A stretch of DNA of 64,000 bases from an uncultured candidate division Zixibacteria bacterium (GTDB lineage Bacteria > Zixibacteria > MSB-5A5 > GN15 > FEB-12): positions 352,001 through 416,000 of the forward strand of contig CAVTJJ010000006.1 in the NCBI GenBank assembly GCA_963735035.1, read 5' to 3'. The position numbers were made by a program, and so were the translations under genes. The notes under the pieces were generated by a model. It did not search any database. It had not been told where the DNA came from and saw only the letters and a program-made list of their open reading frames with translations. Position 1 is the stretch's first letter. Each line of letters begins with the position of its first letter. Below are positions 1-64,000 of this stretch, piece by piece.

Positions 1-206
1 ACGATGTGGACTATACGGCCTGGCCCCCGCAAAGAGTCACTCTCCATGACTATACCTTAATGAACCTGGCCGGGTCGTACACTCTTCGCGACGGCTTTCG
101 GTTATCAGCCCGAATCGACAATTTGTTCAATACTGAATACGAGGAAGTCTGGTCTTACGAGAGCATGCCGCGCACGGTTTCGTTGGGAGTCGAAGCGACT
201 TTCTGA
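1..206 (+). CDS. TonB-dependent receptor, C-terminal end (partial)
   Basis: YTLMNLAGSY...LSARIDNLFNTEY...PRTVSLGVEATF is a typical TBDR C-terminus ending in Phe; 5' part lies outside the window. Confidence 0.85.
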   Translation, partial: DVDYTAWPPQRVTLHDYTLMNLAGSYTLRDGFRLSARIDNLFNTEYEEVWSYESMPRTVSLGVEATF

Positions 207-242
207 CCCGATCGTGATCTCAGAATAGCTATGCTGAGCCAT

Positions 243-279
243 TCCTCCGGGGCATTTACGCCCCGGAGGATACTATTTT
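243..279 (+). terminator. Intrinsic terminator
   Basis: TCCTCCGGGGC-loop-GCCCCGGAGGA perfect 11-bp stem followed by a T-rich tail. Confidence 0.7.
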
Positions 280-317
280 GTCTCGGTGAAGTGATCAGCA
301 ATTATCGTTTTTTTGTC

Positions 318-345
318 TTGCCTTAGGGTGGCGAAGACGTATAAT
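318..345 (+). promoter_or_regulatory. sigma70-like promoter
   Basis: TTGCCT-N16-TATAAT upstream of the 498..917 ORF. Confidence 0.45.
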
Positions 346-497
346 GAGCTGGGTGAAGCTAAGACTGAGTTGAAGCATTCCCAATAATTCAGCAGACGGT
401 CGGTCGGTAATTGCACGGGGTTTGTCCGGTTAGGAACCGGGTTTTGCAGCAATCGATCAGACAATCGGCCCCAGCCTTGGGCCTACGAGAGGAACTT

Positions 498-917
498 ATG
501 GCTAGTTGGAGTCTGGAATACACCATCGAGGTTGATCTAGAGAACGCCGTGGTCTACGCCAAGGTGTACGGTCAATGGACGGCCGAGACGGCGCAACGGT
601 ATCACGACGAATTCAAAAAGGAAGTTCAGCCGCTTCTCGGACAACCGTGGGCCAAGATCGTCGATGTCAGCAACTGGAAGACATCCCGCAACGAAGTCAC
701 GGCAGTAGTCGGCAAACACATGTCCTGGTCGAAGGCCAACGGGGTGGCGCTATCAATCTATGTGATCGACAACGTAAGCACCTTCCGCCAGCTCAACGAG
801 ATGTTCGTCAAGGGGGGCACCAAGCATATCTCGCACACCTTCCGTACCTGGCAGGAAGGCGAGCAGTTTCTTCAGGACCGCTGGCTGAGCAAGAAGCGCA
901 AAACGCCGCAAAGCTGA
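498..917 (+). CDS. Hypothetical protein, STAS/SEC14 (SpoIIAA-like) fold
   Basis: GAGGA RBS then ATG at 498; YTIEVD...VYGQWT...WAKIVDVSNW...TFRTWQEGEQFL pattern. Confidence 0.6.
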   Translation: MASWSLEYTIEVDLENAVVYAKVYGQWTAETAQRYHDEFKKEVQPLLGQPWAKIVDVSNWKTSRNEVTAVVGKHMSWSKANGVALSIYVIDNVSTFRQLNEMFVKGGTKHISHTFRTWQEGEQFLQDRWLSKKRKTPQS

Positions 918-969
918 GAATAGAGCTTCATACGAACCGGATGACGATAGGGCGATACCCTTCCCGCCA

Positions 970-2982
970 TCACTTCTTCAAGTATCTGTCAAACCACTTT
1001 CTAATCCACTCCAGGCGGGCAATGCGGCGATCCGGTCGGCCATGTCTCGATAAGCCGTGAGGCTCGTCCGGGAAACGGACAAATTCGACTGTCTTACCCA
1101 GCACCTTGAGCATGGCGAACATCTGTTCAGCCTGCTCGATATTGCACCGCAGGTCGCGCTCGTTATGGAGTATCAGCACCGGCGTCTTTACGTTCTTGAA
1201 ATAGGTCAGGGGAGAGCACTTCTCGTAATTCTCAGGATTAATCCACGGGCGACCGTCGAATTCACGCTCCAGGGAATAGCCTATATCCGAGGACCCAAAG
1301 AACGACTTCAGTTCAACCACCGAGCGCTGTGTGACAGCCGCTTTGAAGCGGTTGGTGTGACCGATAATCCAGTTGGTCATGTAGCCGCCGTATGAGCCGC
1401 CAGTGACGCCAAGTCGTTTGGAATCGACATACTTCTGCGCCGCCAGCCAGTCTGCCGCCGCCATGCAATCCTGGTAGTCCAGATCACCCCAGCCGCCTGC
1501 GATAGCGTCGGCCCACAATTCGCCCCGTCCTGATCCGCCACGCGGATTAGTGTAGAACACCACATAGCCACACGCCGCCAGATACTGCATCTCGTGGAAG
1601 AACGTGAACACGTATTGGGTGCGGGGCCCACCGTGAATCTCAAGTATCGCCGGATAACGACGTTTCGAATTGAAACCCGGAGGCAGAACCAACCACCCCT
1701 GGACATCGGTCCCGTCGAACGACTTGAACCAAACTTCGCGCATCCGGCTCGGTTGGATGTTCTTTCTTAGGAACGGATTCATATCCGTGTGGCGAACGGT
1801 CTTCTTCTCGGCGCCGTAGACGAGTGGGCAGGTTACAATGTCGCCCGGATTATCCAGATCGGCCAGAATGAGAGCGGCCGTTTTGGCGGAACCGTTCAAA
1901 GAGAAGCCTTTGATATGGCAGTTGCCCTTGAACAGACGGGTCGGTGTGCCGCCCTTGCTTGGAATCGAAAACAGATTGACCGTCCCGGTATCGCCACACG
2001 CGAAGATTATACGGCGTCCATCGGCCGACCACTCTATGTGCAAGTCGCCGTGGGCGTCGGCGGTGTCGTGAATCGACTGGTCATACGCCATCCGGTCAAA
2101 TTTCGGCATCACGTCTTTGGCGGCCGGGTGACCGTTTACTCCCACCACCCAGACATGTATGCTGGTGACACCCCAGGCGTCGTTGGGATTGTCATGGCCA
2201 AGATATGCGACTCGCTTGCCGTCGGGTGAAAACTTCGGCGCAGCCACCGGTCCAGCCGGGGTTGGGATGCGACGTTCTTTACCGCCGCGAAACGGAATCA
2301 GAAATAGATCGTCCCGGAGCGAGTCCAGATCCTGGTTCTTGGCCCGATTGGATACGTACACCACCGTGCGGCCGTCGGGTGAAACCTCGGGCGAGAGATT
2401 GTCCCGATTACCCCTGGAAATCTGACGCAGTTTGGCCGTTTCGACGTCCAAAGCGTAGACTTGATATTTGTCGCGCGGCAAGAACCCTTCGCCGTCGAGG
2501 CGATAGTACAGGCGGGTGATATGGCGATAAACCGGCGGTTCGGCTTTCTTCTTTTCATCGGTAATATAGTGGGAGTCGTTGTATCGTAGGGCGAACACCA
2601 GATGACGGTCATCGGGCGTCCATTGCAGCGAAGTAATCGTACCGTCGATCTCTATCAATCTTTTTTCGCTGCCCCCCGCCGAGGGCATAAGGTAGATGCC
2701 GGTTTTCTTGTTGCGGTTTGACACAAAGGCTAACCGGCCCCCGTCGTGCGACCAGACCGGTAAGCCGTCACTCTGCTCTCCGTTGGTAAACGGCGAGGAG
2801 GTCCTGGTGCGGACATCCAACATCATGATATTCTTGAAATACTTATTGGCGTCCCGGTCCATCCGCTCCACACAGTAAGCGACTTTCTTTTCATCGGGAG
2901 ACAGCGCTATTCCGGTAATGACACGAAGTTGGAAAAGATCCTGAGGCGACATCTTGTGCCGGGCCGGTTTCCGTATGTCCAT
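970..2982 (-). CDS. S9 family peptidase (dipeptidyl/acylaminoacyl peptidase)
   Basis: PD40 beta-propeller repeats, IHGGP, GGSYGG nucleophile, ERDLRC (Asp), EPHG (His). Confidence 0.95.
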   Translation of the reverse strand: MDIRKPARHKMSPQDLFQLRVITGIALSPDEKKVAYCVERMDRDANKYFKNIMMLDVRTRTSSPFTNGEQSDGLPVWSHDGGRLAFVSNRNKKTGIYLMPSAGGSEKRLIEIDGTITSLQWTPDDRHLVFALRYNDSHYITDEKKKAEPPVYRHITRLYYRLDGEGFLPRDKYQVYALDVETAKLRQISRGNRDNLSPEVSPDGRTVVYVSNRAKNQDLDSLRDDLFLIPFRGGKERRIPTPAGPVAAPKFSPDGKRVAYLGHDNPNDAWGVTSIHVWVVGVNGHPAAKDVMPKFDRMAYDQSIHDTADAHGDLHIEWSADGRRIIFACGDTGTVNLFSIPSKGGTPTRLFKGNCHIKGFSLNGSAKTAALILADLDNPGDIVTCPLVYGAEKKTVRHTDMNPFLRKNIQPSRMREVWFKSFDGTDVQGWLVLPPGFNSKRRYPAILEIHGGPRTQYVFTFFHEMQYLAACGYVVFYTNPRGGSGRGELWADAIAGGWGDLDYQDCMAAADWLAAQKYVDSKRLGVTGGSYGGYMTNWIIGHTNRFKAAVTQRSVVELKSFFGSSDIGYSLEREFDGRPWINPENYEKCSPLTYFKNVKTPVLILHNERDLRCNIEQAEQMFAMLKVLGKTVEFVRFPDEPHGLSRHGRPDRRIARLEWIRKWFDRYLKK

Positions 2983-3070
2983 TGATCAGACTCCTTTCAG
3001 GATTTGCATCAATAGTACGAACATGTTAGCAGGAGTGGGAGCGTCGGGCAAGTGAAAGTATACGAAGTTC

Positions 3071-4585
3071 TCAATCGCGCTTCTTGATGTGAAGGCGGAC
3101 CAGCAAGGCCGCGCGATCACCCGACTCCAATACGGTCCACGCGCCTGCCGCTCCGATCGCGCTTACAACCGCGACGTTGATTACAAACGATGTCCAGTCG
3201 AGCGGGGGAAGAACCAGTCTTAGAATGATGGCCGCCGGGGTGCAGGCGAACATGGCGACAAACCCGGCGCGGACCTGGCTCATGAGAATTTCGGCGACCG
3301 GCAAGCGCATGATCCGGGCCATGAGTATCGGATACGCTGTAATATAGAGTACGAGTTGAGGCATTGATGCAGCCCAGGCCATGCCGACCAGCCCGTATGA
3401 GGGGATGAGCGCGAATGACAGCACGATCTTCAACACACATTCGGCGAGGGCCACTTTCAGGATTAGAGCATGGCGGTCGATTCCGAACAGGACGGCGTTG
3501 CCCACAATCTGCGGCACAAAGAACGCCGCGCCGATGGCCAGGATGCGCATTACTTCGGCCGATCCGGCGAACTCCGGCTCCAGCCATAGCGCCACGAACG
3601 GGCGGGCGTAGATCACGACTCCGACAGTCATGAAGAACGACAAGTACGATGTATACGTAAGCCCTTTCAGATAGATGCGCCGGATGCCCTCGAAGTCCCC
3701 TCTCGCTTCGCGTTCAGAAACGGCCGTCGTTATTGGTGAAGCGACTACGTTCACGGCATTACGCAGGTACAACATTAACTGCGCTCCCGGTGCATAGACG
3801 CCGGCGGCGGCGGACGATACCATCAATCCCAATAGCACTGCGTCAGTATTGTAGAGTATTAACCAGGCAATCGTAATGCCGAACGTAATGCGCGAATAGT
3901 TGAACAGTTCGCGGGCGGTCTGTTTGTCGGTCATGGTAGGTGAGAAGGTGATCTCGGGATGAAGGTGTTTCAGCCAAATGATGGCCGCCACTTGTTTCAG
4001 GACGCTCATGCCGAGAATGGCCAGAGCCAGCGGTACCAGCCCGTACCCGTTGGCCAGCAGGAACACCATGACGCCAGCGCGCAGGATATCTTCCAGCATG
4101 TGCAGCAGGTTCGAGACATCGAAGCGTTGAAAACCGCCCAGGGAACCGGCAAAGGGGAGCAGGAAGAACCGAAGGCCCATGTAGAAGCCGATAATCAGAA
4201 GAGCGCTCCGGCCTTCGGCCAGCGCGGTCGGATCGGCGACTTTGAAGAAGTCGAACAAAAAAGTTGCCGCGAGCCAGGCGCCGAGTATGATTACCGTGCC
4301 TACCGCGAGATACAGATTGAACGCGGTATTGAGGATTCGATTGATCGGCCCGAACTGGCCCGTTCCCAGATGCTTGGAAACGAAACGCAACAGAGCCTTT
4401 TCGAGCCCGAAATCGAGCAGCACGAAATAGTTGATCGTCTGGAATACCAGCACCCAGACCCCGTATCGGGCATCGCCCAGGGTCGATGTAATGTATGGGA
4501 CGAACAGAAAGCTGATACCCAGGCGGACGGCGTAGCCGACCCAGGAAGTCCAGAGGTTTCTTGAAAGCTGTTGTCGATCTGTCAC
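3071..4585 (-). CDS. Wzx-like oligosaccharide flippase / polysaccharide biosynthesis protein
   Basis: Many TM helices; LGDARYGVW...LLDFGL motif of MOP-family flippases. Confidence 0.85.
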   Translation of the reverse strand: MTDRQQLSRNLWTSWVGYAVRLGISFLFVPYITSTLGDARYGVWVLVFQTINYFVLLDFGLEKALLRFVSKHLGTGQFGPINRILNTAFNLYLAVGTVIILGAWLAATFLFDFFKVADPTALAEGRSALLIIGFYMGLRFFLLPFAGSLGGFQRFDVSNLLHMLEDILRAGVMVFLLANGYGLVPLALAILGMSVLKQVAAIIWLKHLHPEITFSPTMTDKQTARELFNYSRITFGITIAWLILYNTDAVLLGLMVSSAAAGVYAPGAQLMLYLRNAVNVVASPITTAVSEREARGDFEGIRRIYLKGLTYTSYLSFFMTVGVVIYARPFVALWLEPEFAGSAEVMRILAIGAAFFVPQIVGNAVLFGIDRHALILKVALAECVLKIVLSFALIPSYGLVGMAWAASMPQLVLYITAYPILMARIMRLPVAEILMSQVRAGFVAMFACTPAAIILRLVLPPLDWTSFVINVAVVSAIGAAGAWTVLESGDRAALLVRLHIKKRD

Positions 4586-4670
4586 GCGCCGCTACTTTCG
4601 TGCTGAATTGGTATAAGGATAACTCAGCTTTAAGGCTGCGGCAACCGCATAGTCGAGAGGTGACCCAGGA

Positions 4671-5858
4671 ATGACCAGAATCCATGCAAGATCGATCCTG
4701 TGGGTAATGCTGGCCGGAATTCTGGGCGGATGCGGTGGGCCGATGATCAGACTTCTCGATCCAACCCAACCTCTGCGGCCGCGGCCGACTCATTACGGCC
4801 TGACCCTTCCCGTTCCGATTTCATCCAAGCCTTGGCTGACTGACTCGACATCCACCGGGCAAGCGGAGCGACGAGTTCCAATCAACCTCCGTGTGAATCA
4901 GAAGGGTGTCGTCATTTCCGTGACCTTCGCATCATCGGCGGACAGCATCGGCTTGGCCTGCTTTGTGCCGTATCTAAGATCCCTCAAATTTGAGCCGGGA
5001 CTTCGCGATAATGTACCGGCGGAGATGACTCTCAGGTTGGAGATGCAAACGGACGGAGCGTGCCGTCAGCCGCTGCTTCATTTCCCGGTCGGACCTAATC
5101 GACAAATTGCCCGAAGCGAGCTCTACTGGGCCGCATTTGCCGCCAACGGAATCGAACCCGCCCGTCTGGTAACGTTCCCGTCCTACTATTACATGTCCGA
5201 CCCGCTGACTTCGGGAAGTCGCTACGATTACAAGCTGTACCGTATTGATCTGGACACTCTGGGGAAAGTCACGGCGGTGGACGTTGTCGCCGCAACCGAA
5301 ACTAAATTCAGCGATCAGATTCGCTCGGCCACGGTCTGGGGTGAATACCAGCCCCTTCGAATAAATGGTCGCCCTATGGCTTCTATCAACTACCTCGCGG
5401 TGGCGTTGTTTGCTGATATGGAGTATCCCACAACTACCTGGTCGCCAGAAACGATTTCCTCACGCTCTGCTGAGGAACGTCTGCGGATCCGCCTTCTGCC
5501 CGACACTGTCGGCGAGATGATACCTCCGGTAGTGCGTCGGGATTGGTCAGGTGTAATTGCCGACTCCGCCGCCTGGGAGCCGGTTCGAAATCTTGTGTCG
5601 GCTCAGCTCCAGATAGACACCACCGGCGCTACCGTAATTGACCGGATAAATAACCTGTCATGGCGCGTTCGCCGGGTGTTCGGAGGGCTGGCTTTCGATC
5701 GGCGATTCTTCCCGGCGCGGTCTTTCTCAGGACAGTGGCTGACCTGGCAGGGTCTGGCGTATGCTCGATATCAGGACGCCTCTCACGTCAAGATCTGGTT
5801 CGACTGGTCGCCACAAACTGACCCCGGCCCCGTGAGCGACACCTTAACTTCGAATTAG
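4671..5858 (+). CDS. Putative lipoprotein with degenerate TonB C-terminal-like repeats
   Basis: Lipobox-like LGGC; segments LKFEPGLRDNVP, EYQPLRINGRPM, RFFPARSFSGQ resemble TonB_C. Confidence 0.55.
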   Translation: MTRIHARSILWVMLAGILGGCGGPMIRLLDPTQPLRPRPTHYGLTLPVPISSKPWLTDSTSTGQAERRVPINLRVNQKGVVISVTFASSADSIGLACFVPYLRSLKFEPGLRDNVPAEMTLRLEMQTDGACRQPLLHFPVGPNRQIARSELYWAAFAANGIEPARLVTFPSYYYMSDPLTSGSRYDYKLYRIDLDTLGKVTAVDVVAATETKFSDQIRSATVWGEYQPLRINGRPMASINYLAVALFADMEYPTTTWSPETISSRSAEERLRIRLLPDTVGEMIPPVVRRDWSGVIADSAAWEPVRNLVSAQLQIDTTGATVIDRINNLSWRVRRVFGGLAFDRRFFPARSFSGQWLTWQGLAYARYQDASHVKIWFDWSPQTDPGPVSDTLTSN

Positions 5859-6083
5859 CCATTCCCTTCCAGACGCAGTTGTTGCGTTACTACCTGCTAT
5901 CCATACGAACAGACAAGATTAGTCCAGAATCTGGGGATTGCTGTCTAACGACTTACGACAGCAATTCCACGCTGGCACCGGGATTGTCATCTCTCTCGCC
6001 GGTTGGCATAAAACCGGCTGCCGGGTCCATCTCAGGGAAGATTATAGACCTATCCCGGTAGTATAAGAAGAAAGGAGGCGACC

Positions 6084-6329
6084 ATGGTGGTCGCTACGAG
6101 AGTCATGTACCTCTTGTCTGGAGTTCTTGTGTTGGCCAGCGGCGTTTGTATCCAGGCCAGATTCTGCGATCAGCTCCCGGAAGTTCTTCGTTCGTCGGTT
6201 CTCGCGGCTGCTCTGGCCTACTTTGGCTGGCAGCTCTGGCGTTTTCTGGCGAGTGAATGTCGGGTGCCGAAAGTAGCTGTGCCGAGACCTGCGATCCGGA
6301 AATTAGGGCTTGACTTTGTCCGACAATAG
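6084..6329 (+). CDS. Small membrane protein, hypothetical
   Basis: Strong AAGGAGG RBS, two hydrophobic segments. Confidence 0.55.
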   Translation: MVVATRVMYLLSGVLVLASGVCIQARFCDQLPEVLRSSVLAAALAYFGWQLWRFLASECRVPKVAVPRPAIRKLGLDFVRQ

Positions 6330-6359
6330 CATAACTTTACCGTCTTGTTTATTGACGGG

Positions 6360-8270
6360 ATGGAAGAGAAGGCATTGAAACAGAACATCTTAGCGACGGC
6401 ATTGTGGTCAGCGGCGGCTTTTATATTACTCACCGCCGTAGGCTCCACTGAGACCCTTGACCAGACCGCTCAGGCTGCTCTGGACGCGGGGGATACGGCG
6501 GTTGCGATCACCAGGATCGAGGCCGCTATCAAGACCGATCCGGCCTACCACTACAACTATCATGTCCTCGGTCTGATCTTCTACAAGCGTGAAGATATCC
6601 GCAAAGCGCGCGATTACTTCGCTCAGGCGGTTGAGAAGAAGAAGAAGGCCTTTGAGTCGGTCTATTACTTAGGTCTGTGCCAGCTTCAGTTGGAAGATTT
6701 GGTCGGCGCCGAGAAAACTTTGGTCGACGGATTGAAGAAAGCTCCGCGCGAAATGACCGTTCAATTCGAATACGCCACGGGACTTCTGTACATGGCGCAG
6801 AAGAACTATCCGGAAGCGGATCGTTCGCTCCGACGGGCTCTTGCCAAAGATTCCACTCGGGCCGACTATCACATTGCCCTGGGCGATGTCAATCTCTATC
6901 AGGGCGTACCGGCTCTGGCGGTGAGCGAATACGAAATCGCCCACCGGCTCGACACGGCCGGTGCGGAAGTCTATTTCCACTGGGCTGAGGCCTGCCTTGA
7001 GAACAAAGACTATACTTGTGCTCTGGATAAATTGCGCATCGTCCTGACGCGTGATTCCACATTCGCGCCGGCCTGGAATCGGGCGGGCGGTATCTATTTC
7101 AAAGCCGCGCTTTCTTCGCGCGGTCGCGAAGAGCGTATGCAACGTTTCGGCGAGGCCATTGGTTCATACAAGCGTTTCATGGAATTGACCAGCGCCAAGG
7201 CGGATTCTTCGACGGTTCGTGCTTTCTTCGAGACCGCCATGGCTTATAACAACATCTATCGCTACGAAGATGCCATTCCGTTCTTCGAACAGGTGCTGGC
7301 CATACCGTATGAACCGAGGGATATATACTTCCAGTTCGGCAAAGCGCTCTGGGGCATGAAGCAGTATGATCGCGCGGCCGAGATGCTGGAAAAGCATATC
7401 ACCTGGGCGGCGGGTCAGAACGAAAAGAACGCTTCCCGGGTCGATCAAGCGGAACTGTACAAGATATTCGGCGACTGCCGTTTCTATACTCAGCCCAAGC
7501 GTTATTCCGACGCCGTACGTTATTACAAATTATCCCTCGAAGCTGACTCGAATCAACCACGCGTCCTTCAGAACGTAGCCCTGGCGCTGCATACTCTCGA
7601 GCGGTACGGCGAAGCCATGCACTACTATGACCTGAGAATTGCCGCCGGCGTCGATTCCAGCACTGCCAATATCGTCAAGAACGCTTCGCTCTGTGCGCTG
7701 AAAATCGCCGGTGACGAATCAGCCAATATCCAGGAAGAGTTGATTCCGGAAGATACCGTCGGTCAGGGAGCCACGGTTGATACTTTCGTTAGTAAGACTC
7801 TAAATTACTATCAGGTCTCGGCTGATCTCATGGTGAAGTACCTCGAAATGATGCCGAACGACACGGCGACGGTCGAGCGCCTCTCCAACACCTATCTTTA
7901 TCAGTTACGTGATTGCACCAACGGCGTAGCGGCCTGTGAGCGGGTATTGTCGTTGGATCCCAAGAACTGTCAGGCCAAGAAGTCGATCGGTTTTGCCTAT
8001 TTCATGGGCGACATCTGCAATAAGGATCTCTCCAAGACGCTCAAATATCTGTTGCAGGCTTATGAATGTTATGCCGCGAAAGGCACTTCTGACGCTACTT
8101 TGACCAAGTGGATCGCCCAGGCTTATCACCTGAGAGCAGCAACCGGCGGCAGTGAATCTAACAGTGATTTTAAGAACGCTTTCGAATGGTATGGCAAGGT
8201 ATTGAAACTCAATCCTAACGACGCGGAAGCCAAGAAGGGTTGGGAAGATACCCAATTCGAGTTTAATTGA
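6360..8270 (+). CDS. Secreted tetratricopeptide repeat protein
   Basis: Signal peptide plus many TPR motifs; start uncertain (ATG 6360 or TTG 6375). Confidence 0.9.
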   Translation: MEEKALKQNILATALWSAAAFILLTAVGSTETLDQTAQAALDAGDTAVAITRIEAAIKTDPAYHYNYHVLGLIFYKREDIRKARDYFAQAVEKKKKAFESVYYLGLCQLQLEDLVGAEKTLVDGLKKAPREMTVQFEYATGLLYMAQKNYPEADRSLRRALAKDSTRADYHIALGDVNLYQGVPALAVSEYEIAHRLDTAGAEVYFHWAEACLENKDYTCALDKLRIVLTRDSTFAPAWNRAGGIYFKAALSSRGREERMQRFGEAIGSYKRFMELTSAKADSSTVRAFFETAMAYNNIYRYEDAIPFFEQVLAIPYEPRDIYFQFGKALWGMKQYDRAAEMLEKHITWAAGQNEKNASRVDQAELYKIFGDCRFYTQPKRYSDAVRYYKLSLEADSNQPRVLQNVALALHTLERYGEAMHYYDLRIAAGVDSSTANIVKNASLCALKIAGDESANIQEELIPEDTVGQGATVDTFVSKTLNYYQVSADLMVKYLEMMPNDTATVERLSNTYLYQLRDCTNGVAACERVLSLDPKNCQAKKSIGFAYFMGDICNKDLSKTLKYLLQAYECYAAKGTSDATLTKWIAQAYHLRAATGGSESNSDFKNAFEWYGKVLKLNPNDAEAKKGWEDTQFEFN

Positions 8271-8295
8271 TAACCAGTAGATGTTAGGTGTAGGA

Positions 8296-9165
8296 ATGGC
8301 AGAAGGGGATAAGAAGAACCCCGGCGGATCGCGAGTCACTAGTGACGAGCGGTATCACTACATTGGCTTTGACGTATTTCCGGGCAAGCCCAAGGATTTG
8401 TTCAAGACCGAAGCTGAAAAGACCCAACTGGTAGAGGCGGTGAAGAGCCGCCGGCAGTCAAACGAAACCCTTCGGGATGACTGCAAGCTCTTGGAAGAGC
8501 GGGTCGGCTCCGGCGAAAGAATTGTCCTGGCGATTGCTTCCGTAGTCATCTTTCTCGCTTTGTTTCTTCCGTGGTACTCAGCTTATACGGTTGTCCCGGA
8601 GACGGCTCCTCAGACATCCGGAGTCTCAGGCACTACGACGACACCCACCACTGATGCCGGCGGGGGCGGTGTAACCAGTCAGCACGGTGAACGCGCCAAT
8701 GAGGAAATTATCACCGGCCGCACTACCCAGTCGCGTACCCGCAGAGAGTACTCGACTCTCAGCGGTCTCGGCGTATTTGCCTCGATCGGCTCGGTCGGCG
8801 GCAAGGTGTTTTCGTCCGGACTCATTTTGATCTTATCTGGCCTGCTGATGCTGGCTTACGGCCTGCTCTGCATTGCGCTGCCGGTCGTCAATCTTTACAC
8901 TCTGTACGGTTTGAAAGGAAAGCCGGACGAACTGGCTCTCAAGCTCAAGCACAATCTTCGTCTGAACTGGCTCCCGCTGCTCATTTTGGTGGCGCTGTTG
9001 CTGTTGTCGCTTCTGGGGTCTGACTACGGTTTCAGCACGACGACATCATTTGTCAGTCTGGGAACAAGCTATGACATCGTCACTATTTTTAACACGCTGT
9101 CGTGGGGTATCTTTGTAGCCATGGCGGCGTCGCTATTGGTGGCTCTAAAAGGAATAGAAATCTAA
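8296..9165 (+). CDS. Hypothetical membrane protein
   Basis: About 4 TM segments, FLPWY motif, in-operon between the TPR gene and exbB. Confidence 0.75.
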   Translation: MAEGDKKNPGGSRVTSDERYHYIGFDVFPGKPKDLFKTEAEKTQLVEAVKSRRQSNETLRDDCKLLEERVGSGERIVLAIASVVIFLALFLPWYSAYTVVPETAPQTSGVSGTTTTPTTDAGGGGVTSQHGERANEEIITGRTTQSRTRREYSTLSGLGVFASIGSVGGKVFSSGLILILSGLLMLAYGLLCIALPVVNLYTLYGLKGKPDELALKLKHNLRLNWLPLLILVALLLLSLLGSDYGFSTTTSFVSLGTSYDIVTIFNTLSWGIFVAMAASLLVALKGIEI

Positions 9166-9194
9166 TTCGCAATACTCTCGGAGGATTTGGAGAA

Positions 9195-9953
9195 GTGGTT
9201 AAACAGACTCTATTTGTAACACTGAATGCCGTCGTGGCGTTCTTTATCGGGCTCGGGCTCTTTATGTTTGTTTTCAAGACCTCGACCATTCCGATCGTCC
9301 ATTCCATCTATAAGGGCGGTCCGCTGGTGGTGGTTCTTATCATGGTTCTGATCATGCTGCTGGTCTTCGTGATCGAGCGCTATTTCTCGCTCTACGGCGT
9401 GGCGAAGGGCAAGAGCTCCGTTCAGGTGTTTTTCAAGAAGCTCGTCACCTTGCTCCAGGGCAATGATTTTGACGGCGCCCTGGCCGCCTGCGACAAGCAG
9501 CGCGGCACGACCGCCAACGTTCTGCGGGCTGGTATCGAACGCTATCGGGAAGTCAAAGACAACCCGGCTATCGACAAGGAAAAGAAGATCACTCTGACCC
9601 AGACCGCCATCGAAGAAGCCAACGCTCTCGAAGGCCCGCTTTTGGAACGGAACCTGATCGCTCTGTCGACCATCGCTTCGATCGCCACCATGGTCGGGCT
9701 GCTCGGCACCACTATCGGTATGATTCGCGCGTTTGCGGCCACCGGTAACGTCGAGGGCGGTGTTATCGACGCTACCCAGTTGGCCACCGGTATTTCCGAA
9801 GCTCTGGTCAACACCGCCGGCGGTCTGATCTCCGGTATTCTCGGAATCTTCTTCTACAATTTCTTCGTCAACAAAGTGGACGCTTTCAACTACACCACCG
9901 ACGAAGCAACTTTTGAAATCATGCAGTTGTTGAAGTCTAAAGAAACGAAGTAG
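9195..9953 (+). CDS. exbB: MotA/TolQ/ExbB proton channel protein
   Basis: LSTIASIATMVGLLGTTIGMIRAF...GISEALVNTAGG; GTG start at 9195. Confidence 0.93.
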   Translation: MVKQTLFVTLNAVVAFFIGLGLFMFVFKTSTIPIVHSIYKGGPLVVVLIMVLIMLLVFVIERYFSLYGVAKGKSSVQVFFKKLVTLLQGNDFDGALAACDKQRGTTANVLRAGIERYREVKDNPAIDKEKKITLTQTAIEEANALEGPLLERNLIALSTIASIATMVGLLGTTIGMIRAFAATGNVEGGVIDATQLATGISEALVNTAGGLISGILGIFFYNFFVNKVDAFNYTTDEATFEIMQLLKSKETK

Positions 9954-9974
9954 CAAGGCGCGCGTAGGTCTAAT

Positions 9975-10466
9975 ATGGCTGTAAAGAAGAAACGCCGGAT
10001 TTCAATCCGGATTGACATGACGCCGATGGTGGACATCGCCTTTCTGCTGCTCATTTTTTACATGGCGACTACCACGTTCAAACCACCGGAAGCCCGGGCG
10101 GTCGAACTGCCACAGTCTCATTCGCAGATTAAGCTGCCTGACAAGGACGTTATCAATCTGACTGTCTCCAAGGACGATTCGATGTTTGTCGACTTTGTAA
10201 AAGAGGTCGAGATTGAAGTCGACGGTCAGAAGATGATGACCAAGGGGCGGGTTGTAACCAGGGTCGACCTGAGCAATCTCGCTTCAACCCTTCTTAAGGC
10301 CCGAGCCGAGCAGATTCGCGCTTTGGTGGTGGTGAAGGCGGACAAGAGGGCCAATTTCGGCCTGGTGCAGGATATCATGACGCAGATGCAGGAGAACTAC
10401 CTGAATCGCTTCCTGATTATCACTGATAATGAGGTAGATAAGACCACACCGCAGGGCGGTGTGTGA
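9975..10466 (+). CDS. exbD: ExbD/TolR biopolymer transporter
   Basis: IDMTPMVDIAFLLLIFYM motif; VKAD...ANFGLV. Confidence 0.93.
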   Translation: MAVKKKRRISIRIDMTPMVDIAFLLLIFYMATTTFKPPEARAVELPQSHSQIKLPDKDVINLTVSKDDSMFVDFVKEVEIEVDGQKMMTKGRVVTRVDLSNLASTLLKARAEQIRALVVVKADKRANFGLVQDIMTQMQENYLNRFLIITDNEVDKTTPQGGV

Positions 10467-10543
10467 TCCGAAACGGATAACAACCCCAACGGTTGCCGGA
10501 TGCTCCAATGCGAACGGTGCCGTCGAAGGGAGCGTGATAGCTA

Positions 10544-11203
10544 ATGGCAGGCGATGTAGTCGAACGAGCAGGTAAAGGTCATAAGAAAGGTTTACGGCGG
10601 CCCAAGCGCCGACTGGCCATCCGCATCGACATGACCCCGATGGTGGATATTGCTTTTCTGCTGCTCATTTTCTATATGGTGACCACCGTGTTTTCGATGC
10701 CCCAGGCGATGGAGATCAATCTCCCTAAGAAGGAACAGGTTGCCGATTCTACCGTGATCAAGGAGTCGAATCTTCTGACTCTGCGGGTGGATTCTCTTAG
10801 CCGTTATTGGTGGCATAAAGGAATAGCCAAGGAAAGCAACCCGCCGCTCTTGATTCCGACACTCACTGCGAAACCGGATTCGGTGGCTTACAAGCTAAAC
10901 GCCGACAGTCTCCGAGCTGTCTTGTTCAATCTGAACAAAGAGAATCCCAAGCTGAGCACGTTGATCTTGATTAGCCGCAAAGCGAGGTACGAGGATATGG
11001 TGAATATTCTCGACGAGATTGACTACCTGGAACGCGGCTGGAATGCGGGGTTGGCGAAACAGCTCAACAAGAAAGTCACCGACTTGACCGAAGCGGACGG
11101 GAAGTTTTCGTATCGTTACGCGGTAGGACAGTGGGAAGAGAAAGACGACCGGCTAATGGACTTAGCGGTGCAGGCGGCCCGGTCCAGCGGCAAGCTTCAA
11201 TAG
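10544..11203 (+). CDS. exbD: ExbD/TolR biopolymer transporter (second paralog)
   Basis: IDMTPMVDIAFLLLIFYM motif; ARYEDMVNILDE. Confidence 0.9.
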   Translation: MAGDVVERAGKGHKKGLRRPKRRLAIRIDMTPMVDIAFLLLIFYMVTTVFSMPQAMEINLPKKEQVADSTVIKESNLLTLRVDSLSRYWWHKGIAKESNPPLLIPTLTAKPDSVAYKLNADSLRAVLFNLNKENPKLSTLILISRKARYEDMVNILDEIDYLERGWNAGLAKQLNKKVTDLTEADGKFSYRYAVGQWEEKDDRLMDLAVQAARSSGKLQ

Positions 11204-11253
11204 TCGGATCCGGAAGGCCGCCGCAGTTGTTTAAGAAACAGAGGTGATTTGAT

Positions 11254-11985
11254 ATGTCGCACACGGAATCGGCCCTGTACTCTCCATATGGAGCGTTCGA
11301 GCTCAAGTCGAAATACCAGCGTAATTTCATGTTCGGAACGCTGTCCGTCTTGGGTTTCGTGCTCTTCATCTTGTTGGTGGCCTGGGTCGTATCGAGTATG
11401 GGCCAGGAGACCGCTATCAGCGATCAGGTAACGGTTATCAAGACTGTCGCCGATCTGGGTCCTCCGCCGACACTGGCGAAGAAACCGCCGCAGGTTCAGG
11501 TCAACCAGCCTCAGGTGGCTGCTCCGAAAGTAGGTATTCCGGTTCCGGTGGCCGACGACGAAGCCCCGGAAGAAGATGTCGTGATGGCCACTCGTGAAGA
11601 AATGGCCGACATCGCTGCGCCTGACATCGCTGCGGATGCCAACCAGGATATCAAAGTTGATATCGCGGAAGAGGATTATCTGCCTTCGATCGACGAGTTC
11701 GTGGCGGTCGAGCAAAGCGCTGACATGGTTTACGAAGAAAAGCCGGTCTATCCGCGTCTGGCCGAGCAGGCCGGTCTTGAAGGGGTAGTCTGGGTAAAGG
11801 CGCTTGTTGGCAGTGACGGCAGTGTGAAGAATGCGGTGGTTTTCAAATCCTCCGGTACGCCGTCGCTCGACGAAGCCGCCGTTGCAGCGGCGCCCAAATG
11901 CAAGTACAAACCGGCAATTCAGAATGGACGCTCGGTGGCTATGTGGGTGGCCTATAAGGTGGAATTCACCCTGAAGAACCGTTGA
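11254..11985 (+). CDS. tonB: Energy transducer TonB
   Basis: YGAFELK N-terminal motif, TM helix, Pro-rich linker, PVYPRLAEQAGLEGVV...YKPAIQNG TonB_C. Confidence 0.93.
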   Translation: MSHTESALYSPYGAFELKSKYQRNFMFGTLSVLGFVLFILLVAWVVSSMGQETAISDQVTVIKTVADLGPPPTLAKKPPQVQVNQPQVAAPKVGIPVPVADDEAPEEDVVMATREEMADIAAPDIAADANQDIKVDIAEEDYLPSIDEFVAVEQSADMVYEEKPVYPRLAEQAGLEGVVWVKALVGSDGSVKNAVVFKSSGTPSLDEAAVAAAPKCKYKPAIQNGRSVAMWVAYKVEFTLKNR

Positions 11986-12009
11986 GCGAAGTTCTACTCA
12001 TTGATTTCT

Positions 12010-12042
12010 AAGCGCCCGGCTTTGGTCGGGCGCTTTCTTTTT
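12010..12042 (+). terminator. Intrinsic terminator
   Basis: AAGCGCCCG...CGGGCGCTT followed by a T-run. Confidence 0.8.
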
Positions 12043-12171
12043 CACAGATATTAGACTCTATTCGTCTTTATTGCGGGTGACACCAAATTCGGAGTTCCTG
12101 CCCGCCCTTGATTATTCGTCCAGGAGGGACGTGCGACCGCGCACGAAACCTGCCCTTCGTAGGAGGCGAAT

Positions 12172-12921
12172 ATGGCTAACACAGCACTCACCCCGTTTGC
12201 CGGTTACGGCGCCTATCAACTGAAAGCGACCTACCAGCGCAACATGCTCTGGGCACTCGGCACCACCACCGGCCTGGTCACACTGATGGTCGCGCTCGGC
12301 GGAATCTTGCTGGGAACTCAAAACGCTCCAGCTTCGTCGGGTCCGCATTCAGGTGACTTTGTAGCGGATACGATAAAGTTCCATCCAATACCGCCTCCTA
12401 CCATTGAGCGATCACGGCCGGACGTTAGACCGTCCCGTCCGAAACCGCAGAAAGATAACGGAAGTATCCTCAGGCCAGTCGATGACACCTCGTCGACAGT
12501 GGAGGATCCCGTGTTGCCGTATGAACCGGGGGACTCCTCAGTTGGTCCTGTGGGAGACGGCGGCGGTTCCGGAGAAGGGGATGGAGCCGGCGTAGGCACT
12601 ATTGATACGGTCGAGTATCTGCCGTCAATAGATAGCTTCGTGCCGGTCGAACGGGATCCGGTAATGATCTACTCGGTTCAGCCGGAGTATCCTCGTTGGT
12701 TCAAGGATGCGGGTATTGAAGGGATAGTAGTAATCAAAGCCCTGGTTGGTCGTAAGGGCGACGTTCTGGACGCGGCGGTTTATGTAAGTTCCGGTATCAA
12801 GCTGCTTGATGAAGCGGCTCTGGCGGTGGCCGGGAAGTACAAATACCAGCCGGCGGTCCAGAACGGCCGCCCGGTGGCGGTCTGGGTTACCTATAAGGTA
12901 GACTTCAAGTTATCTAAGTAG
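12172..12921 (+). CDS. tonB: Energy transducer TonB (second paralog)
   Basis: YGAYQLK motif, TM helix, PEYPRWFKDAGIEG...YQPAVQNGRPV; AGGAGG RBS. Confidence 0.92.
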   Translation: MANTALTPFAGYGAYQLKATYQRNMLWALGTTTGLVTLMVALGGILLGTQNAPASSGPHSGDFVADTIKFHPIPPPTIERSRPDVRPSRPKPQKDNGSILRPVDDTSSTVEDPVLPYEPGDSSVGPVGDGGGSGEGDGAGVGTIDTVEYLPSIDSFVPVERDPVMIYSVQPEYPRWFKDAGIEGIVVIKALVGRKGDVLDAAVYVSSGIKLLDEAALAVAGKYKYQPAVQNGRPVAVWVTYKVDFKLSK

Positions 12922-12948
12922 CGGTTCTTGTGGCAGCGTCGACGGGGT

Positions 12949-12980
12949 AAGGCCGGTGGTCTGGTGACCGCCGGCCTTTT
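12949..12980 (+). terminator. Intrinsic terminator
   Basis: AAGGCCGG...CCGGCCTTTT. Confidence 0.75.
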
Positions 12981-13021
12981 GTCATTTTTGGTCTTTTCAC
13001 AAAATTTCTCTGATTTCCTAC

Positions 13022-13050
13022 TTGACACCTGCACAAATGTGCAGTATTAT
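13022..13050 (+). promoter_or_regulatory. sigma70 promoter with palindromic operator in the spacer
   Basis: TTGACA(13022)-N17-TATTAT(13045); the spacer holds CTGCACA-AA-TGTGCAG (13029-13044). Confidence 0.8.
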
Positions 13051-13096
13051 CTGTTAAGCATGATAGAAACCCCATACGCCAGGAGGCGTGAGAAGT

Positions 13097-13348
13097 ATGA
13101 GTTTACAGAGCAGCAATTTTCAGGTCGAGTACCAGGCCGTCCTTTTCGAAGCGGCCGTACCGCTGGCGACCGAAGCCGATTTTTACAACCGTCACCTGTT
13201 TCAGGACATCGATCTCTTCGGGGTGGCGGACAGCGACAATTTCGCCTACCAGAACGCGGCGACCTGCCCGGACTGCTCCGGCGGCATGATTCGTCAGGGG
13301 CGGTGCTGCGCTTGTCCGTCGTGCGGATACGAAAGCTGCCTGATTTAA
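13097..13348 (+). CDS. Small Zn-ribbon protein
   Basis: C-terminal CPDC...CACPSCGYESC; AGGAGG upstream; lies between the promoter and the helicase. Confidence 0.7.
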   Translation: MSLQSSNFQVEYQAVLFEAAVPLATEADFYNRHLFQDIDLFGVADSDNFAYQNAATCPDCSGGMIRQGRCCACPSCGYESCLI

Positions 13349-13387
13349 GATGTAGGGAATAACCCCGGCCACGGGGGAGGAGGTGCC

Positions 13388-16084
13388 ATGCAATTGGGAG
13401 AATTGACAAGATACGGGATTTCGGAACGAATGATCGAAGTTTGGCGAAAACGTCAGGGCGACACTCTCCTGCCGGTACAACGGCGGGCGATCCGTCAGGG
13501 GCTGCTTGATCCGGGGTCACCGGGAGTAGCCCGGTCGAACCTGATTATCGCCGCGCCGACCTCGGCCGGTAAATCGTTCTGCGCCGAACTGGCCGTCGCC
13601 CGGGCCCTGGCGAACCGTCAGCGGGTGGTCATGGTATTTCCGCTGAAATCTCTCGTGGAGCAGAAGTATGCGATGTTCTGTCGCACCTACGAATCGCTCG
13701 GGATCAAATGCCTCATCTTGACCTCGGATCATCCTGAAAACGATCGCCGGTTCCTGACCGGGGAATATCATATCGCTCTGGCCATACAGGAGAAATTCGA
13801 CTTGGCGCTTGCCGGACGGCTGGACCTCCTGCGCAATATCGGTCTGATCGTAATCGATGAGCTTCAGACGATCTCGGAGCCGGGGCGGGGAGCGGTGTTG
13901 GAACGACTGCTGACGCGCATTATGGCTTCCACGTTTCGTCCGGAGATTATTGGGCTGTCGGCAGTGCTGATGGATCAGCGGATCGATCCGCTCGCCCTCT
14001 GGTTGAACGCGACCGTGGTTGAAGAGACCACTCCCCCGCGCGAACTGATTCGCGGTGTCGTCGCCGACGGCAAGCTGACCTACCGCAGCTACAACGATGG
14101 GCGCGACGGCTGTGAAGACCTGGGCGAGTCCTGCCCGGGGCACGATGCCGAGCAGACGGCGGCCTGGCTGGCGAGTCGCATCAAAGCCGATTCCGGGCGC
14201 ACGCTCATATTCCTGAAATCACGCCTTGATACCGTCAACCTGGCCCTCCGGCTGGCCGCGGTTCTGGGACGGCCATCGGCGGTCGAGGCGCTGAAGCAAT
14301 TCGACGACGAGGAACCGTCGTTTTTGCTCCGTTCGCTCACCCAGGCGATGAATCACGGGATAGCCTTCCACAACTCGGATCTGTCGTCACACCAGCGGAC
14401 CGTGGTCGAGAACGCTTTCTGTGCCGGAGAAATCTCGGTACTCTGCGCCACGACCACGCTGGCACTGGGGGTGAATCTTCCGGCCGATACGGTTTTTCTC
14501 GAGACCGTCAAATACGCTTCCGGTGAGTATGGCGGTCGCCCGGACCTGGTGCCGATCAGCCGGGCCGAATTCGATAACATGACCGGTCGGGCGGGGAGAC
14601 TCGGTTTCGAAAGCAGCGGGCCGGGCAAGGCGTTCGTTCTGGCCGACTCAGCCTTCGAATCCGATGTGCTCTGGAAAGCCTATCTCGCCCCGTGTCAACC
14701 GCAGCCCATGCAGTCGGCCTGGGACCCTCTGGCGGTCGATGATTGGGCGCTTCACATGATCGTCTGCGGTCTGGTCCGGACGGATGACGATTTGCAGCAA
14801 GTCTATTCCCAGACGCTACGCCACTGTCTCAACTCCGATTCAGCGAACGGTCACTCGTCCCATCCCGATTTCGGGGCGTCGTTGGCGCGGCTGAGTGAGT
14901 CGGGTTTCATCCGCCGGAACGCCGACGGTTCGATGGAGCCGTCCTCCGTGGCGACCGCGGTGGTGACTTCGGGTCTGTCACTCAACGAGGCGCACCACTA
15001 CTTGCGGTATCTGGAGACGTCGGATCTCCCCGAGACCCCTTTCGGCTGGACCTGTCTGGCGCTGAGCTCGCCGGAATGGGCGCTGCCGCCGGCAATACTG
15101 TCCCGTTATGAGCAGGCCAACAATGCTCCGGTGCGGATGCTGTACCGTCGCTTTGACCATTCCGTCGAAGAGGCGGTCTCACTCCTGCCCGAGGATCATC
15201 GCCGCCAGCCCCTGCCATATCGGGTTGCGGCGACGCTCAAAGCGGCGCTGTTGTTAGACGATTGGAGCCATCTGACCCCGGCGCAGAAGATCGAAGAGCG
15301 GTACCATTTGCATCTGGGCCAGATTCAGTATTTGGGGCGGACGGCGGCCCATCTGGTGTCGGCTCTGGGACGATTGATAGCAGCCGGCGACCGTGAATCA
15401 GAGCGCCCCCGTTATCTGACCGATCATGCTTTCTCGCTTCGTTTCGGTCTGCCGCCCGGCTTCCGGGAAATCCATCGCCACTTCTCCCATCTGTTGTCAC
15501 GCACCGATTTTCAGAAGCTGCACAAGGCCGGGGTGGAGAGCCTGGAAGAGTTTTGTGAATTGTCCTCATCGCGTCTCGCTGGCCTGTTCGACGACACTCA
15601 TAAGATACAGCATATTATAGCGTTAAATGATACTCTTAAAGAGGAGGTTGATGTGCATACGGCAATGTTGGATAGCCATGCGCCGCTCACCCGGCAGCCC
15701 CGGGTGATCGAAATCGACGGTACCTTCGAAGCGGATCGGTACCTCGTGCGGATCGACGGTTTCCCGGTTCGGTTGACCGGCAAGTCGTTCAAATACCTCA
15801 CCCGGTTGGCCTGGTCGCGGTTACACGACTCCAACGGATGGGTCTACAAGGAAGACATCGAGGTCGGCTTCAATCAGGCCCGGTATCTATACCGGATGAA
15901 GAACGAGATTTCGGCCGGATTCCGGTCGGGTTGGCCGGTGGTGGAGAACAACCGGCTGGGATATTATCGTCTGCAGATTGAGCCTGACAAGATTCATCTG
16001 AATGTCGACAACCTGCGGAGTCATCCCGATTACGAACTGCGGAGTTTGTTTGAGGCGGGTGGTCAGACGAGTGCGGTCAATTGA
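13388..16084 (+). CDS. Ski2/Hel308-like SF2 (DEAD/DEAH) helicase with C-terminal winged-HTH extension
   Basis: APTSAGKS, IDELQ, LSA, ATTTLALGVNLPA, MTGRAGR motifs; HhH-like KLHKAGVESLEE; extra OmpR-like C-terminal domain; GGAGGAGG RBS. Confidence 0.88.
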   Translation: MQLGELTRYGISERMIEVWRKRQGDTLLPVQRRAIRQGLLDPGSPGVARSNLIIAAPTSAGKSFCAELAVARALANRQRVVMVFPLKSLVEQKYAMFCRTYESLGIKCLILTSDHPENDRRFLTGEYHIALAIQEKFDLALAGRLDLLRNIGLIVIDELQTISEPGRGAVLERLLTRIMASTFRPEIIGLSAVLMDQRIDPLALWLNATVVEETTPPRELIRGVVADGKLTYRSYNDGRDGCEDLGESCPGHDAEQTAAWLASRIKADSGRTLIFLKSRLDTVNLALRLAAVLGRPSAVEALKQFDDEEPSFLLRSLTQAMNHGIAFHNSDLSSHQRTVVENAFCAGEISVLCATTTLALGVNLPADTVFLETVKYASGEYGGRPDLVPISRAEFDNMTGRAGRLGFESSGPGKAFVLADSAFESDVLWKAYLAPCQPQPMQSAWDPLAVDDWALHMIVCGLVRTDDDLQQVYSQTLRHCLNSDSANGHSSHPDFGASLARLSESGFIRRNADGSMEPSSVATAVVTSGLSLNEAHHYLRYLETSDLPETPFGWTCLALSSPEWALPPAILSRYEQANNAPVRMLYRRFDHSVEEAVSLLPEDHRRQPLPYRVAATLKAALLLDDWSHLTPAQKIEERYHLHLGQIQYLGRTAAHLVSALGRLIAAGDRESERPRYLTDHAFSLRFGLPPGFREIHRHFSHLLSRTDFQKLHKAGVESLEEFCELSSSRLAGLFDDTHKIQHIIALNDTLKEEVDVHTAMLDSHAPLTRQPRVIEIDGTFEADRYLVRIDGFPVRLTGKSFKYLTRLAWSRLHDSNGWVYKEDIEVGFNQARYLYRMKNEISAGFRSGWPVVENNRLGYYRLQIEPDKIHLNVDNLRSHPDYELRSLFEAGGQTSAVN

Positions 16085-16096
16085 CGCACCGGCATC

Positions 16097-16349
16097 GTGG
16101 CTGGTGGACGTTTATAGATGTTTGTGGCTGGTGGACGTCCTCGTCCACCAGCGCGAGGATCGAAAGGTTGTGTCAGGTCTTGTCCTCGGCCCGCCGCAGG
16201 CGGGGTGGGGATGTGACCTGACACGCAACCTATTCGCATTAAACGGTGTCAGTTCACACGCCCCCGATTTCAATCGGGGGCGCAGGAACTGACACAACCT
16301 CTCGTTGATGCGTCGGTAACGTGACAGACGGACGTCCTCGTCCACCAGC
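16097..16349. repeat. Cluster of REP-like palindromic elements
   Basis: GCTGGTGGACG-tcct-CGTCCACCAGC (one full and two partial copies) and two GTGTCAGKTC...GAMCTGACAC inverted-repeat units. Confidence 0.75.
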
Positions 16350-16356
16350 GTTAGGA

Positions 16357-17634
16357 TCAATCAAGCACTTCAGCCGCCGAAACCCCGGCCAACCAGCCGG
16401 TCGAGAAAGCGGCCTGAAGGTTGAACCCGCCCGTGGGGCCGTCGATGTCCAGCAGCTCTCCCGCGAAGAAAAGCCCTTTGACCAGCCGCGACTGCATGGT
16501 GCGGGGATCGATTTCGCGAAGATCGACGCCCCCCGCGGTTACGACGGCCTCGTCGTACATACGATGTCCCGACACATCGAAGCGGAAATCTTTTAGCCAG
16601 TGGCGCAAGCGGCGGCGCTCTACCGCGGTGATCTGACTCCCCGGCGAAGTCTCCGGCAGATCGTTGAGATCAAGACATACGGGCACCAGTCTGGCCGGAA
16701 GAAGTTCTTTAAGTATGGTCGACAACTGCTTCTTGCCCAATTCGTTGAAGCGTTCCACCAGAAATGCTTCGAGCATCCGTTCGTCCTTGGCGGGGAGAAG
16801 ATCAATTGAAATCTGTACTGCTTTTCCGGCCTGTAACCCGTCGACCGCCAGTCGGCTCAGTTGGAGAATCACCGGTCCGGACAATCCATAATGCGTGAAG
16901 ATCAGGTCGCCAATTAATCCGGCAACCGGCTTCTCGTCGATCAATAACCGGACACTGATATCGTGCAGGCTTATGCCTTGAAGCCGGGAAGCGGCGTCAC
17001 CTCTGGTTTCCAGCGGGACCAGCACGGGCCGAGTGGCCACTATGGTATGTCCGAGGGATTGAGCCAGCGCATACCCGTCACCGGTCGAGCCGGTCTCGGG
17101 GTAGGACATCCCACCGGTCGCAAGAACAACGGCGTCGGCTGGATATTCTTTGTGACGCCCGGCCCGGACGACTCTAACACAGCCGTCCTCCTTCACGATC
17201 TCCGTTACCTTAGCATCTGTTACCAGTTCGGCGCCGCAATCGACTGCCCACTGCCCCAAGACGCGGGCAAGCTCGGGGGCGCAGTTGCCTTTCGGAAAGA
17301 ACTTCCCACCCGGCTCCAGTTCGACCTCAATGCCGAGGTTCTGGAACATCCCGATCAAGTCGGTGGAGAAGAAGCGCATGAACGCCTGGCGCAGGAACCG
17401 GCCGTTGGGGCCGTAGGCATCGATGAATTGTTCGAGGGGGGCGCTGTTGGTGAGATTGCATCGTCCTTTGCCGGTGATGCTGAGTTTCCGCCCCGGGGCG
17501 CTCATTTTCTCAAGGATTAGGACGTGTGCGCCCGCTGAAGCGGCCGATCCGGCGGCCATAAGTCCGGCCGCTCCGCCACCGACGACGACCACGCGCCGTT
17601 TTCGTCCTTGATTAGGCAATTCGTCTGACATCAT
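16357..17634 (-). CDS. HI0933/YhiN family flavoprotein (NAD(P)/FAD-dependent oxidoreductase)
   Basis: GGGAAG, GRKLSITGKGRCNLTN, ATGGMSYP, FTHYGLSGP, GGFNLQAAFSTG. Confidence 0.95.
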   Translation of the reverse strand: MMSDELPNQGRKRRVVVVGGGAAGLMAAGSAASAGAHVLILEKMSAPGRKLSITGKGRCNLTNSAPLEQFIDAYGPNGRFLRQAFMRFFSTDLIGMFQNLGIEVELEPGGKFFPKGNCAPELARVLGQWAVDCGAELVTDAKVTEIVKEDGCVRVVRAGRHKEYPADAVVLATGGMSYPETGSTGDGYALAQSLGHTIVATRPVLVPLETRGDAASRLQGISLHDISVRLLIDEKPVAGLIGDLIFTHYGLSGPVILQLSRLAVDGLQAGKAVQISIDLLPAKDERMLEAFLVERFNELGKKQLSTILKELLPARLVPVCLDLNDLPETSPGSQITAVERRRLRHWLKDFRFDVSGHRMYDEAVVTAGGVDLREIDPRTMQSRLVKGLFFAGELLDIDGPTGGFNLQAAFSTGWLAGVSAAEVLD

Positions 17635-17810
17635 TCCTCCCCGAATATAGGCATTGATGTCCCGGCTTGAAGAATTTTCTTGGCAATCGCCGGGTCAATA
17701 TGCTAATTTCCATACAATCGGGCAGCAGTTGAGAAATCCAGGTGGGCATCGCCGGGTAATTCGACTGGTCTCGCCCAGCGCAGAAACTGTATTTCAGGAG
17801 TGTAGTCATT

Positions 17811-18035
17811 ATGGCAGAGCGCGAAACCGGCACCGTCAAGTGGTTTAGCGCTGAGAAGGGATACGGGTTCATCGTTCGTGACAAGGGCGATGACATTTTT
17901 GTGCATCACTCACAGATTGCGCAGACCGGATACCGCCGACTTCAAGAAGGACAGAAAGTCGAGTTCTCAGTCTTCCAGGCAGAAAAAGGCTTCCAGGCCC
18001 AAGAGGTGACAGTACTCGAGGATAAGACCGCGTAA
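17811..18035 (+). CDS. csp: Cold-shock protein
   Basis: GTVKWFSAEKGYGFI, DIFVHHS RNP motifs. Confidence 0.96.
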   Translation: MAERETGTVKWFSAEKGYGFIVRDKGDDIFVHHSQIAQTGYRRLQEGQKVEFSVFQAEKGFQAQEVTVLEDKTA

Positions 18036-18232
18036 GGTCTTGCGGCGACTACACTAGGGGAAGGACGGCTGACGGGCGTCAGAGCCTGAGGGCGACGCTT
18101 GCGCCACCTGCCATCCACCATTTCATCGTCCCAGGAGACTGATAACCGGCAGGTACCGGAAGGGCCGGATTCTGTCGAACCTAGGTGCAATCTAACCTGT
18201 TTTGTCCGATAACAATAGAACGGTCAGGATAT

Positions 18233-20694
18233 ATGGTCATAAAGAGCAAACACAGACTTCAACTGGTAGCCAGCGACAGCGAAGATTCTCATCCGGTTCT
18301 GCCGTTGATGACCGAAGTTTTGTTTCCTGGCATGATGATTACGATTCATGTCGGACGACCGGAAAACCTGGCTCTGCTTGAGAAAGTATTCGAACAGCGG
18401 GCGCAGTTTGTCGCGGCCTATTCCCAATCCGGATTTGACACCCAGGGGACACGCCCGATCTACCAGGTCGGGGTCCTGGCCGAAGTGCGCGATATTCGCG
18501 AGGGCACCGGCGACACCAAGGTAGTCACTCTCGAAGGCATCCGCCGGGTTGCTATCAGCAAGATTACGAGCGAAGAGCCGTTCCTTCAGGGGAAAGTCAA
18601 CGCGGTCGAGACACCTTCTTTCGTAAACAAGACCATTCGGGAGAAAGTGTCTGAAGTTATAGCCATCGTCAGCGAAATCACCCACCTCGATCCGACTTAT
18701 TCGCCGGAATTGTCCAACGTGCTGAAGACCAGCGCGGAAGACCCGGCCCTTCTCGCCGATCACGTCGCGGCCAGTTTCCACTTTTCGCTTTCGGCAAAGC
18801 AGGAAATTCTCGAGTGCGTGGCCCTGGACGAGCGGTACGAACACCTGCTGAACCAGCTTAACAACGAGCTCAACCGGGCGGCGACCGTCCTGAGCATTCA
18901 GGACAAGGTTAAGAAACAGATCGAATCCGAGCAGCAGAAATACTTCCTGCGGCAGCAGCTTCATGAGATTCGCCGCCAACTGGGCGAAGACCCCAGCGAA
19001 GAAAAGGAAGTCGCCCGTTGGAAGCGGTTGGTGAAGAGTCTACCCAAGCTCCCGCACGAAGTGCTGGATCGGTCGCGTATCGAAATCGAACGCCTCGGTC
19101 AACTAAGTCCGGCATCGGGCGAGTACGGCGCTACCAAGAACTATCTCGACTGGTTGTTGAATCTACCTTGGGGCAAGACCGCTCAAGAAGATTATCAGAT
19201 TGCAGAAGTCCAGAAAGTCATCGATACCGATTATTTCGGCCCTGATTCTCTCAAAGGAGCGAATTCTGCAGCGGCTGTCAGTTCGCAAACTGCTCGGCGG
19301 CAAGGATGAGGGTCCAACGCTCTGTCTGGTCGGTGCACCCGGAACCGGTAAGGCCTCGCTGGCCAAGGCGATAGCTAAAGCGATCGGCAAAGAATTGATC
19401 CGGATTTCGGTCGGTGGGATTACTGCCGTGGCGGATATAAAGGGCACCCCCCGGACCTATCTGGGAGCTCAACCAGGACAGATCGTTCGCACTCTACGGC
19501 AAGCGGGAAGTTGCGATCCGGTGGTGCTGCTTGAAGACATTGACTATTTCAACGTCGATAATAATTCTTCAGTCAATATGGCCTTGCTCGAAGTGATTGA
19601 CGCCCGCTATAACGCCCACTTCCTGGATCAATATGTCGGCGTGCCGTTCGATTTGAGCCGCATCTTCTTCGTCTGTTCGGTTCGTTCCTACGAAGAGATT
19701 CCGGAACAATTCGTGCCGCGTCTGGAGATAATTGAGCTGCCCGGATACATCGAGCGCGAGAAGATTACGATCGCCAAGAGATACATCATTCCCGGCATGC
19801 TCGAGAAGCACGGGCTGAAGAAATCGGAAGTTCACATTTCCGACCGGACTCTGTCGAAGATCATCGGCAACTACACGATGGAAGCCGGGTTGGTTGGCTT
19901 GTCGCAGCAATTGGAGCGAATCTGTCGCAAGATCGCCTTGCACAAGGCCGAAAACCACAAACGCAGTTGGTTGGTGAGCGAGAAGACACTCGATTCGTAT
20001 CTCGGTACGCCGCTGTACATTCCGGAGAAAGCCGAATCAGTGCCGGAAGTCGGCAATGCGGCCGGATTGGCCTGGACCGGCGCGGGCGGCGAGTTGATGT
20101 TTATCGAAGGCTTGAAGATGAAGGGGGAAGGCCAGATCATTACGACCGGATCGCTCGGCGAAGTCATGCGCGAGTCGATTCAGGCCGCCCATTCATATGT
20201 CCGCTCCAAGGCCGACGTTCTTGGTATCGATTTCAGTGACTTCAACGAATTCGATATTCACATTCACTTTCCGTCAGGCGCCATTCCCGAAAGACGGCCC
20301 GTCCGCGGGTATCACAGTCTGTCTTGTCATCGCGTCGGTTATGTCGGAGCGCCCGATTCGAAATGACATCGCCATGACCGGTGAAGTGACGCTTCGGGGT
20401 AAAGTGCTTCCGGTTGGCGGAACCAAGGAGAAGATTTCTGCCGCCTACCGCGCCGGTATCTACAATGTCGTGCTCCCCAAGGAGAACGAAAAAGACCTGA
20501 AAGACATCCCGCGCGAAATTCTTCGCCAGACCAAGTTCTACTTCATCCAGAGTGTGGACGAGCTTTTTGAGCTTTGCTTGCTCGATTTCAAGCCGTCGAC
20601 TTACACGCTCGAGAAGATCTTCGCCGAAGAGATCGCCCGTGCCCGCAAGAAACCCGCTCGTCGAAAGCGACCGGTGGCACGGCGCGCGCGCTGA
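18233..20694 (+). CDS. lon: Lon protease (LonA-type), two apparent +1 frameshifts (~19254, ~20287), degenerate ATPase motifs
   Basis: LON_N domain, [17 protein letters not shown] (Ser) and GGTKEK (Lys) across three ORFs 18185/19200/20197. Confidence 0.88.
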
Positions 20695-20756
20695 TCTCGA
20701 ATCTATCTAATCGTATCTCGTCACACAATTGATGGTCCACAGGGGTCAAGAACTGC

Positions 20757-20786
20757 TTGACACCTGTTTGATTGAGTGCCTATATT
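20757..20786 (+). promoter_or_regulatory. sigma70-like promoter
   Basis: TTGACA-N18-TATATT about 220 nt upstream of ATG 21009. Confidence 0.45.
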
Positions 20787-21008
20787 GATGTCATACGGGC
20801 AGGCCGCGTAATCGAAAGATGTCTGCCTGTTACAGGCATTCGATACTTGACCTCAGACGGTCTCATGCGAACCAAAAAGAGCACATCCTGATCCCGTTCC
20901 CGACTGACCCCACGCCGATTCCTCAAGGGATGAGGTGCTCCGGTTCCGACCAGGTCACACAGTGGAAAACAAGGCATTCTGGTGCTACGCTAGGCATGGA
21001 GGCAGACC

Positions 21009-23373
21009 ATGAATAAGAGATTTGGGACAGTGTTGATGACGGCGGCGGTTCTGATGATCGGCTGGGTCCAACCCCGAGCCCAGCAGGATCCTAACGATCA
21101 GGGTGTCGCGGACACGGTGCGCATGGAGTTTACCGTAGTAGCCGGACGCGAATACCAACCAGTTGAACGTATCCATGGATCTGTATCTGTTCAACGACGT
21201 TCAGAGTCTTAACTCCATTTCACTCGGCTTCAAGTGGATAAACAACAATTTGCGCATGACCAGTGCGGCGTTTTCGCCAAGCGGCGCTACGATCTTCGAT
21301 TTCATGAAGATGGTGTACCGCAACAATAAGATCGACAGCACTAACAAGTACCGTGTTTTTCAATGTACGGGAGCCCGAGGGGGTGAATCGCCGGGTTTGG
21401 TGGGAAGTATGACCGCCAAACACGTTGCTACCTATAATTTCACCCTGTCGAGTTGGACCGTGCTTGATTCGCTGGTCTTTGATACTATGCGAGTGTTGGG
21501 CGCCGGATTCGCCTTTGTCGATTTCAACAATATTGAGTACCGACCTTTCTGGAAGTCCAGCGTAGTAATCTATGACGCCAACAAGCCTATTATCTCCAAC
21601 CTGGTCTTATCCGAGGACACGCTCGATTTCGCGGCTACCGTAGGTCAGGGGAACCCTCCGGCGCAGTCGTTCAGGATAACTTCGGACCAGGATCCGTTGT
21701 TCTTTACCCTGACTGAGGATGCCTCCTGGCTGCTGAAAGCCCCTTCAAGCGGTACGACGCCGCAGGATATATCAGTATCGATAACGACTACCGGTTTGTC
21801 TTCCGGAATCTATTTTGATTCGATTCGGGTGGCCGCGTCGGGCGCCTCGAACTCGCCGAGCTTTCTTTTCGTTCGCCTGAACCTAAATCCCGCGTTGCCT
21901 CGGATCGGAGTCGATAAGACTTCTTTCATCTTCAATGCTCTGGTCGGGGGAGCCAACCCCGCCCCTCAGAATCTGGGCATCTACAATGCCGGTCAGTCCA
22001 CGCTAAATTGGTCGGTGACCAACGTGGAATCGTGGCTGAGCCTAAGCCCGATGTCGGGCACCAACTCGGGCACCGTAGTGCTTACGGTCACGAGCTCCAG
22101 CCTCGCCTTCGGTCAATATTACGATACCGTGGTCGTAACCGATCCGATCGCCCCCAACAGCCCCGTGAGAATCCCGGTACGTCTATCGGTGGCTTCGGAT
22201 TTGCCGTTCATCGTTGTTGATTCCTGTCCCAACTACTGGGTGGTGGATTGGGGGGCAGAGGGACCGATGTTTACGCGGAAGTTCCGCGTACGGAACGGTG
22301 GCCCCGGGCCGCTTACTTTCCGTGTCGAAGAACACTCCGATTACATTCTGAATGTCACTCCCGGCACTGGTGCGGCTCCCCAGGAGGTCGAGCTTCTGTT
22401 CTATTTTGCATTCGACCCGCAGCACGATCCGCTCGTACCTGACATCATAAAGGACACCGTCTGGGTTTATTCGGATGACGCCGCCAACTCGCCGGTGATG
22501 GTGGAGTGCCAGATGCGTTTCCCGGCTATCCCGGCGGAACTGCAATTGTCAACTCATTCAATCCAGTTTGACGTCTACCAGTGTTGGCAGGGCTACGGCC
22601 AGACTCTGCCATCGGCCGCATTTACCGTCACGAACATCGGCGACGACGATCCGGTCAAGATTCATCTGACTTACCCCAATGAAAGATTCCAGATTGTAGA
22701 CGGCACTCAGTCGCATGTGGCGCCGCATACTTATCAAGTGAATGCCGTATTACCGGAAGTCCCTACGGGCATCTACCACGATACCATCTATGTTACATCG
22801 CAGTGGGCGATCAACAATCCTCAGGTGATTGAGGTCATTTACAATTTCCTGCCGGGGGAAGCACCACTTGTCTACGTACCTGGAGCGCCCCTCAAGATTC
22901 CGTACCAGCAAGACTCCGGCCCGTTGTTGTATGAGGGCCTTCAGATCTACAACTTCGATCCCGGCTGTATGAACTGGGAGATCAGCGAGAACATCCCCTG
23001 GCTTACTCCGGTCGTCTCAAGTGGATCGGTGCCACAGGTCAGCCCGCTCTTAATCGATCCAGGTGACCGCATTTATGGCGAGTACCACGAGAACCTTTCA
23101 ATCCTGGCGCCGGGAGCTTCGAATCAACCCTTCCCGGTCGAGATGGTCTTGCAGGTGTGGAAGCTGCGCGGAGATGTCAACTGGAACGGTCGCATCACTG
23201 TGCAGGATGTGGCATTACTGCTTGATTACGTATTCAATCAGACCCATGCCCCGCAGCCGATTCCGGAAATTGGTGATGTCGACTGCGACGGTTTCGTTAA
23301 CATAAATGACATAGTCGGGTTGGTGGATTACTTGTTCCGTGACCTCCAGCCGCTTTGTGGCAATCCGTACTGA
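21009..23373 (+). CDS. Secreted multi-domain protein: cohesin-like N-terminus, BACON/Ig-like repeats, C-terminal dockerin-like domain (one apparent frameshift ~21140)
   Basis: Signal peptide in ORF 21009 continues into ORF 21163; repeated WL..P.SG..P motifs; RGDVNWNGRITVQDV...GDVDCDGFVNINDIV dockerin. Confidence 0.8.
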
Positions 23374-23392
23374 TAGGTATCGATACAATCTG

Positions 23393-23431
23393 AAAGGGCG
23401 TCACTGCCGTGAGGTGGTGACGCCCTTTTTT
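23393..23431 (+). terminator. Intrinsic terminator
   Basis: AAAGGGCGTCAC...GTGACGCCCTTTTTT. Confidence 0.85.
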
Positions 23432-23575
23432 CTGCCGATAACTCTTCTTGACAGTAGGCCGGTTGGTGCCGTAATTAAGGCGTTGATACCTCACGACTTC
23501 AGGTTCCTGCCCAAGTGGTCAAGTCTTGTCGGCATACTCTTCACCGGTCACACGCGAAAACCGCGGAGGTTAGCT

Positions 23576-25846
23576 TTGTCTAAGTTTCTCAATGTCGCGG
23601 CCTTATCAATTCTCGGGGCTGTAATCCTATCGCTCGCCCCGGCTACGTTCAGCCAGGACCACGGCGCCTTACCTATGGACAGTCTGACGGCACCGGAAAG
23701 ACACCGGATTGAGGGAGAAGCCAAAGCTCAGGCCCTCGACCGTTCCCGCCGGATGCAGCAACTGGCGGCATCCATGCCGCAAGACGACCAGTCCAACTAC
23801 GACGTCAAATGGTACGACATTACTTTCAGGGTCAACGATACCACGGAGATTTTGTACGGCGTGGTGAAATTCGTGGCCCTGGCGACGATAAATAACGTCA
23901 GCCAGATTGACGTCAGCTTCTATTCAGGTATGAGCGTTGATCAGATTGTAGGACCGTCCGGACCTCTGACCTTCACCCGCACCGGTGACTTTGTGACCGT
24001 GACCCTTGATCGCTCGTACAACACCGGGGAAGAATTCGCTTTTGATTTTTACTATAGCGGCCATCCGGTCGAAAGTGGATTTCAGGCCTTTGCTTTCGAT
24101 TGGTACAATGGGAAGCGTTCGATAACCACTTTGTCTGAACCGTATTTCGCTCATACCTGGTGGCCGTGCAAAGACCGGATGGACGACAAGCCGGATTCAA
24201 TAGGTATTCATATTGAAGTCGATACGTCGCTCTATTGCGCCTCGAACGGCACCCTGGATTCCATAACAGCAGGGTCCGGTCCCAACAGCCGTGTCTTCAA
24301 TTACACTAACCACTATCCGATTGCGACTTATCTGTTCTCGGTAGCTATTGCTCCTTACGTGGTCTGGCAGCAGAATTACATCTATAACGGTGGTCTGGAC
24401 ACTATGCCGGTCGTACACCACGCCTACCAGGACCGATACAGTCTGTCGCTAACGACCTGGATCAACACACCCACTTACATAGCGGCTCTTGCCGCGGCTT
24501 ACGGTCCATATCCGTTTCCGAAGGACAAATATGGCCACGCCAATTTCAATTGGGGCGGGGCAATGGAGCATCAAACCTGTACGTCGATGCAAGGTAACAC
24601 CACTTTTGGTTTCGACACCTGGGTGATCGTGCACGAGTTGAGTCATCAGTGGTGGGGCGATCTGGTCACGTGCAAGTCATGGCATGATATTTGGCTCAAC
24701 GAAGGCTGGGCCTCATATTCCGAAGCGGTTTACCAGCTCGCCGCGAGCGGCTGGAGCGCCTACCGCACTTATATGAACTCTATGGCCTACAAAGGCCCGG
24801 GGACGGTCTGGTGCGACGACACGACCAGTGTTAATCGAATCTTCAACGGCAGTCTGAGCTACGACAAGGGCGCCTGGGTTGTTCATATGCTCCGGGGCGT
24901 GCTCGGCGAAGATCTATTCGCGCAGGGTATCGTGGCCTATCGCAATGCTTTCGCCAACAGTGCCGCGACCACGGAAGACTTCCGCAATGTCTGGGAAACG
25001 ACCACTGGTGTGAACCTCTATTCGTTCATTAACGAATGGGTCTACGGCCAAAACTGCCCCAATTACACATATTATTTCATGAGCGAACCTTCGGACACGG
25101 GCGGATATGACACCTATCTGGTGGTCAAGCAAACGCAGACCACGCTGCCCACTGTGTTCGATATGCCAGTGCAGTTCTTCTTCGATTATGCCACGATGCC
25201 GGATGATACGGTAAGACTCGTGGTAAACGAGCGTTCCCAGCTTTTCAAGTTCAATCTGCCCTCGGCTGTTAATCAAATTACGCTTGACCCGGCTGGCTGG
25301 ATTCTCAAGAATGCCACTAACCCCGCCTGGCGCATGTCAATCATTACTCTTCAGCCCGAGCTGTCTGGGGGGTGGCGCAGCAGGCCGTACCTCGATACCA
25401 TTGAAACCCGCGGCGGGACCGGACCCAATGTGATTTCCATCAGTGACGGTATCCTGCCACCCGGTCTGACGATAGACGCTGCCGGCGTGATCAGCGGTTC
25501 CCCGACCACCCTCGGGGTCTATCCCTTTACCGTTGGAATTGCCAACCCCGGCACGGGAGCCTCGGATCAGAGAAGTTTCCAAATCGAGATCTTGGAGCCT
25601 TCATGTTGTACCGGACTAGTTGGCAACGTTAACGGCCTGGCCGGTGATGAACCTACGATCGGCGACATATCTATGCTCATCGACGCCTTGTTTGTCTCGG
25701 GCGTGACTCTGCCGTGTTTGACCGAAGCCGATATCAACCAGTCGGGTGGAGCAAATCCTACCAGAGATGATATTACGATCGGCGACATTTCTCTGCTCAT
25801 CGACCACGTGTTTATCACCGGGGTGCCTCTATTGCCATGTCTGTAG
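23576..25846 (+). CDS. Secreted M1 family aminopeptidase with Ig-like and dockerin-like C-terminal domains
   Basis: GGAMEH, HELSH-x18-E, YDKGAWV; LPPGLTI...ISGSPT Ig domain; CCTGLVGNVNG...TIGDISMLID repeat; GGAGG + TTG start. Confidence 0.9.
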   Translation: MSKFLNVAALSILGAVILSLAPATFSQDHGALPMDSLTAPERHRIEGEAKAQALDRSRRMQQLAASMPQDDQSNYDVKWYDITFRVNDTTEILYGVVKFVALATINNVSQIDVSFYSGMSVDQIVGPSGPLTFTRTGDFVTVTLDRSYNTGEEFAFDFYYSGHPVESGFQAFAFDWYNGKRSITTLSEPYFAHTWWPCKDRMDDKPDSIGIHIEVDTSLYCASNGTLDSITAGSGPNSRVFNYTNHYPIATYLFSVAIAPYVVWQQNYIYNGGLDTMPVVHHAYQDRYSLSLTTWINTPTYIAALAAAYGPYPFPKDKYGHANFNWGGAMEHQTCTSMQGNTTFGFDTWVIVHELSHQWWGDLVTCKSWHDIWLNEGWASYSEAVYQLAASGWSAYRTYMNSMAYKGPGTVWCDDTTSVNRIFNGSLSYDKGAWVVHMLRGVLGEDLFAQGIVAYRNAFANSAATTEDFRNVWETTTGVNLYSFINEWVYGQNCPNYTYYFMSEPSDTGGYDTYLVVKQTQTTLPTVFDMPVQFFFDYATMPDDTVRLVVNERSQLFKFNLPSAVNQITLDPAGWILKNATNPAWRMSIITLQPELSGGWRSRPYLDTIETRGGTGPNVISISDGILPPGLTIDAAGVISGSPTTLGVYPFTVGIANPGTGASDQRSFQIEILEPSCCTGLVGNVNGLAGDEPTIGDISMLIDALFVSGVTLPCLTEADINQSGGANPTRDDITIGDISLLIDHVFITGVPLLPCL

Positions 25847-25862
25847 ATCTACAGTGCAGGAC

Positions 25863-25907
25863 CTCAAGCGGCGATTCCGCGCATTGCGGGATCGCCGCTT
25901 GAGTTTG
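25863..25907 (+). terminator. Long hairpin / terminator after the M1 peptidase
   Basis: CTCAAGCGGCGAT...ATCGCCGCTTGAG followed by TTTG. Confidence 0.65.
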
Positions 25908-26021
25908 TAGTTGGGCGGCGCTTCACCGGACGGCAGGCCGTATTCTTCAAAACAAGTTGATTTTGACGACCGGGAAGGTATGTTTCGTCCGCGATGGGGC
26001 GCGGGCGAAAGCCTCCGAACC

Positions 26022-26144
26022 GTCATCGCGAGGCCCCGGCTTGGACGGGGCCGTGGCGATCTCAAGTTGCGACGCAATAACTGTTGTGAGATTGCCGCGC
26101 TACGATGGCCCGCCTGGCGGCGAGTCATCTCCGCTCGCAATGAC
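26022..26144. repeat. Palindromic extragenic repeat (GTCATYGCGAG...CTCGCAATGAC type)
   Basis: Terminal inverted repeats GTCATCGCGAG/CTCGCAATGAC, inner GGCGATCTC/GAGATTGCC, internal hairpins. Confidence 0.7.
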
Positions 26145-26214
26145 ATTGAATGGGATTTTTCTCGCAGTCGCAACACGAGAGGGGGCGCGGTAACTTTACT
26201 CACCAGGGCTCAGA

Positions 26215-27543
26215 GTGACTACAGATCGAAAAATCGAAACCTTTCACGTGACCACTTTTGGTTGCCAGATGAACCTGGCCGATTCGTCGACCCTGGTTGC
26301 CTCCCTGACCACGCGCGGCTACCGCCGAGTCAGAAACGTTCAGGAAGCCGACCTGATCGTTCTCAATACCTGCTCTGTCCGCGACAAGGCCGAGCAACGG
26401 GTAATGGGACGTCTGGGCGAGCTTGCCCGGCACAAGCAGGAGCGACCCTGGGTTAAGATTGCGGTGGTTGGCTGTATGGCTCAGCGCTGGGGGAGCGACC
26501 TGGCCGAGCAAATTCCTCACGTGGACTTTGTTCTGGGTACCGACCGGGTGTTTGAACTTCCGGATGTGCTCGAAGGACGGGAGGGGAAATCGGCCGTCAT
26601 GACTGCGTTCGGCCACGAAAGCATCGACCAGATCGAACCGGTTCAGGAAAGCAGTTATTCCGGATTCGTGACCATCTCCCGTGGCTGCGACAACTATTGT
26701 TCCTATTGCATCGTTCCCTACGTGCGCGGTAAGGAGCAATCCCATTCGGTGGAACATGTCCTGGCCGGGGTCCGCAAGATGGTGGCGGCCGGCGTCTCGG
26801 AAATCATGCTCCTCGGTCAGAACGTCAACAGCTATCGCTATAACGGCACCGACTTTCCTGACTTGTTGAAACGCGTGGCGGGGGAGACGGATATCAAGCG
26901 GGTCAGGTTCATGACCTCGCATCCCAAAGACCTCTCCCGGAAACTAATCGAAGTCTTAGCGAGCGAGCCGAAACTGATGCCCCATCTGCACCTGCCGCTG
27001 CAGTCCGGATCCGACCTCATTCTGGAACGGATGGGACGAAGTTACACTCGGGAGGCCTATTTTAAGCTTGTCGACGACCTCCGCGCGGCCCTTGATTACG
27101 TGGCGCTGACTACTGACCTGATTGTAGGCTTTCCGGGTGAAACGATGGATGATTACGAGATGACGCTCGACGCAGTGCGCCGCATCGGTTACGATGCCGC
27201 GTTCATGTTCCGGTATTCGGTTCGCCCCGGCACGGCCGCGGCGTCTTTCGACGACGATGTCCCCGAGGACGAGAAGATTGATCGCCTCTCGCGACTCATT
27301 CGACTACAGCAGCAAATCTCTCACGAGCGCAACCAACGGGAAATTGGCCAAGTGAGGTATTCGCTGGTCGAAGGAGCGTCGCGTCGCTCCGAGCGTTTTG
27401 CCCGCGCCCGAACCGAAGGCAACAAGACGGTCTTATTTGAGTGCGATGCGCCTCAGGTCGGAGCGATACTTCCGATCCGGATAACTTCGGCCGATGCCTT
27501 CACGCTCCACGGCCGGGTAGAGCAGGGGGAAAGAAATGGTTGA
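26215..27543 (+). CDS. miaB: tRNA-2-methylthio-N6-dimethylallyladenosine synthase MiaB
   Basis: TFGCQMN, NTCSVRDKAE, GCDNYCSYC radical SAM motif, TRAM domain. Confidence 0.96.
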   Translation: MTTDRKIETFHVTTFGCQMNLADSSTLVASLTTRGYRRVRNVQEADLIVLNTCSVRDKAEQRVMGRLGELARHKQERPWVKIAVVGCMAQRWGSDLAEQIPHVDFVLGTDRVFELPDVLEGREGKSAVMTAFGHESIDQIEPVQESSYSGFVTISRGCDNYCSYCIVPYVRGKEQSHSVEHVLAGVRKMVAAGVSEIMLLGQNVNSYRYNGTDFPDLLKRVAGETDIKRVRFMTSHPKDLSRKLIEVLASEPKLMPHLHLPLQSGSDLILERMGRSYTREAYFKLVDDLRAALDYVALTTDLIVGFPGETMDDYEMTLDAVRRIGYDAAFMFRYSVRPGTAAASFDDDVPEDEKIDRLSRLIRLQQQISHERNQREIGQVRYSLVEGASRRSERFARARTEGNKTVLFECDAPQVGAILPIRITSADAFTLHGRVEQGERNG

Positions 27544-30463
27544 GATAATTACTACCGTCGCGACCCCGCTTCTGGTGGTCCTGATAGCGGGCTTCTTGAT
27601 CGTGCGCTTCGGCTACTTCTCCGGACGGGATATCGGTGGACGAGCGCCATTTGTGACCGGCTCCGTGATTCTACTGATTGTATCGCTCTGGAAAGTCGTT
27701 CAACTGGCCTCCGACTATTCTGATTGGTTTGTCGTGGGGGCCTATCCGCTGATAGACTTTGCGCTGTATCTCTTGATCGCTCTAGGCGTGGTGTTGGTGG
27801 TGGTCGGCCTGGCGTTGTATGCTGATTACTGGCAGGAACGACGGGTCGAAGTGGAGGAGCGTCTCGGTCGCCTCTCGATCCTTGACAATCTTCAGCACGA
27901 CAGTCGCCAGCCGTATCATGTCCTCGAAATGCTCAACATCTCGCTCCGCGAGATTCTCGTGCAATATCCGATGGCGGCCGGTGCGGTGTTCCTGGTCAAC
28001 CGAACCCGGCGACAGTTTGTGCTCACTTCTTCATCGGGGCTACACAAAGAAGAAGTCGCCTATCTGGAATATTACCCGCTGGAACGGAACGCTGTCAGCC
28101 AGGCGGTGGAGCTGGGCGATGCCATGTTGCTGGCGCAATTCGATTTCATCGACCGATCGGGGGCCCGAGTGCCCTCACGTTTCAACAGCATCCTCATTAT
28201 GCCGTTGATCTCGGGCATGGAGAAGATCGGTGGCTTGCTCTTGTTCTCAGAGGAGCACCAGTTCTTCGGCACTCAGGATATTAGGTATCTCTCTCCGGTC
28301 TCGCAATGGCTGGCCGAGAGACTCAAATCGGCCCGGCTGTCTCGGCTGCTGACGCAGGCCGAAAGCCAACGCGAAAGCGACAAAGCCCGCCATTCCGAAC
28401 TGACTGTCAGGCTCGGCACCACCGCCCGCGCGGCCGGATCAAATGACCCGATCACCGGTTTCTGCCTGGCGCTCGTGGGTTTGGCCGATTCCGAATCAGT
28501 GCATCTGTGTGGCTTGCGTCAGGGACTGCTGGTCATGCACGGCGGCAGTGAACCGATGTTTGATCTCTCGGAGAATCTTCGGACCGCGCTGGTCGACGGC
28601 ATCGATCGCGCCAAGCCGCTGATCATCAACCAGGAATCCGATGACTCCGCTTCGTCAACTCGCGTAGTGCAATCAAGCCTCCTTTATCCTATCCCATCGA
28701 CCAGTGCTGACGCGCTGTTGTTCGTAAAGTCCGGTCGACCGTTTGCGGTCGATGACACCAATCTCAAACTGCTGGAAAGTTTCGCGCAACTGGCCGGATT
28801 GGTTGTTCGCATGGACGATGACAACCGTCTTCGGCTCACCCGGCGCAAAGGGTTTGAAATCATTCTGGAAATGCTCCAGTCTGAAGCCGTAGGTCCCGAT
28901 GTGGTTCGGGGCGCGGAGTACTTCCTCGATGCGATTTGTCGGGTCTTCCCGAGAAAAGCGGTCTGTCTGTCGTTTGTCCCGAGCGACGGTTCTGGGTTCA
29001 AAGCTGTTTGCCCATCCGGACGTCCTGAAAAAGACATTACAGCTGACTGGGAGATTGAATCTGCCGAAGGGGCCATCGGGACCGTGGTCGAATCCGGTCG
29101 CACCGTTATCGTGTTCGGCAAAGCGGCCGTCTCTCGACATCTGGAAAATTACGGCGACCTGAGCCGTACCGGTTTCCAGCGCTTGTTCGGAGAACGTGGG
29201 CTGCCCGAATTCATGGCCTATTGTCCGATCACGGACGGTCGGCAGTTGGCAATAGCGCTTGTAGTTTCGTTCACCATGGAAGACCACGAGCGCGGGGAAT
29301 GGGAACGTTTGCTCACTCTTGCCGCCGGAATGTGCTCGCTTCGGCTGACCATGATTCGACTTCAGCATCCCGAAGTCATCGCCGCGAAAACGCACGAGCC
29401 TTTCAACATTCCCGGCGAGCTTCTAAATGAATTCAACAATCTATTGTCCGGTGTCGTAGGAACGGCGGAGTTGGCGGCCAGAGATAGTCATTTATCCGAA
29501 GATGCTCGCGCCAGGCTTCGGTCGATTGCCGAGCAGGCGGAACAAGCGGCCGGGGTAGCGCGACGTGCACTTTCGTCGTCTTCGACTCCACCCGAAAGTA
29601 CACTCGCACCGGATCTGATCAATCAGGATATTCGTAGAGAGCTGGACCGGGTCCGGGTCGCAGGTAATCTTTACATGGCTGGGAGACGCCCCCGCGAGAT
29701 CGATCTCAGGCTCGAGGCTGTTCCGAAGATTGCGTTGCCGCCGCTCCGTTTCGGCGAGCTGTTCCGGACTCTTCTGGATCGGTTTGCGGCTCTGGCCGAA
29801 GACGATGACCTGTTCACGGTGGCAACCTATGTTCGAGACAATTTCGTATATCTCGATCTGTCCCGGCACCGCCGCAATTTTCCGCCGGTGGCTCCTATTG
29901 CCGGTTTCGGTAGATATATTTCGTCCGATGAGGCCTTCAGGAGCCGTCCTGCGGATGTCTATCTGAGCCATGTGCTCGATGCCGGTACCGGGTACGCAGT
30001 CGACAGTGAGTCGGCCTCACCGGCCTATCTGTCTTTCCGGTTTCCTATGAAAGAGGCCAATAGCGTCCCGAACCGCTCGGGTTCGGCCTCCCGGCCGAGA
30101 CTGTTAGCCATTGATGATCAAGCAGTTATACTCGATCTCATTTCTGCCATGGGTCAGTCTCTTGGTTACGACGTCAGGACCGCTTCTACCGGTGAAGAGG
30201 GACTCCGTCTGGCTGAACAGGATTCCTTCGAGGCCGTTCTGACTGATCTGGCTCTTCCGGGCATCTCCGGGCTCGAAGTTGCCCGCAGAATTACACTCCA
30301 GTACCCAGGGACGCCGGTGATACTGGTTACTGGCTGGAGCACACCGCTCAAGGCCGAAGAACTGGCCAGTTCCGGCGTGGCCGAAGTTGTCTACAAGCCG
30401 TTTCGAATTGAACAGCTCACCGCAGTCGTTCGAACCGTTGTCGCCGGCCGGGTTCGCTCCTGA
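27536..30463 (+). CDS. Membrane GAF-domain signalling protein with degenerate HisKA and C-terminal receiver domain
   Basis: 3 N-terminal TMs, GAF-like domains, LNEFNNLLSGV (H-box without His), LAIDD...LTDLALPGISG...YKP REC. Confidence 0.8.
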   Translation: MVEIITTVATPLLVVLIAGFLIVRFGYFSGRDIGGRAPFVTGSVILLIVSLWKVVQLASDYSDWFVVGAYPLIDFALYLLIALGVVLVVVGLALYADYWQERRVEVEERLGRLSILDNLQHDSRQPYHVLEMLNISLREILVQYPMAAGAVFLVNRTRRQFVLTSSSGLHKEEVAYLEYYPLERNAVSQAVELGDAMLLAQFDFIDRSGARVPSRFNSILIMPLISGMEKIGGLLLFSEEHQFFGTQDIRYLSPVSQWLAERLKSARLSRLLTQAESQRESDKARHSELTVRLGTTARAAGSNDPITGFCLALVGLADSESVHLCGLRQGLLVMHGGSEPMFDLSENLRTALVDGIDRAKPLIINQESDDSASSTRVVQSSLLYPIPSTSADALLFVKSGRPFAVDDTNLKLLESFAQLAGLVVRMDDDNRLRLTRRKGFEIILEMLQSEAVGPDVVRGAEYFLDAICRVFPRKAVCLSFVPSDGSGFKAVCPSGRPEKDITADWEIESAEGAIGTVVESGRTVIVFGKAAVSRHLENYGDLSRTGFQRLFGERGLPEFMAYCPITDGRQLAIALVVSFTMEDHERGEWERLLTLAAGMCSLRLTMIRLQHPEVIAAKTHEPFNIPGELLNEFNNLLSGVVGTAELAARDSHLSEDARARLRSIAEQAEQAAGVARRALSSSSTPPESTLAPDLINQDIRRELDRVRVAGNLYMAGRRPREIDLRLEAVPKIALPPLRFGELFRTLLDRFAALAEDDDLFTVATYVRDNFVYLDLSRHRRNFPPVAPIAGFGRYISSDEAFRSRPADVYLSHVLDAGTGYAVDSESASPAYLSFRFPMKEANSVPNRSGSASRPRLLAIDDQAVILDLISAMGQSLGYDVRTASTGEEGLRLAEQDSFEAVLTDLALPGISGLEVARRITLQYPGTPVILVTGWSTPLKAEELASSGVAEVVYKPFRIEQLTAVVRTVVAGRVRS

Positions 30464-30479
30464 CCCGGCGATTTGATTG

Positions 30480-30506
30480 TCAAACACCGCCATTTCCTGC
30501 CGATAA
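30480..30506 (+). promoter_or_regulatory. sigma28 (FliA)-like promoter
   Basis: TCAA-N15-GCCGATAA, 31 nt upstream of the HDOD gene start. Confidence 0.55.
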
Positions 30507-30537
30507 TAAGGGGGAGAACAAATAGGAGTGTCGGTAA

Positions 30538-31866
30538 ATGGACAAAATGATGATTCTTTCCCAGGTACGGGAAGGACGCGACCTATTATCCTTGCCCCAG
30601 GCCCTGGCCCAGATCCTCAGAGAAGTTGACAACCCGGATTTCGGTTCGGATCAATTGGCCCGGATCATCCTGAAGGATCCGCCGCTCACGGCCAAGATTC
30701 TCAAGCTGGCCAATTCGTCGATGTATCGACGTTATTCCCAGGTATCCAATGTACATCAGGCGGTTCAGACGCTGGGGGCAGTGACTGTAAAGTGCCTGGC
30801 GCTGTCGAGTTCGGTATTTCATCCCGAGCAGATCAAGGCGAATTCCGGAATAGATCCTCAGCGCTATTTCGAGAATGTTTTGACTGTAGCTGCGGCCTGC
30901 GAGAAAATCGCCGGAGCCCTGCGCTACCATTCGGCGGAAGAAGCGTTCATTGCCGGACTACTTCACGATATGGGCACTCTGTTCTTCCTGCACAACTACC
31001 CGAAAGACTATCGTAAGGTTGTGGAGAGCCACGCCAAGGGGATCGGCGGCATCATCAGTGCTGAGCGTCGGGTTTTCGGTACCGACCATTGCGAAGTAGG
31101 TGCGTCGCTGGCGAGTCGCTGGCGGCTGCCGGAATACATTGTTGATGCCATCCGCGACCATCACAATCTAAGCCCGGGTGATGTTACGAATCCGATTCCG
31201 CGCGTGGTTCGGCTGGCCACTCTGATGGTTGACCAGAGCCTGACCGGACACTATCTCGATCTCGAAACCAGGCTGCCGGCGATCAGCGCGACCGCCGCGA
31301 TGCTGGAGATTCCCAAGGAGCAGGTAGACGGTATATCCGTGTCGCTGCTCTCCGCCACAGTGGCGACGGCCGAATATCTGGAAGTTGACATTGGCAGCGT
31401 GGAAAATATTCTGACCCGGGCCAACCAGGAAATCTGGCGTACCTATTTCATGGTGGAAAATCTATTCCGCGAGCGCCAGGAGTTGACCCAGAAACTTCTG
31501 CAGCAGGAGCGGGCTCGAGGGGCGTCCGAAACCAAGGCTATCGCCATGGCGACGCTTTCGCACTATCTCAATAATGCTGCTATGGCTATTTACGGTCGCT
31601 CCCAGATGGTCCGCATACAACTACGCAAAGGCGAGAATGACCAGTTGCTGGACAAGCTGCCGGCGGCACTCAACGTGATCGATACGGGGGTTAAGAAGAT
31701 CGTCGCGGTGCTTTCGGAAATGAAAGAAATCACCCCAATCGACGAGACCGAGTTCCTCTCGACTTCCAAGGCCATGAACATCGACGATCGCATCCGGCGT
31801 CGCATGGAAGAACTCGATCGGGATTCGGGTGTGGTTATACCCGAAGAAGCCGAAGTCAAAGTCTGA
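30538..31866 (+). CDS. HDOD domain protein with C-terminal HisKA-like segment
   Basis: DPPLTAKILKLANS, AFIAGLLHDMG, DHCEVG...WRLP; later ATLSHYLNNA. Confidence 0.9.
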   Translation: MDKMMILSQVREGRDLLSLPQALAQILREVDNPDFGSDQLARIILKDPPLTAKILKLANSSMYRRYSQVSNVHQAVQTLGAVTVKCLALSSSVFHPEQIKANSGIDPQRYFENVLTVAAACEKIAGALRYHSAEEAFIAGLLHDMGTLFFLHNYPKDYRKVVESHAKGIGGIISAERRVFGTDHCEVGASLASRWRLPEYIVDAIRDHHNLSPGDVTNPIPRVVRLATLMVDQSLTGHYLDLETRLPAISATAAMLEIPKEQVDGISVSLLSATVATAEYLEVDIGSVENILTRANQEIWRTYFMVENLFRERQELTQKLLQQERARGASETKAIAMATLSHYLNNAAMAIYGRSQMVRIQLRKGENDQLLDKLPAALNVIDTGVKKIVAVLSEMKEITPIDETEFLSTSKAMNIDDRIRRRMEELDRDSGVVIPEEAEVKV

Positions 31867-31873
31867 ACTTCTC

Positions 31874-31905
31874 AAGCGGCCGGTTGACCCGGCCGCTTTC
31901 ATTTT
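31874..31905 (+). terminator. Hairpin/terminator
   Basis: AAGCGGCCGG...CCGGCCGCTTTCATTTT. Confidence 0.65.
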
Positions 31906-31917
31906 GTAGACTATAGT

Positions 31918-33117
31918 ATGTTGACCTGTCTTACGAGCGGTGAATCGCACGGTCCCTGCCTTACGGCTATTGTAGACGGTCTCCCGGCGGGGCTATCAAT
32001 TGATCTCGATCAGATCAATTTTCACCTGGCGCGACGACAGAAAGGGTATGGTCGGGGGGGACGTCAGCGGATCGAAAAAGATACCGCCAGAATCGTCTCC
32101 GGAGTACGGCACGGCATCACCATGGGTGGGCCGATTACACTGGTGATCGAGAATCGCGACTGGGCCAACTGGGCGCCCGTCATGGATCCGATCAACCCGC
32201 CGACCGAACCGCTCACTCCCAAGCAACAGAAACTGCTCAAGGATACTTCGCGACCTAGACCTGGCCACGCCGATCTGGCGGGGGGAATAAAGTACGGTCA
32301 TCATGATCTTCGCAATGTGCTGGAGCGCGCCTCGGCTCGCGAGACTGCAGCCCGCGTAGCGGCTGGAGCCCTGGTCAGACAACTTTTGGAACGGTTTGAC
32401 GTCCGGATCGTCTCCCACGTGGTGCGGATCGGCGAAGTAGCACTCAAAGCTGGATTCCCACGTCCGGAGCTTGAGCTGATCCAAAAGCTGTCCGAGAAAT
32501 CTGACGTTCGCTGCATTGACACCAAAACCGGACAACGAATGAAGACCGCGATTCGTCAGGCCATGAAACAACGCGATTCGCTGGGCGGTGTGGCAGAGAT
32601 TATCATCTCAGGACTCCCGGCCGGACTGGGGAGCTTCTCGCAATCGGCGGATCGGCTTGATGGCCGGCTCGCGGGTGCGCTGATGTCTATCCAGTCGGCC
32701 AGGGCGGTAGAGATCGGTCTGGGTTTTGAGGCAGCGGCAAAGCATGGATCAGAAGTTCAGGATGAGATATTCTACGATCCCGCCGGCGACCCCGCTCGGA
32801 AGCGGTTCTATCGCCAGACCAATAATGCCGGCGGCCTGGAAGGCGGTATCACGAACGGGGAAGACGTAATCGCCCGAGTGGCGGTCAAACCGATTTCCAC
32901 TCTGATGCGTCCTCTATTGACGGTGGATGTACATACCAAAAAAACGGCCAGAGCGATGGTGGAGCGGACCGATGTCTGCGTTGTACCGGCGGTTGCTGTC
33001 GTCGCCGAAGCCGCGGCGACGATGGTTTTCGCTGACGCCTTTCTTCACAAATTTGGCTCGGATAATCTCAACGAAATCGAGCGGAATTACCAGGCCTACC
33101 TCAAGGACGAATACTAA
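31918..33117 (+). CDS. aroC: Chorismate synthase
   Basis: TSGESHG, RPGHAD, ERASARETAARVAAG, NNAGGLEGG, KPIST. Confidence 0.97.
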   Translation: MLTCLTSGESHGPCLTAIVDGLPAGLSIDLDQINFHLARRQKGYGRGGRQRIEKDTARIVSGVRHGITMGGPITLVIENRDWANWAPVMDPINPPTEPLTPKQQKLLKDTSRPRPGHADLAGGIKYGHHDLRNVLERASARETAARVAAGALVRQLLERFDVRIVSHVVRIGEVALKAGFPRPELELIQKLSEKSDVRCIDTKTGQRMKTAIRQAMKQRDSLGGVAEIIISGLPAGLGSFSQSADRLDGRLAGALMSIQSARAVEIGLGFEAAAKHGSEVQDEIFYDPAGDPARKRFYRQTNNAGGLEGGITNGEDVIARVAVKPISTLMRPLLTVDVHTKKTARAMVERTDVCVVPAVAVVAEAAATMVFADAFLHKFGSDNLNEIERNYQAYLKDEY

Positions 33118-33210
33118 AGTTTCGCCTTCTTGCGTCGCTGTTCTACTCCATATTTAAGTTGCCTCTGGAACGGTCTTCGCCTAGACTGCGGCTATTGAAA
33201 GGAGACTCGC

Positions 33211-34701
33211 ATGCAATACTCATTCAGCTACGACAAGCCATCTGATCTGAAAGAAGACGTGGTGGTTTGTTTTGTCCCTGAAATCAAAGAAGCCAGTGGC
33301 CCCTACTTGAAAATTCTCGATAATGCGTCCGGAGGACTGCTTTCTCGATCCGCAACCGCCCAGGAATTCAACGGCAAGTCAGGCGAGTTCATCTCTTTCA
33401 CCAATCCCAAAGATTGGAAAACACGACGACTGGTCTTGGCCGGTATAGGTGATTCCAAGAAGCTCAATGCTGATGTCTTTCGTCGGGTGTTAGGCGATCT
33501 CTCGCGGCAGAAGGTCGTGACCCAGTCAAAATCCGTGGCCTTGCATTTTGGCAGCTATGGCGACGATTCATTCTTTCAGGCGGCAGTCGAAGGGTATCTC
33601 CTCGGATCATACAAGCAACGCGAGTATAAGACAGGTGACGCCGCTCAGGACAAGAGCCGACTATCGCACTTGAGATTCTCGGTCAGTCGTGCAGCGTGGA
33701 TCAAGAAGGCCCAGCGGGCGGTCGAGCGCGGGACTATCATTGCCGAAGGTCAATTGCTCGTCAGGGACCTTGTCCAGACTCCGGCGGGGGACCTGACCCC
33801 GAAGATATATGCTGCAAAGGCTCAGCAATTGACGCGCAAACATAAGATCTCCTGCCATATCCTCGATGAGAAAGCGATCACTCAGGAGAAGATGGGGGCG
33901 CTTTTGGGCGTGGCCCGAGGTTCGGAAGAACCGCCCCGTTTCATGATTCTCGAATACAAGGGTGTCGTGGGACAGAAGCCTGTGGTGCTGGTAGGCAAAG
34001 GGGTCACGTTCGATTCGGGCGGCATCTCGCTGAAGCCGGGTCAGGATATGCACGAGATGAAAGGTGATATGGCCGGCTCGGCCGTTGTGCTGGCTACTCT
34101 GATTACAGCGGCCCGCCTCAAGCTGCGTATTCATCTCGTAGCGTTGATGCCCCTTACCGAGAACATGCCCTCGGGGCATGCCACTCGTCCCGGCGATATC
34201 CTCGTCTCGCGGAAGGGCAAGACCATCGAGGTGATAAATACCGACGCCGAAGGTCGCCTCATTCTGGCCGATGCCCTCGATTACGCCAACAAATTCAAGC
34301 CTCAAGTGGTAATCGACATCGCGACTCTTACCGGCGCGGCGCTGTATGTCCTGGGGTTTGCCGGGGCGCCTATCATGGGCAACAATAAGAAATTGCTGGA
34401 TCGAATCAGCGCCGCTGCCGACGTCACAGCCGAAAAAGTCTGGCCGTTGCCGATCTGGGACGAACATCGCGACCAGATGAAATCGAGCATAGCCGATCTG
34501 GTGAACTCAGGAGGACGTCCGGCCGGTACCATCGCCGGGGCGGCATTCCTCGAGAACTTCATAGGCGACTGGCCTTGGGCACATATTGACATCGCCTACT
34601 GCGATGTCGAGCACGGCGGGAAACCGTACGTACCTAAAGGGGCGACCGGATTCGGCCTACGGCTTCTTATCGAAGTCATTTCCAACTGGAAGAAATTGTA
34701 A
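33211..34701 (+). CDS. pepA: Leucyl aminopeptidase (M17)
   Basis: GKGVTFDSGG, MKGDMAG, NTDAEGRL, DIATLTG. Confidence 0.96.
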   Translation: MQYSFSYDKPSDLKEDVVVCFVPEIKEASGPYLKILDNASGGLLSRSATAQEFNGKSGEFISFTNPKDWKTRRLVLAGIGDSKKLNADVFRRVLGDLSRQKVVTQSKSVALHFGSYGDDSFFQAAVEGYLLGSYKQREYKTGDAAQDKSRLSHLRFSVSRAAWIKKAQRAVERGTIIAEGQLLVRDLVQTPAGDLTPKIYAAKAQQLTRKHKISCHILDEKAITQEKMGALLGVARGSEEPPRFMILEYKGVVGQKPVVLVGKGVTFDSGGISLKPGQDMHEMKGDMAGSAVVLATLITAARLKLRIHLVALMPLTENMPSGHATRPGDILVSRKGKTIEVINTDAEGRLILADALDYANKFKPQVVIDIATLTGAALYVLGFAGAPIMGNNKKLLDRISAAADVTAEKVWPLPIWDEHRDQMKSSIADLVNSGGRPAGTIAGAAFLENFIGDWPWAHIDIAYCDVEHGGKPYVPKGATGFGLRLLIEVISNWKKL

Positions 34702-34726
34702 CGGCATAGACGCCTGGCTACGCAAC

Positions 34727-34765
34727 AAAGAGGGCCGGATCTTGATGATCCGGCCCTTTGCTTTT
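34727..34765. terminator. Bidirectional terminator between convergent genes
   Basis: AGGGCCGGATC...GATCCGGCCCT flanked by A- and T-rich tracts. Confidence 0.75.
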
Positions 34766-34789
34766 GCGCTTGGAAGTAAATTACAGATG

Positions 34790-35818
34790 CTATTTGGACC
34801 AGGCGGGAGCGGAGTCCTGACCGGGACCGGTCAGCTTGCGCGCACCGTTGCCGGTGATATCACAAATCCAGATCGAACCGTCCCGCGTGGCAAAAGTAAG
34901 CCACTTTGAATCGGGAGAGAACGACGGCGCTATGGCGTAGAGTCCGGTCGCCGGTGGCGGAGTATAAACCAGAAATCTCTCGGACAAATCAGCGGATACG
35001 ATATACAAACCCGGTTCGGACATCTTGTTGTTTACGCAGGCGATCCACTTGCCATCGGGTGACCAGGCCGGAGCCACGAGGTCAGCCATTTTCATCGACA
35101 GCTTTCCGACCTCGCCCAGACCGAGCATGAAATCGTTCTTGGGTAGTTTCACCAGACCCTGCTGGCGGAACCCACCCTCGGATGTCTTGACCATGTGCAC
35201 GAAGACAATCTCGCCGGCGGCATTCATAGTCGGCGAAATAAAGAACTCGGACATGTTCTGCCAGTCACGGCGCAGCAAATCTTCCGTACCGCCCTCAGCC
35301 GGGGTCATGACACAGACCTGGTAATTCGGAAGGAAGGCATTTACGAAATTGGCGTTCATGTCCTTGTAGTAGATGATCGACTGACCGTCGGCGCTCCACT
35401 CCGGATCGCGCGAACCCACTCCGTCGGTGATGCGATACCAGAAATTGCTATTACCCGCTGCGGCCGAATCGACATAGGCGATAAAGATGTCGTACACTTT
35501 GTGGTTTCCGCCCAGATTGTCCGGACCCTGCAGCGTAACACGGCCGGAACGGGTGAAGGCAATACGCTTGCCATCGGGAGCCCAGCTTACCCGACCATCG
35601 GCGTTTCCGGCTTCACAGACTTTAGTTTGCTGTCCGCCGGAGGCGTCCATCATCCAGACGTTCTTGTCACGAATGAAAGCAATCTTACCGGTCGGGGCGC
35701 CGATCTGACCGGCCCTTGCGGGGGGAAGTTTATCGACGGCAAGAAGGGTTGTAGCTGCCGGTAGCAGCAGGAACAGAGCAGTCGCCATGCAGGCGGTCAA
35801 GAACGTTTTTTTCGTCAC
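34790..35818 (-). CDS. Secreted TolB-like PD40 beta-propeller protein
   Basis: Signal peptide; WAPDGKRIAF, WSPDGKWIA, FSPDSKWL repeats; GTG start. Confidence 0.85.
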   Translation of the reverse strand: MTKKTFLTACMATALFLLLPAATTLLAVDKLPPARAGQIGAPTGKIAFIRDKNVWMMDASGGQQTKVCEAGNADGRVSWAPDGKRIAFTRSGRVTLQGPDNLGGNHKVYDIFIAYVDSAAAGNSNFWYRITDGVGSRDPEWSADGQSIIYYKDMNANFVNAFLPNYQVCVMTPAEGGTEDLLRRDWQNMSEFFISPTMNAAGEIVFVHMVKTSEGGFRQQGLVKLPKNDFMLGLGEVGKLSMKMADLVAPAWSPDGKWIACVNNKMSEPGLYIVSADLSERFLVYTPPPATGLYAIAPSFSPDSKWLTFATRDGSIWICDITGNGARKLTGPGQDSAPAWSK

Positions 35819-35911
35819 CTGATTTCTCCAGAATCGAGTTATGTCCGGTCCAAGATACACCCGGGGAGACCTCTGTCAATCGGCGAGCACTCTCCCTGAG
35901 CTTTTTTCCGG

Positions 35912-36760
35912 CTACCAGTTGAAAAAGCGCTTCAGCTCGACCTTGGCGCGGATGCCCGAAAGAGCCAAGTCCACGCGTCCCTTTGCGGTGCCGTCGATGC
36001 TGGCGACAATCTCATCACCGTTCGTATTATACCAGGCGACGTTGCCGAAGTTCAGGTAAAGGTAGCCCGCGTCGGCCGCGAGACCCAGGTCCCAAATACC
36101 GATCGGATAATCCGCGCCAACTCCGAACGAGAATCCCGGGGCCGTCCCCTTGAAGCTGGTATTGGTGCCGACCGGCGCTCCGGTGGAGAGATTCAGGTTT
36201 TCATACTCCGGCCAGAGGTCCCACGTGGCGGTGTAGTAGCCCACCGAGCCGCCGAGGCGAACCGCGTACTTGGATAATCCCTGACCCGCGACAGGCGGAT
36301 TGAAAACATAGTACTGGAATGACGAAGTCAGGCCAAATACTTTCAATTCGCTCTTGGGATCCGACGCCACTGTGGTGCCGGTGGACAACTGCAAGTAGGT
36401 GTCGTTCGCAGGCAGGGTCTGGCCCTGCTTGAGCCAGTATTCGCCGCCGATAGACCAGGCGAACCGCTTGTGGAAGACCATCCCGAAGTCGGCTCCGAGA
36501 GATATTCCCCGGTAAATACCCGCGAAAGAGTTGTTTCCAAGCTTCGCGCTTTCGACGACGGCGAAGTCATTGTAGTCGTTGTGACGGTTGATTCGATCGA
36601 CGCTGCAATTGAACGACGCCCATCCGAGTCTCGAAGTCTGTTTCGCCACGGTCTTATTGAGATACCGGTTGACGATTTCCTGTTCCGTTTCGGCGGTGGC
36701 CAAACCGACCAGCATCACCAGCGACGTGAACAAGGCGATAAGTGTAAATCTGAGGCGCAT
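35912..36760 (-). CDS. Putative outer-membrane beta-barrel protein
   Basis: AGGAGG RBS, signal peptide, alternating beta-strand pattern, C-terminal Trp. Confidence 0.7.
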   Translation of the reverse strand: MRLRFTLIALFTSLVMLVGLATAETEQEIVNRYLNKTVAKQTSRLGWASFNCSVDRINRHNDYNDFAVVESAKLGNNSFAGIYRGISLGADFGMVFHKRFAWSIGGEYWLKQGQTLPANDTYLQLSTGTTVASDPKSELKVFGLTSSFQYYVFNPPVAGQGLSKYAVRLGGSVGYYTATWDLWPEYENLNLSTGAPVGTNTSFKGTAPGFSFGVGADYPIGIWDLGLAADAGYLYLNFGNVAWYNTNGDEIVASIDGTAKGRVDLALSGIRAKVELKRFFNW

Positions 36761-36861
36761 TTTACCTCCTAAAGCGCTAAAGTCTCCGTTCCTGAGATTT
36801 ATCGGTAGCCGACGGAGGAATCTTGACGAACTCTTGAGAAAGCCTGCCCTAGGCCCAGTAA

Positions 36862-36896
36862 TAAAACGAGGCGGGCGCTTGCGCACCCGCCTCGTT
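36862..36896 (-). terminator. Terminator downstream of PFOR
   Basis: AACGAGGCGGG...CCCGCCTCGTT stem with T-tail on the minus strand. Confidence 0.75.
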
Positions 36897-36917
36897 CATC
36901 GAAAGTCATTGTTGGGC

Positions 36918-39900
36918 TTAGCTTTGAGTCGGTCCGTACTTCATGGCCGCCATCTGGCTGTAAAAATTCCAGCGGCGATCACAGTCCTGCTGCCCGAGAG
37001 CTACGAGCCGCTCGGCCCGCTCTTTGTCCTTGGCCAGCAAGGTCCGGAACCGGTTCTCGGCAAAAGCATATTCGCGGAACGGAATCGACGGCGCTTTGCA
37101 GTCGAGCTTCAAAGGATTCTCGCCCTTTTCCAGAAGCACCGGATTATAGCGATACAGCAGCCAGTGGCCGCTCTTGACCGCGATATCCTCACGACCCATG
37201 CCTAAGGCCATGTCGATACCGTGGGCGATACAGTGAGAATAAGCGATGATGATCGACGGGCCATCGTACTGTTCGGCCTCGACCATCGCCTTGACCGTCT
37301 GATTATGGCTGGAGCCCATGGCCACCTGAGCTACATAGACGTTGCCATAGGACATCATCATCATGCCCAGGTCCTTTTTCGGCATCGGCTTGCCGGCCGC
37401 AGCGAACAAAGCGGTGGCGCCGCGCGGAGTGGATTTGGACATCTGACCGCCGGTGTTGGAATACACTTCGGTGTCGAGCACCAGGACGTTGACGTTCTTG
37501 CCGGAGGCCATGACATGATCCAGACCGCCGTAGCCGATGTCATACGCCCAGCCATCGCCGCCGATAACCCAGACCGATTTCTTGACCAGGGAGTCGGCGA
37601 TTGATTTCAGGGTGCGCACCTTCTCGCTGCCGTTGAGTGAAACCAGTCGTTGCTTGAGAGCTTCAACCCGCTTACGCTGTTCCACTACGCCCGCCTGAGT
37701 CTTCTGATCGGCCTTCAGAATACCTTCATACAAATCCGGCACCAATTCTCTGGTGAGTTCAAGCGCGAACTCGTTGAGTTTGTCGGCCGTTAGTCTCATT
37801 CCGAAACCGAACTCAGCGTTGTCTTCGAAAAGCGAGTTGGACCAGGCCGGGCCGCGTCCGTCGGCATTCTGCGCATACGGCGTGGTCGGGAGATTGCCGC
37901 CGTAGATCGAACTGCATCCGGTGGCGTTGGCGCACAGGGCGCGATCACCGAACAACTGGGTCATCAACTTGATGTACGGTGTCTCGCCGCAACCCGAGCA
38001 AGCGCCGGAGAATTCGAACAACGGCTTGACGAACTGCGAGCCTTTGACGGTCTCGATGTTGATCAAGGCCTGATCGGTTTCCGGCAGCTTGTTAAGGAAG
38101 TAATCCCAGTTGACCGCTTCGGTCTTTCTCAGAGGCGCTTGCAACGACATGTTGATCGCCTTGCGCTCGGTCTTGTTGCCCTCGGCGTCCTTGGCGTAGG
38201 CCGGACAGGCATTCACGCAAAGTTCACATCCGGTGCAATCTTCGGGAGCGACCTGAAGTACATAGTACTTGCCCTTGAGAGGTTTGAGAGCCTCGACATA
38301 CTTGAACGTCGCCGGAGCGCCGGACAGATCTTCCTTTTCGACAATCTTCGGACGAATGGCGGCGTGCGGGCAGACGATCGAGCAGATGTTGCACTGGATA
38401 CAAACGTCCGGCTCCCAGACCGGAATGTCCACCGCGATGTTTCGCTTTTCGTACTGCGTCGTCGCCGTCATGTAGGTGCCGTCATCGGGGAACACCGACA
38501 CAGGGAGCTGATCGCCGCGTCCCGCGATGATTTCAGCCGTGACATTCTTGACGAAGTCCGGCGCGGAATCCGGCACGATCGGCGGACGTCGTTTGGTCGA
38601 AGTCACCCTGCTCGGAATATTGATCTCCCGCAGTCCTCTTCCCGGCGGCGTCGACCGCGGCGTAGTTCATCTTGACGACTTTCTCGCCCTTGTCGCCGTA
38701 AGTCTCATCGATCATGTGCTTGATCGCCTCGATCGCCTTTTCCTTCGGCAGAATGCCGGAGATGAGGAAGAAGGCGGTCTGCATGATCATGTTGATGCGG
38801 GCGCCCAGTCCGAGCTGTTTGCCCAGAGCGATGGCGTCGATCACATAGAACTTGGCTTTCTTGGCGATCAATTGCTCCTGGACTTCCACCGGAAGAGTAT
38901 CCCAGACTTTGTCCGGTTCGGTCATGCTGTTGAGCAGGAAGGTGCCGCCGGGGCAGAGCTTCTCGACCATATCGTATTTCTCGAGGAATGATTCGTTGTG
39001 GCAGGCCACGAACTGAGCCGACTTGATCAGGTACGGCTTGCGAATCTCCTTCTTGCCGAAGCGAACGTGCGATACGGTCACCGCGCCCGCTTTCTTGGAA
39101 TCGTACACGAAATAGCCCTGGGCGTAATTGTCGGTGTACTCGCCGATGATTTTGATCGAGTTCTTGTTGGCGCCGACGGTGCCGTCGGAACCGAGGCCGA
39201 AGAAAAGGCCGCGGAAGTCATTCCCTTCGAGATCAATCGAAGGATCCATCGAAAGCGAAGTGTGCGTTACATCGTCGACGATACCGACCGTGAAATGGCT
39301 CTTGGGAGTCTTCTCCTTCAGATTATCGAAAATGCCCTTGACCATCGAGGGATTGAACTCACTCGAACCGAGACCGTACCGCCCGCCTATAATCAGCGGC
39401 CGCTGAGCATACTTGACCCAGCCGTTATCCATGGCTTCGTTCAGAGCGGCCTGGACGTCGGTATACATCGGCTCGCCGACCGATCCAGCTTCCTTGGTGC
39501 GATCCAGGACGGCGATCCGCTTGACCGTCGCCGGCAGGGCCCGGGCAAACGCCTCAGCCGAGAACGGCCGATACAGGCGGACCTTGATCATCCCGACTTT
39601 CTCGCCGCGAGCAACCAGCCAATCGACCACTTCGTGAGTAGTCTCGGCTCCGCTGCCCATGATGACTACGACATTCTCCGCCTGCGGATGGCCGACGTAG
39701 TCGAACAGATGATAATGACGGCCAACGATCTTGGCGAACTTGTCCATCTCTTCCTGGACGATTTCCGGCGCGGCCAGATAGTACTTGTTGATCGTCTCAC
39801 GGTGCTGGAAGAAGACGTCGGGGTTCTGTGACGTGCCTTTGATCGTCGGACGATCGGGGGAGAGGGCCCGCAGTCGGTGGCTCTCGACCAGCTCTTGGGG

Positions 39901-40536
39901 CAACATCGCCCGCATATCATCGAAAGTGATCTCTTCGATCTTGGCAACTTCGTGCGACGTGCGGAAACCGTCAAAGTAATGCACGAACGGTACCCGGCTT
40001 CGCAATGAGGCGGCCTGTGTGATCAGGGCCATGTCCATGATGTTCTGCACCGAACCGGAGGCCATCAGGCCAAAGCCGGTGGAGCGGGTAGCCATGACGT
40101 CGGAATGATCGCCGAAAATCGAAAGGGCGTGGCTCGCCAGCGCCCGGGCCGAAACGTGAAACACGGTCGGCGTCATTTCGCCGGCGATCTTGTACATATT
40201 CGGAATCATCAGGAGAAGACCCTGCGAAGCCGTGAACGTCGTCGTCAGGCAACCGGTAGTCAGGGCCCCGTGGACGGCGCCCGAGGCGCCCCCTTCGGAC
40301 TGCATTTCCACTACCGTGGGGACGGTCCCCCAGATATTCTTCTCACCGCGCGCCGACTTGACATCGGATTTCTCACCCATGTCCGACGACGGGGTGATAG
40401 GGTAGATGGCGATAACTTCGTTGGTAGCATGCGCCACATGCGCCGCCGCTGTATTGCCGTCTATCGTGACCATCCGACGCTTGCCCGTTGATTTGAGCGT
40501 CTTGTCTGCGACTTTTTCAAGCGTCTGTTCTGTCAT
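36918..40536 (-). CDS. nifJ: Pyruvate:ferredoxin (flavodoxin) oxidoreductase, single-chain (one apparent frameshift ~38642)
   Basis: IYPITPSS, GLGSDGTVGANK, CIQCNICSIVCPH, EFSGACSGCGETPY, GGDGWAYDIG across ORFs 38533..40536 and 36918..38606. Confidence 0.93.
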
Positions 40537-40577
40537 AACTATTCTCCAATTAATCTTATACGTAGCTACTAGTAGGT

Positions 40578-41144
40578 TTATCGGACGTCCTTGTCATTCG
40601 TTGACAAGGTGATTTCTTTCTGAGCCTGATACTTGCCCTTCTTGTCACGGTACGAAACCTGACAGATTTCCGTGGCTTCGAGAAACAACAACTGGGCGAT
40701 TCCTTCTTTGGCATAGACCCGCACCGGTCTCGGACCGGTGTTAGACAACGAAAGTGTGGCAAAGCCTTCCCATTCCGGCTCGAAGGGAGTGACATTGACT
40801 ACAACGCCGCAGCGCGCATAGGTGGACTTGCCGGTACATACAGTGATGACGTCTCGCGGTATCCGGAAATACTCGAGGCTGCGCGCCAGAATGAAACTAT
40901 TAGCAGGTATCAACAATGATTCTGCCCGGCAGTCAACAAACAGGTCGGGGGAGGCTTTCTTCGGGTCGAGTTCGACGATGCGACTGAGATCGGGAACCTT
41001 GAATTCGTCGGCCAATCGGAAATCATATCCGTAGGCCGACACACCGAAACTTATGCCGCCTCTAACCTGGTCGGCTTCAAAAGGTTCGATCATCTGATGG
41101 CTGGAGGCCATCTCTTTTATCCAGCGGTCTGACTTTACGCCCAT
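40578..41144 (-). CDS. dcd: dCTP deaminase
   Basis: ISFGVSAYGYD, GKSTYARCG, VTPFEPEWEG, GKYQAQ. Confidence 0.95.
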   Translation of the reverse strand: MGVKSDRWIKEMASSHQMIEPFEADQVRGGISFGVSAYGYDFRLADEFKVPDLSRIVELDPKKASPDLFVDCRAESLLIPANSFILARSLEYFRIPRDVITVCTGKSTYARCGVVVNVTPFEPEWEGFATLSLSNTGPRPVRVYAKEGIAQLLFLEATEICQVSYRDKKGKYQAQKEITLSTNDKDVR

Positions 41145-41227
41145 GGGTACGACTCGGTCCTGCTTTCCATTCGAGGCCGAGACTATAACTCAAGTCGTCT
41201 CAAAAGTAAACCGCTGTTGTGGCCCGA

Positions 41228-41674
41228 TCACGCCGTCAACACCTTGAGTGGTGGGGTCTCGGTTTTCTGCCATCGAATCAGATCGGCGAGGGTGTACTCC
41301 TCGAAAACCGAGAGCAACCTTCTTTCGGCCAGTACGAGAACTTCACGGATGGCGCAGAATTCATCCGGATCCTTCAGGCAGGCCCGCTTATCTTCAATAC
41401 AGCGCATCAGGTGATAAGGTCCCTGAATAATTTCGAGGACTTCTTTTACCGTAATCTCAGCCGGATCTTTCGCCAGCGAAAATCCACCGCGCACACCCCG
41501 GTGAGACCGGATTAGTCCGCTTTTGGAAAGCGATTGGAAAATCTTGGCCAGAAACTTTTCAGGGATATCTTTGGCCTCTGAAATCTCGGATAGAGGCACA
41601 ACTTTGGATCGGTCGGCCTCCGCCAGGTAAAGTACGCCAAACATGCCGTACTCTTCGGCCTTAGTGAATTGCAT
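41228..41674 (-). CDS. Rrf2 family transcriptional regulator (3 Cys, likely Fe-S)
   Basis: IPEKFLAKIFQSL, SHRGVRGGFSLAK, RC...AC...FC. Confidence 0.92.
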   Translation of the reverse strand: MQFTKAEEYGMFGVLYLAEADRSKVVPLSEISEAKDIPEKFLAKIFQSLSKSGLIRSHRGVRGGFSLAKDPAEITVKEVLEIIQGPYHLMRCIEDKRACLKDPDEFCAIREVLVLAERRLLSVFEEYTLADLIRWQKTETPPLKVLTA

Positions 41675-41924
41675 ATCAGCCTTTCTTCAAAGCACCGTCG
41701 GCCAACTCAATTTTGGCCGCCAACTGCCAAACGGCGTCGCGTCCGTCTTGATTTCAAGATAGGATAATAGAGACCCAAGTCAATGGTTTTGTTTGTTATT
41801 TTTTTCTCAAAGTCCCAACTTCTTTTTGTTATAGTCTATAACGTTAGCTCTCGTAGAATTACCAACAATCCCCTTTTCTTTCGCTTCGGCATTGCCTATT
41901 TTGGAGGATTGAGAAAGGTCAAAA

Positions 41925-42473
41925 ATGACGGTAACCAAAGACGAATTAAAAGGTTTGTTAATCGTCTATACCGGAAACGGTAAAGGCAAGACCACCGCCG
42001 CTCTCGGTATGTGTATACGGGCCATCGGCTACGGATGGAAGGTCTGTGTCATCCAATTCGTCAAAGGGAGCTGGAAATACGGCGAATTGGAAGGTATCAA
42101 GCGGTTGGCGCCGGAAGTGGAACTTCGGGTGGTCGGGGAAGGCTTCGTGGGTATAATCGACGATCAAAAGGATTTCGAAGTTCACTGCAAGGCCGCCCGC
42201 GACGGCCTCGAAGAGGCGGGCAAAATCCTCACTTCAGGCAAATTCCCTTTGGTAATTCTCGACGAGCTCAACGTAGCGCTGGATCTCGGCCTGGTAACGC
42301 CGGAAGCTGTCCGCGAGCTCCTGGCGCTTAAGAGCGACCGCCAGCATCTGGTTATAACCGGACGAGGCGCTCCGGATTGGCTGATCGAGATGGCCGACCT
42401 TGTAACAGAAATGCGGGAGATCAAACATCCGTATCAGAAAGGTATCCTCGCCCAGAAAGGCGTTGACTGGTAG
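41925..42473 (+). CDS. cobO: Cob(I)yrinic acid a,c-diamide adenosyltransferase (CobO/BtuR)
   Basis: VYTGNGKGKTTAALG, ILDE, ITGR, ADLVTEM..IKHPY. Confidence 0.94.
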   Translation: MTVTKDELKGLLIVYTGNGKGKTTAALGMCIRAIGYGWKVCVIQFVKGSWKYGELEGIKRLAPEVELRVVGEGFVGIIDDQKDFEVHCKAARDGLEEAGKILTSGKFPLVILDELNVALDLGLVTPEAVRELLALKSDRQHLVITGRGAPDWLIEMADLVTEMREIKHPYQKGILAQKGVDW

Positions 42474-42570
42474 AGCTTGTGTAAGGTAGCTTCCACAGAA
42501 CTGTTCGTCGGTACGGACGTTGACTACTGTGAGAAGTTGGACCCTGACCTTGATTCCCAGGAAGAACTAA

Positions 42571-43521
42571 ATGGCTGAAAAGCAATATGACATTGTGATA
42601 GTCGGAGCCGGACCCGGCGGTCTGTGTGCCGGTCTTTATGCCGCCAGAGCCAGACGCAAAACGATCTGTCTCGAAATGGGCCTTCCGGGCGGCCAAATTG
42701 CCAATACCGCCGAAGTGGAAGATTACCTCGGATTCGAACATATATCCGGCGCCGAACTTTCGATGAAATTCGCGGCCCACGCCCAAAGCTTCGGACTTGA
42801 AATCGCCTCTGATCAGGTCGAAGAAATCTACACTGAAGGCGATGACCGTCTGGCCCGATGCGCCTCGGGTGCCGTCTATCGCGCCCGGGCGATTATCATG
42901 TCCACGGGCGGCTCACCGGTCAAGCTCGGGGTCCCCGGAGAACTAGAATATGCCGGGCGAGGGGTTTCCTATTGTGCGATTTGCGACGGGGCCTTCTTCC
43001 GCGATAAGATTATCGCCGTGGTCGGCGGGGGCGACGTAGCGGTAGAGGAAGGGACGTTCCTTACCAAGTTCGGAAGTAAAGTCTACATCATTCATCGGCG
43101 TGACCAGTTGCGGGCCGCGAAGATCATTCAGCAGCGCGCTTATTCCAACTCCAAGATCGAGTTCATTTGGGATACTGTTGTTGAATCGGTCAACGGTGAT
43201 GGCCGGGTGGTGTCGGGTCTCAGCCTCAAGAACATCAAGACCGGCGCCCAATCAAAGCTGCCGGTCAACGCGGTCTTTCCGTTCATAGGTTTTCATCCCA
43301 ACTCGAACCTGGTTCGGGGTGGTCTGAAATGTGACGAGGGGGGATATATCATCACCGATTACAAAATGGAAACCTCGGTGCCAGGTGTGTTCGCCTGCGG
43401 GGATGTCCGTTCGCAGCTGGTTCGCCAGATTACCAATGCGGTCGGCGATGGTACTACCGCGGCCGTGGCCGCGGAGAAATATCTGGAGAAGCTCGAAGAT
43501 AAGGCTGCGCGGCGCACCTGA
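42571..43521 (+). CDS. trxB: Thioredoxin-disulfide reductase
   Basis: GAGPGG, GRGVSYCAICDG, GGGDVA, GDVR...AVGDG. Confidence 0.95.
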   Translation: MAEKQYDIVIVGAGPGGLCAGLYAARARRKTICLEMGLPGGQIANTAEVEDYLGFEHISGAELSMKFAAHAQSFGLEIASDQVEEIYTEGDDRLARCASGAVYRARAIIMSTGGSPVKLGVPGELEYAGRGVSYCAICDGAFFRDKIIAVVGGGDVAVEEGTFLTKFGSKVYIIHRRDQLRAAKIIQQRAYSNSKIEFIWDTVVESVNGDGRVVSGLSLKNIKTGAQSKLPVNAVFPFIGFHPNSNLVRGGLKCDEGGYIITDYKMETSVPGVFACGDVRSQLVRQITNAVGDGTTAAVAAEKYLEKLEDKAARRT

Positions 43522-43706
43522 GTGAGGTTCAGTCAATCGTATTGCCCCGGCTGAGGGACTCGTTGCGTGGACCCCGAGCTTGGAGTGCAAGTAATTGTGC
43601 CGATAGGGCTTAGGTGTCACGCTTCTTGCCGCTCCTACCTGCCGCACGGCCAGCCTATTTTCATTGAATAACTTGACGTATAAGATGTATGATATGCAGT
43701 CCAGGG

Positions 43707-43732
43707 TGCAACCTGGCAGTCTGAGACTCGTC
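43707..43732 (+). promoter_or_regulatory. ECF-sigma-like promoter
   Basis: TGCAAC-N16-CGTC upstream of the tolC-macAB-type operon. Confidence 0.4.
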
Positions 43733-43944
43733 TTAAATGATGTTAAGGCTAATCTACAGTTTCGACACGATTGGGTAGAAAAGCTGGATCACACTACTTG
43801 GACATAGGAAACGAATCCTAAGGGCTTGAAAGAAATTCGGTAATAGTAATAGACCGACGCGCAACTTCTGCGGGCGATCAGTTGTCATATCGATAAAACA
43901 ACGAACGCAGCAATGTTGGCCGCGTGGAATGAAGGAGTTGTTTG

Positions 43945-45334
43945 ATGAAGCGGGTGGCTGTAATTCTGATTCTGACATTGACAATGGTAATGGTGTCCGG
44001 ACTGGTCCAGGCGACCACGATGACACTGGACGATTGTATACAACTGGCGCTAGAAAAGAGGGCTTCGATCATACAGGCGCGCGGCTCCGAAGGATCGGCT
44101 GCGGCCGGCAAAAGGGCCGCTCTTGGAGCGTTTCTGCCCAATATTCGGCGCGTCCTATTCTTACAGCAAAGGCAGGCAGTTCGATATCAATCCGCCTGAT
44201 GTCCAGGTGACACAGTACATGGACGCTTTTGACACTACCGTGATTGCAGGGGATACAGTTCGTAACGCAATCAGAGTTCCTGTCGCGTTTGAGACTATAA
44301 CCTCCCAGGACCAGGGACCGAGCAAGACGTGGGGCGCCACGGCCGACATGGATATATTCAATGCCGCAAGCTGGTTTCAATACGCGGCCGCAAGTGCCGC
44401 AAAAGCAGGAGCACAATTGGATGTGCTCGCGTCCGAACAGGATTTGATAACCTCCGTCAAGGTATCTTATTACGCCCATCTTGCAGCAGTCCAGAACGTG
44501 ACTGTCCAGGAGGATGCGGTTAAACGATCCGCCGAGCAGTTGAAGCTGATTGAGTCGCGGTTTGAGTTGGGGTCCGCCTCCAAATCGGATGTTCTACGCC
44601 AGAAAGTGCAGTCCGGTAACGATCAGCTTGCATTTATTAGTGCGACCAACGCGGTGACGGATACAAAAGCCAATCTTGCTTACACTATTGGAATTGATCC
44701 CAGGGAAGATCTGCAATTTGCGACAGAACCTACCGGTGATCAATACGGGGGAACTCTGGATGAGGCGATTAGCTTCGGTATTGAGCATAATCCTCGCCTT
44801 CTATCGTCACAGAAATCGACCGATCAGGCCAGGCACTCATTGCGCGCCGCTAAGTCAGGGTACCTTCCCACGCTGACGGCATCGGCGGATTATCGCAAGT
44901 TTAACGGCACTCAGTCGTTCACCAATTCCACGCTGAAGTATTCCAATAAGTCGTACAGCTATGGCTTCTCAGTCGGTTATTCGATATTCGATGGCTTCCT
45001 GCGTGAAAAACGGGTAACCGATGCCAAGGTTTATCGTAATAATACCATGGCCGCTCTGGCGGACACGCGCAACTCCGTTATTTCCGGTATCAAGTCATCA
45101 TACTTGAAGATCGAACAGTTGAAGAAGCAGCAGGAAGTCTCGACCGAAAACGTCGCAGCGGCGGAAGAAGATTATCGAATCACGCAGGAAAAATACAACT
45201 TGGGCGCGGCTACGATCCTCGATCTGCTGGACGCCCAGGTGACGTTGAAAGGGGCTCAAGTGGGGCTCATCAACGTACAGTTTGATTTGAATTTGGCGAT
45301 TGCGCAGCTCGAATACGCAATGGGCAAAATGTAA
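43945..45334 (+). CDS. TolC family outer-membrane efflux protein (one apparent frameshift ~44140)
   Basis: Signal peptide, LDDCIQLALE, RFELGSASKSDVL, KYNLGAATILDLLDAQ. Confidence 0.88.
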
Positions 45335-45358
45335 AAGCAAATATAGGGTGCGTCGGGT

Positions 45359-46674
45359 ATGAAGAAGAAGAAAGTCTGGATCATCATCGGCGTGGTTGTG
45401 GTGGCGGGGGCCCTCACATATGTCACGCTGACCTCTAACAAGAAGAAGATGACCGATGTTAATGCGGCCACGGTGGCCAAACAACATCTGGTTGAAAAGG
45501 TGTCCGCCTCCGGGCGTATCCAGCCTCAGACCAAGGTCAATATTACGTCGGAGTTCAGTGGTAAGATCATGTCTCTGCCGGTGGTGGAAGGGCAGCAGGT
45601 CTCTACTGGACAACTCCTGATAGTCATGGACACGGTGCAGATCAAGGCGGATGTTAGTCAGGCCAGGTTCGGTCTGGACGGCTATCGCGCCGCCCTGGAC
45701 GGGGCCAAAGCCAGCGACGACCAGGCCCAGGAAGAATATCAACGGCGCCAGAAGCTGTTCGATCAGAAATTGGGTTCCGAAACGGAGCTCAGCACGGCGC
45801 GATATGCCTATCTCAATGCCAAGGCTAATTACGAGAGCTTGAAGGCGCAGGTCAGCGGGGCAGAGGCCGCTTTCGATAAGCAGCTCGATCGCCTCGCGAA
45901 GGCCAGGATTGCCGCGCCGATGAACGGTGTGGTGACTTCACTGAACGTCGAGGTCGGTGAAATTGCCGCCGGTCAGACCGCGTTCACCCAGGGCCAGACG
46001 CTCATGACCATCTCCGATCTAAGCGTTTTTGAGGTCGAGGTCGAGGTCGATGAGACCGAAGTCAACAAGATCGCGTTGGGGCAGCGCGCTGATATCGAAG
46101 TTGATGCCTTCCCTGATACGACTTTCGCCGGCAGCGTCGTGGAAATCGGCAATACGGCCGTGTTGATCGGTGGCGGAACGCAGGATCAATCCACCAATTT
46201 CAAAGTCAAAGTGACGTTCGCCGAAATCAATCCGAGCCTTCGTCCCGGCATGTCGGCGACGGTTGACATCACGGCCGCCGAGCGCAAGGATGTATTGGCC
46301 GTGCCGTTTGCATCAGTGGTTACGCGCAGCTACAATATGGATTCACTCGCGACGGCCAGAGCGGGCAAGAACGCTAAAGACACCGGTTCGGGCGAAGTTC
46401 TCGCGGCTGAGAACGACAGTCTTAGCGCTCCCAAAGACAGCGCCAAGGCCGGAAAAGATAAGGAGCTCAAGGGCGTGTTTGTGATTCGCGAAGGTATCGC
46501 CCGTTTTGCTCCGATTCAGACCGGTATCGCCGGACAAAAAGACATTGAAGTCACCGAAGGTGTGGCTGAAAAGGACTCGGTAATTTCAGGACCGTACAGT
46601 GTCCTTCGAACGCTCAAAGACGGCGACGCCATTAAGGTCGTCAAAGCCGACAGCACAAAGCAGGAATCGAAATA

Positions 46675-46675
<1 letters not shown>
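45359..46675 (+). CDS. Efflux periplasmic adaptor (MacA/YknX-like membrane fusion protein)
   Basis: [30 protein letters not shown]. Confidence 0.92.
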
Positions 46676-47382
<707 letters not shown>

Positions 47383-47395
47383 AGGTTAAGCGACT

Positions 47396-48621
47396 ATGGT
47401 CCTGGGTTCCCTATTTCGCATCGCGTCCGGCGCTCTCTGGGCCAACAAGCTCCGCTCCGGATTGACTTTCCTGGGTGTCATTCTTGGTGTCACTTCGGTA
47501 ATGACCATAATGTCGTTTCTGCAGGGTGCCGTGGGAGAGATCGAGCGAGCTCTGGATTCGCTTGGCCCGTCGACATTCATGGTGGCCAAGATGATGTCGG
47601 TCTTCTCTGAGGAAGAGTTTTTGGAGAAGATAAAGCGGCGTCCGGTTTCTTTGCATACCGCGGATGTGATCGAGAGAGACTGTCAATTGTGTGAACTGGT
47701 CTCACCGAGACTTTTCGACCAGGCCCGCATAAGCTACGAGAGTCAGAGTCTCAGGCGTATCGACGTCATGGGCGGTACCTCCAATTTTATCGACATCGTT
47801 GATATCGAAGTTGGCCAGGGGCGGTTTCACTCCCACGAAGACGATATTTACAAGCGCAATGTGATTTTCATCGGCGACCTTGTCCGCGAGAATTTCTTCG
47901 AGGGTCGAGACCCGATTGGCAAAGATCGTCAAGCTCGGCGGTCAAAAATACACCGTCATTGGAGTCGCCAAGAAGCGTGGGACTTTGATGGGCGAAAGCC
48001 AGGACGATTTTGTCGTAATCCCGTTGTCCGCCTTCCTCCGCCAGTTCGGCGAGCCGGAGCGCAGGGGTACTTTCCTGACCATCAAAGCTGTTTCGGTCGA
48101 GAAGCTGCCAGAGGCGATGGACGAGGTCCGTCTCATTATGCGCACGTATCGCAAGGTGCCGTACAACGAACCGGATGATTTCGACATGGAGACAGCCGAG
48201 AGCATTTTGGAGCAACTTAACGCTTTCACCTTGATGTTTCGATTAGTCTTCATAGGCATTTCCGGAATCTCGCTGGTAATCGGCGGCATCGTCGTGATGA
48301 ATATCATGATGGTTTCGGTAACCGAACGAACGCGAGAAATAGGCATACGAAAAGTCGATCGGTGCCAAACAACGCCACATTCTCATCCAGTTCCTGTTTG
48401 AATCGGTGATGCTGACGTTTTCCGGAGGCGCCGTCGGTGTGGCTCTGGGGTTCATTATCGCAAAATCAGTCGCGCTCCAGTTCGACCTGAATATAGAACC
48501 GTCCTTGCTGGCCATCTGGTCCGGTCTGGGAGTGTCGACCGGGATCGGTTTGATCTTCGGCATCTACCCGGCCATGAAAGCGGCCCGCCTGGATCCGATA
48601 AAAGCCCTGAGCTACGAGTGA
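47396..48621 (+). CDS. MacB/FtsX-like ABC permease 1 (two apparent frameshifts ~47922, ~48351)
   Basis: NKLRSGLTFLGVILGV...GGIVVMNIMMVSVTERTREIGIRK...YPAMKAARLDPIKALSYE across three ORFs. Confidence 0.88.
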
Positions 48622-48633
48622 GAGGACGACCAC

Positions 48634-49884
48634 GTGTTACTTTCACCCGTTGAAATGCGCGACGCCGTGATTATGGCGATGTCGTCGGTCAGGGGGAACA
48701 AGTTTCGTTCCATCCTGACCATTATGGGCGTTCTGGTCGGGGTGGCGGCGGTGATCTCGATGGCTTCGGTGATCGACGGTCTGAATGGAGCCGCGCAGTC
48801 GGAAATCGACCGCATGGGTTCGAATGTAATCATGGTGAACAAGTTCCCGCAGGGAGTGAACCATGAGGATCTGACCGAAGACGAGCGCAACCGGCCACCT
48901 ATAACGATCGGTGAGGCCCAGACCATACTGGCCAACTGCCCCAGTGTTGATGGTGTGGCGCCGCACAACTACTATTTCAGGCCCGGTGGAAACGAAGCCA
49001 AGTACAATAATCGCAAATTCAACAATCCGAATTTCAACGGCACCTGGCCGGACTATGTGAAGGTGAGGGCCAAAAATGTCTCGTCGGGGCGGTTTCTTGA
49101 TCAGACCGATCTGCAATACCGACGCATGGTCTGTGTGCTGGGATCCGGAGTCGCCGAAGTGCTCTTCCCCGGCGAGGATGCGGTCGGGAAGATGATGCGC
49201 CTAAATGGCGACGAATTCGAAGTGATCGGGATCTTTGAGAAGGTCAAGTCCAATTTCGGGAATGAGTGGGAAAACCGTCTCATCAGTATCCCTATGACAA
49301 CGTTTGCGAAACTGATTCCATGGGAGAAAGAGCTAGCTCTGGATGTGTCAGCTCGATCACGCGAGGTATTAGCGCAAGCCCAGGAGGAGATAATCTCGGC
49401 TCTGCGAATCTATCGCAAAGTGCCATTTGACAAGCCGAACAATTTCGCGCTCTCCACGCAAGACCAGTTCAAGGAACAGGCTGCTCAGATTACCGATGTG
49501 GTTTACATGATCATGATCGTCATTACTTCGGTCGGCCTATTGGTCGGCGGTATCGGCGTGATGAATATCATGCTGGTATCGGTTACAGAGCGCACTCGCG
49601 AGATCGGTGTCCGCAAGGCGATCGGCGCAAAGAAAGCCAATATCGTGCTCCAGTTTCTGACCGAAGCGATGTCCCTGGCCGGTCTTGGCGGTGTTATCGG
49701 AATCTTCGTGGGAGTCATTCTGGGCATGATCCTCAACAAAACCTTCAATTTCCCGGTAACGCTGCCCTTTCTCTGGATATTTATCGGATTCGGAGTATCT
49801 GTCACGGTTGGCCTGGTGTCGGGGGTCTATCCGGCCATTAAGGCGGCCCGGTTGGACCCGATCGAGTCTTTGCGCTATGAATAA
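48634..49884 (+). CDS. MacB/FtsX-like ABC permease 2
   Basis: GGIGVMNIMLVSVTERTREIGVRKAIGA, AARLDPIESLRYE. Confidence 0.94.
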   Translation: MLLSPVEMRDAVIMAMSSVRGNKFRSILTIMGVLVGVAAVISMASVIDGLNGAAQSEIDRMGSNVIMVNKFPQGVNHEDLTEDERNRPPITIGEAQTILANCPSVDGVAPHNYYFRPGGNEAKYNNRKFNNPNFNGTWPDYVKVRAKNVSSGRFLDQTDLQYRRMVCVLGSGVAEVLFPGEDAVGKMMRLNGDEFEVIGIFEKVKSNFGNEWENRLISIPMTTFAKLIPWEKELALDVSARSREVLAQAQEEIISALRIYRKVPFDKPNNFALSTQDQFKEQAAQITDVVYMIMIVITSVGLLVGGIGVMNIMLVSVTERTREIGVRKAIGAKKANIVLQFLTEAMSLAGLGGVIGIFVGVILGMILNKTFNFPVTLPFLWIFIGFGVSVTVGLVSGVYPAIKAARLDPIESLRYE

Positions 49885-49925
49885 CTTCCCCTCTGGCGTT
49901 ATATTGCGCTGTGAGTAATTGAATC

Positions 49926-51176
49926 ATGTTGCTGTCACCTTCTGAAATTCGCGATGCTATCGGCATGGCGCTGACTTCGGTGCGAACCAACAAATTTCGC
50001 TCCTTTCTGACAATTCTGGGAGTAATGGTGGGAGTGGGGGCCGTTATTGCCATGGCCTCGGTGGTAAGCGGACTTAATCTCGCAGCGGAGGCCGAAATCG
50101 ATATGATGGGCTCAAACGTTATCATTGTCGATCGTTTCGGGCCCGGGGTAGATTACGACAATCTGACCGAAGAGGAGCGCAGCAGTCCTTATCCCGACGA
50201 GGAGGACGCTGAAGTCATCATGGCGAATTGCCCGTCGGTTGACGGTGTTGCGCCTCAGAACCACTGGAATTTCGACAGCGGTAACGACCTAAAGTATCGA
50301 AATCACAAGTTCTCCAACGCGACCTTCAATGGCACGTGGCCCGACCTGATCAAAGTGCGTGATATCGACATGAAAGAGGGCCGTTTTATCAGCGAGACTG
50401 ATATCCAATATCGCACCGATGTCTGTGTGATCGGCACGGAAGTCGAGAGGGTGCTTTTCGCTGGTGAGAATCCGCTCGGCAAGATGGTCCGTCTGCAGGA
50501 CCATGAATTCGAGGTCGTCGGCGTGTATGAGGAAGCCAAATCAAGCTTCGGCAACGACTACTGGAACCGGCTTATCAGTATTCCCCTGAGCACTTATTCC
50601 AAGTGGCTGCCGTTTGACAAAGCTCTGACGCTTGAAGTCCGGGCGGCTACGCGGCCCCAGATCAACCAGGCAATAGAAGAAATTATCCAGGCCTTGCGCA
50701 TACATCGTCGCGTCCCTTTTGGCAAACCCAACAATTTCTATCTGTCCACTCAGGAGCAATTCAAAGAACAGGCCCAGAAGATAACCGATGTGATTTACAT
50801 CATTATGATCGTAATCACTTCGGTAGGTCTCTTGGTCGGCGGTATCGGGGTAATGAACATTATGCTGGTCTCGGTGACCGAGCGAACTCGTGAGATCGGG
50901 GTGCGGAAGGCGATCGGGGCCAAACGCTCCAATATTCTGCTTCAGTTTCTGACCGAGGCCATGTCGTTGTCGGGGCTGGGGGGGATAATCGGAGTGGTGG
51001 TGGGGGTGTCACTCGGATTGATCTTGAACAACTCCTTCGGTTTCCCCGTCTCTTTGCCGGTGTTCTGGATTGTAGTCGGTTTTCTGGTTTCGGTATCGGT
51101 TGGCCTGGTTTCGGGTGTGTATCCGGCCTTTAAGGCGGCCCGCCTTGATCCAATCGACGCCCTCCGGTACGAATAA
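49926..51176 (+). CDS. MacB/FtsX-like ABC permease 3 (close paralog of permease 2)
   Basis: Same motifs and same length (416 aa) as permease 2. Confidence 0.94.
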   Translation: MLLSPSEIRDAIGMALTSVRTNKFRSFLTILGVMVGVGAVIAMASVVSGLNLAAEAEIDMMGSNVIIVDRFGPGVDYDNLTEEERSSPYPDEEDAEVIMANCPSVDGVAPQNHWNFDSGNDLKYRNHKFSNATFNGTWPDLIKVRDIDMKEGRFISETDIQYRTDVCVIGTEVERVLFAGENPLGKMVRLQDHEFEVVGVYEEAKSSFGNDYWNRLISIPLSTYSKWLPFDKALTLEVRAATRPQINQAIEEIIQALRIHRRVPFGKPNNFYLSTQEQFKEQAQKITDVIYIIMIVITSVGLLVGGIGVMNIMLVSVTERTREIGVRKAIGAKRSNILLQFLTEAMSLSGLGGIIGVVVGVSLGLILNNSFGFPVSLPVFWIVVGFLVSVSVGLVSGVYPAFKAARLDPIDALRYE

Positions 51177-51274
51177 TCGATCTGGCCAATCTGACGTTTT
51201 GAATCTTGCCCGGCCGGCCGACCACGATTACATTGATCCGGGAACGCCACAAGAGCGTTTTTGTTTTTGAAGGT

Positions 51275-52612
51275 ATGGATAATACGGTCCGCAAATTTCT
51301 CTTTCTTGGTTTGTTGCTTTCGATTGGTCTGCCGATCGTAGCGGTGGCCCAGTTCCTGGCACCCGACGAGCAGGCGGCAACGGTTGCAGAATACCTGCGG
51401 GTCGATTATGCCTATTTTCGAGCGGACACTCCGGATTCGGTTCGTCTGGAGTTGTACTACCAGATTCAGCATCGCGGGCTGGCGTTCAATTTGGCGAACG
51501 GGTCATACTCCGCTGCCTATGAACTGGCGGTTACGGTTATGGATAAGGATGGCCGCGAGCTGCGCTCTTTTACTCGGGATCGTCAGATTGTACTCGGCGC
51601 CGATGAGGAGGTGCGTACCAGGGTCGATTCTCGCACCAGCCAGATAACCCTCAATTTGCCCTCCGGCGATTACCGGGTGCAGTTCAAGCTCAAAGACAAG
51701 AACAGTTCCAAGGTAATGCTTAAGGAACTGAAGGTTGACCTCTGGGACTTGTACGGCAAACTACCCCGACTTTCGGAGATCGAGTTCGCCCAGGCTTTTC
51801 AGAAAGGCTCGGCCGATTCGAGCATCTTTTCCAAGAACGATATCCTGGTGGTGCCGTCAGTGAACCGCGCCTACGGTACGGTGGAAGGCGACCGACTCGC
51901 CTATTATTTCGAAATTTATCCGGGGATCGAAAAATTAGACAAAGCCGTGATCGAGACGAGAATAAGACATTTTCGCCGTGGCTTGGTCTATCGCGACACG
52001 CTGCACATATCCCTTGGAACGGAGCCTGATCGACAATTGCGCGAGATTTCTCTCGATCAGCTTGTTCCCGGAGACTATGAATTGATAGTGAGTCTGCTGG
52101 GGCGTCGTGACAAGAAGCTGGCTGAGCGCACGCAGTTGTTCCAGGTTGCCTGGACCCAGGAAGGCATGATCAAGAACGACTGGGAAACCACGCTCAAGCA
52201 GTTGCAGTTGTTTGCTGACGACGTCGATGTCAGCGACATGAAGAAATTGAAGACTATCGAGGAGCGCGTCAAAGCCTTCGATCAATTCTGGCAGGAGCGT
52301 GATCCCACCGATGGGACCCGTGAAAACGAGGCCAAGGCGGCGTTCTACTATCGCATAAGGATAGCCAACGAGCAGTTCGGGGTCATGCGCACTGAAGGGT
52401 GGCGCACCGACCGTGGGCGGATCTTCGTCCGGTACGGTGAACCCGATTATATGGCCAATGAGCCCTTTTCGCCGGACCGTCATCCCTATCAGATCTGGTA
52501 TTACTCCAGCCTCTCTCCTAACCGACGGTTCATATTTGTAGACGAGAAAGAAGATGGAGATTTCCGCCTCCAGTACCCGTACGACGGGCTTACCACGGCC
52601 GGCGGATTCTAA
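51275..52612 (+). CDS. Secreted GWxTD domain protein
   Basis: FWQERDPT...EGWRTDRGRIFVRYGEPD...YQIWYY. Confidence 0.9.
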   Translation: MDNTVRKFLFLGLLLSIGLPIVAVAQFLAPDEQAATVAEYLRVDYAYFRADTPDSVRLELYYQIQHRGLAFNLANGSYSAAYELAVTVMDKDGRELRSFTRDRQIVLGADEEVRTRVDSRTSQITLNLPSGDYRVQFKLKDKNSSKVMLKELKVDLWDLYGKLPRLSEIEFAQAFQKGSADSSIFSKNDILVVPSVNRAYGTVEGDRLAYYFEIYPGIEKLDKAVIETRIRHFRRGLVYRDTLHISLGTEPDRQLREISLDQLVPGDYELIVSLLGRRDKKLAERTQLFQVAWTQEGMIKNDWETTLKQLQLFADDVDVSDMKKLKTIEERVKAFDQFWQERDPTDGTRENEAKAAFYYRIRIANEQFGVMRTEGWRTDRGRIFVRYGEPDYMANEPFSPDRHPYQIWYYSSLSPNRRFIFVDEKEDGDFRLQYPYDGLTTAGGF

Positions 52613-52617
52613 CTCTT

Positions 52618-54060
52618 ATGAATTCACGAAGTAGTTTCACCTGGGTGGGATTGACAGTGCTATTTGCTCTCATTGTGACCGCCGGTGTGTCTCTGGCGGC
52701 TAACCCGGTCGATCAGGGGCTGACGGTTCGGGCGGGCGTGATTGTTTTCAATCGACCGGTCTTCGATACGGTATCTCTGGTCGAATTTCCCTTTGTCTTG
52801 ACGCGCGATCAGTTCGATTTCTACCGTCCGGACAGTTCTTCCGGGGCTTTGTTCGCGCGGATATTTGCGCAGGTCAATGTATATGGCGCCGACGGACGGC
52901 CGGTCGATTCCGCCAACACTTACTTTTCAGCAGGTGCGGTCGATTCAATCGACGCGCTCAGGCCCGCTTACAGCCTCTTCAATAGCCTTGTTATTGTCGC
53001 CCGACCGGGGATTTACTCGGCCCGCGTGACAGTTGTCGACGTGGTCAGCAAGCGGCAGGGCGAATGCTTTCTCGACCGTATCAATGTCGAAGCGCCGGTC
53101 AAAGATCGACTTTCAATGGGGGGGAAGTGTCTGGCCTTTCGAATCTCCTACGTGGGCGAAACGCCCGGCGTGGGTATCGGAGTACCGAGGAACGGTTACG
53201 AAGTACGGTGCAACCCGACGGGTGCATTCTCAACTCACGATACGACTGCGTCGTACTACGCCGAGGTGTACAACCTGAAATACGATTCGCGAGCGCCGTC
53301 AGATTTTGTGGTCACCAGCCAGATTCTCGACGACTCGAACAAAGTCTTTCGTGAGTTGGGCAGTCGCACCCGAGCGAAAGCGGGGACGTCGGCCGTAATT
53401 GCCGAAACCTTTTCGATCGCCGGATGGCCGGCCGGACGATATGATTTGCAGGTGACGGTTGCTGACCGCGTGTCCGGTGAAGAAGTCAGCTATGACTTTC
53501 CACTCATCATTGTAGCTCCCCAGATGGCAGCCGTAATCGCTCCGTCATCATTGTCCGAAGATGCTGATCCATGTGCGGGCCTCGATCTGGAAACGCAGCG
53601 CCGCCTGGTCTGCTATCTGCTGACGAGCCAGGAAAAGGATATCCTGAAGGGGCTGACTCCGGATGGCCAGCGCCTCTATATAGAGCGGTACTGGCAGGAG
53701 CGGGATCCCGATGTTACCACCAGGGTGCTCGAAAACCGTCAGCAGATGTATGAGCACTACCTTTACGCCAACAACTTCTTTTCGATTAGTGAGGGAAAGA
53801 CCGACGGTTGGTTCACGGATCGCGGTCGCGTCTTCATGGTTTATGGTCAACCGGACAAGCTGGAGGACTTTACCCACCCCTCTAACGAGTACCCTTACCA
53901 GGTCTGGTGGTATTATTCATTGAGGGATGGCAGCGTCTTCGTTTTTCAGGATTCCCGAGGGTTCGGGGACTTCAAGTTGGTGCATTCGAGCTATGCCGGG
54001 GAGTTGTTCAACAAGGTCTGGGATCAGGCCATCAGGGATGGTAGTTACGACGCTGACTAG
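52618..54060 (+). CDS. Secreted GWxTD domain protein (second paralog)
   Basis: YWQERDPD...DGWFTDRGRVFMVYGQPD...YQVWWY. Confidence 0.9.
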   Translation: MNSRSSFTWVGLTVLFALIVTAGVSLAANPVDQGLTVRAGVIVFNRPVFDTVSLVEFPFVLTRDQFDFYRPDSSSGALFARIFAQVNVYGADGRPVDSANTYFSAGAVDSIDALRPAYSLFNSLVIVARPGIYSARVTVVDVVSKRQGECFLDRINVEAPVKDRLSMGGKCLAFRISYVGETPGVGIGVPRNGYEVRCNPTGAFSTHDTTASYYAEVYNLKYDSRAPSDFVVTSQILDDSNKVFRELGSRTRAKAGTSAVIAETFSIAGWPAGRYDLQVTVADRVSGEEVSYDFPLIIVAPQMAAVIAPSSLSEDADPCAGLDLETQRRLVCYLLTSQEKDILKGLTPDGQRLYIERYWQERDPDVTTRVLENRQQMYEHYLYANNFFSISEGKTDGWFTDRGRVFMVYGQPDKLEDFTHPSNEYPYQVWWYYSLRDGSVFVFQDSRGFGDFKLVHSSYAGELFNKVWDQAIRDGSYDAD

Positions 54061-54085
54061 GCAAGTTTGATTATAGTGGAAATAG

Positions 54086-54126
54086 AAAAGCCGCCCGCCT
54101 CGTTGGAGACGGACGGCTTTGCTTTG
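54086..54126. terminator. Bidirectional terminator
   Basis: AAAAGCCG.CCG...CGG.CGGCTTT between convergent genes. Confidence 0.7.
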
Positions 54127-54151
54127 ATTGCAATCAACCGAACTGGGACAG

Positions 54152-54907
54152 CTATTTGCCACCCTCTGCCGGTTTGGCGGCGGTGTCGGTGTTCTGTGGT
54201 ATTGTAGTCGACTTAATAGAACGTTTGACCGGTACCGTGAAGCGGACACCTTTACCCTCGCCAGCCTGGAAAGTGAAGGACTTCTCGAGCTGCTTATCGA
54301 GAGCGGCCGGGAGAAGCTTCACTTCGCCGCTGGCACTCTGGCCGGCGCCGATCTTCTTAGGAAGCGAAATCTCGGCGTATTTGGGGATGTCGGCTATCAT
54401 GGTCAGTTCGATTTCTTTGTCCGAGACGTTCGTGATCGTGAATTTCATCCGATCGCGCACCTTCTCACCGAACTGCGATATGTCCAGCTTGTAGGGCTTG
54501 ACAATGACGGGGTAGGTCGAGTCCGGTCGCTGAATGACTTCGGCGACAATCGATACGTTCTTGTCCGGCTGACCTTCGTTTGTGACGATACGCGGCCGCT
54601 TGGTTACGCGCTGCGTGTACGCCTTGGTGCTGAAAATGATCTCAAGGGCAGTGCTGTCACCGACAGCAAGCTCCGATTTGTCCAACGGAGCTTTGGTGCA
54701 GCCTCACCCAGGCACCACTTTGTCGATCTTCAAGATGTCGTCACCACGGTTGTAGAGCCAGAAGACGTGGGAAATCTCGGAGTTCTGTGGAACGTATCCG
54801 AAATCGAATTCCATTTCGGACATTTCCATGCGCGGGGCCGCGACAACCGAAATAGCCGCCAGCAAGGCCAGCCCCACGGCCAGAACAATTACACTGAAGT
54901 TTCTCAT
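54152..54907 (-). CDS. Exported DUF1573 (Ig-like) protein, probable selenoprotein (in-frame TGA at 54704-54706, motif PG-U-GC)
   Basis: ORFs 54704..54907 and 54152..54685 are in one frame: ...KVVPG-TGA-GCTKAPLDKSEL...; the paralog has VKSGCGCL; hairpin after the TGA. Confidence 0.85.
54668..54693 (-). promoter_or_regulatory. Putative bacterial SECIS element
   Basis: mRNA AAGCUCCG-UUGGACAAAU-CGGAGCUU, a perfect 8-bp stem starting after a 10-nt spacer 3' of the UGA, with G in the apical loop. Confidence 0.7.
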
Positions 54908-54950
54908 TTGTCCTTCCAGTAAGTCCTTAAGGTTTATCTATCGTCTTATA

Positions 54951-55673
54951 TCATTTTTCTTTTGTCGTAAATACAGGGCGGAAACTGAAGTCGCCGAACT
55001 GCATGGGAATTGATACCCTAATGATCTCGCCCTGGTTCCCACTCAAATCGATCGTAACGGAACCTTCGTAGAGAACTGCAGCATTATCCTTTCCTATCGT
55101 TATCCGTCCGACAATCGTCTTGCCCGCTTCAACCGAATCCGGAAGCACTAACACGATTCCGGGACCTGATTCTACCGGGCTTACCGATAGTTTCTCGGCG
55201 GTCCGGTTGGTAAGCTCAAAAGTACCCGACAATTCGACTTCCGGGCTGCCCGACAATTTCACATTTACGGGCGACCAAGAGACAGACGCCTGAAGCTTGT
55301 CCGGGGTTACTACATTTCCTTTGAGGACTATCTCATAAGGGAACGGAATGGAATCAAAATAGAGATAGGCGGACTGGCTCCGAGCGCCAGCAGAACCTCT
55401 TGTCTGCCAGTAAAATACGAGAGGCAGACTATCGCCGGGGGGGATGGTGTCCTGAATTTGGGGAACGACCAGACAACCGCATCCGGACTTTACGGAATTA
55501 ATTCTGAGCGTGTCGGTACCCACGGCATGAACCCAGATCTGATGCGTAACGGTCACGTTGGTCGTTACCTGACCGAAATCGAATTCGCCGCCATTGATTC
55601 TGAACTTGTCCTCAGCCCACGAAGACGTGGCAAGTAGAAGGCTAAGAGCGAATATGCGAACAGTAATAATCAT
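54951..55673 (-). CDS. Exported DUF1573 domain protein (Cys form)
   Basis: Signal peptide, FDFGQV...LRINSVKSGCGCL...IPPGDS. Confidence 0.85.
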   Translation of the reverse strand: MIITVRIFALSLLLATSSWAEDKFRINGGEFDFGQVTTNVTVTHQIWVHAVGTDTLRINSVKSGCGCLVVPQIQDTIPPGDSLPLVFYWQTRGSAGARSQSAYLYFDSIPFPYEIVLKGNVVTPDKLQASVSWSPVNVKLSGSPEVELSGTFELTNRTAEKLSVSPVESGPGIVLVLPDSVEAGKTIVGRITIGKDNAAVLYEGSVTIDLSGNQGEIIRVSIPMQFGDFSFRPVFTTKEK

Positions 55674-55797
55674 AATGTTGACTCGGTCGTATAACTTATT
55701 GCATCGAAGCGGGTTGGTCAAGGTCTTTCAACTGTTTTAGCTTGTTCTTAAACACCTGGCGTTCTAAGATTGATCGATTTAATCGAGTTGTAGATTT

Positions 55798-56730
55798 ATG
55801 CGTGTAATTGAAATACAGGACCTCACCAAGATCTATGCTACCCGACTGAAGAAGGGCAACGTAGTCGCGCTGGATACGGTGTCATTTGGGGTTGATCAAG
55901 GTGAAATCTTTGGCTTGCTTGGCCCGAACGGGGCCGGCAAGACCACCCTTATCAAAGTGCTGTTGGGCATCACTGAAGCGACTTCGGGCGATGTTCTTAT
56001 CAACGGCCTTCGTCCGACCGATCCAACCTCCCGTGAGAAACTGGGGTTTCTTCAAGAGAATCCCCGGTTCCCGGAACACCTGACTGGCAACGGTCTTTTG
56101 TGGTTGGCCGGTCGACTATGCGGAGTCAGTGATGCGGACCTGGACAAGCGGACCCCGGTGCTGATGGAAACGGTCGGGATGGGGAAATGGGCCGATGTCA
56201 AGATAAGCAAGTACTCCAAGGGGATGATTCAGAGAATCGGTCTGGCTCAGGCGCTTGTCTCGGAGCCGGATATAGTGTTTCTTGACGAACCGACCGAAGG
56301 GATTGATCCGATCGGCAAAGTCGAATTTAGAGACGTCCTCAAGCGTCTGCGCGATCAAGGCAAGACGGTGCTTCTCAATTCCCACCTGCTGGGCGAAGTC
56401 GAGATGATTGCCGACCGGGTAGCAATCTTGTCTCGTGGAAAACTGGCGCGGGTGGGGACGGTCGATGAACTGACGGTAAGTGGGAATCAATACGAAATCG
56501 AGGCGGATATCGGTGACGACCGGTTTGAGATGCCCCCTGAGGTTGGTCGCATCGTAATTATCAAGACTGATGGAATGACGGTCGAACTCGAAAAGCTGGA
56601 GAACATCAATCTGGTCATCGATCAGTTGCGCCTGCGGCATATAAACATTCGGTCAGTGCAGCCGGTCAGACAGTCGCTGGAGCGGTCGTTCGTTGACGCC
56701 GTCACGGAGCCTGCGGGGGGGACGGAATGA
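55798..56730 (+). CDS. ABC-2 type transporter ATP-binding protein
   Basis: GPNGAGKTT, YSKGMIQR, LDEPTEG, NSH. Confidence 0.93.
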   Translation: MRVIEIQDLTKIYATRLKKGNVVALDTVSFGVDQGEIFGLLGPNGAGKTTLIKVLLGITEATSGDVLINGLRPTDPTSREKLGFLQENPRFPEHLTGNGLLWLAGRLCGVSDADLDKRTPVLMETVGMGKWADVKISKYSKGMIQRIGLAQALVSEPDIVFLDEPTEGIDPIGKVEFRDVLKRLRDQGKTVLLNSHLLGEVEMIADRVAILSRGKLARVGTVDELTVSGNQYEIEADIGDDRFEMPPEVGRIVIIKTDGMTVELEKLENINLVIDQLRLRHINIRSVQPVRQSLERSFVDAVTEPAGGTE

Positions 56731-57515
56731 ACGGTCTGTTTCGCGACACCCTTGCAGAGATGATCAGCCGGAAGATATTCGTCCTCTTTGTCATCGTGAC
56801 CCTGATCCTCTTGTTGGCCGTCTGGGGCACCTGGGAGGTCAGACTGAACATATCGGGTGACCAGGAGTTCAACGAGTCAGCCTCGGGTGCTGCGGCGTCG
56901 CTCGTGGCTGAGGCTTTTTCGAAAGTCATGTCGGTCTTTGTATTCTTTGCCGTATTCGCCACCGCCGGCTTGATACCCCGATCACTCGAACGGGGCAGGG
57001 CTGAATTCTTTCTGTCCAAGCCTCTCTCGCGGGCGCGGCTTCTGACGGCCAGGCTCGTGTCCATATGGCTGGTCTATGGCCTGATGGTCGTCGCCTGCGG
57101 CTTGATCGTCTACCTCGTGATGGTTCTCGTGCATGGTGGCTTTGACCCGGCTATGTTAGTTCTCTTCGTTATGACGTTCGTAGAATTCGGCATCTGGGTC
57201 AGCATCATTGGTATGGCCGGGATACTGTTCGGTTCGGCGTCGTGGACGATGATTATCGCGTTCAGTATCTGGGTTGCGCAATTGCTGTTGGCCTCCCACG
57301 ACAGTCTCCGGAATTTCCTGACCAATCAGGTTGTTATATACACGATAGATACGTTGTACTACATAGTTCCCAAGACTGGTCAGATGCGTGACCTGGCGGT
57401 CAGTGTTGCGATCGGACGACCCGTGGAAAGCTGGCTGCCCCTCTGGAGCTCGGCGGTCGTCGCAGCTATCTTGTACTACTGTACCGTTTCGGTTTTTTCG
57501 CGCCGGGATTACTAG
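56727..57515 (+). CDS. ABC-2 type transporter permease
   Basis: About 6 TMs, LERGRAEFFLSKPLSR, C-terminal FSRRDY; overlaps the ATPase stop. Confidence 0.85.
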   Translation: MNGLFRDTLAEMISRKIFVLFVIVTLILLLAVWGTWEVRLNISGDQEFNESASGAAASLVAEAFSKVMSVFVFFAVFATAGLIPRSLERGRAEFFLSKPLSRARLLTARLVSIWLVYGLMVVACGLIVYLVMVLVHGGFDPAMLVLFVMTFVEFGIWVSIIGMAGILFGSASWTMIIAFSIWVAQLLLASHDSLRNFLTNQVVIYTIDTLYYIVPKTGQMRDLAVSVAIGRPVESWLPLWSSAVVAAILYYCTVSVFSRRDY

Positions 57516-57539
57516 TCCCGGGTAGATCGGGAATCGGCC

Positions 57540-58067
57540 ATGGCGGATTCGAGTGAACTTCAAATTCTGCTGGAACCTCTTCGGATTGCCCTGCAGTTGG
57601 AAGTCGAGGGGCGGCTTTTGTTCCTGGAGGCGGCGCGACGGGCTTCCGGGCGCCATGCCAGGCAGACTTTCGAGTTTCTTGCCTTGGAGGAAGAACGTCA
57701 TCTGCGGCGGATTAGCGATTTCTACGCCACGATTGAAAAGAAAGGTCGGCCGGACAAATCGTATCGGCCGGACCCTATCTCTGGCGACCGTCTGGCTCAA
57801 TTCAATTCCCGGCTGGCCCTGCTGCGCGACGACCTGAAACCGACCCAGTCGGATATTGAGGCTTTTCGCTTTGCGATCCGGTTCGAAAACGGGGCCGAGG
57901 ATTTCTATCGCCGACAAATTGAAAGCTCCGACGACGAGCTAGTCTGCAGTTTCTATCGCTGGCTGGTGGCCGAAGAGGAAATCCATGGCCAGATTCTGAC
58001 CTCCTGTCTCGAATTTGCCGAAGATCCAGCCGCCTGGTTTGGCAAACAGGACGGCAACAAAGACTGA
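57540..58067 (+). CDS. Ferritin-like / rubrerythrin diiron domain protein
   Basis: ALQLE...EEERH and AIRFE...EEEIH motifs. Confidence 0.85.
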   Translation: MADSSELQILLEPLRIALQLEVEGRLLFLEAARRASGRHARQTFEFLALEEERHLRRISDFYATIEKKGRPDKSYRPDPISGDRLAQFNSRLALLRDDLKPTQSDIEAFRFAIRFENGAEDFYRRQIESSDDELVCSFYRWLVAEEEIHGQILTSCLEFAEDPAAWFGKQDGNKD

Positions 58068-58150
58068 GAGACATTCCAAACTGCTTTACTCCCCACCCTG
58101 TGTTGCCTATATTTTCAGCCTGATTTCGTACCGTATAAAGGAGTGCTTGT

Positions 58151-59518
58151 ATGACCCCGCTAGATTATCTCAACCAAACTGAGAAGCAACGTCTCGACGA
58201 TCTATTTGAGTTCCTCCGTTTCCCGTCGGTATCCGCCAAGTCCGAACATCAGCCCGACATGGTCAAGTGTGCGACCTGGCTGTGTGATCATCTCAAAGCC
58301 ATCGGGTTCAAGTCCGAGGTTCTTCCGACCGGAGGACATCCGCTGGTATACGGCGAGTATCTGGTATCACCGAAACTGCCGACCGTACTCTACTATGGAC
58401 ACTACGACGTCCAGCCTCCGGAACCGTTTGATTTGTGGAAGACTCCGCCTTTTGAGCCGAGAGTCGATGGTGGATACATCTGGGCGCGCGGCTGTGCCGA
58501 CAACAAGGGGCAGTTGTTTACGCACGTCAAAGGGCTCGAAGCGGCACTAAAGACCAACGGTACCCTGCCGCTAAACGTGAAGCTGCTCTTCGAAGGTGAA
58601 GAAGAAGTTCATTCGGCGCATCTTCCGGCCTGGATCAAGAAGAATCGCAAGATGCTGGCGGCCGACATCGCAGTGGTTTCCGACACGGCGATGTTTTCAC
58701 CGACCCTGCCGGCCGTCACGTTTGGGCTGCGCGGAATAGCTTCGTGCGAAGTATTCGTGTATGGTCCCGATAAAGACGTCCACTCCGGCAGTTTCGGCGG
58801 CGCGATCGCCAATCCAGCTAACATGCTCTGTCGGCTGGTGTCGCAGTTGCACGACAAAGACGGGCGGGTAGCCATACCGGGATTCTACAAAGCGGTCAAG
58901 CCCCTCACCAAGTGGGAACGCGCCCAGTTCAAGAAGCTTCCCTTCAACGAAAAAGGGTACATGAAAGAACTTGGCGTGAAGGGTCTACAAGGCGAGAAAG
59001 GCTATTCAACTTACGAGCGTTCCTGGTCGCGTCCGACCTGCGATGTCAACGGCATCACCAGCGGTTATCAGGGTGAAGGAGCCAAGACAATCATCCCGTC
59101 GTTTGCCTCATGCAAGATAACCATGCGTCTCGTGCCGGATCAGGAGCCGATGGACATCTGCAACAAGCTGGAGAAGTTCCTGCTAAAGATCGCTCCCAAG
59201 TCGGTTCGCATCAAAGTCGACAAGCACGGCGGCGCGAGCGCGGTGGTTGTCCCACAGGAAGGTCCCTGGCTGGACGCCGCGGCGCGAGCCATCAAAGTCG
59301 GATTCGGCAAAGCGCCGGTATTCATGAAAGAAGGCGGGTCGATACCGATTGTCGGCGAATTCAAGGCTACGCTGGGAGTCGATACACTCCTGATCGGCTT
59401 CTGCCAGAACACCGACAACATTCACTCACCCAACGAACGCTTCCGCGTTCAGGACTTTGAGCGAGGCTGCAAGACGGCTGCCGCGCTGCCGTTCGAACTG
59501 GCCGGAGTAAAGGGCTAA
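58151..59518 (+). CDS. M20 family dipeptidase
   Basis: YGHYDVQP, RGCADNKGQ, EGEEE, GGSIP, HSPNE. Confidence 0.94.
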   Translation: MTPLDYLNQTEKQRLDDLFEFLRFPSVSAKSEHQPDMVKCATWLCDHLKAIGFKSEVLPTGGHPLVYGEYLVSPKLPTVLYYGHYDVQPPEPFDLWKTPPFEPRVDGGYIWARGCADNKGQLFTHVKGLEAALKTNGTLPLNVKLLFEGEEEVHSAHLPAWIKKNRKMLAADIAVVSDTAMFSPTLPAVTFGLRGIASCEVFVYGPDKDVHSGSFGGAIANPANMLCRLVSQLHDKDGRVAIPGFYKAVKPLTKWERAQFKKLPFNEKGYMKELGVKGLQGEKGYSTYERSWSRPTCDVNGITSGYQGEGAKTIIPSFASCKITMRLVPDQEPMDICNKLEKFLLKIAPKSVRIKVDKHGGASAVVVPQEGPWLDAAARAIKVGFGKAPVFMKEGGSIPIVGEFKATLGVDTLLIGFCQNTDNIHSPNERFRVQDFERGCKTAAALPFELAGVKG

Positions 59519-60315
59519 TGGATTTTGGGTTGAAAGGTAAGCGGGCGCTCATCACAGGAGCGTCCGCCGGCCTCGGCGCCGCAGCGGCGCTGACTTTGGC
59601 TGCCGAAGGGGCGCAAGTTATCATCAACGGCCGTGATAGAGCCCGTCTCGAAGCTGCCGCGAAGAAGATTGAAACGGCTACCGGCGTCAAGCCGGGAATC
59701 GCGATAGGTGATGTGGCCAATTCAACCGACCGAGACAAGGTCATCAAAGCCATCAATGACCTGCTGCCGAATGGAAGAATCGATATTCTCGTGTCTAATA
59801 CCGGTGGTCCACCGGCCGGAGCTTTTCTGGACCACACAAGCGAGGTTTGGGACGAGGCCGGAAAACTTCTGCTCGAATCAGCCGTCGGTCTGACCAGAGC
59901 TTTTCTTCCCGGTATGATCGACCAGAAGTGGGGCCGACTGATTTACATAACGTCGGTGGCTGTGCTTCAGCCTATCGATGACCTGATCCTCTCCAACAGC
60001 TACCGGGCGGCCGTGACCGGTTTTAGCAAGACTGTCTCAAATACCTACGCCAAACATGGCATCACGGCGAATTGTGTCTGTCCCGGCTACACCGCGACCG
60101 AACGTCTCATGGGACTCGCTGAAACCCGCGCCAAGGCGGCCGGGATAACTCAGCAACAGGCGTTACAGAGATTTGTCGATGCCGTTCCGGCGGGTCGATT
60201 GGGCAGGCCGGACGAATTGGCTTCGCTGATTACTTTCCTGGCCTCAGACTGCGCCGCTTACATTACCGGCTGCTCAATTCCGGTAGACGGTGGCGTGTAC
60301 CGGGGTCTGGTCTGA
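59518..60315 (+). CDS. SDR family oxidoreductase
   Basis: TGASAGLG, NTGGPP, CPGYTAT, YITG...VDGG. Confidence 0.93.
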   Translation: MDFGLKGKRALITGASAGLGAAAALTLAAEGAQVIINGRDRARLEAAAKKIETATGVKPGIAIGDVANSTDRDKVIKAINDLLPNGRIDILVSNTGGPPAGAFLDHTSEVWDEAGKLLLESAVGLTRAFLPGMIDQKWGRLIYITSVAVLQPIDDLILSNSYRAAVTGFSKTVSNTYAKHGITANCVCPGYTATERLMGLAETRAKAAGITQQQALQRFVDAVPAGRLGRPDELASLITFLASDCAAYITGCSIPVDGGVYRGLV

Positions 60316-60346
60316 TCCGCCGACACAACCCGCACATGGTAAGAGC

Positions 60347-61252
60347 ATGAGTTTCGCCGGTGACAGCGTACCTTCGGGGCCGCGACCTCAGCTCTGGCGC
60401 ATTGTGCTGGCGGTGGCGGTCCTTCAGACGATCGCTGGAGCTTGCTACCCGATAGCAAAGTACGGACTGAGCATAATCGAGCCGTTCACGTTTGCGTTCT
60501 ATCGGTTCCTGATTTCTTCAATAGTGTTGCTGATCTTGTCCTGGTCACGACGCCATGATAAACCTATCGAAAGACAGGATTGGTGGCGCATCGTCTTCTT
60601 AGGCATTTTGGTCATTCCACTGAACCAAACGTTGTTTCTGGTAGGCCAGGCGATGACCGGCGCCGGTCATGGAGCGTTTCTGTTTTCGACAACCCCGGTG
60701 TGGGTATTTCTGTTGGCTGTTATTCACCTGAAAGAGAAAGCCACCTGGCGGAGGGGCGCAGGCATTGTCGTGGCGGTCTCGGGTGTGATCATAATCATGT
60801 GGTCGGGGCTGGCCCATTTCGGCAAGGAGTATCTCATAGGTGACCTGATCATTGTCGTCTCCGTGGTCGCCTGGGGATACTACACGATTCTGGGGCAGAG
60901 CCTGGTGCGGAAGTACGGCGCACTTCGGACCACCGCCTACGCACTCGCGAGCGGCTCGGCCATCTACTTTCCGTTTGGCTTGTACTACGCCATCAAGTTT
61001 GACTATTCAAACACCACCCCGGCGGCCTGGGGATCGGTCGTATATATGGCGATTGGCCTCTCAGTAGTGGTATATGTGCTCTGGTACTGGTTGATAAAGC
61101 ATCTCGAAGTGTCCCGCATTGCCGTCTATCACAACATCCAGCCGATTTGGGCGTCCACTGTGGCGTATATCTTTCTGCACGAATCGCTAACTCCCGTCTT
61201 TCTGGTGGGCGGCGCTTTGGTACTCGTCGGCGTTCTCATCACCGAACTCTGA
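60347..61252 (+). CDS. EamA/DMT family transporter
   Basis: About 10 TMs in two EamA repeats. Confidence 0.9.
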   Translation: MSFAGDSVPSGPRPQLWRIVLAVAVLQTIAGACYPIAKYGLSIIEPFTFAFYRFLISSIVLLILSWSRRHDKPIERQDWWRIVFLGILVIPLNQTLFLVGQAMTGAGHGAFLFSTTPVWVFLLAVIHLKEKATWRRGAGIVVAVSGVIIIMWSGLAHFGKEYLIGDLIIVVSVVAWGYYTILGQSLVRKYGALRTTAYALASGSAIYFPFGLYYAIKFDYSNTTPAAWGSVVYMAIGLSVVVYVLWYWLIKHLEVSRIAVYHNIQPIWASTVAYIFLHESLTPVFLVGGALVLVGVLITEL

Positions 61253-61317
61253 AATACAGTTCGGGCCCACACGCCGTTGCATGCAGGCCCGACACATTCT
61301 GAGCTATCTATCCTATC

Positions 61318-63432
61318 CTATTTAGCCGTAGAGTTGCCCTTATCGCTCGTCCCTACCCGATAGAGCACAAACCCCAGCAGGGCAAAGGGGATGAGCGCGA
61401 ACCAGTCGACCTGGGCCAGATAGCCTAGATAACTTGAACAGTCGATGCTGTCGCTCCAGCCGGCGCCGGTGATGCCGGCTATGATCACGCCCATGATGGT
61501 TCCTCCCGCGATGAAACCGGCCGACATCAACATGCCCGGCGAGAACTCCGCCTCGGCGGCCGAGCTTCGCACTTTCTTTTCGACCAGGATGCGAATCAAT
61601 CCGCCCGCCATGATTGGGGTTGAGGTTGACAGAGGCAGATAGAGCCCCACGGCGAACGGTAGCGCCGAAACACCCACCAGCTCCATCAGCAGTGCCAGCG
61701 AAATTCCTATCAACACTAATCCCCAGGGCAGCTTCTGGGTCAGGATACCGTCAATGATCAAACTGAAAAGCCGCGCTTTCGGCGAATCCAGTTTGGTCAC
61801 CGGCTTGCCGTCGACTTCGGTCACCGTTCCGGCGATACCGGGATCGATGAGATACTTAATCTGGTTGGTTTCGTCCACCAGATATCTTCCGATGAGGACA
61901 TTGCCAACCGGCTCTGTTACATGATGAAGACGGTAAGTCTTGCCATCGGGACCGACCTGGGTGCCGTCGGCAGCCGATGGGGCCGCCACGTACTCTGGAT
62001 AGGTGCGCGGTACTACTGTCGTATAGGCGTTGTTCAGGCCGATCAGGACGAGTCCGATCACCAGGGCGCTGGAGATCACGCCGATCATGATGGCCAATTG
62101 TTGATACTTGGGAGTCCCGCCCACCAGATAGCCGGTCTTCAAATCCTGGCTGATAGTCCCGCCGTTGGAAGCCGCAATGCAGACAATCGCCGCCGTGCAA
62201 AGAGCCATGGCCCGGAATCCCACCCCGGTCCAGCCGACCGCGAGGAAGAGCAGGCAGGTTATCAAGAGTGTGGCGACTGTCATTCCTGAGATCGGGTTCG
62301 ACGATGAACCTATCTCTCCGGTGATGCGACTGGAGACGGTTACGAAGAAGAATCCGAACAGGACGATCAGAATCGCCGAGATCATGTTGATGTGCAGGAT
62401 CGGAGCCAGCCATATCGCTGCGACCAGACCGAGGCTGCCGAAGACGACCACCGACATCGGCAGGTCCTGGTCAGTTCGGGGGAGATTCGCGCGGTTGGTC
62501 TTGCCGGACCGAGATTCGAGAAAGGTCGTGAACCCGCGACGGAAGGCTGAGATAATGGTCGGGAAGGAACGAATCAGACTGATGATACCGCCTGCGGCCA
62601 CCGCGCCCGCGCCTATGTAAAGCACATACGCATTGCGAATCTGTCCCGGGTCCATATCCTTGATAAGGGTGGTCGCGGGGAACAGGGGGGTAGCTAGATG
62701 CTCTCCGAAGATCGTGATCGCCGGGATCAGAATCAGATATGAGAGCATCCCTCCGGCCAGCATGTTGGCCGAGACCTTGGGACCGATGATATATCCCACC
62801 CCCATCAGTTCCGGCGAGATTTCCGCCGAGACCGATGCCCCCTTGAAGAAATTGAGCATCCGCTCCGGAATCTCGGCCCATATCCTCAACCCAACATTGA
62901 CAAACTTGTATACGGCACCCAATCCAAAACCGAGGAAGACCATCTTGGCATTCGTGCCACCCTGTTCACCGACGATCAGCACGTCGGCGCAGGCTGTTCC
63001 TTCGGGATAGGCCAGCTTACCGTGTTCTTTGACGATCAACCCCTGCCGTAGCGGGATCATCATCAGCACGCCCAGAATTCCTCCGAGCAGGGACATTATC
63101 AAAATTGGGAGCAGATCCATTTCCAACCCGAGGAGCAGGAAGACCGGCATCGTAGTGGCGACACCGAAAGCAATCGATTCACCGGCCGAACCGGTTGTCT
63201 GAACGATGTTGTTCTCCAGGATCGTCGCCCGGCCGAGCACCCGGAACAATGTGATGGACAGTACGGCGATGGGAATCGACGCGCTTACGGTCATGCCTAC
63301 TTTCAGGGCGAGATAGACTGAAGAAGCGGCGAAGATGATGCCCAGGATAGCGCCGATGGCGACCGCTCTGAAGGTGAACTCCCGGGGGCTTTCGGACGCG
63401 GGGATATAGGGCTTGAAATCAGAATGTGACAT
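61318..63432 (-). CDS. OPT family oligopeptide transporter
   Basis: YLALKVGMTVSASIP, ENNIVQT, YPEGTAC, SSNPISG, QDLKTG, FAVGLYLP. Confidence 0.95.
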   Translation of the reverse strand: MSHSDFKPYIPASESPREFTFRAVAIGAILGIIFAASSVYLALKVGMTVSASIPIAVLSITLFRVLGRATILENNIVQTTGSAGESIAFGVATTMPVFLLLGLEMDLLPILIMSLLGGILGVLMMIPLRQGLIVKEHGKLAYPEGTACADVLIVGEQGGTNAKMVFLGFGLGAVYKFVNVGLRIWAEIPERMLNFFKGASVSAEISPELMGVGYIIGPKVSANMLAGGMLSYLILIPAITIFGEHLATPLFPATTLIKDMDPGQIRNAYVLYIGAGAVAAGGIISLIRSFPTIISAFRRGFTTFLESRSGKTNRANLPRTDQDLPMSVVVFGSLGLVAAIWLAPILHINMISAILIVLFGFFFVTVSSRITGEIGSSSNPISGMTVATLLITCLLFLAVGWTGVGFRAMALCTAAIVCIAASNGGTISQDLKTGYLVGGTPKYQQLAIMIGVISSALVIGLVLIGLNNAYTTVVPRTYPEYVAAPSAADGTQVGPDGKTYRLHHVTEPVGNVLIGRYLVDETNQIKYLIDPGIAGTVTEVDGKPVTKLDSPKARLFSLIIDGILTQKLPWGLVLIGISLALLMELVGVSALPFAVGLYLPLSTSTPIMAGGLIRILVEKKVRSSAAEAEFSPGMLMSAGFIAGGTIMGVIIAGITGAGWSDSIDCSSYLGYLAQVDWFALIPFALLGFVLYRVGTSDKGNSTAK

Positions 63433-63735
63433 ACCACCTGCTCTGGTCGTGGGGTTGCCGGAATTTTGAGGTTAGTATGCCTAAAAGGGCCGTTCGGGGC
63501 AACCATTAACCGCTTCCATGGTCCAGGATGGCCGGTTTCGGATCGCACTATATGCGCCGAAGGGCCGAAAAACGCCTCAATCTGGAACTGCAAGCTTGGA
63601 AAAGTGTTACATGATATAGGAAGGCGCTTGCAGCAGTGATGGCTTTGGACGAGGCCATGCGGTTGATTTGCAGCCTTTGGACGAGTCTTTATGCCACAGT
63701 TAAACAATTGGCCTACAATTGATAACAGAAATTAC

Positions 63736-63765
63736 TTGACATAATTGGGTTGTGGGCGTTAGATT
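63736..63765 (+). promoter_or_regulatory. sigma70-like promoter
   Basis: TTGACA-N18-TAGATT upstream of the partial gene at 63941. Confidence 0.35.
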
Positions 63766-63940
63766 TGTTTGGGACGTCAGTTAGGTAATCGTTTTCCTTC
63801 ACCCCGGTTGCTGTAAAAAAGGTAGGACTTATTTTGACGCAATTTTGGAAATCGATTGCGGCGGGAAACGGTTGCCGACGAGCAGAAGATTGCGAATCGG
63901 TCAACTACAACAACAACCTTTTCAACCCTGAGGGGGTGAA

Positions 63941-64000
63941 ATGACGTTGAAACATTACAAGACACTGACGGTGATCGTCGCTATCGCGATGCTGCCGGCT
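63941..64000 (+). CDS. Start of a secreted protein (partial)
   Basis: GAGGGGG RBS then MTLKHYKTLTVIVAIAMLPA, signal-peptide-like; runs off the window. Confidence 0.6.
   Translation, partial: MTLKHYKTLTVIVAIAMLPA

Follow-up and report, generated by a model that had tools for sequence, protein, structure and literature searches.

Selenocysteine in proteins with a DUF1573 domain is not a new subject. A 'DUF1573 domain-containing protein' (PF07610) with the motif UGC stands in the tables of two reviews, where it is credited to Zhang & Gladyshev 2007, and Table 2 of that 2007 paper gives, under the name OS_HP2, two sequences from delta symbionts of Olavius algarvensis, with no Cys homologue in that metagenome. 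As these tables have it, the UGC-containing DUF1573 family has had a place among catalogued selenoproteins since 2007; together with the NCBIfam model NF041425, 'OS_HP2 family (seleno)protein', they answer with a yes the question, left hanging by an earlier note on the DNA considered here, of whether the family was already on record.

What is described below is a widespread, unannotated new branch of that known selenoprotein family. It was met in a 64,000-nucleotide stretch of DNA ('the window', by which the whole of the stretch analysed is meant) belonging to an assembly of 3.6 Mb in 6 contigs that is 97% complete; the gene and its product are here called P0001. In common with OS_HP2, as tabulated, P0001 has the PF07610 domain and the U-G-C motif, with selenocysteine as the first of the three residues within the DUF1573 domain (PG-U-GC). 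It differs from the Olavius symbiont entries in being a short, exported, two-domain form, and in coming from a different phylum, its relatives bearing the name Zixibacteria. The best NCBIfam match of P0001 is NF041425, at 63.3 bits (with C entered for U) against a cut-off of 100, and so the sole curated family model would not rescue it. A second DUF1573 selenocysteine gene, P0002 (contig C3), also falls below that cut-off, at 94.4 bits. The P0002 product is membrane-anchored and of 408 aa.

Among the best 120 matches listed from the protein catalogue are six fragments of 175-177 aa starting [M/L][D/E]K[S/T][E/D]LAVGDS. The six comprise the product of P0001 itself and five Sec-form relatives, each cut at the TGA; one, from a Zixibacteria MAG, is named 'hypothetical protein', and the other matches within the 120 are mostly full-length Cys forms with PGCGCT. 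An exported selenoprotein that is nearly universal in its order is thus represented in public catalogues, among the matches listed, only by 'hypothetical' fragments. The literature on Zixibacteria and selenocysteine yielded no paper mentioning the P0001 protein, and that on DUF1573, including passages outside the selenoprotein reviews, yielded no published function. Exported bacterial selenoproteins without an assigned function are, to our knowledge, few.

For the RNA side of the matter the standard of comparison is the classical SECIS of the fdhF type. Work with E. coli and Moorella identified the G-U of the loop as what SelB reads; by the E. coli spacing rule the minimal hairpin comes after 11 nt, and the bSECISearch model places the apical loop G (of G-U) about 16-37 nt after UGA. 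The P0001 gene likewise has a UGA, a stable hairpin inside the coding sequence after it and a G (and U) in an apical loop, and selA, selB, selC and selD, which the classical arrangement needs, are all present. It departs from the classical type in having two adjacent hairpins, with a G-G-U loop displaced to 42 nt. The features of the locus are collected in Table 1.

Table 1. Coordinates in the window of the P0001 gene, its products and RNA elements, and its nearest neighbour
Feature	Position	Strand	Details and basis
Whole selenoprotein gene (P0001)	54152..54907	minus	ATG 54905-54907, TAG 54152-54154; 251 aa read through
Probable Sec-type signal peptide, residues 1-24 (MRNFSVIVLAVGLALLAAISVVAA)	54836..54907	minus	No lipobox Cys; predicted from sequence
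DUF1573 / HYDIN-VesB-like Ig domain, residues 28-124	54536..54826	minus	G-[U/C]-x-C and G-D-S; Pfam, alignment, model
TGA read as selenocysteine, residue 68 (most likely)	54704..54706	minus	Aligns with first Cys of CGC motif
Hairpin 1, AAGCUCCG-UUGGACAAAU-CGGAGCUU	54668..54693	minus	Begins 10 nt past TGA; pair counts in 63 genes
Hairpin 2, GCUGUC-GGU-GACAGC	54653..54667	minus	Encodes A-V-G-D-S; GGU loop begins 42 nt past TGA
Second beta-sandwich domain, residues 134-229	54221..54508	minus	AlphaFold2 model
Upstream tandem Cys paralogue (DUF1573, ...SG-C-GCL...)	54951..55673	minus	Own stop is TGA 54951-54953
Terminator-like hairpin and T run 3' of stop codon	54087..54120	minus	15 pairs, 9 G-C; consensus match only

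Judged from its sequence, the locus most likely encodes one exported protein with selenocysteine at an apparent stop codon. To the fuller statement, that this is a genuine selenoprotein gene whose product is an exported 251-aa protein of two Ig-like domains, with U-G-C replacing C-G-C and SelB recruited by the RNA downstream, we attach a probability of about 0.9. The minus strand from 54907 to 54152 is a frame of 251 codons with TGA 54704-54706 as its sole internal stop. The two open reading frames that the earlier note had joined, one of 67 aa (54704..54907) and one of 177 aa (listed from TTG 54685), do lie in a common frame, and translation through the TGA gives 251 aa, reading ...IDKVVPG-U-GCTKAPLDKSEL... 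or, at greater length, ...KIDKVVPG-U-GCTKAPLDKSELAVGDS..., where U stands for TGA and the motif is VVPG-U-GCTKAPL. Alignment with the adjacent paralogue, which reads INSVKSG-C-GCL, sets the TGA opposite Cys, just as had been noticed from the letters.

Is the TGA nevertheless a true stop, of a pseudogene, of a misassembled gene, or of a 67-aa peptide followed by a separate 177-aa protein? Gene callers treat it so, and the catalogued fragments of 175-177 aa, from P0001 and five relatives, are in keeping with that. Yet the DUF1573 domain and a confidently modelled fold both span the TGA, and either piece alone would be half a beta-sandwich. The PF07610 match (71.3 bits against a cut-off of 26.1) pairs residues 28-124 with profile positions 2-98 of 98, passing through residue 68, and a HYDIN/VesB-like Ig model also matches. 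In the AlphaFold2 model, made with 50 sequences (mean pLDDT 93.5, pTM 0.83), the first domain is continuous; an N-terminal helix (residues 2-20), the likely signal peptide, is followed by beta-sandwiches at 27-125 and 134-229, and by a Thr/Pro/Ala/Lys-rich C-terminal tail after residue 230 with pLDDT 48-67. Coding-potential scores are positive on either side of the TGA (0.22 and 0.15). Independent contigs from four public runs cover 54704-54706 and, among the differences listed, have no other letter there, so that the check proposed for position 54704 turned up no alternative; compared over 54100-55000, the same contigs have variants at neighbouring sites, yet, again among the differences listed, none within 54653-54667. 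The public sequencing runs matching this genome included no RNA run that we could find, and the shares of the DNA runs were <=0.10. Together with the retention of the TGA at one codon in 63 genes, from 56 genomes and with 35-69% identity between proteins, these observations make a true stop exceedingly improbable.

That retention emerged when the read-through protein was searched against the 60 nearest genomes, which fall in four families of one order and all of which gave matches. (In another collection the named relatives are Candidatus Zixiibacteriota, together with two labelled Ignavibacteriales and one unclassified 'bacterium' MAG.) In the 30 best matches, taken one per genome, the TGA is at aligned codon 68 at every locus, in the context PG-U-GCT[KQ]APL; 29 have exactly one TGA, and the thirtieth locus has a Sec copy beside a Cys copy. 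A further 34 loci, a selected set chosen for a flagged TGA, have U at codon 68 in 33 cases and C in one. Taken together, the matches listed give 63 Sec genes, spread over 56 of 61 related genomes; in the other five (G003, G008, G027, G030 and G046) no Sec-form gene was seen among those matches, beyond which lie 120 weaker ones. The expectation that orthologues would keep TGA at this codon is thereby borne out, and so is the pairing of Sec with Cys in homologues: these loci also contain 35 paralogues of Cys form, with C at codon 68, some of the PGCGCT... type and others of the T/SGC-x-C type. A tandem T/SGCxC Cys paralogue stands beside the Sec gene at most of the loci L020-L049, 30 in number. 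Where one genome has tandem Sec and Cys duplicates, the local peptides are near-identical and the hairpins are kept in the Sec copy only; such duplicates are a natural pair for learning what selenocysteine adds.

The earlier note had also asked for the Sec machinery to be looked for, and all of it is there above curated cut-offs: a tRNA-Sec (67.6 bits with Rfam, where 47 is needed; ARAGORN gives it as tRNA-SeC(tca)), selA (511.5 against 267.9), adjoining it selB (327.8 against 242.25), and selD (394.1 against 125), the last with one in-frame TGA of its own. Elsewhere in the genome TGA is the commonest stop, closing 779 of the 1806 open frames of >=300 codons, from which it follows that the genetic code is standard and that TGA 54704-54706 is an exception. 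Scanning for other frames broken by a TGA yielded 230 candidates, noise for the most part, of which 9 were left after filtering for a GGU loop; among those 9 the only convincing ones are selD, a Trx-like gene and P0001 itself. Of the 61 relatives 59 have a selD that was found, with a single TGA in 58 of these. What the earlier note had named as fatal to a selenoprotein did not, in any of the checks that were run, come out against one.

It might still be that the UGA is decoded not, or not only, as selenocysteine, near-cognate read-through or a Cys-tRNA giving a protein with Cys or Trp. That Cys works at residue 68 in many paralogues speaks for this. A complete Sec pathway conserved across the order speaks against it, as do RNA elements that are specific to the Sec forms and under strong selection; moreover TGC or TGT would have been the simpler course if Cys were the goal, and the tandem duplicates have one. 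Such decoding we regard as very improbable, though a shade less so than a true stop, and selenocysteine remains our reading of the codon.

Both hairpins of the earlier note, AAGCUCCG/CGGAGCUU at 54668-54693 and GCUGUC-GGU-GACAGC at 54653-54667, are where it had put them, hereafter hairpins 1 and 2. On the single sequence the fold energy is only moderately unusual: the window's 73-nt segment folds at -30.0 kcal/mol against -22.9 +/- 3.3 for shuffled sequences (z = -2.18), 6 of 200 shuffles doing as well. It is comparison with relatives, and not this energy, that carries the weight of the evidence. For that comparison a 72-nt segment surrounding the TGA was taken from each of the 63 Sec genes, and the segments align with no gaps. 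Rfam searched over 54500-54800 gave no match at E<=10.

Hairpin 2 (columns 46-60) has the form GCUGUC-GG[U/C/G]-GACAG[C/U] in 61 of the 63 genes; all six of its pairs are made in the same number, and 98.4% of cells are paired. The invariance extends to synonymous sites. Its codons are GCT in 61 genes, GTC in 61, GGT in 51 (GGC in 11, GGG in 1), GAC in 62 and AGC in 60 (AGT in 2), as against the 35 Cys forms, where all four Ala codons, both GAC and GAT, and all six Ser codons occur. At the place of the Sec forms' Val, 28 of these 35 have Pro. Since a Val codon (GUC) can pair with GAC and a Pro codon (CCN) cannot, the RNA seems to have left its mark on the sequence of the protein. Compensatory changes in hairpin 2 are absent among the 63 genes, and its pairing is therefore backed by invariance and not by covariation.

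Hairpin 1 (columns 20-45) is of another character. Its sequence is variable, 75.8% of its cells are paired and 5 of its 11 pairs have changes on both sides among the 63 genes. The two-hairpin structure as a whole has a covariation score of 0.169, compared with 0.107 +/- 0.006 for shuffled alignments, none of 500 being as high, and with 0.058-0.086 when the partners are slid. All these figures are lowered by some Sec genes in which the register is one codon out. RNAalifold, given the 30-sequence alignment, returned hairpin 2 and added a small stem of invariant columns (10-26); it did not return hairpin 1, which for that reason is defined by explicit pair counts. The Cys forms pair at merely 1-7 of the 11 positions of hairpin 1 and 0-4 of the 6 of hairpin 2. 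Conservation of the hairpins, on which the earlier note had made its proposal depend, is thus found for both, and for both it is specific to the Sec forms.

Which of the two acts as the SECIS? The earlier note had cast hairpin 1 in that role. Its position is the classical one; the likeness to the other SECIS elements of these genomes tentatively favours hairpin 2. In 23 selD genes the SECIS begins 13 nt past UGA and has a 7-bp stem (94.8% paired, 4 of 7 pairs covarying) with a GUU, GGU or GGC triloop about 20 nt from UGA. In the Trx-like gene, with W-U-T-W-C, the hairpin UGGACAC-GGUC-GUGUUCA begins 16 nt past UGA. What hairpin 2 has in common with the selD elements of the same genomes is a stem of 6-7 bp and a G-G/U-U triloop. 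That likeness is confined to shape and loop and has no score behind it, because a covariance model built from the 23 selD hairpins (R1) gave no match at E<=10 to any hairpin-2 site of the 63; run over 64 DUF1573 loci (137,898 bases) it gave 3 weak matches, none of them at hairpin 2. The selD and Trx-like genes differ from P0001 in having one hairpin each, with other stem sequences, where P0001 has two; their spacers are single strands of 13-16 nt, to be compared with 10 nt in P0001 if hairpin 1 is folded. The loop of hairpin 2, at 42 nt, is outside the 16-37 nt range, and hairpin 1 is classically placed, with its loop at 18-21 nt past UGA.

The comparison with P0002 adds a second case. Its 15 matches come from 13 genomes, and every one of them has U at the codon in question. 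Its RNA has a variable hairpin of the CCGU...ACGG type, separated by 3 nt from an invariant UUCCCC-CGGG[U/C]-GGGGAA that begins 35 nt past UGA. All matches but one have this plan, L123 having U for C in the 5' arm. The sequences on which the P0002 plan is built are unrelated to those of the P0001 hairpins.

Once a ribosome had come to UGA 54704-54706, SelB carrying Sec-tRNA(Sec) would be recruited by the RNA directly downstream. In the reading that we prefer, hairpin 2, given its selD-like shape, would be the element that SelB binds, and hairpin 1 would serve as a folded spacer that brings it to the usual effective distance of 10-16 nt from UGA. A SECIS in two parts is favoured because of the loop likeness to the selD and Trx-like elements, the effective spacer of 10 nt and the recurrence of the same plan in P0002. 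Put in full, it would be a feature of this order's DUF1573 genes that a GGU hairpin on the G-D-S codons binds SelB, hairpin 1 takes up by folding the 26 nt in between, and Val takes the place of Pro; we hold this tentatively, at somewhat short of even odds.

A selenoprotein gene in which hairpin 1 alone is the SECIS, at its fdhF-like place, would leave hairpin 2 to slow the ribosome, to stabilize the mRNA, or to form the lower part of a long stem with GCUGCACC just after UGA. Hairpin 1 begins 10 nt past UGA, its loop is at a suitable distance and it covaries; in addition the two Sec genes that are without hairpin 2, L083 and L087, still have one where hairpin 1 lies, its loop being GGAA or GGUA. 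Its apices are, on the other hand, mostly of GAAA or GGAA type, with an apical GU dinucleotide in just 3 of the 63 genes, when every SECIS loop of selD and of the Trx-like gene in these genomes is G[G/U]U or GGC, and an invariant GCUGUC 5' arm forcing Val over Pro is left unexplained. The long stem, in which the 3' half of hairpin 2 pairs with GCUGCACC (columns 11-18 with 52-60), has 88.5% of its cells paired and is chosen by 18 of 63 single-sequence MFE folds, 29 having hairpin 2; under this scheme the arriving ribosome would melt it. Against it, column 12 is unpaired in 25 of the 63 genes, with no compensatory changes. The long stem is kept as a possible alternate conformer only. All told, hairpin 1 acting by itself seems to us rather unlikely, and the two-part SECIS stays the preferred reading.

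The two-hairpin layout, with its GGU loop at 42 nt, may be new. If it is confirmed, its occurrence in two DUF1573 subfamilies bears on how distance is measured between SelB and the ribosome and on the rules built into selenoprotein finders. Searches for SECIS elements with a fixed window from UGA to loop would then miss such genes, and the spacing rule would be one of three-dimensional distance rather than of nucleotide count.

As to what the protein does, pairs of thiols or thiolates one residue apart are familiar from redox and metal chemistry, in the C-G-C shuttle disulfide of Erv2, the C-x-C of CCS and the C-x-C of metallothionein. P0001 has the same spacing and, as in Erv2, Gly in the middle. 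Unlike those proteins it has an Ig-like beta-sandwich fold, of the HYDIN/ASH/PapD kind, and no cofactor domain. The residues invariant across 50 Sec and Cys sequences include G67, C/U68, C70 and G83-D84-S85. The mature protein would have its place in the periplasm or at the surface of the cell. A redox or metal role is suggested by the exchange of Sec and Cys together with the invariance of the motif; the U-G-C pair might form a redox-active selenenylsulfide centre, and by analogy with the proteins just named we would give a periplasmic redox centre an even chance. A soft-metal site, argued from the same analogies, is less likely and on the doubtful side, and a structural role for U-G-C has whatever share is left by these two.

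Neither the single protein nor a profile of 50 sequences matched a PDB entry by sequence at E<=1. Foldseek with the model gave tandem Ig/ASH/PapD-like matches: HYDIN and other ciliary central-apparatus proteins, CEP192, and, as the best bacterial match, 2qsv of Porphyromonas gingivalis W83 (E 1.7e-9). The last has, like the model, two tandem beta-sandwich domains; it differs from it in sequence (12% identity) and in structure (TM no more than 0.35-0.39, rmsd 12.8 A over both domains). All these matches are to generic tandem Ig/ASH folds; they offer no clue to function.

Synteny likewise says little about function because the three relatives annotated, in all of which the order of the neighbourhood is kept, are close kin. 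The Cys paralogue and then the Sec gene form a pair between two other gene clusters. The convergent one comprises OEP, HlyD, a MacB-type ABC protein, FtsX permeases and two GWxTD proteins; the divergent neighbours are an ABC/ABC-2 transporter and, after it, a rubrerythrin-like gene, an M20 peptidase and an SDR.

In addition to the exported DUF1573 selenoprotein of the window, the source genome (G000) carries a second DUF1573 selenoprotein gene, P0002, whose product has a membrane anchor at its N-terminus, carries the sequence motif GT-U-GCTAAVL and reaches 94.4 bits with NF041425, the NCBIfam model of OS_HP2 family (seleno)proteins that has a cut-off of 100 bits. It gives 15 matches in 13 of the 61 relatives. 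Every one of them reads U at the aligned codon and, with a single exception, places a variable hairpin ahead of an invariant second one, UUCCCC-CGGG[U/C]-GGGGAA; the exception is the match at locus L123, where a U replaces a C in the 5' arm. Three further candidates are among the frames picked up by a scan for TGA-interrupted frames (see table). The thioredoxin-fold-like one has a textbook SECIS, UGGACAC-GGUC-GUGUUCA, beginning 16 nt past its UGA, the candidate on contig C4 has another U-G-C motif, and in that on contig C6 ACCGGC-GGU-GUUGGU is found 12 nt after the TGA.

Locations of the second DUF1573 selenoprotein gene, the TGA-interrupted candidate frames and the MacB-like ORF
Feature	Location	Strand	Remark
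P0002, second DUF1573 selenoprotein gene, 408 aa	G000:C3:489126-490352; locus L057:1127-2353	-	outside window
Thioredoxin-fold-like gene, W-U-T-W-C	G000:C3, TGA ~302016; locus L058	-	outside window; TGA scan only
Candidate frame, ...LL-U-GCGEFF...	G000:C4:1033286	+	outside window; TGA scan
Candidate frame, ...GVLG-U-TIPR...	G000:C6:687075	-	outside window; TGA scan
260-aa ORF, MacB periplasmic core domain sole match, with the 173-aa ORF overlapping its end	window 47396-48401	+	

Downstream of the UGA of the main gene (window 54653-54703, minus strand), the G-C-T codons that directly follow the UGA, GCUGCACC, are a second complementary partner for GGUGACAGC, the 3' half of hairpin 2. The two-hairpin form could therefore alternate with one in which a long stem carries hairpin 1 at its end. 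From the complementarity, it is possible that such alternation acts as a switch upon ribosome arrival.

The gene order at window 44123-57515, namely MacB/FtsX, two GWxTD genes, the DUF1573 Cys and Sec genes (on the opposite strand) and ABC plus ABC-2, is retained in three relatives (loci L050, L052 and L054) at 57-65% identity. The end of the 260-aa ORF is overlapped by a 173-aa ORF in a different frame, and two full-length MacB_PCD+FtsX genes of 416 aa each come after the pair, which may itself represent a third permease gene, frameshifted or split.

Outside the window, six relatives (loci L093-L098) have, besides or instead of a Sec-type selD, a TGA-free selD match of about 550-750 aa that may be a fused Cys-type SelD; the selD of genome G022 is of normal length and is without TGA.
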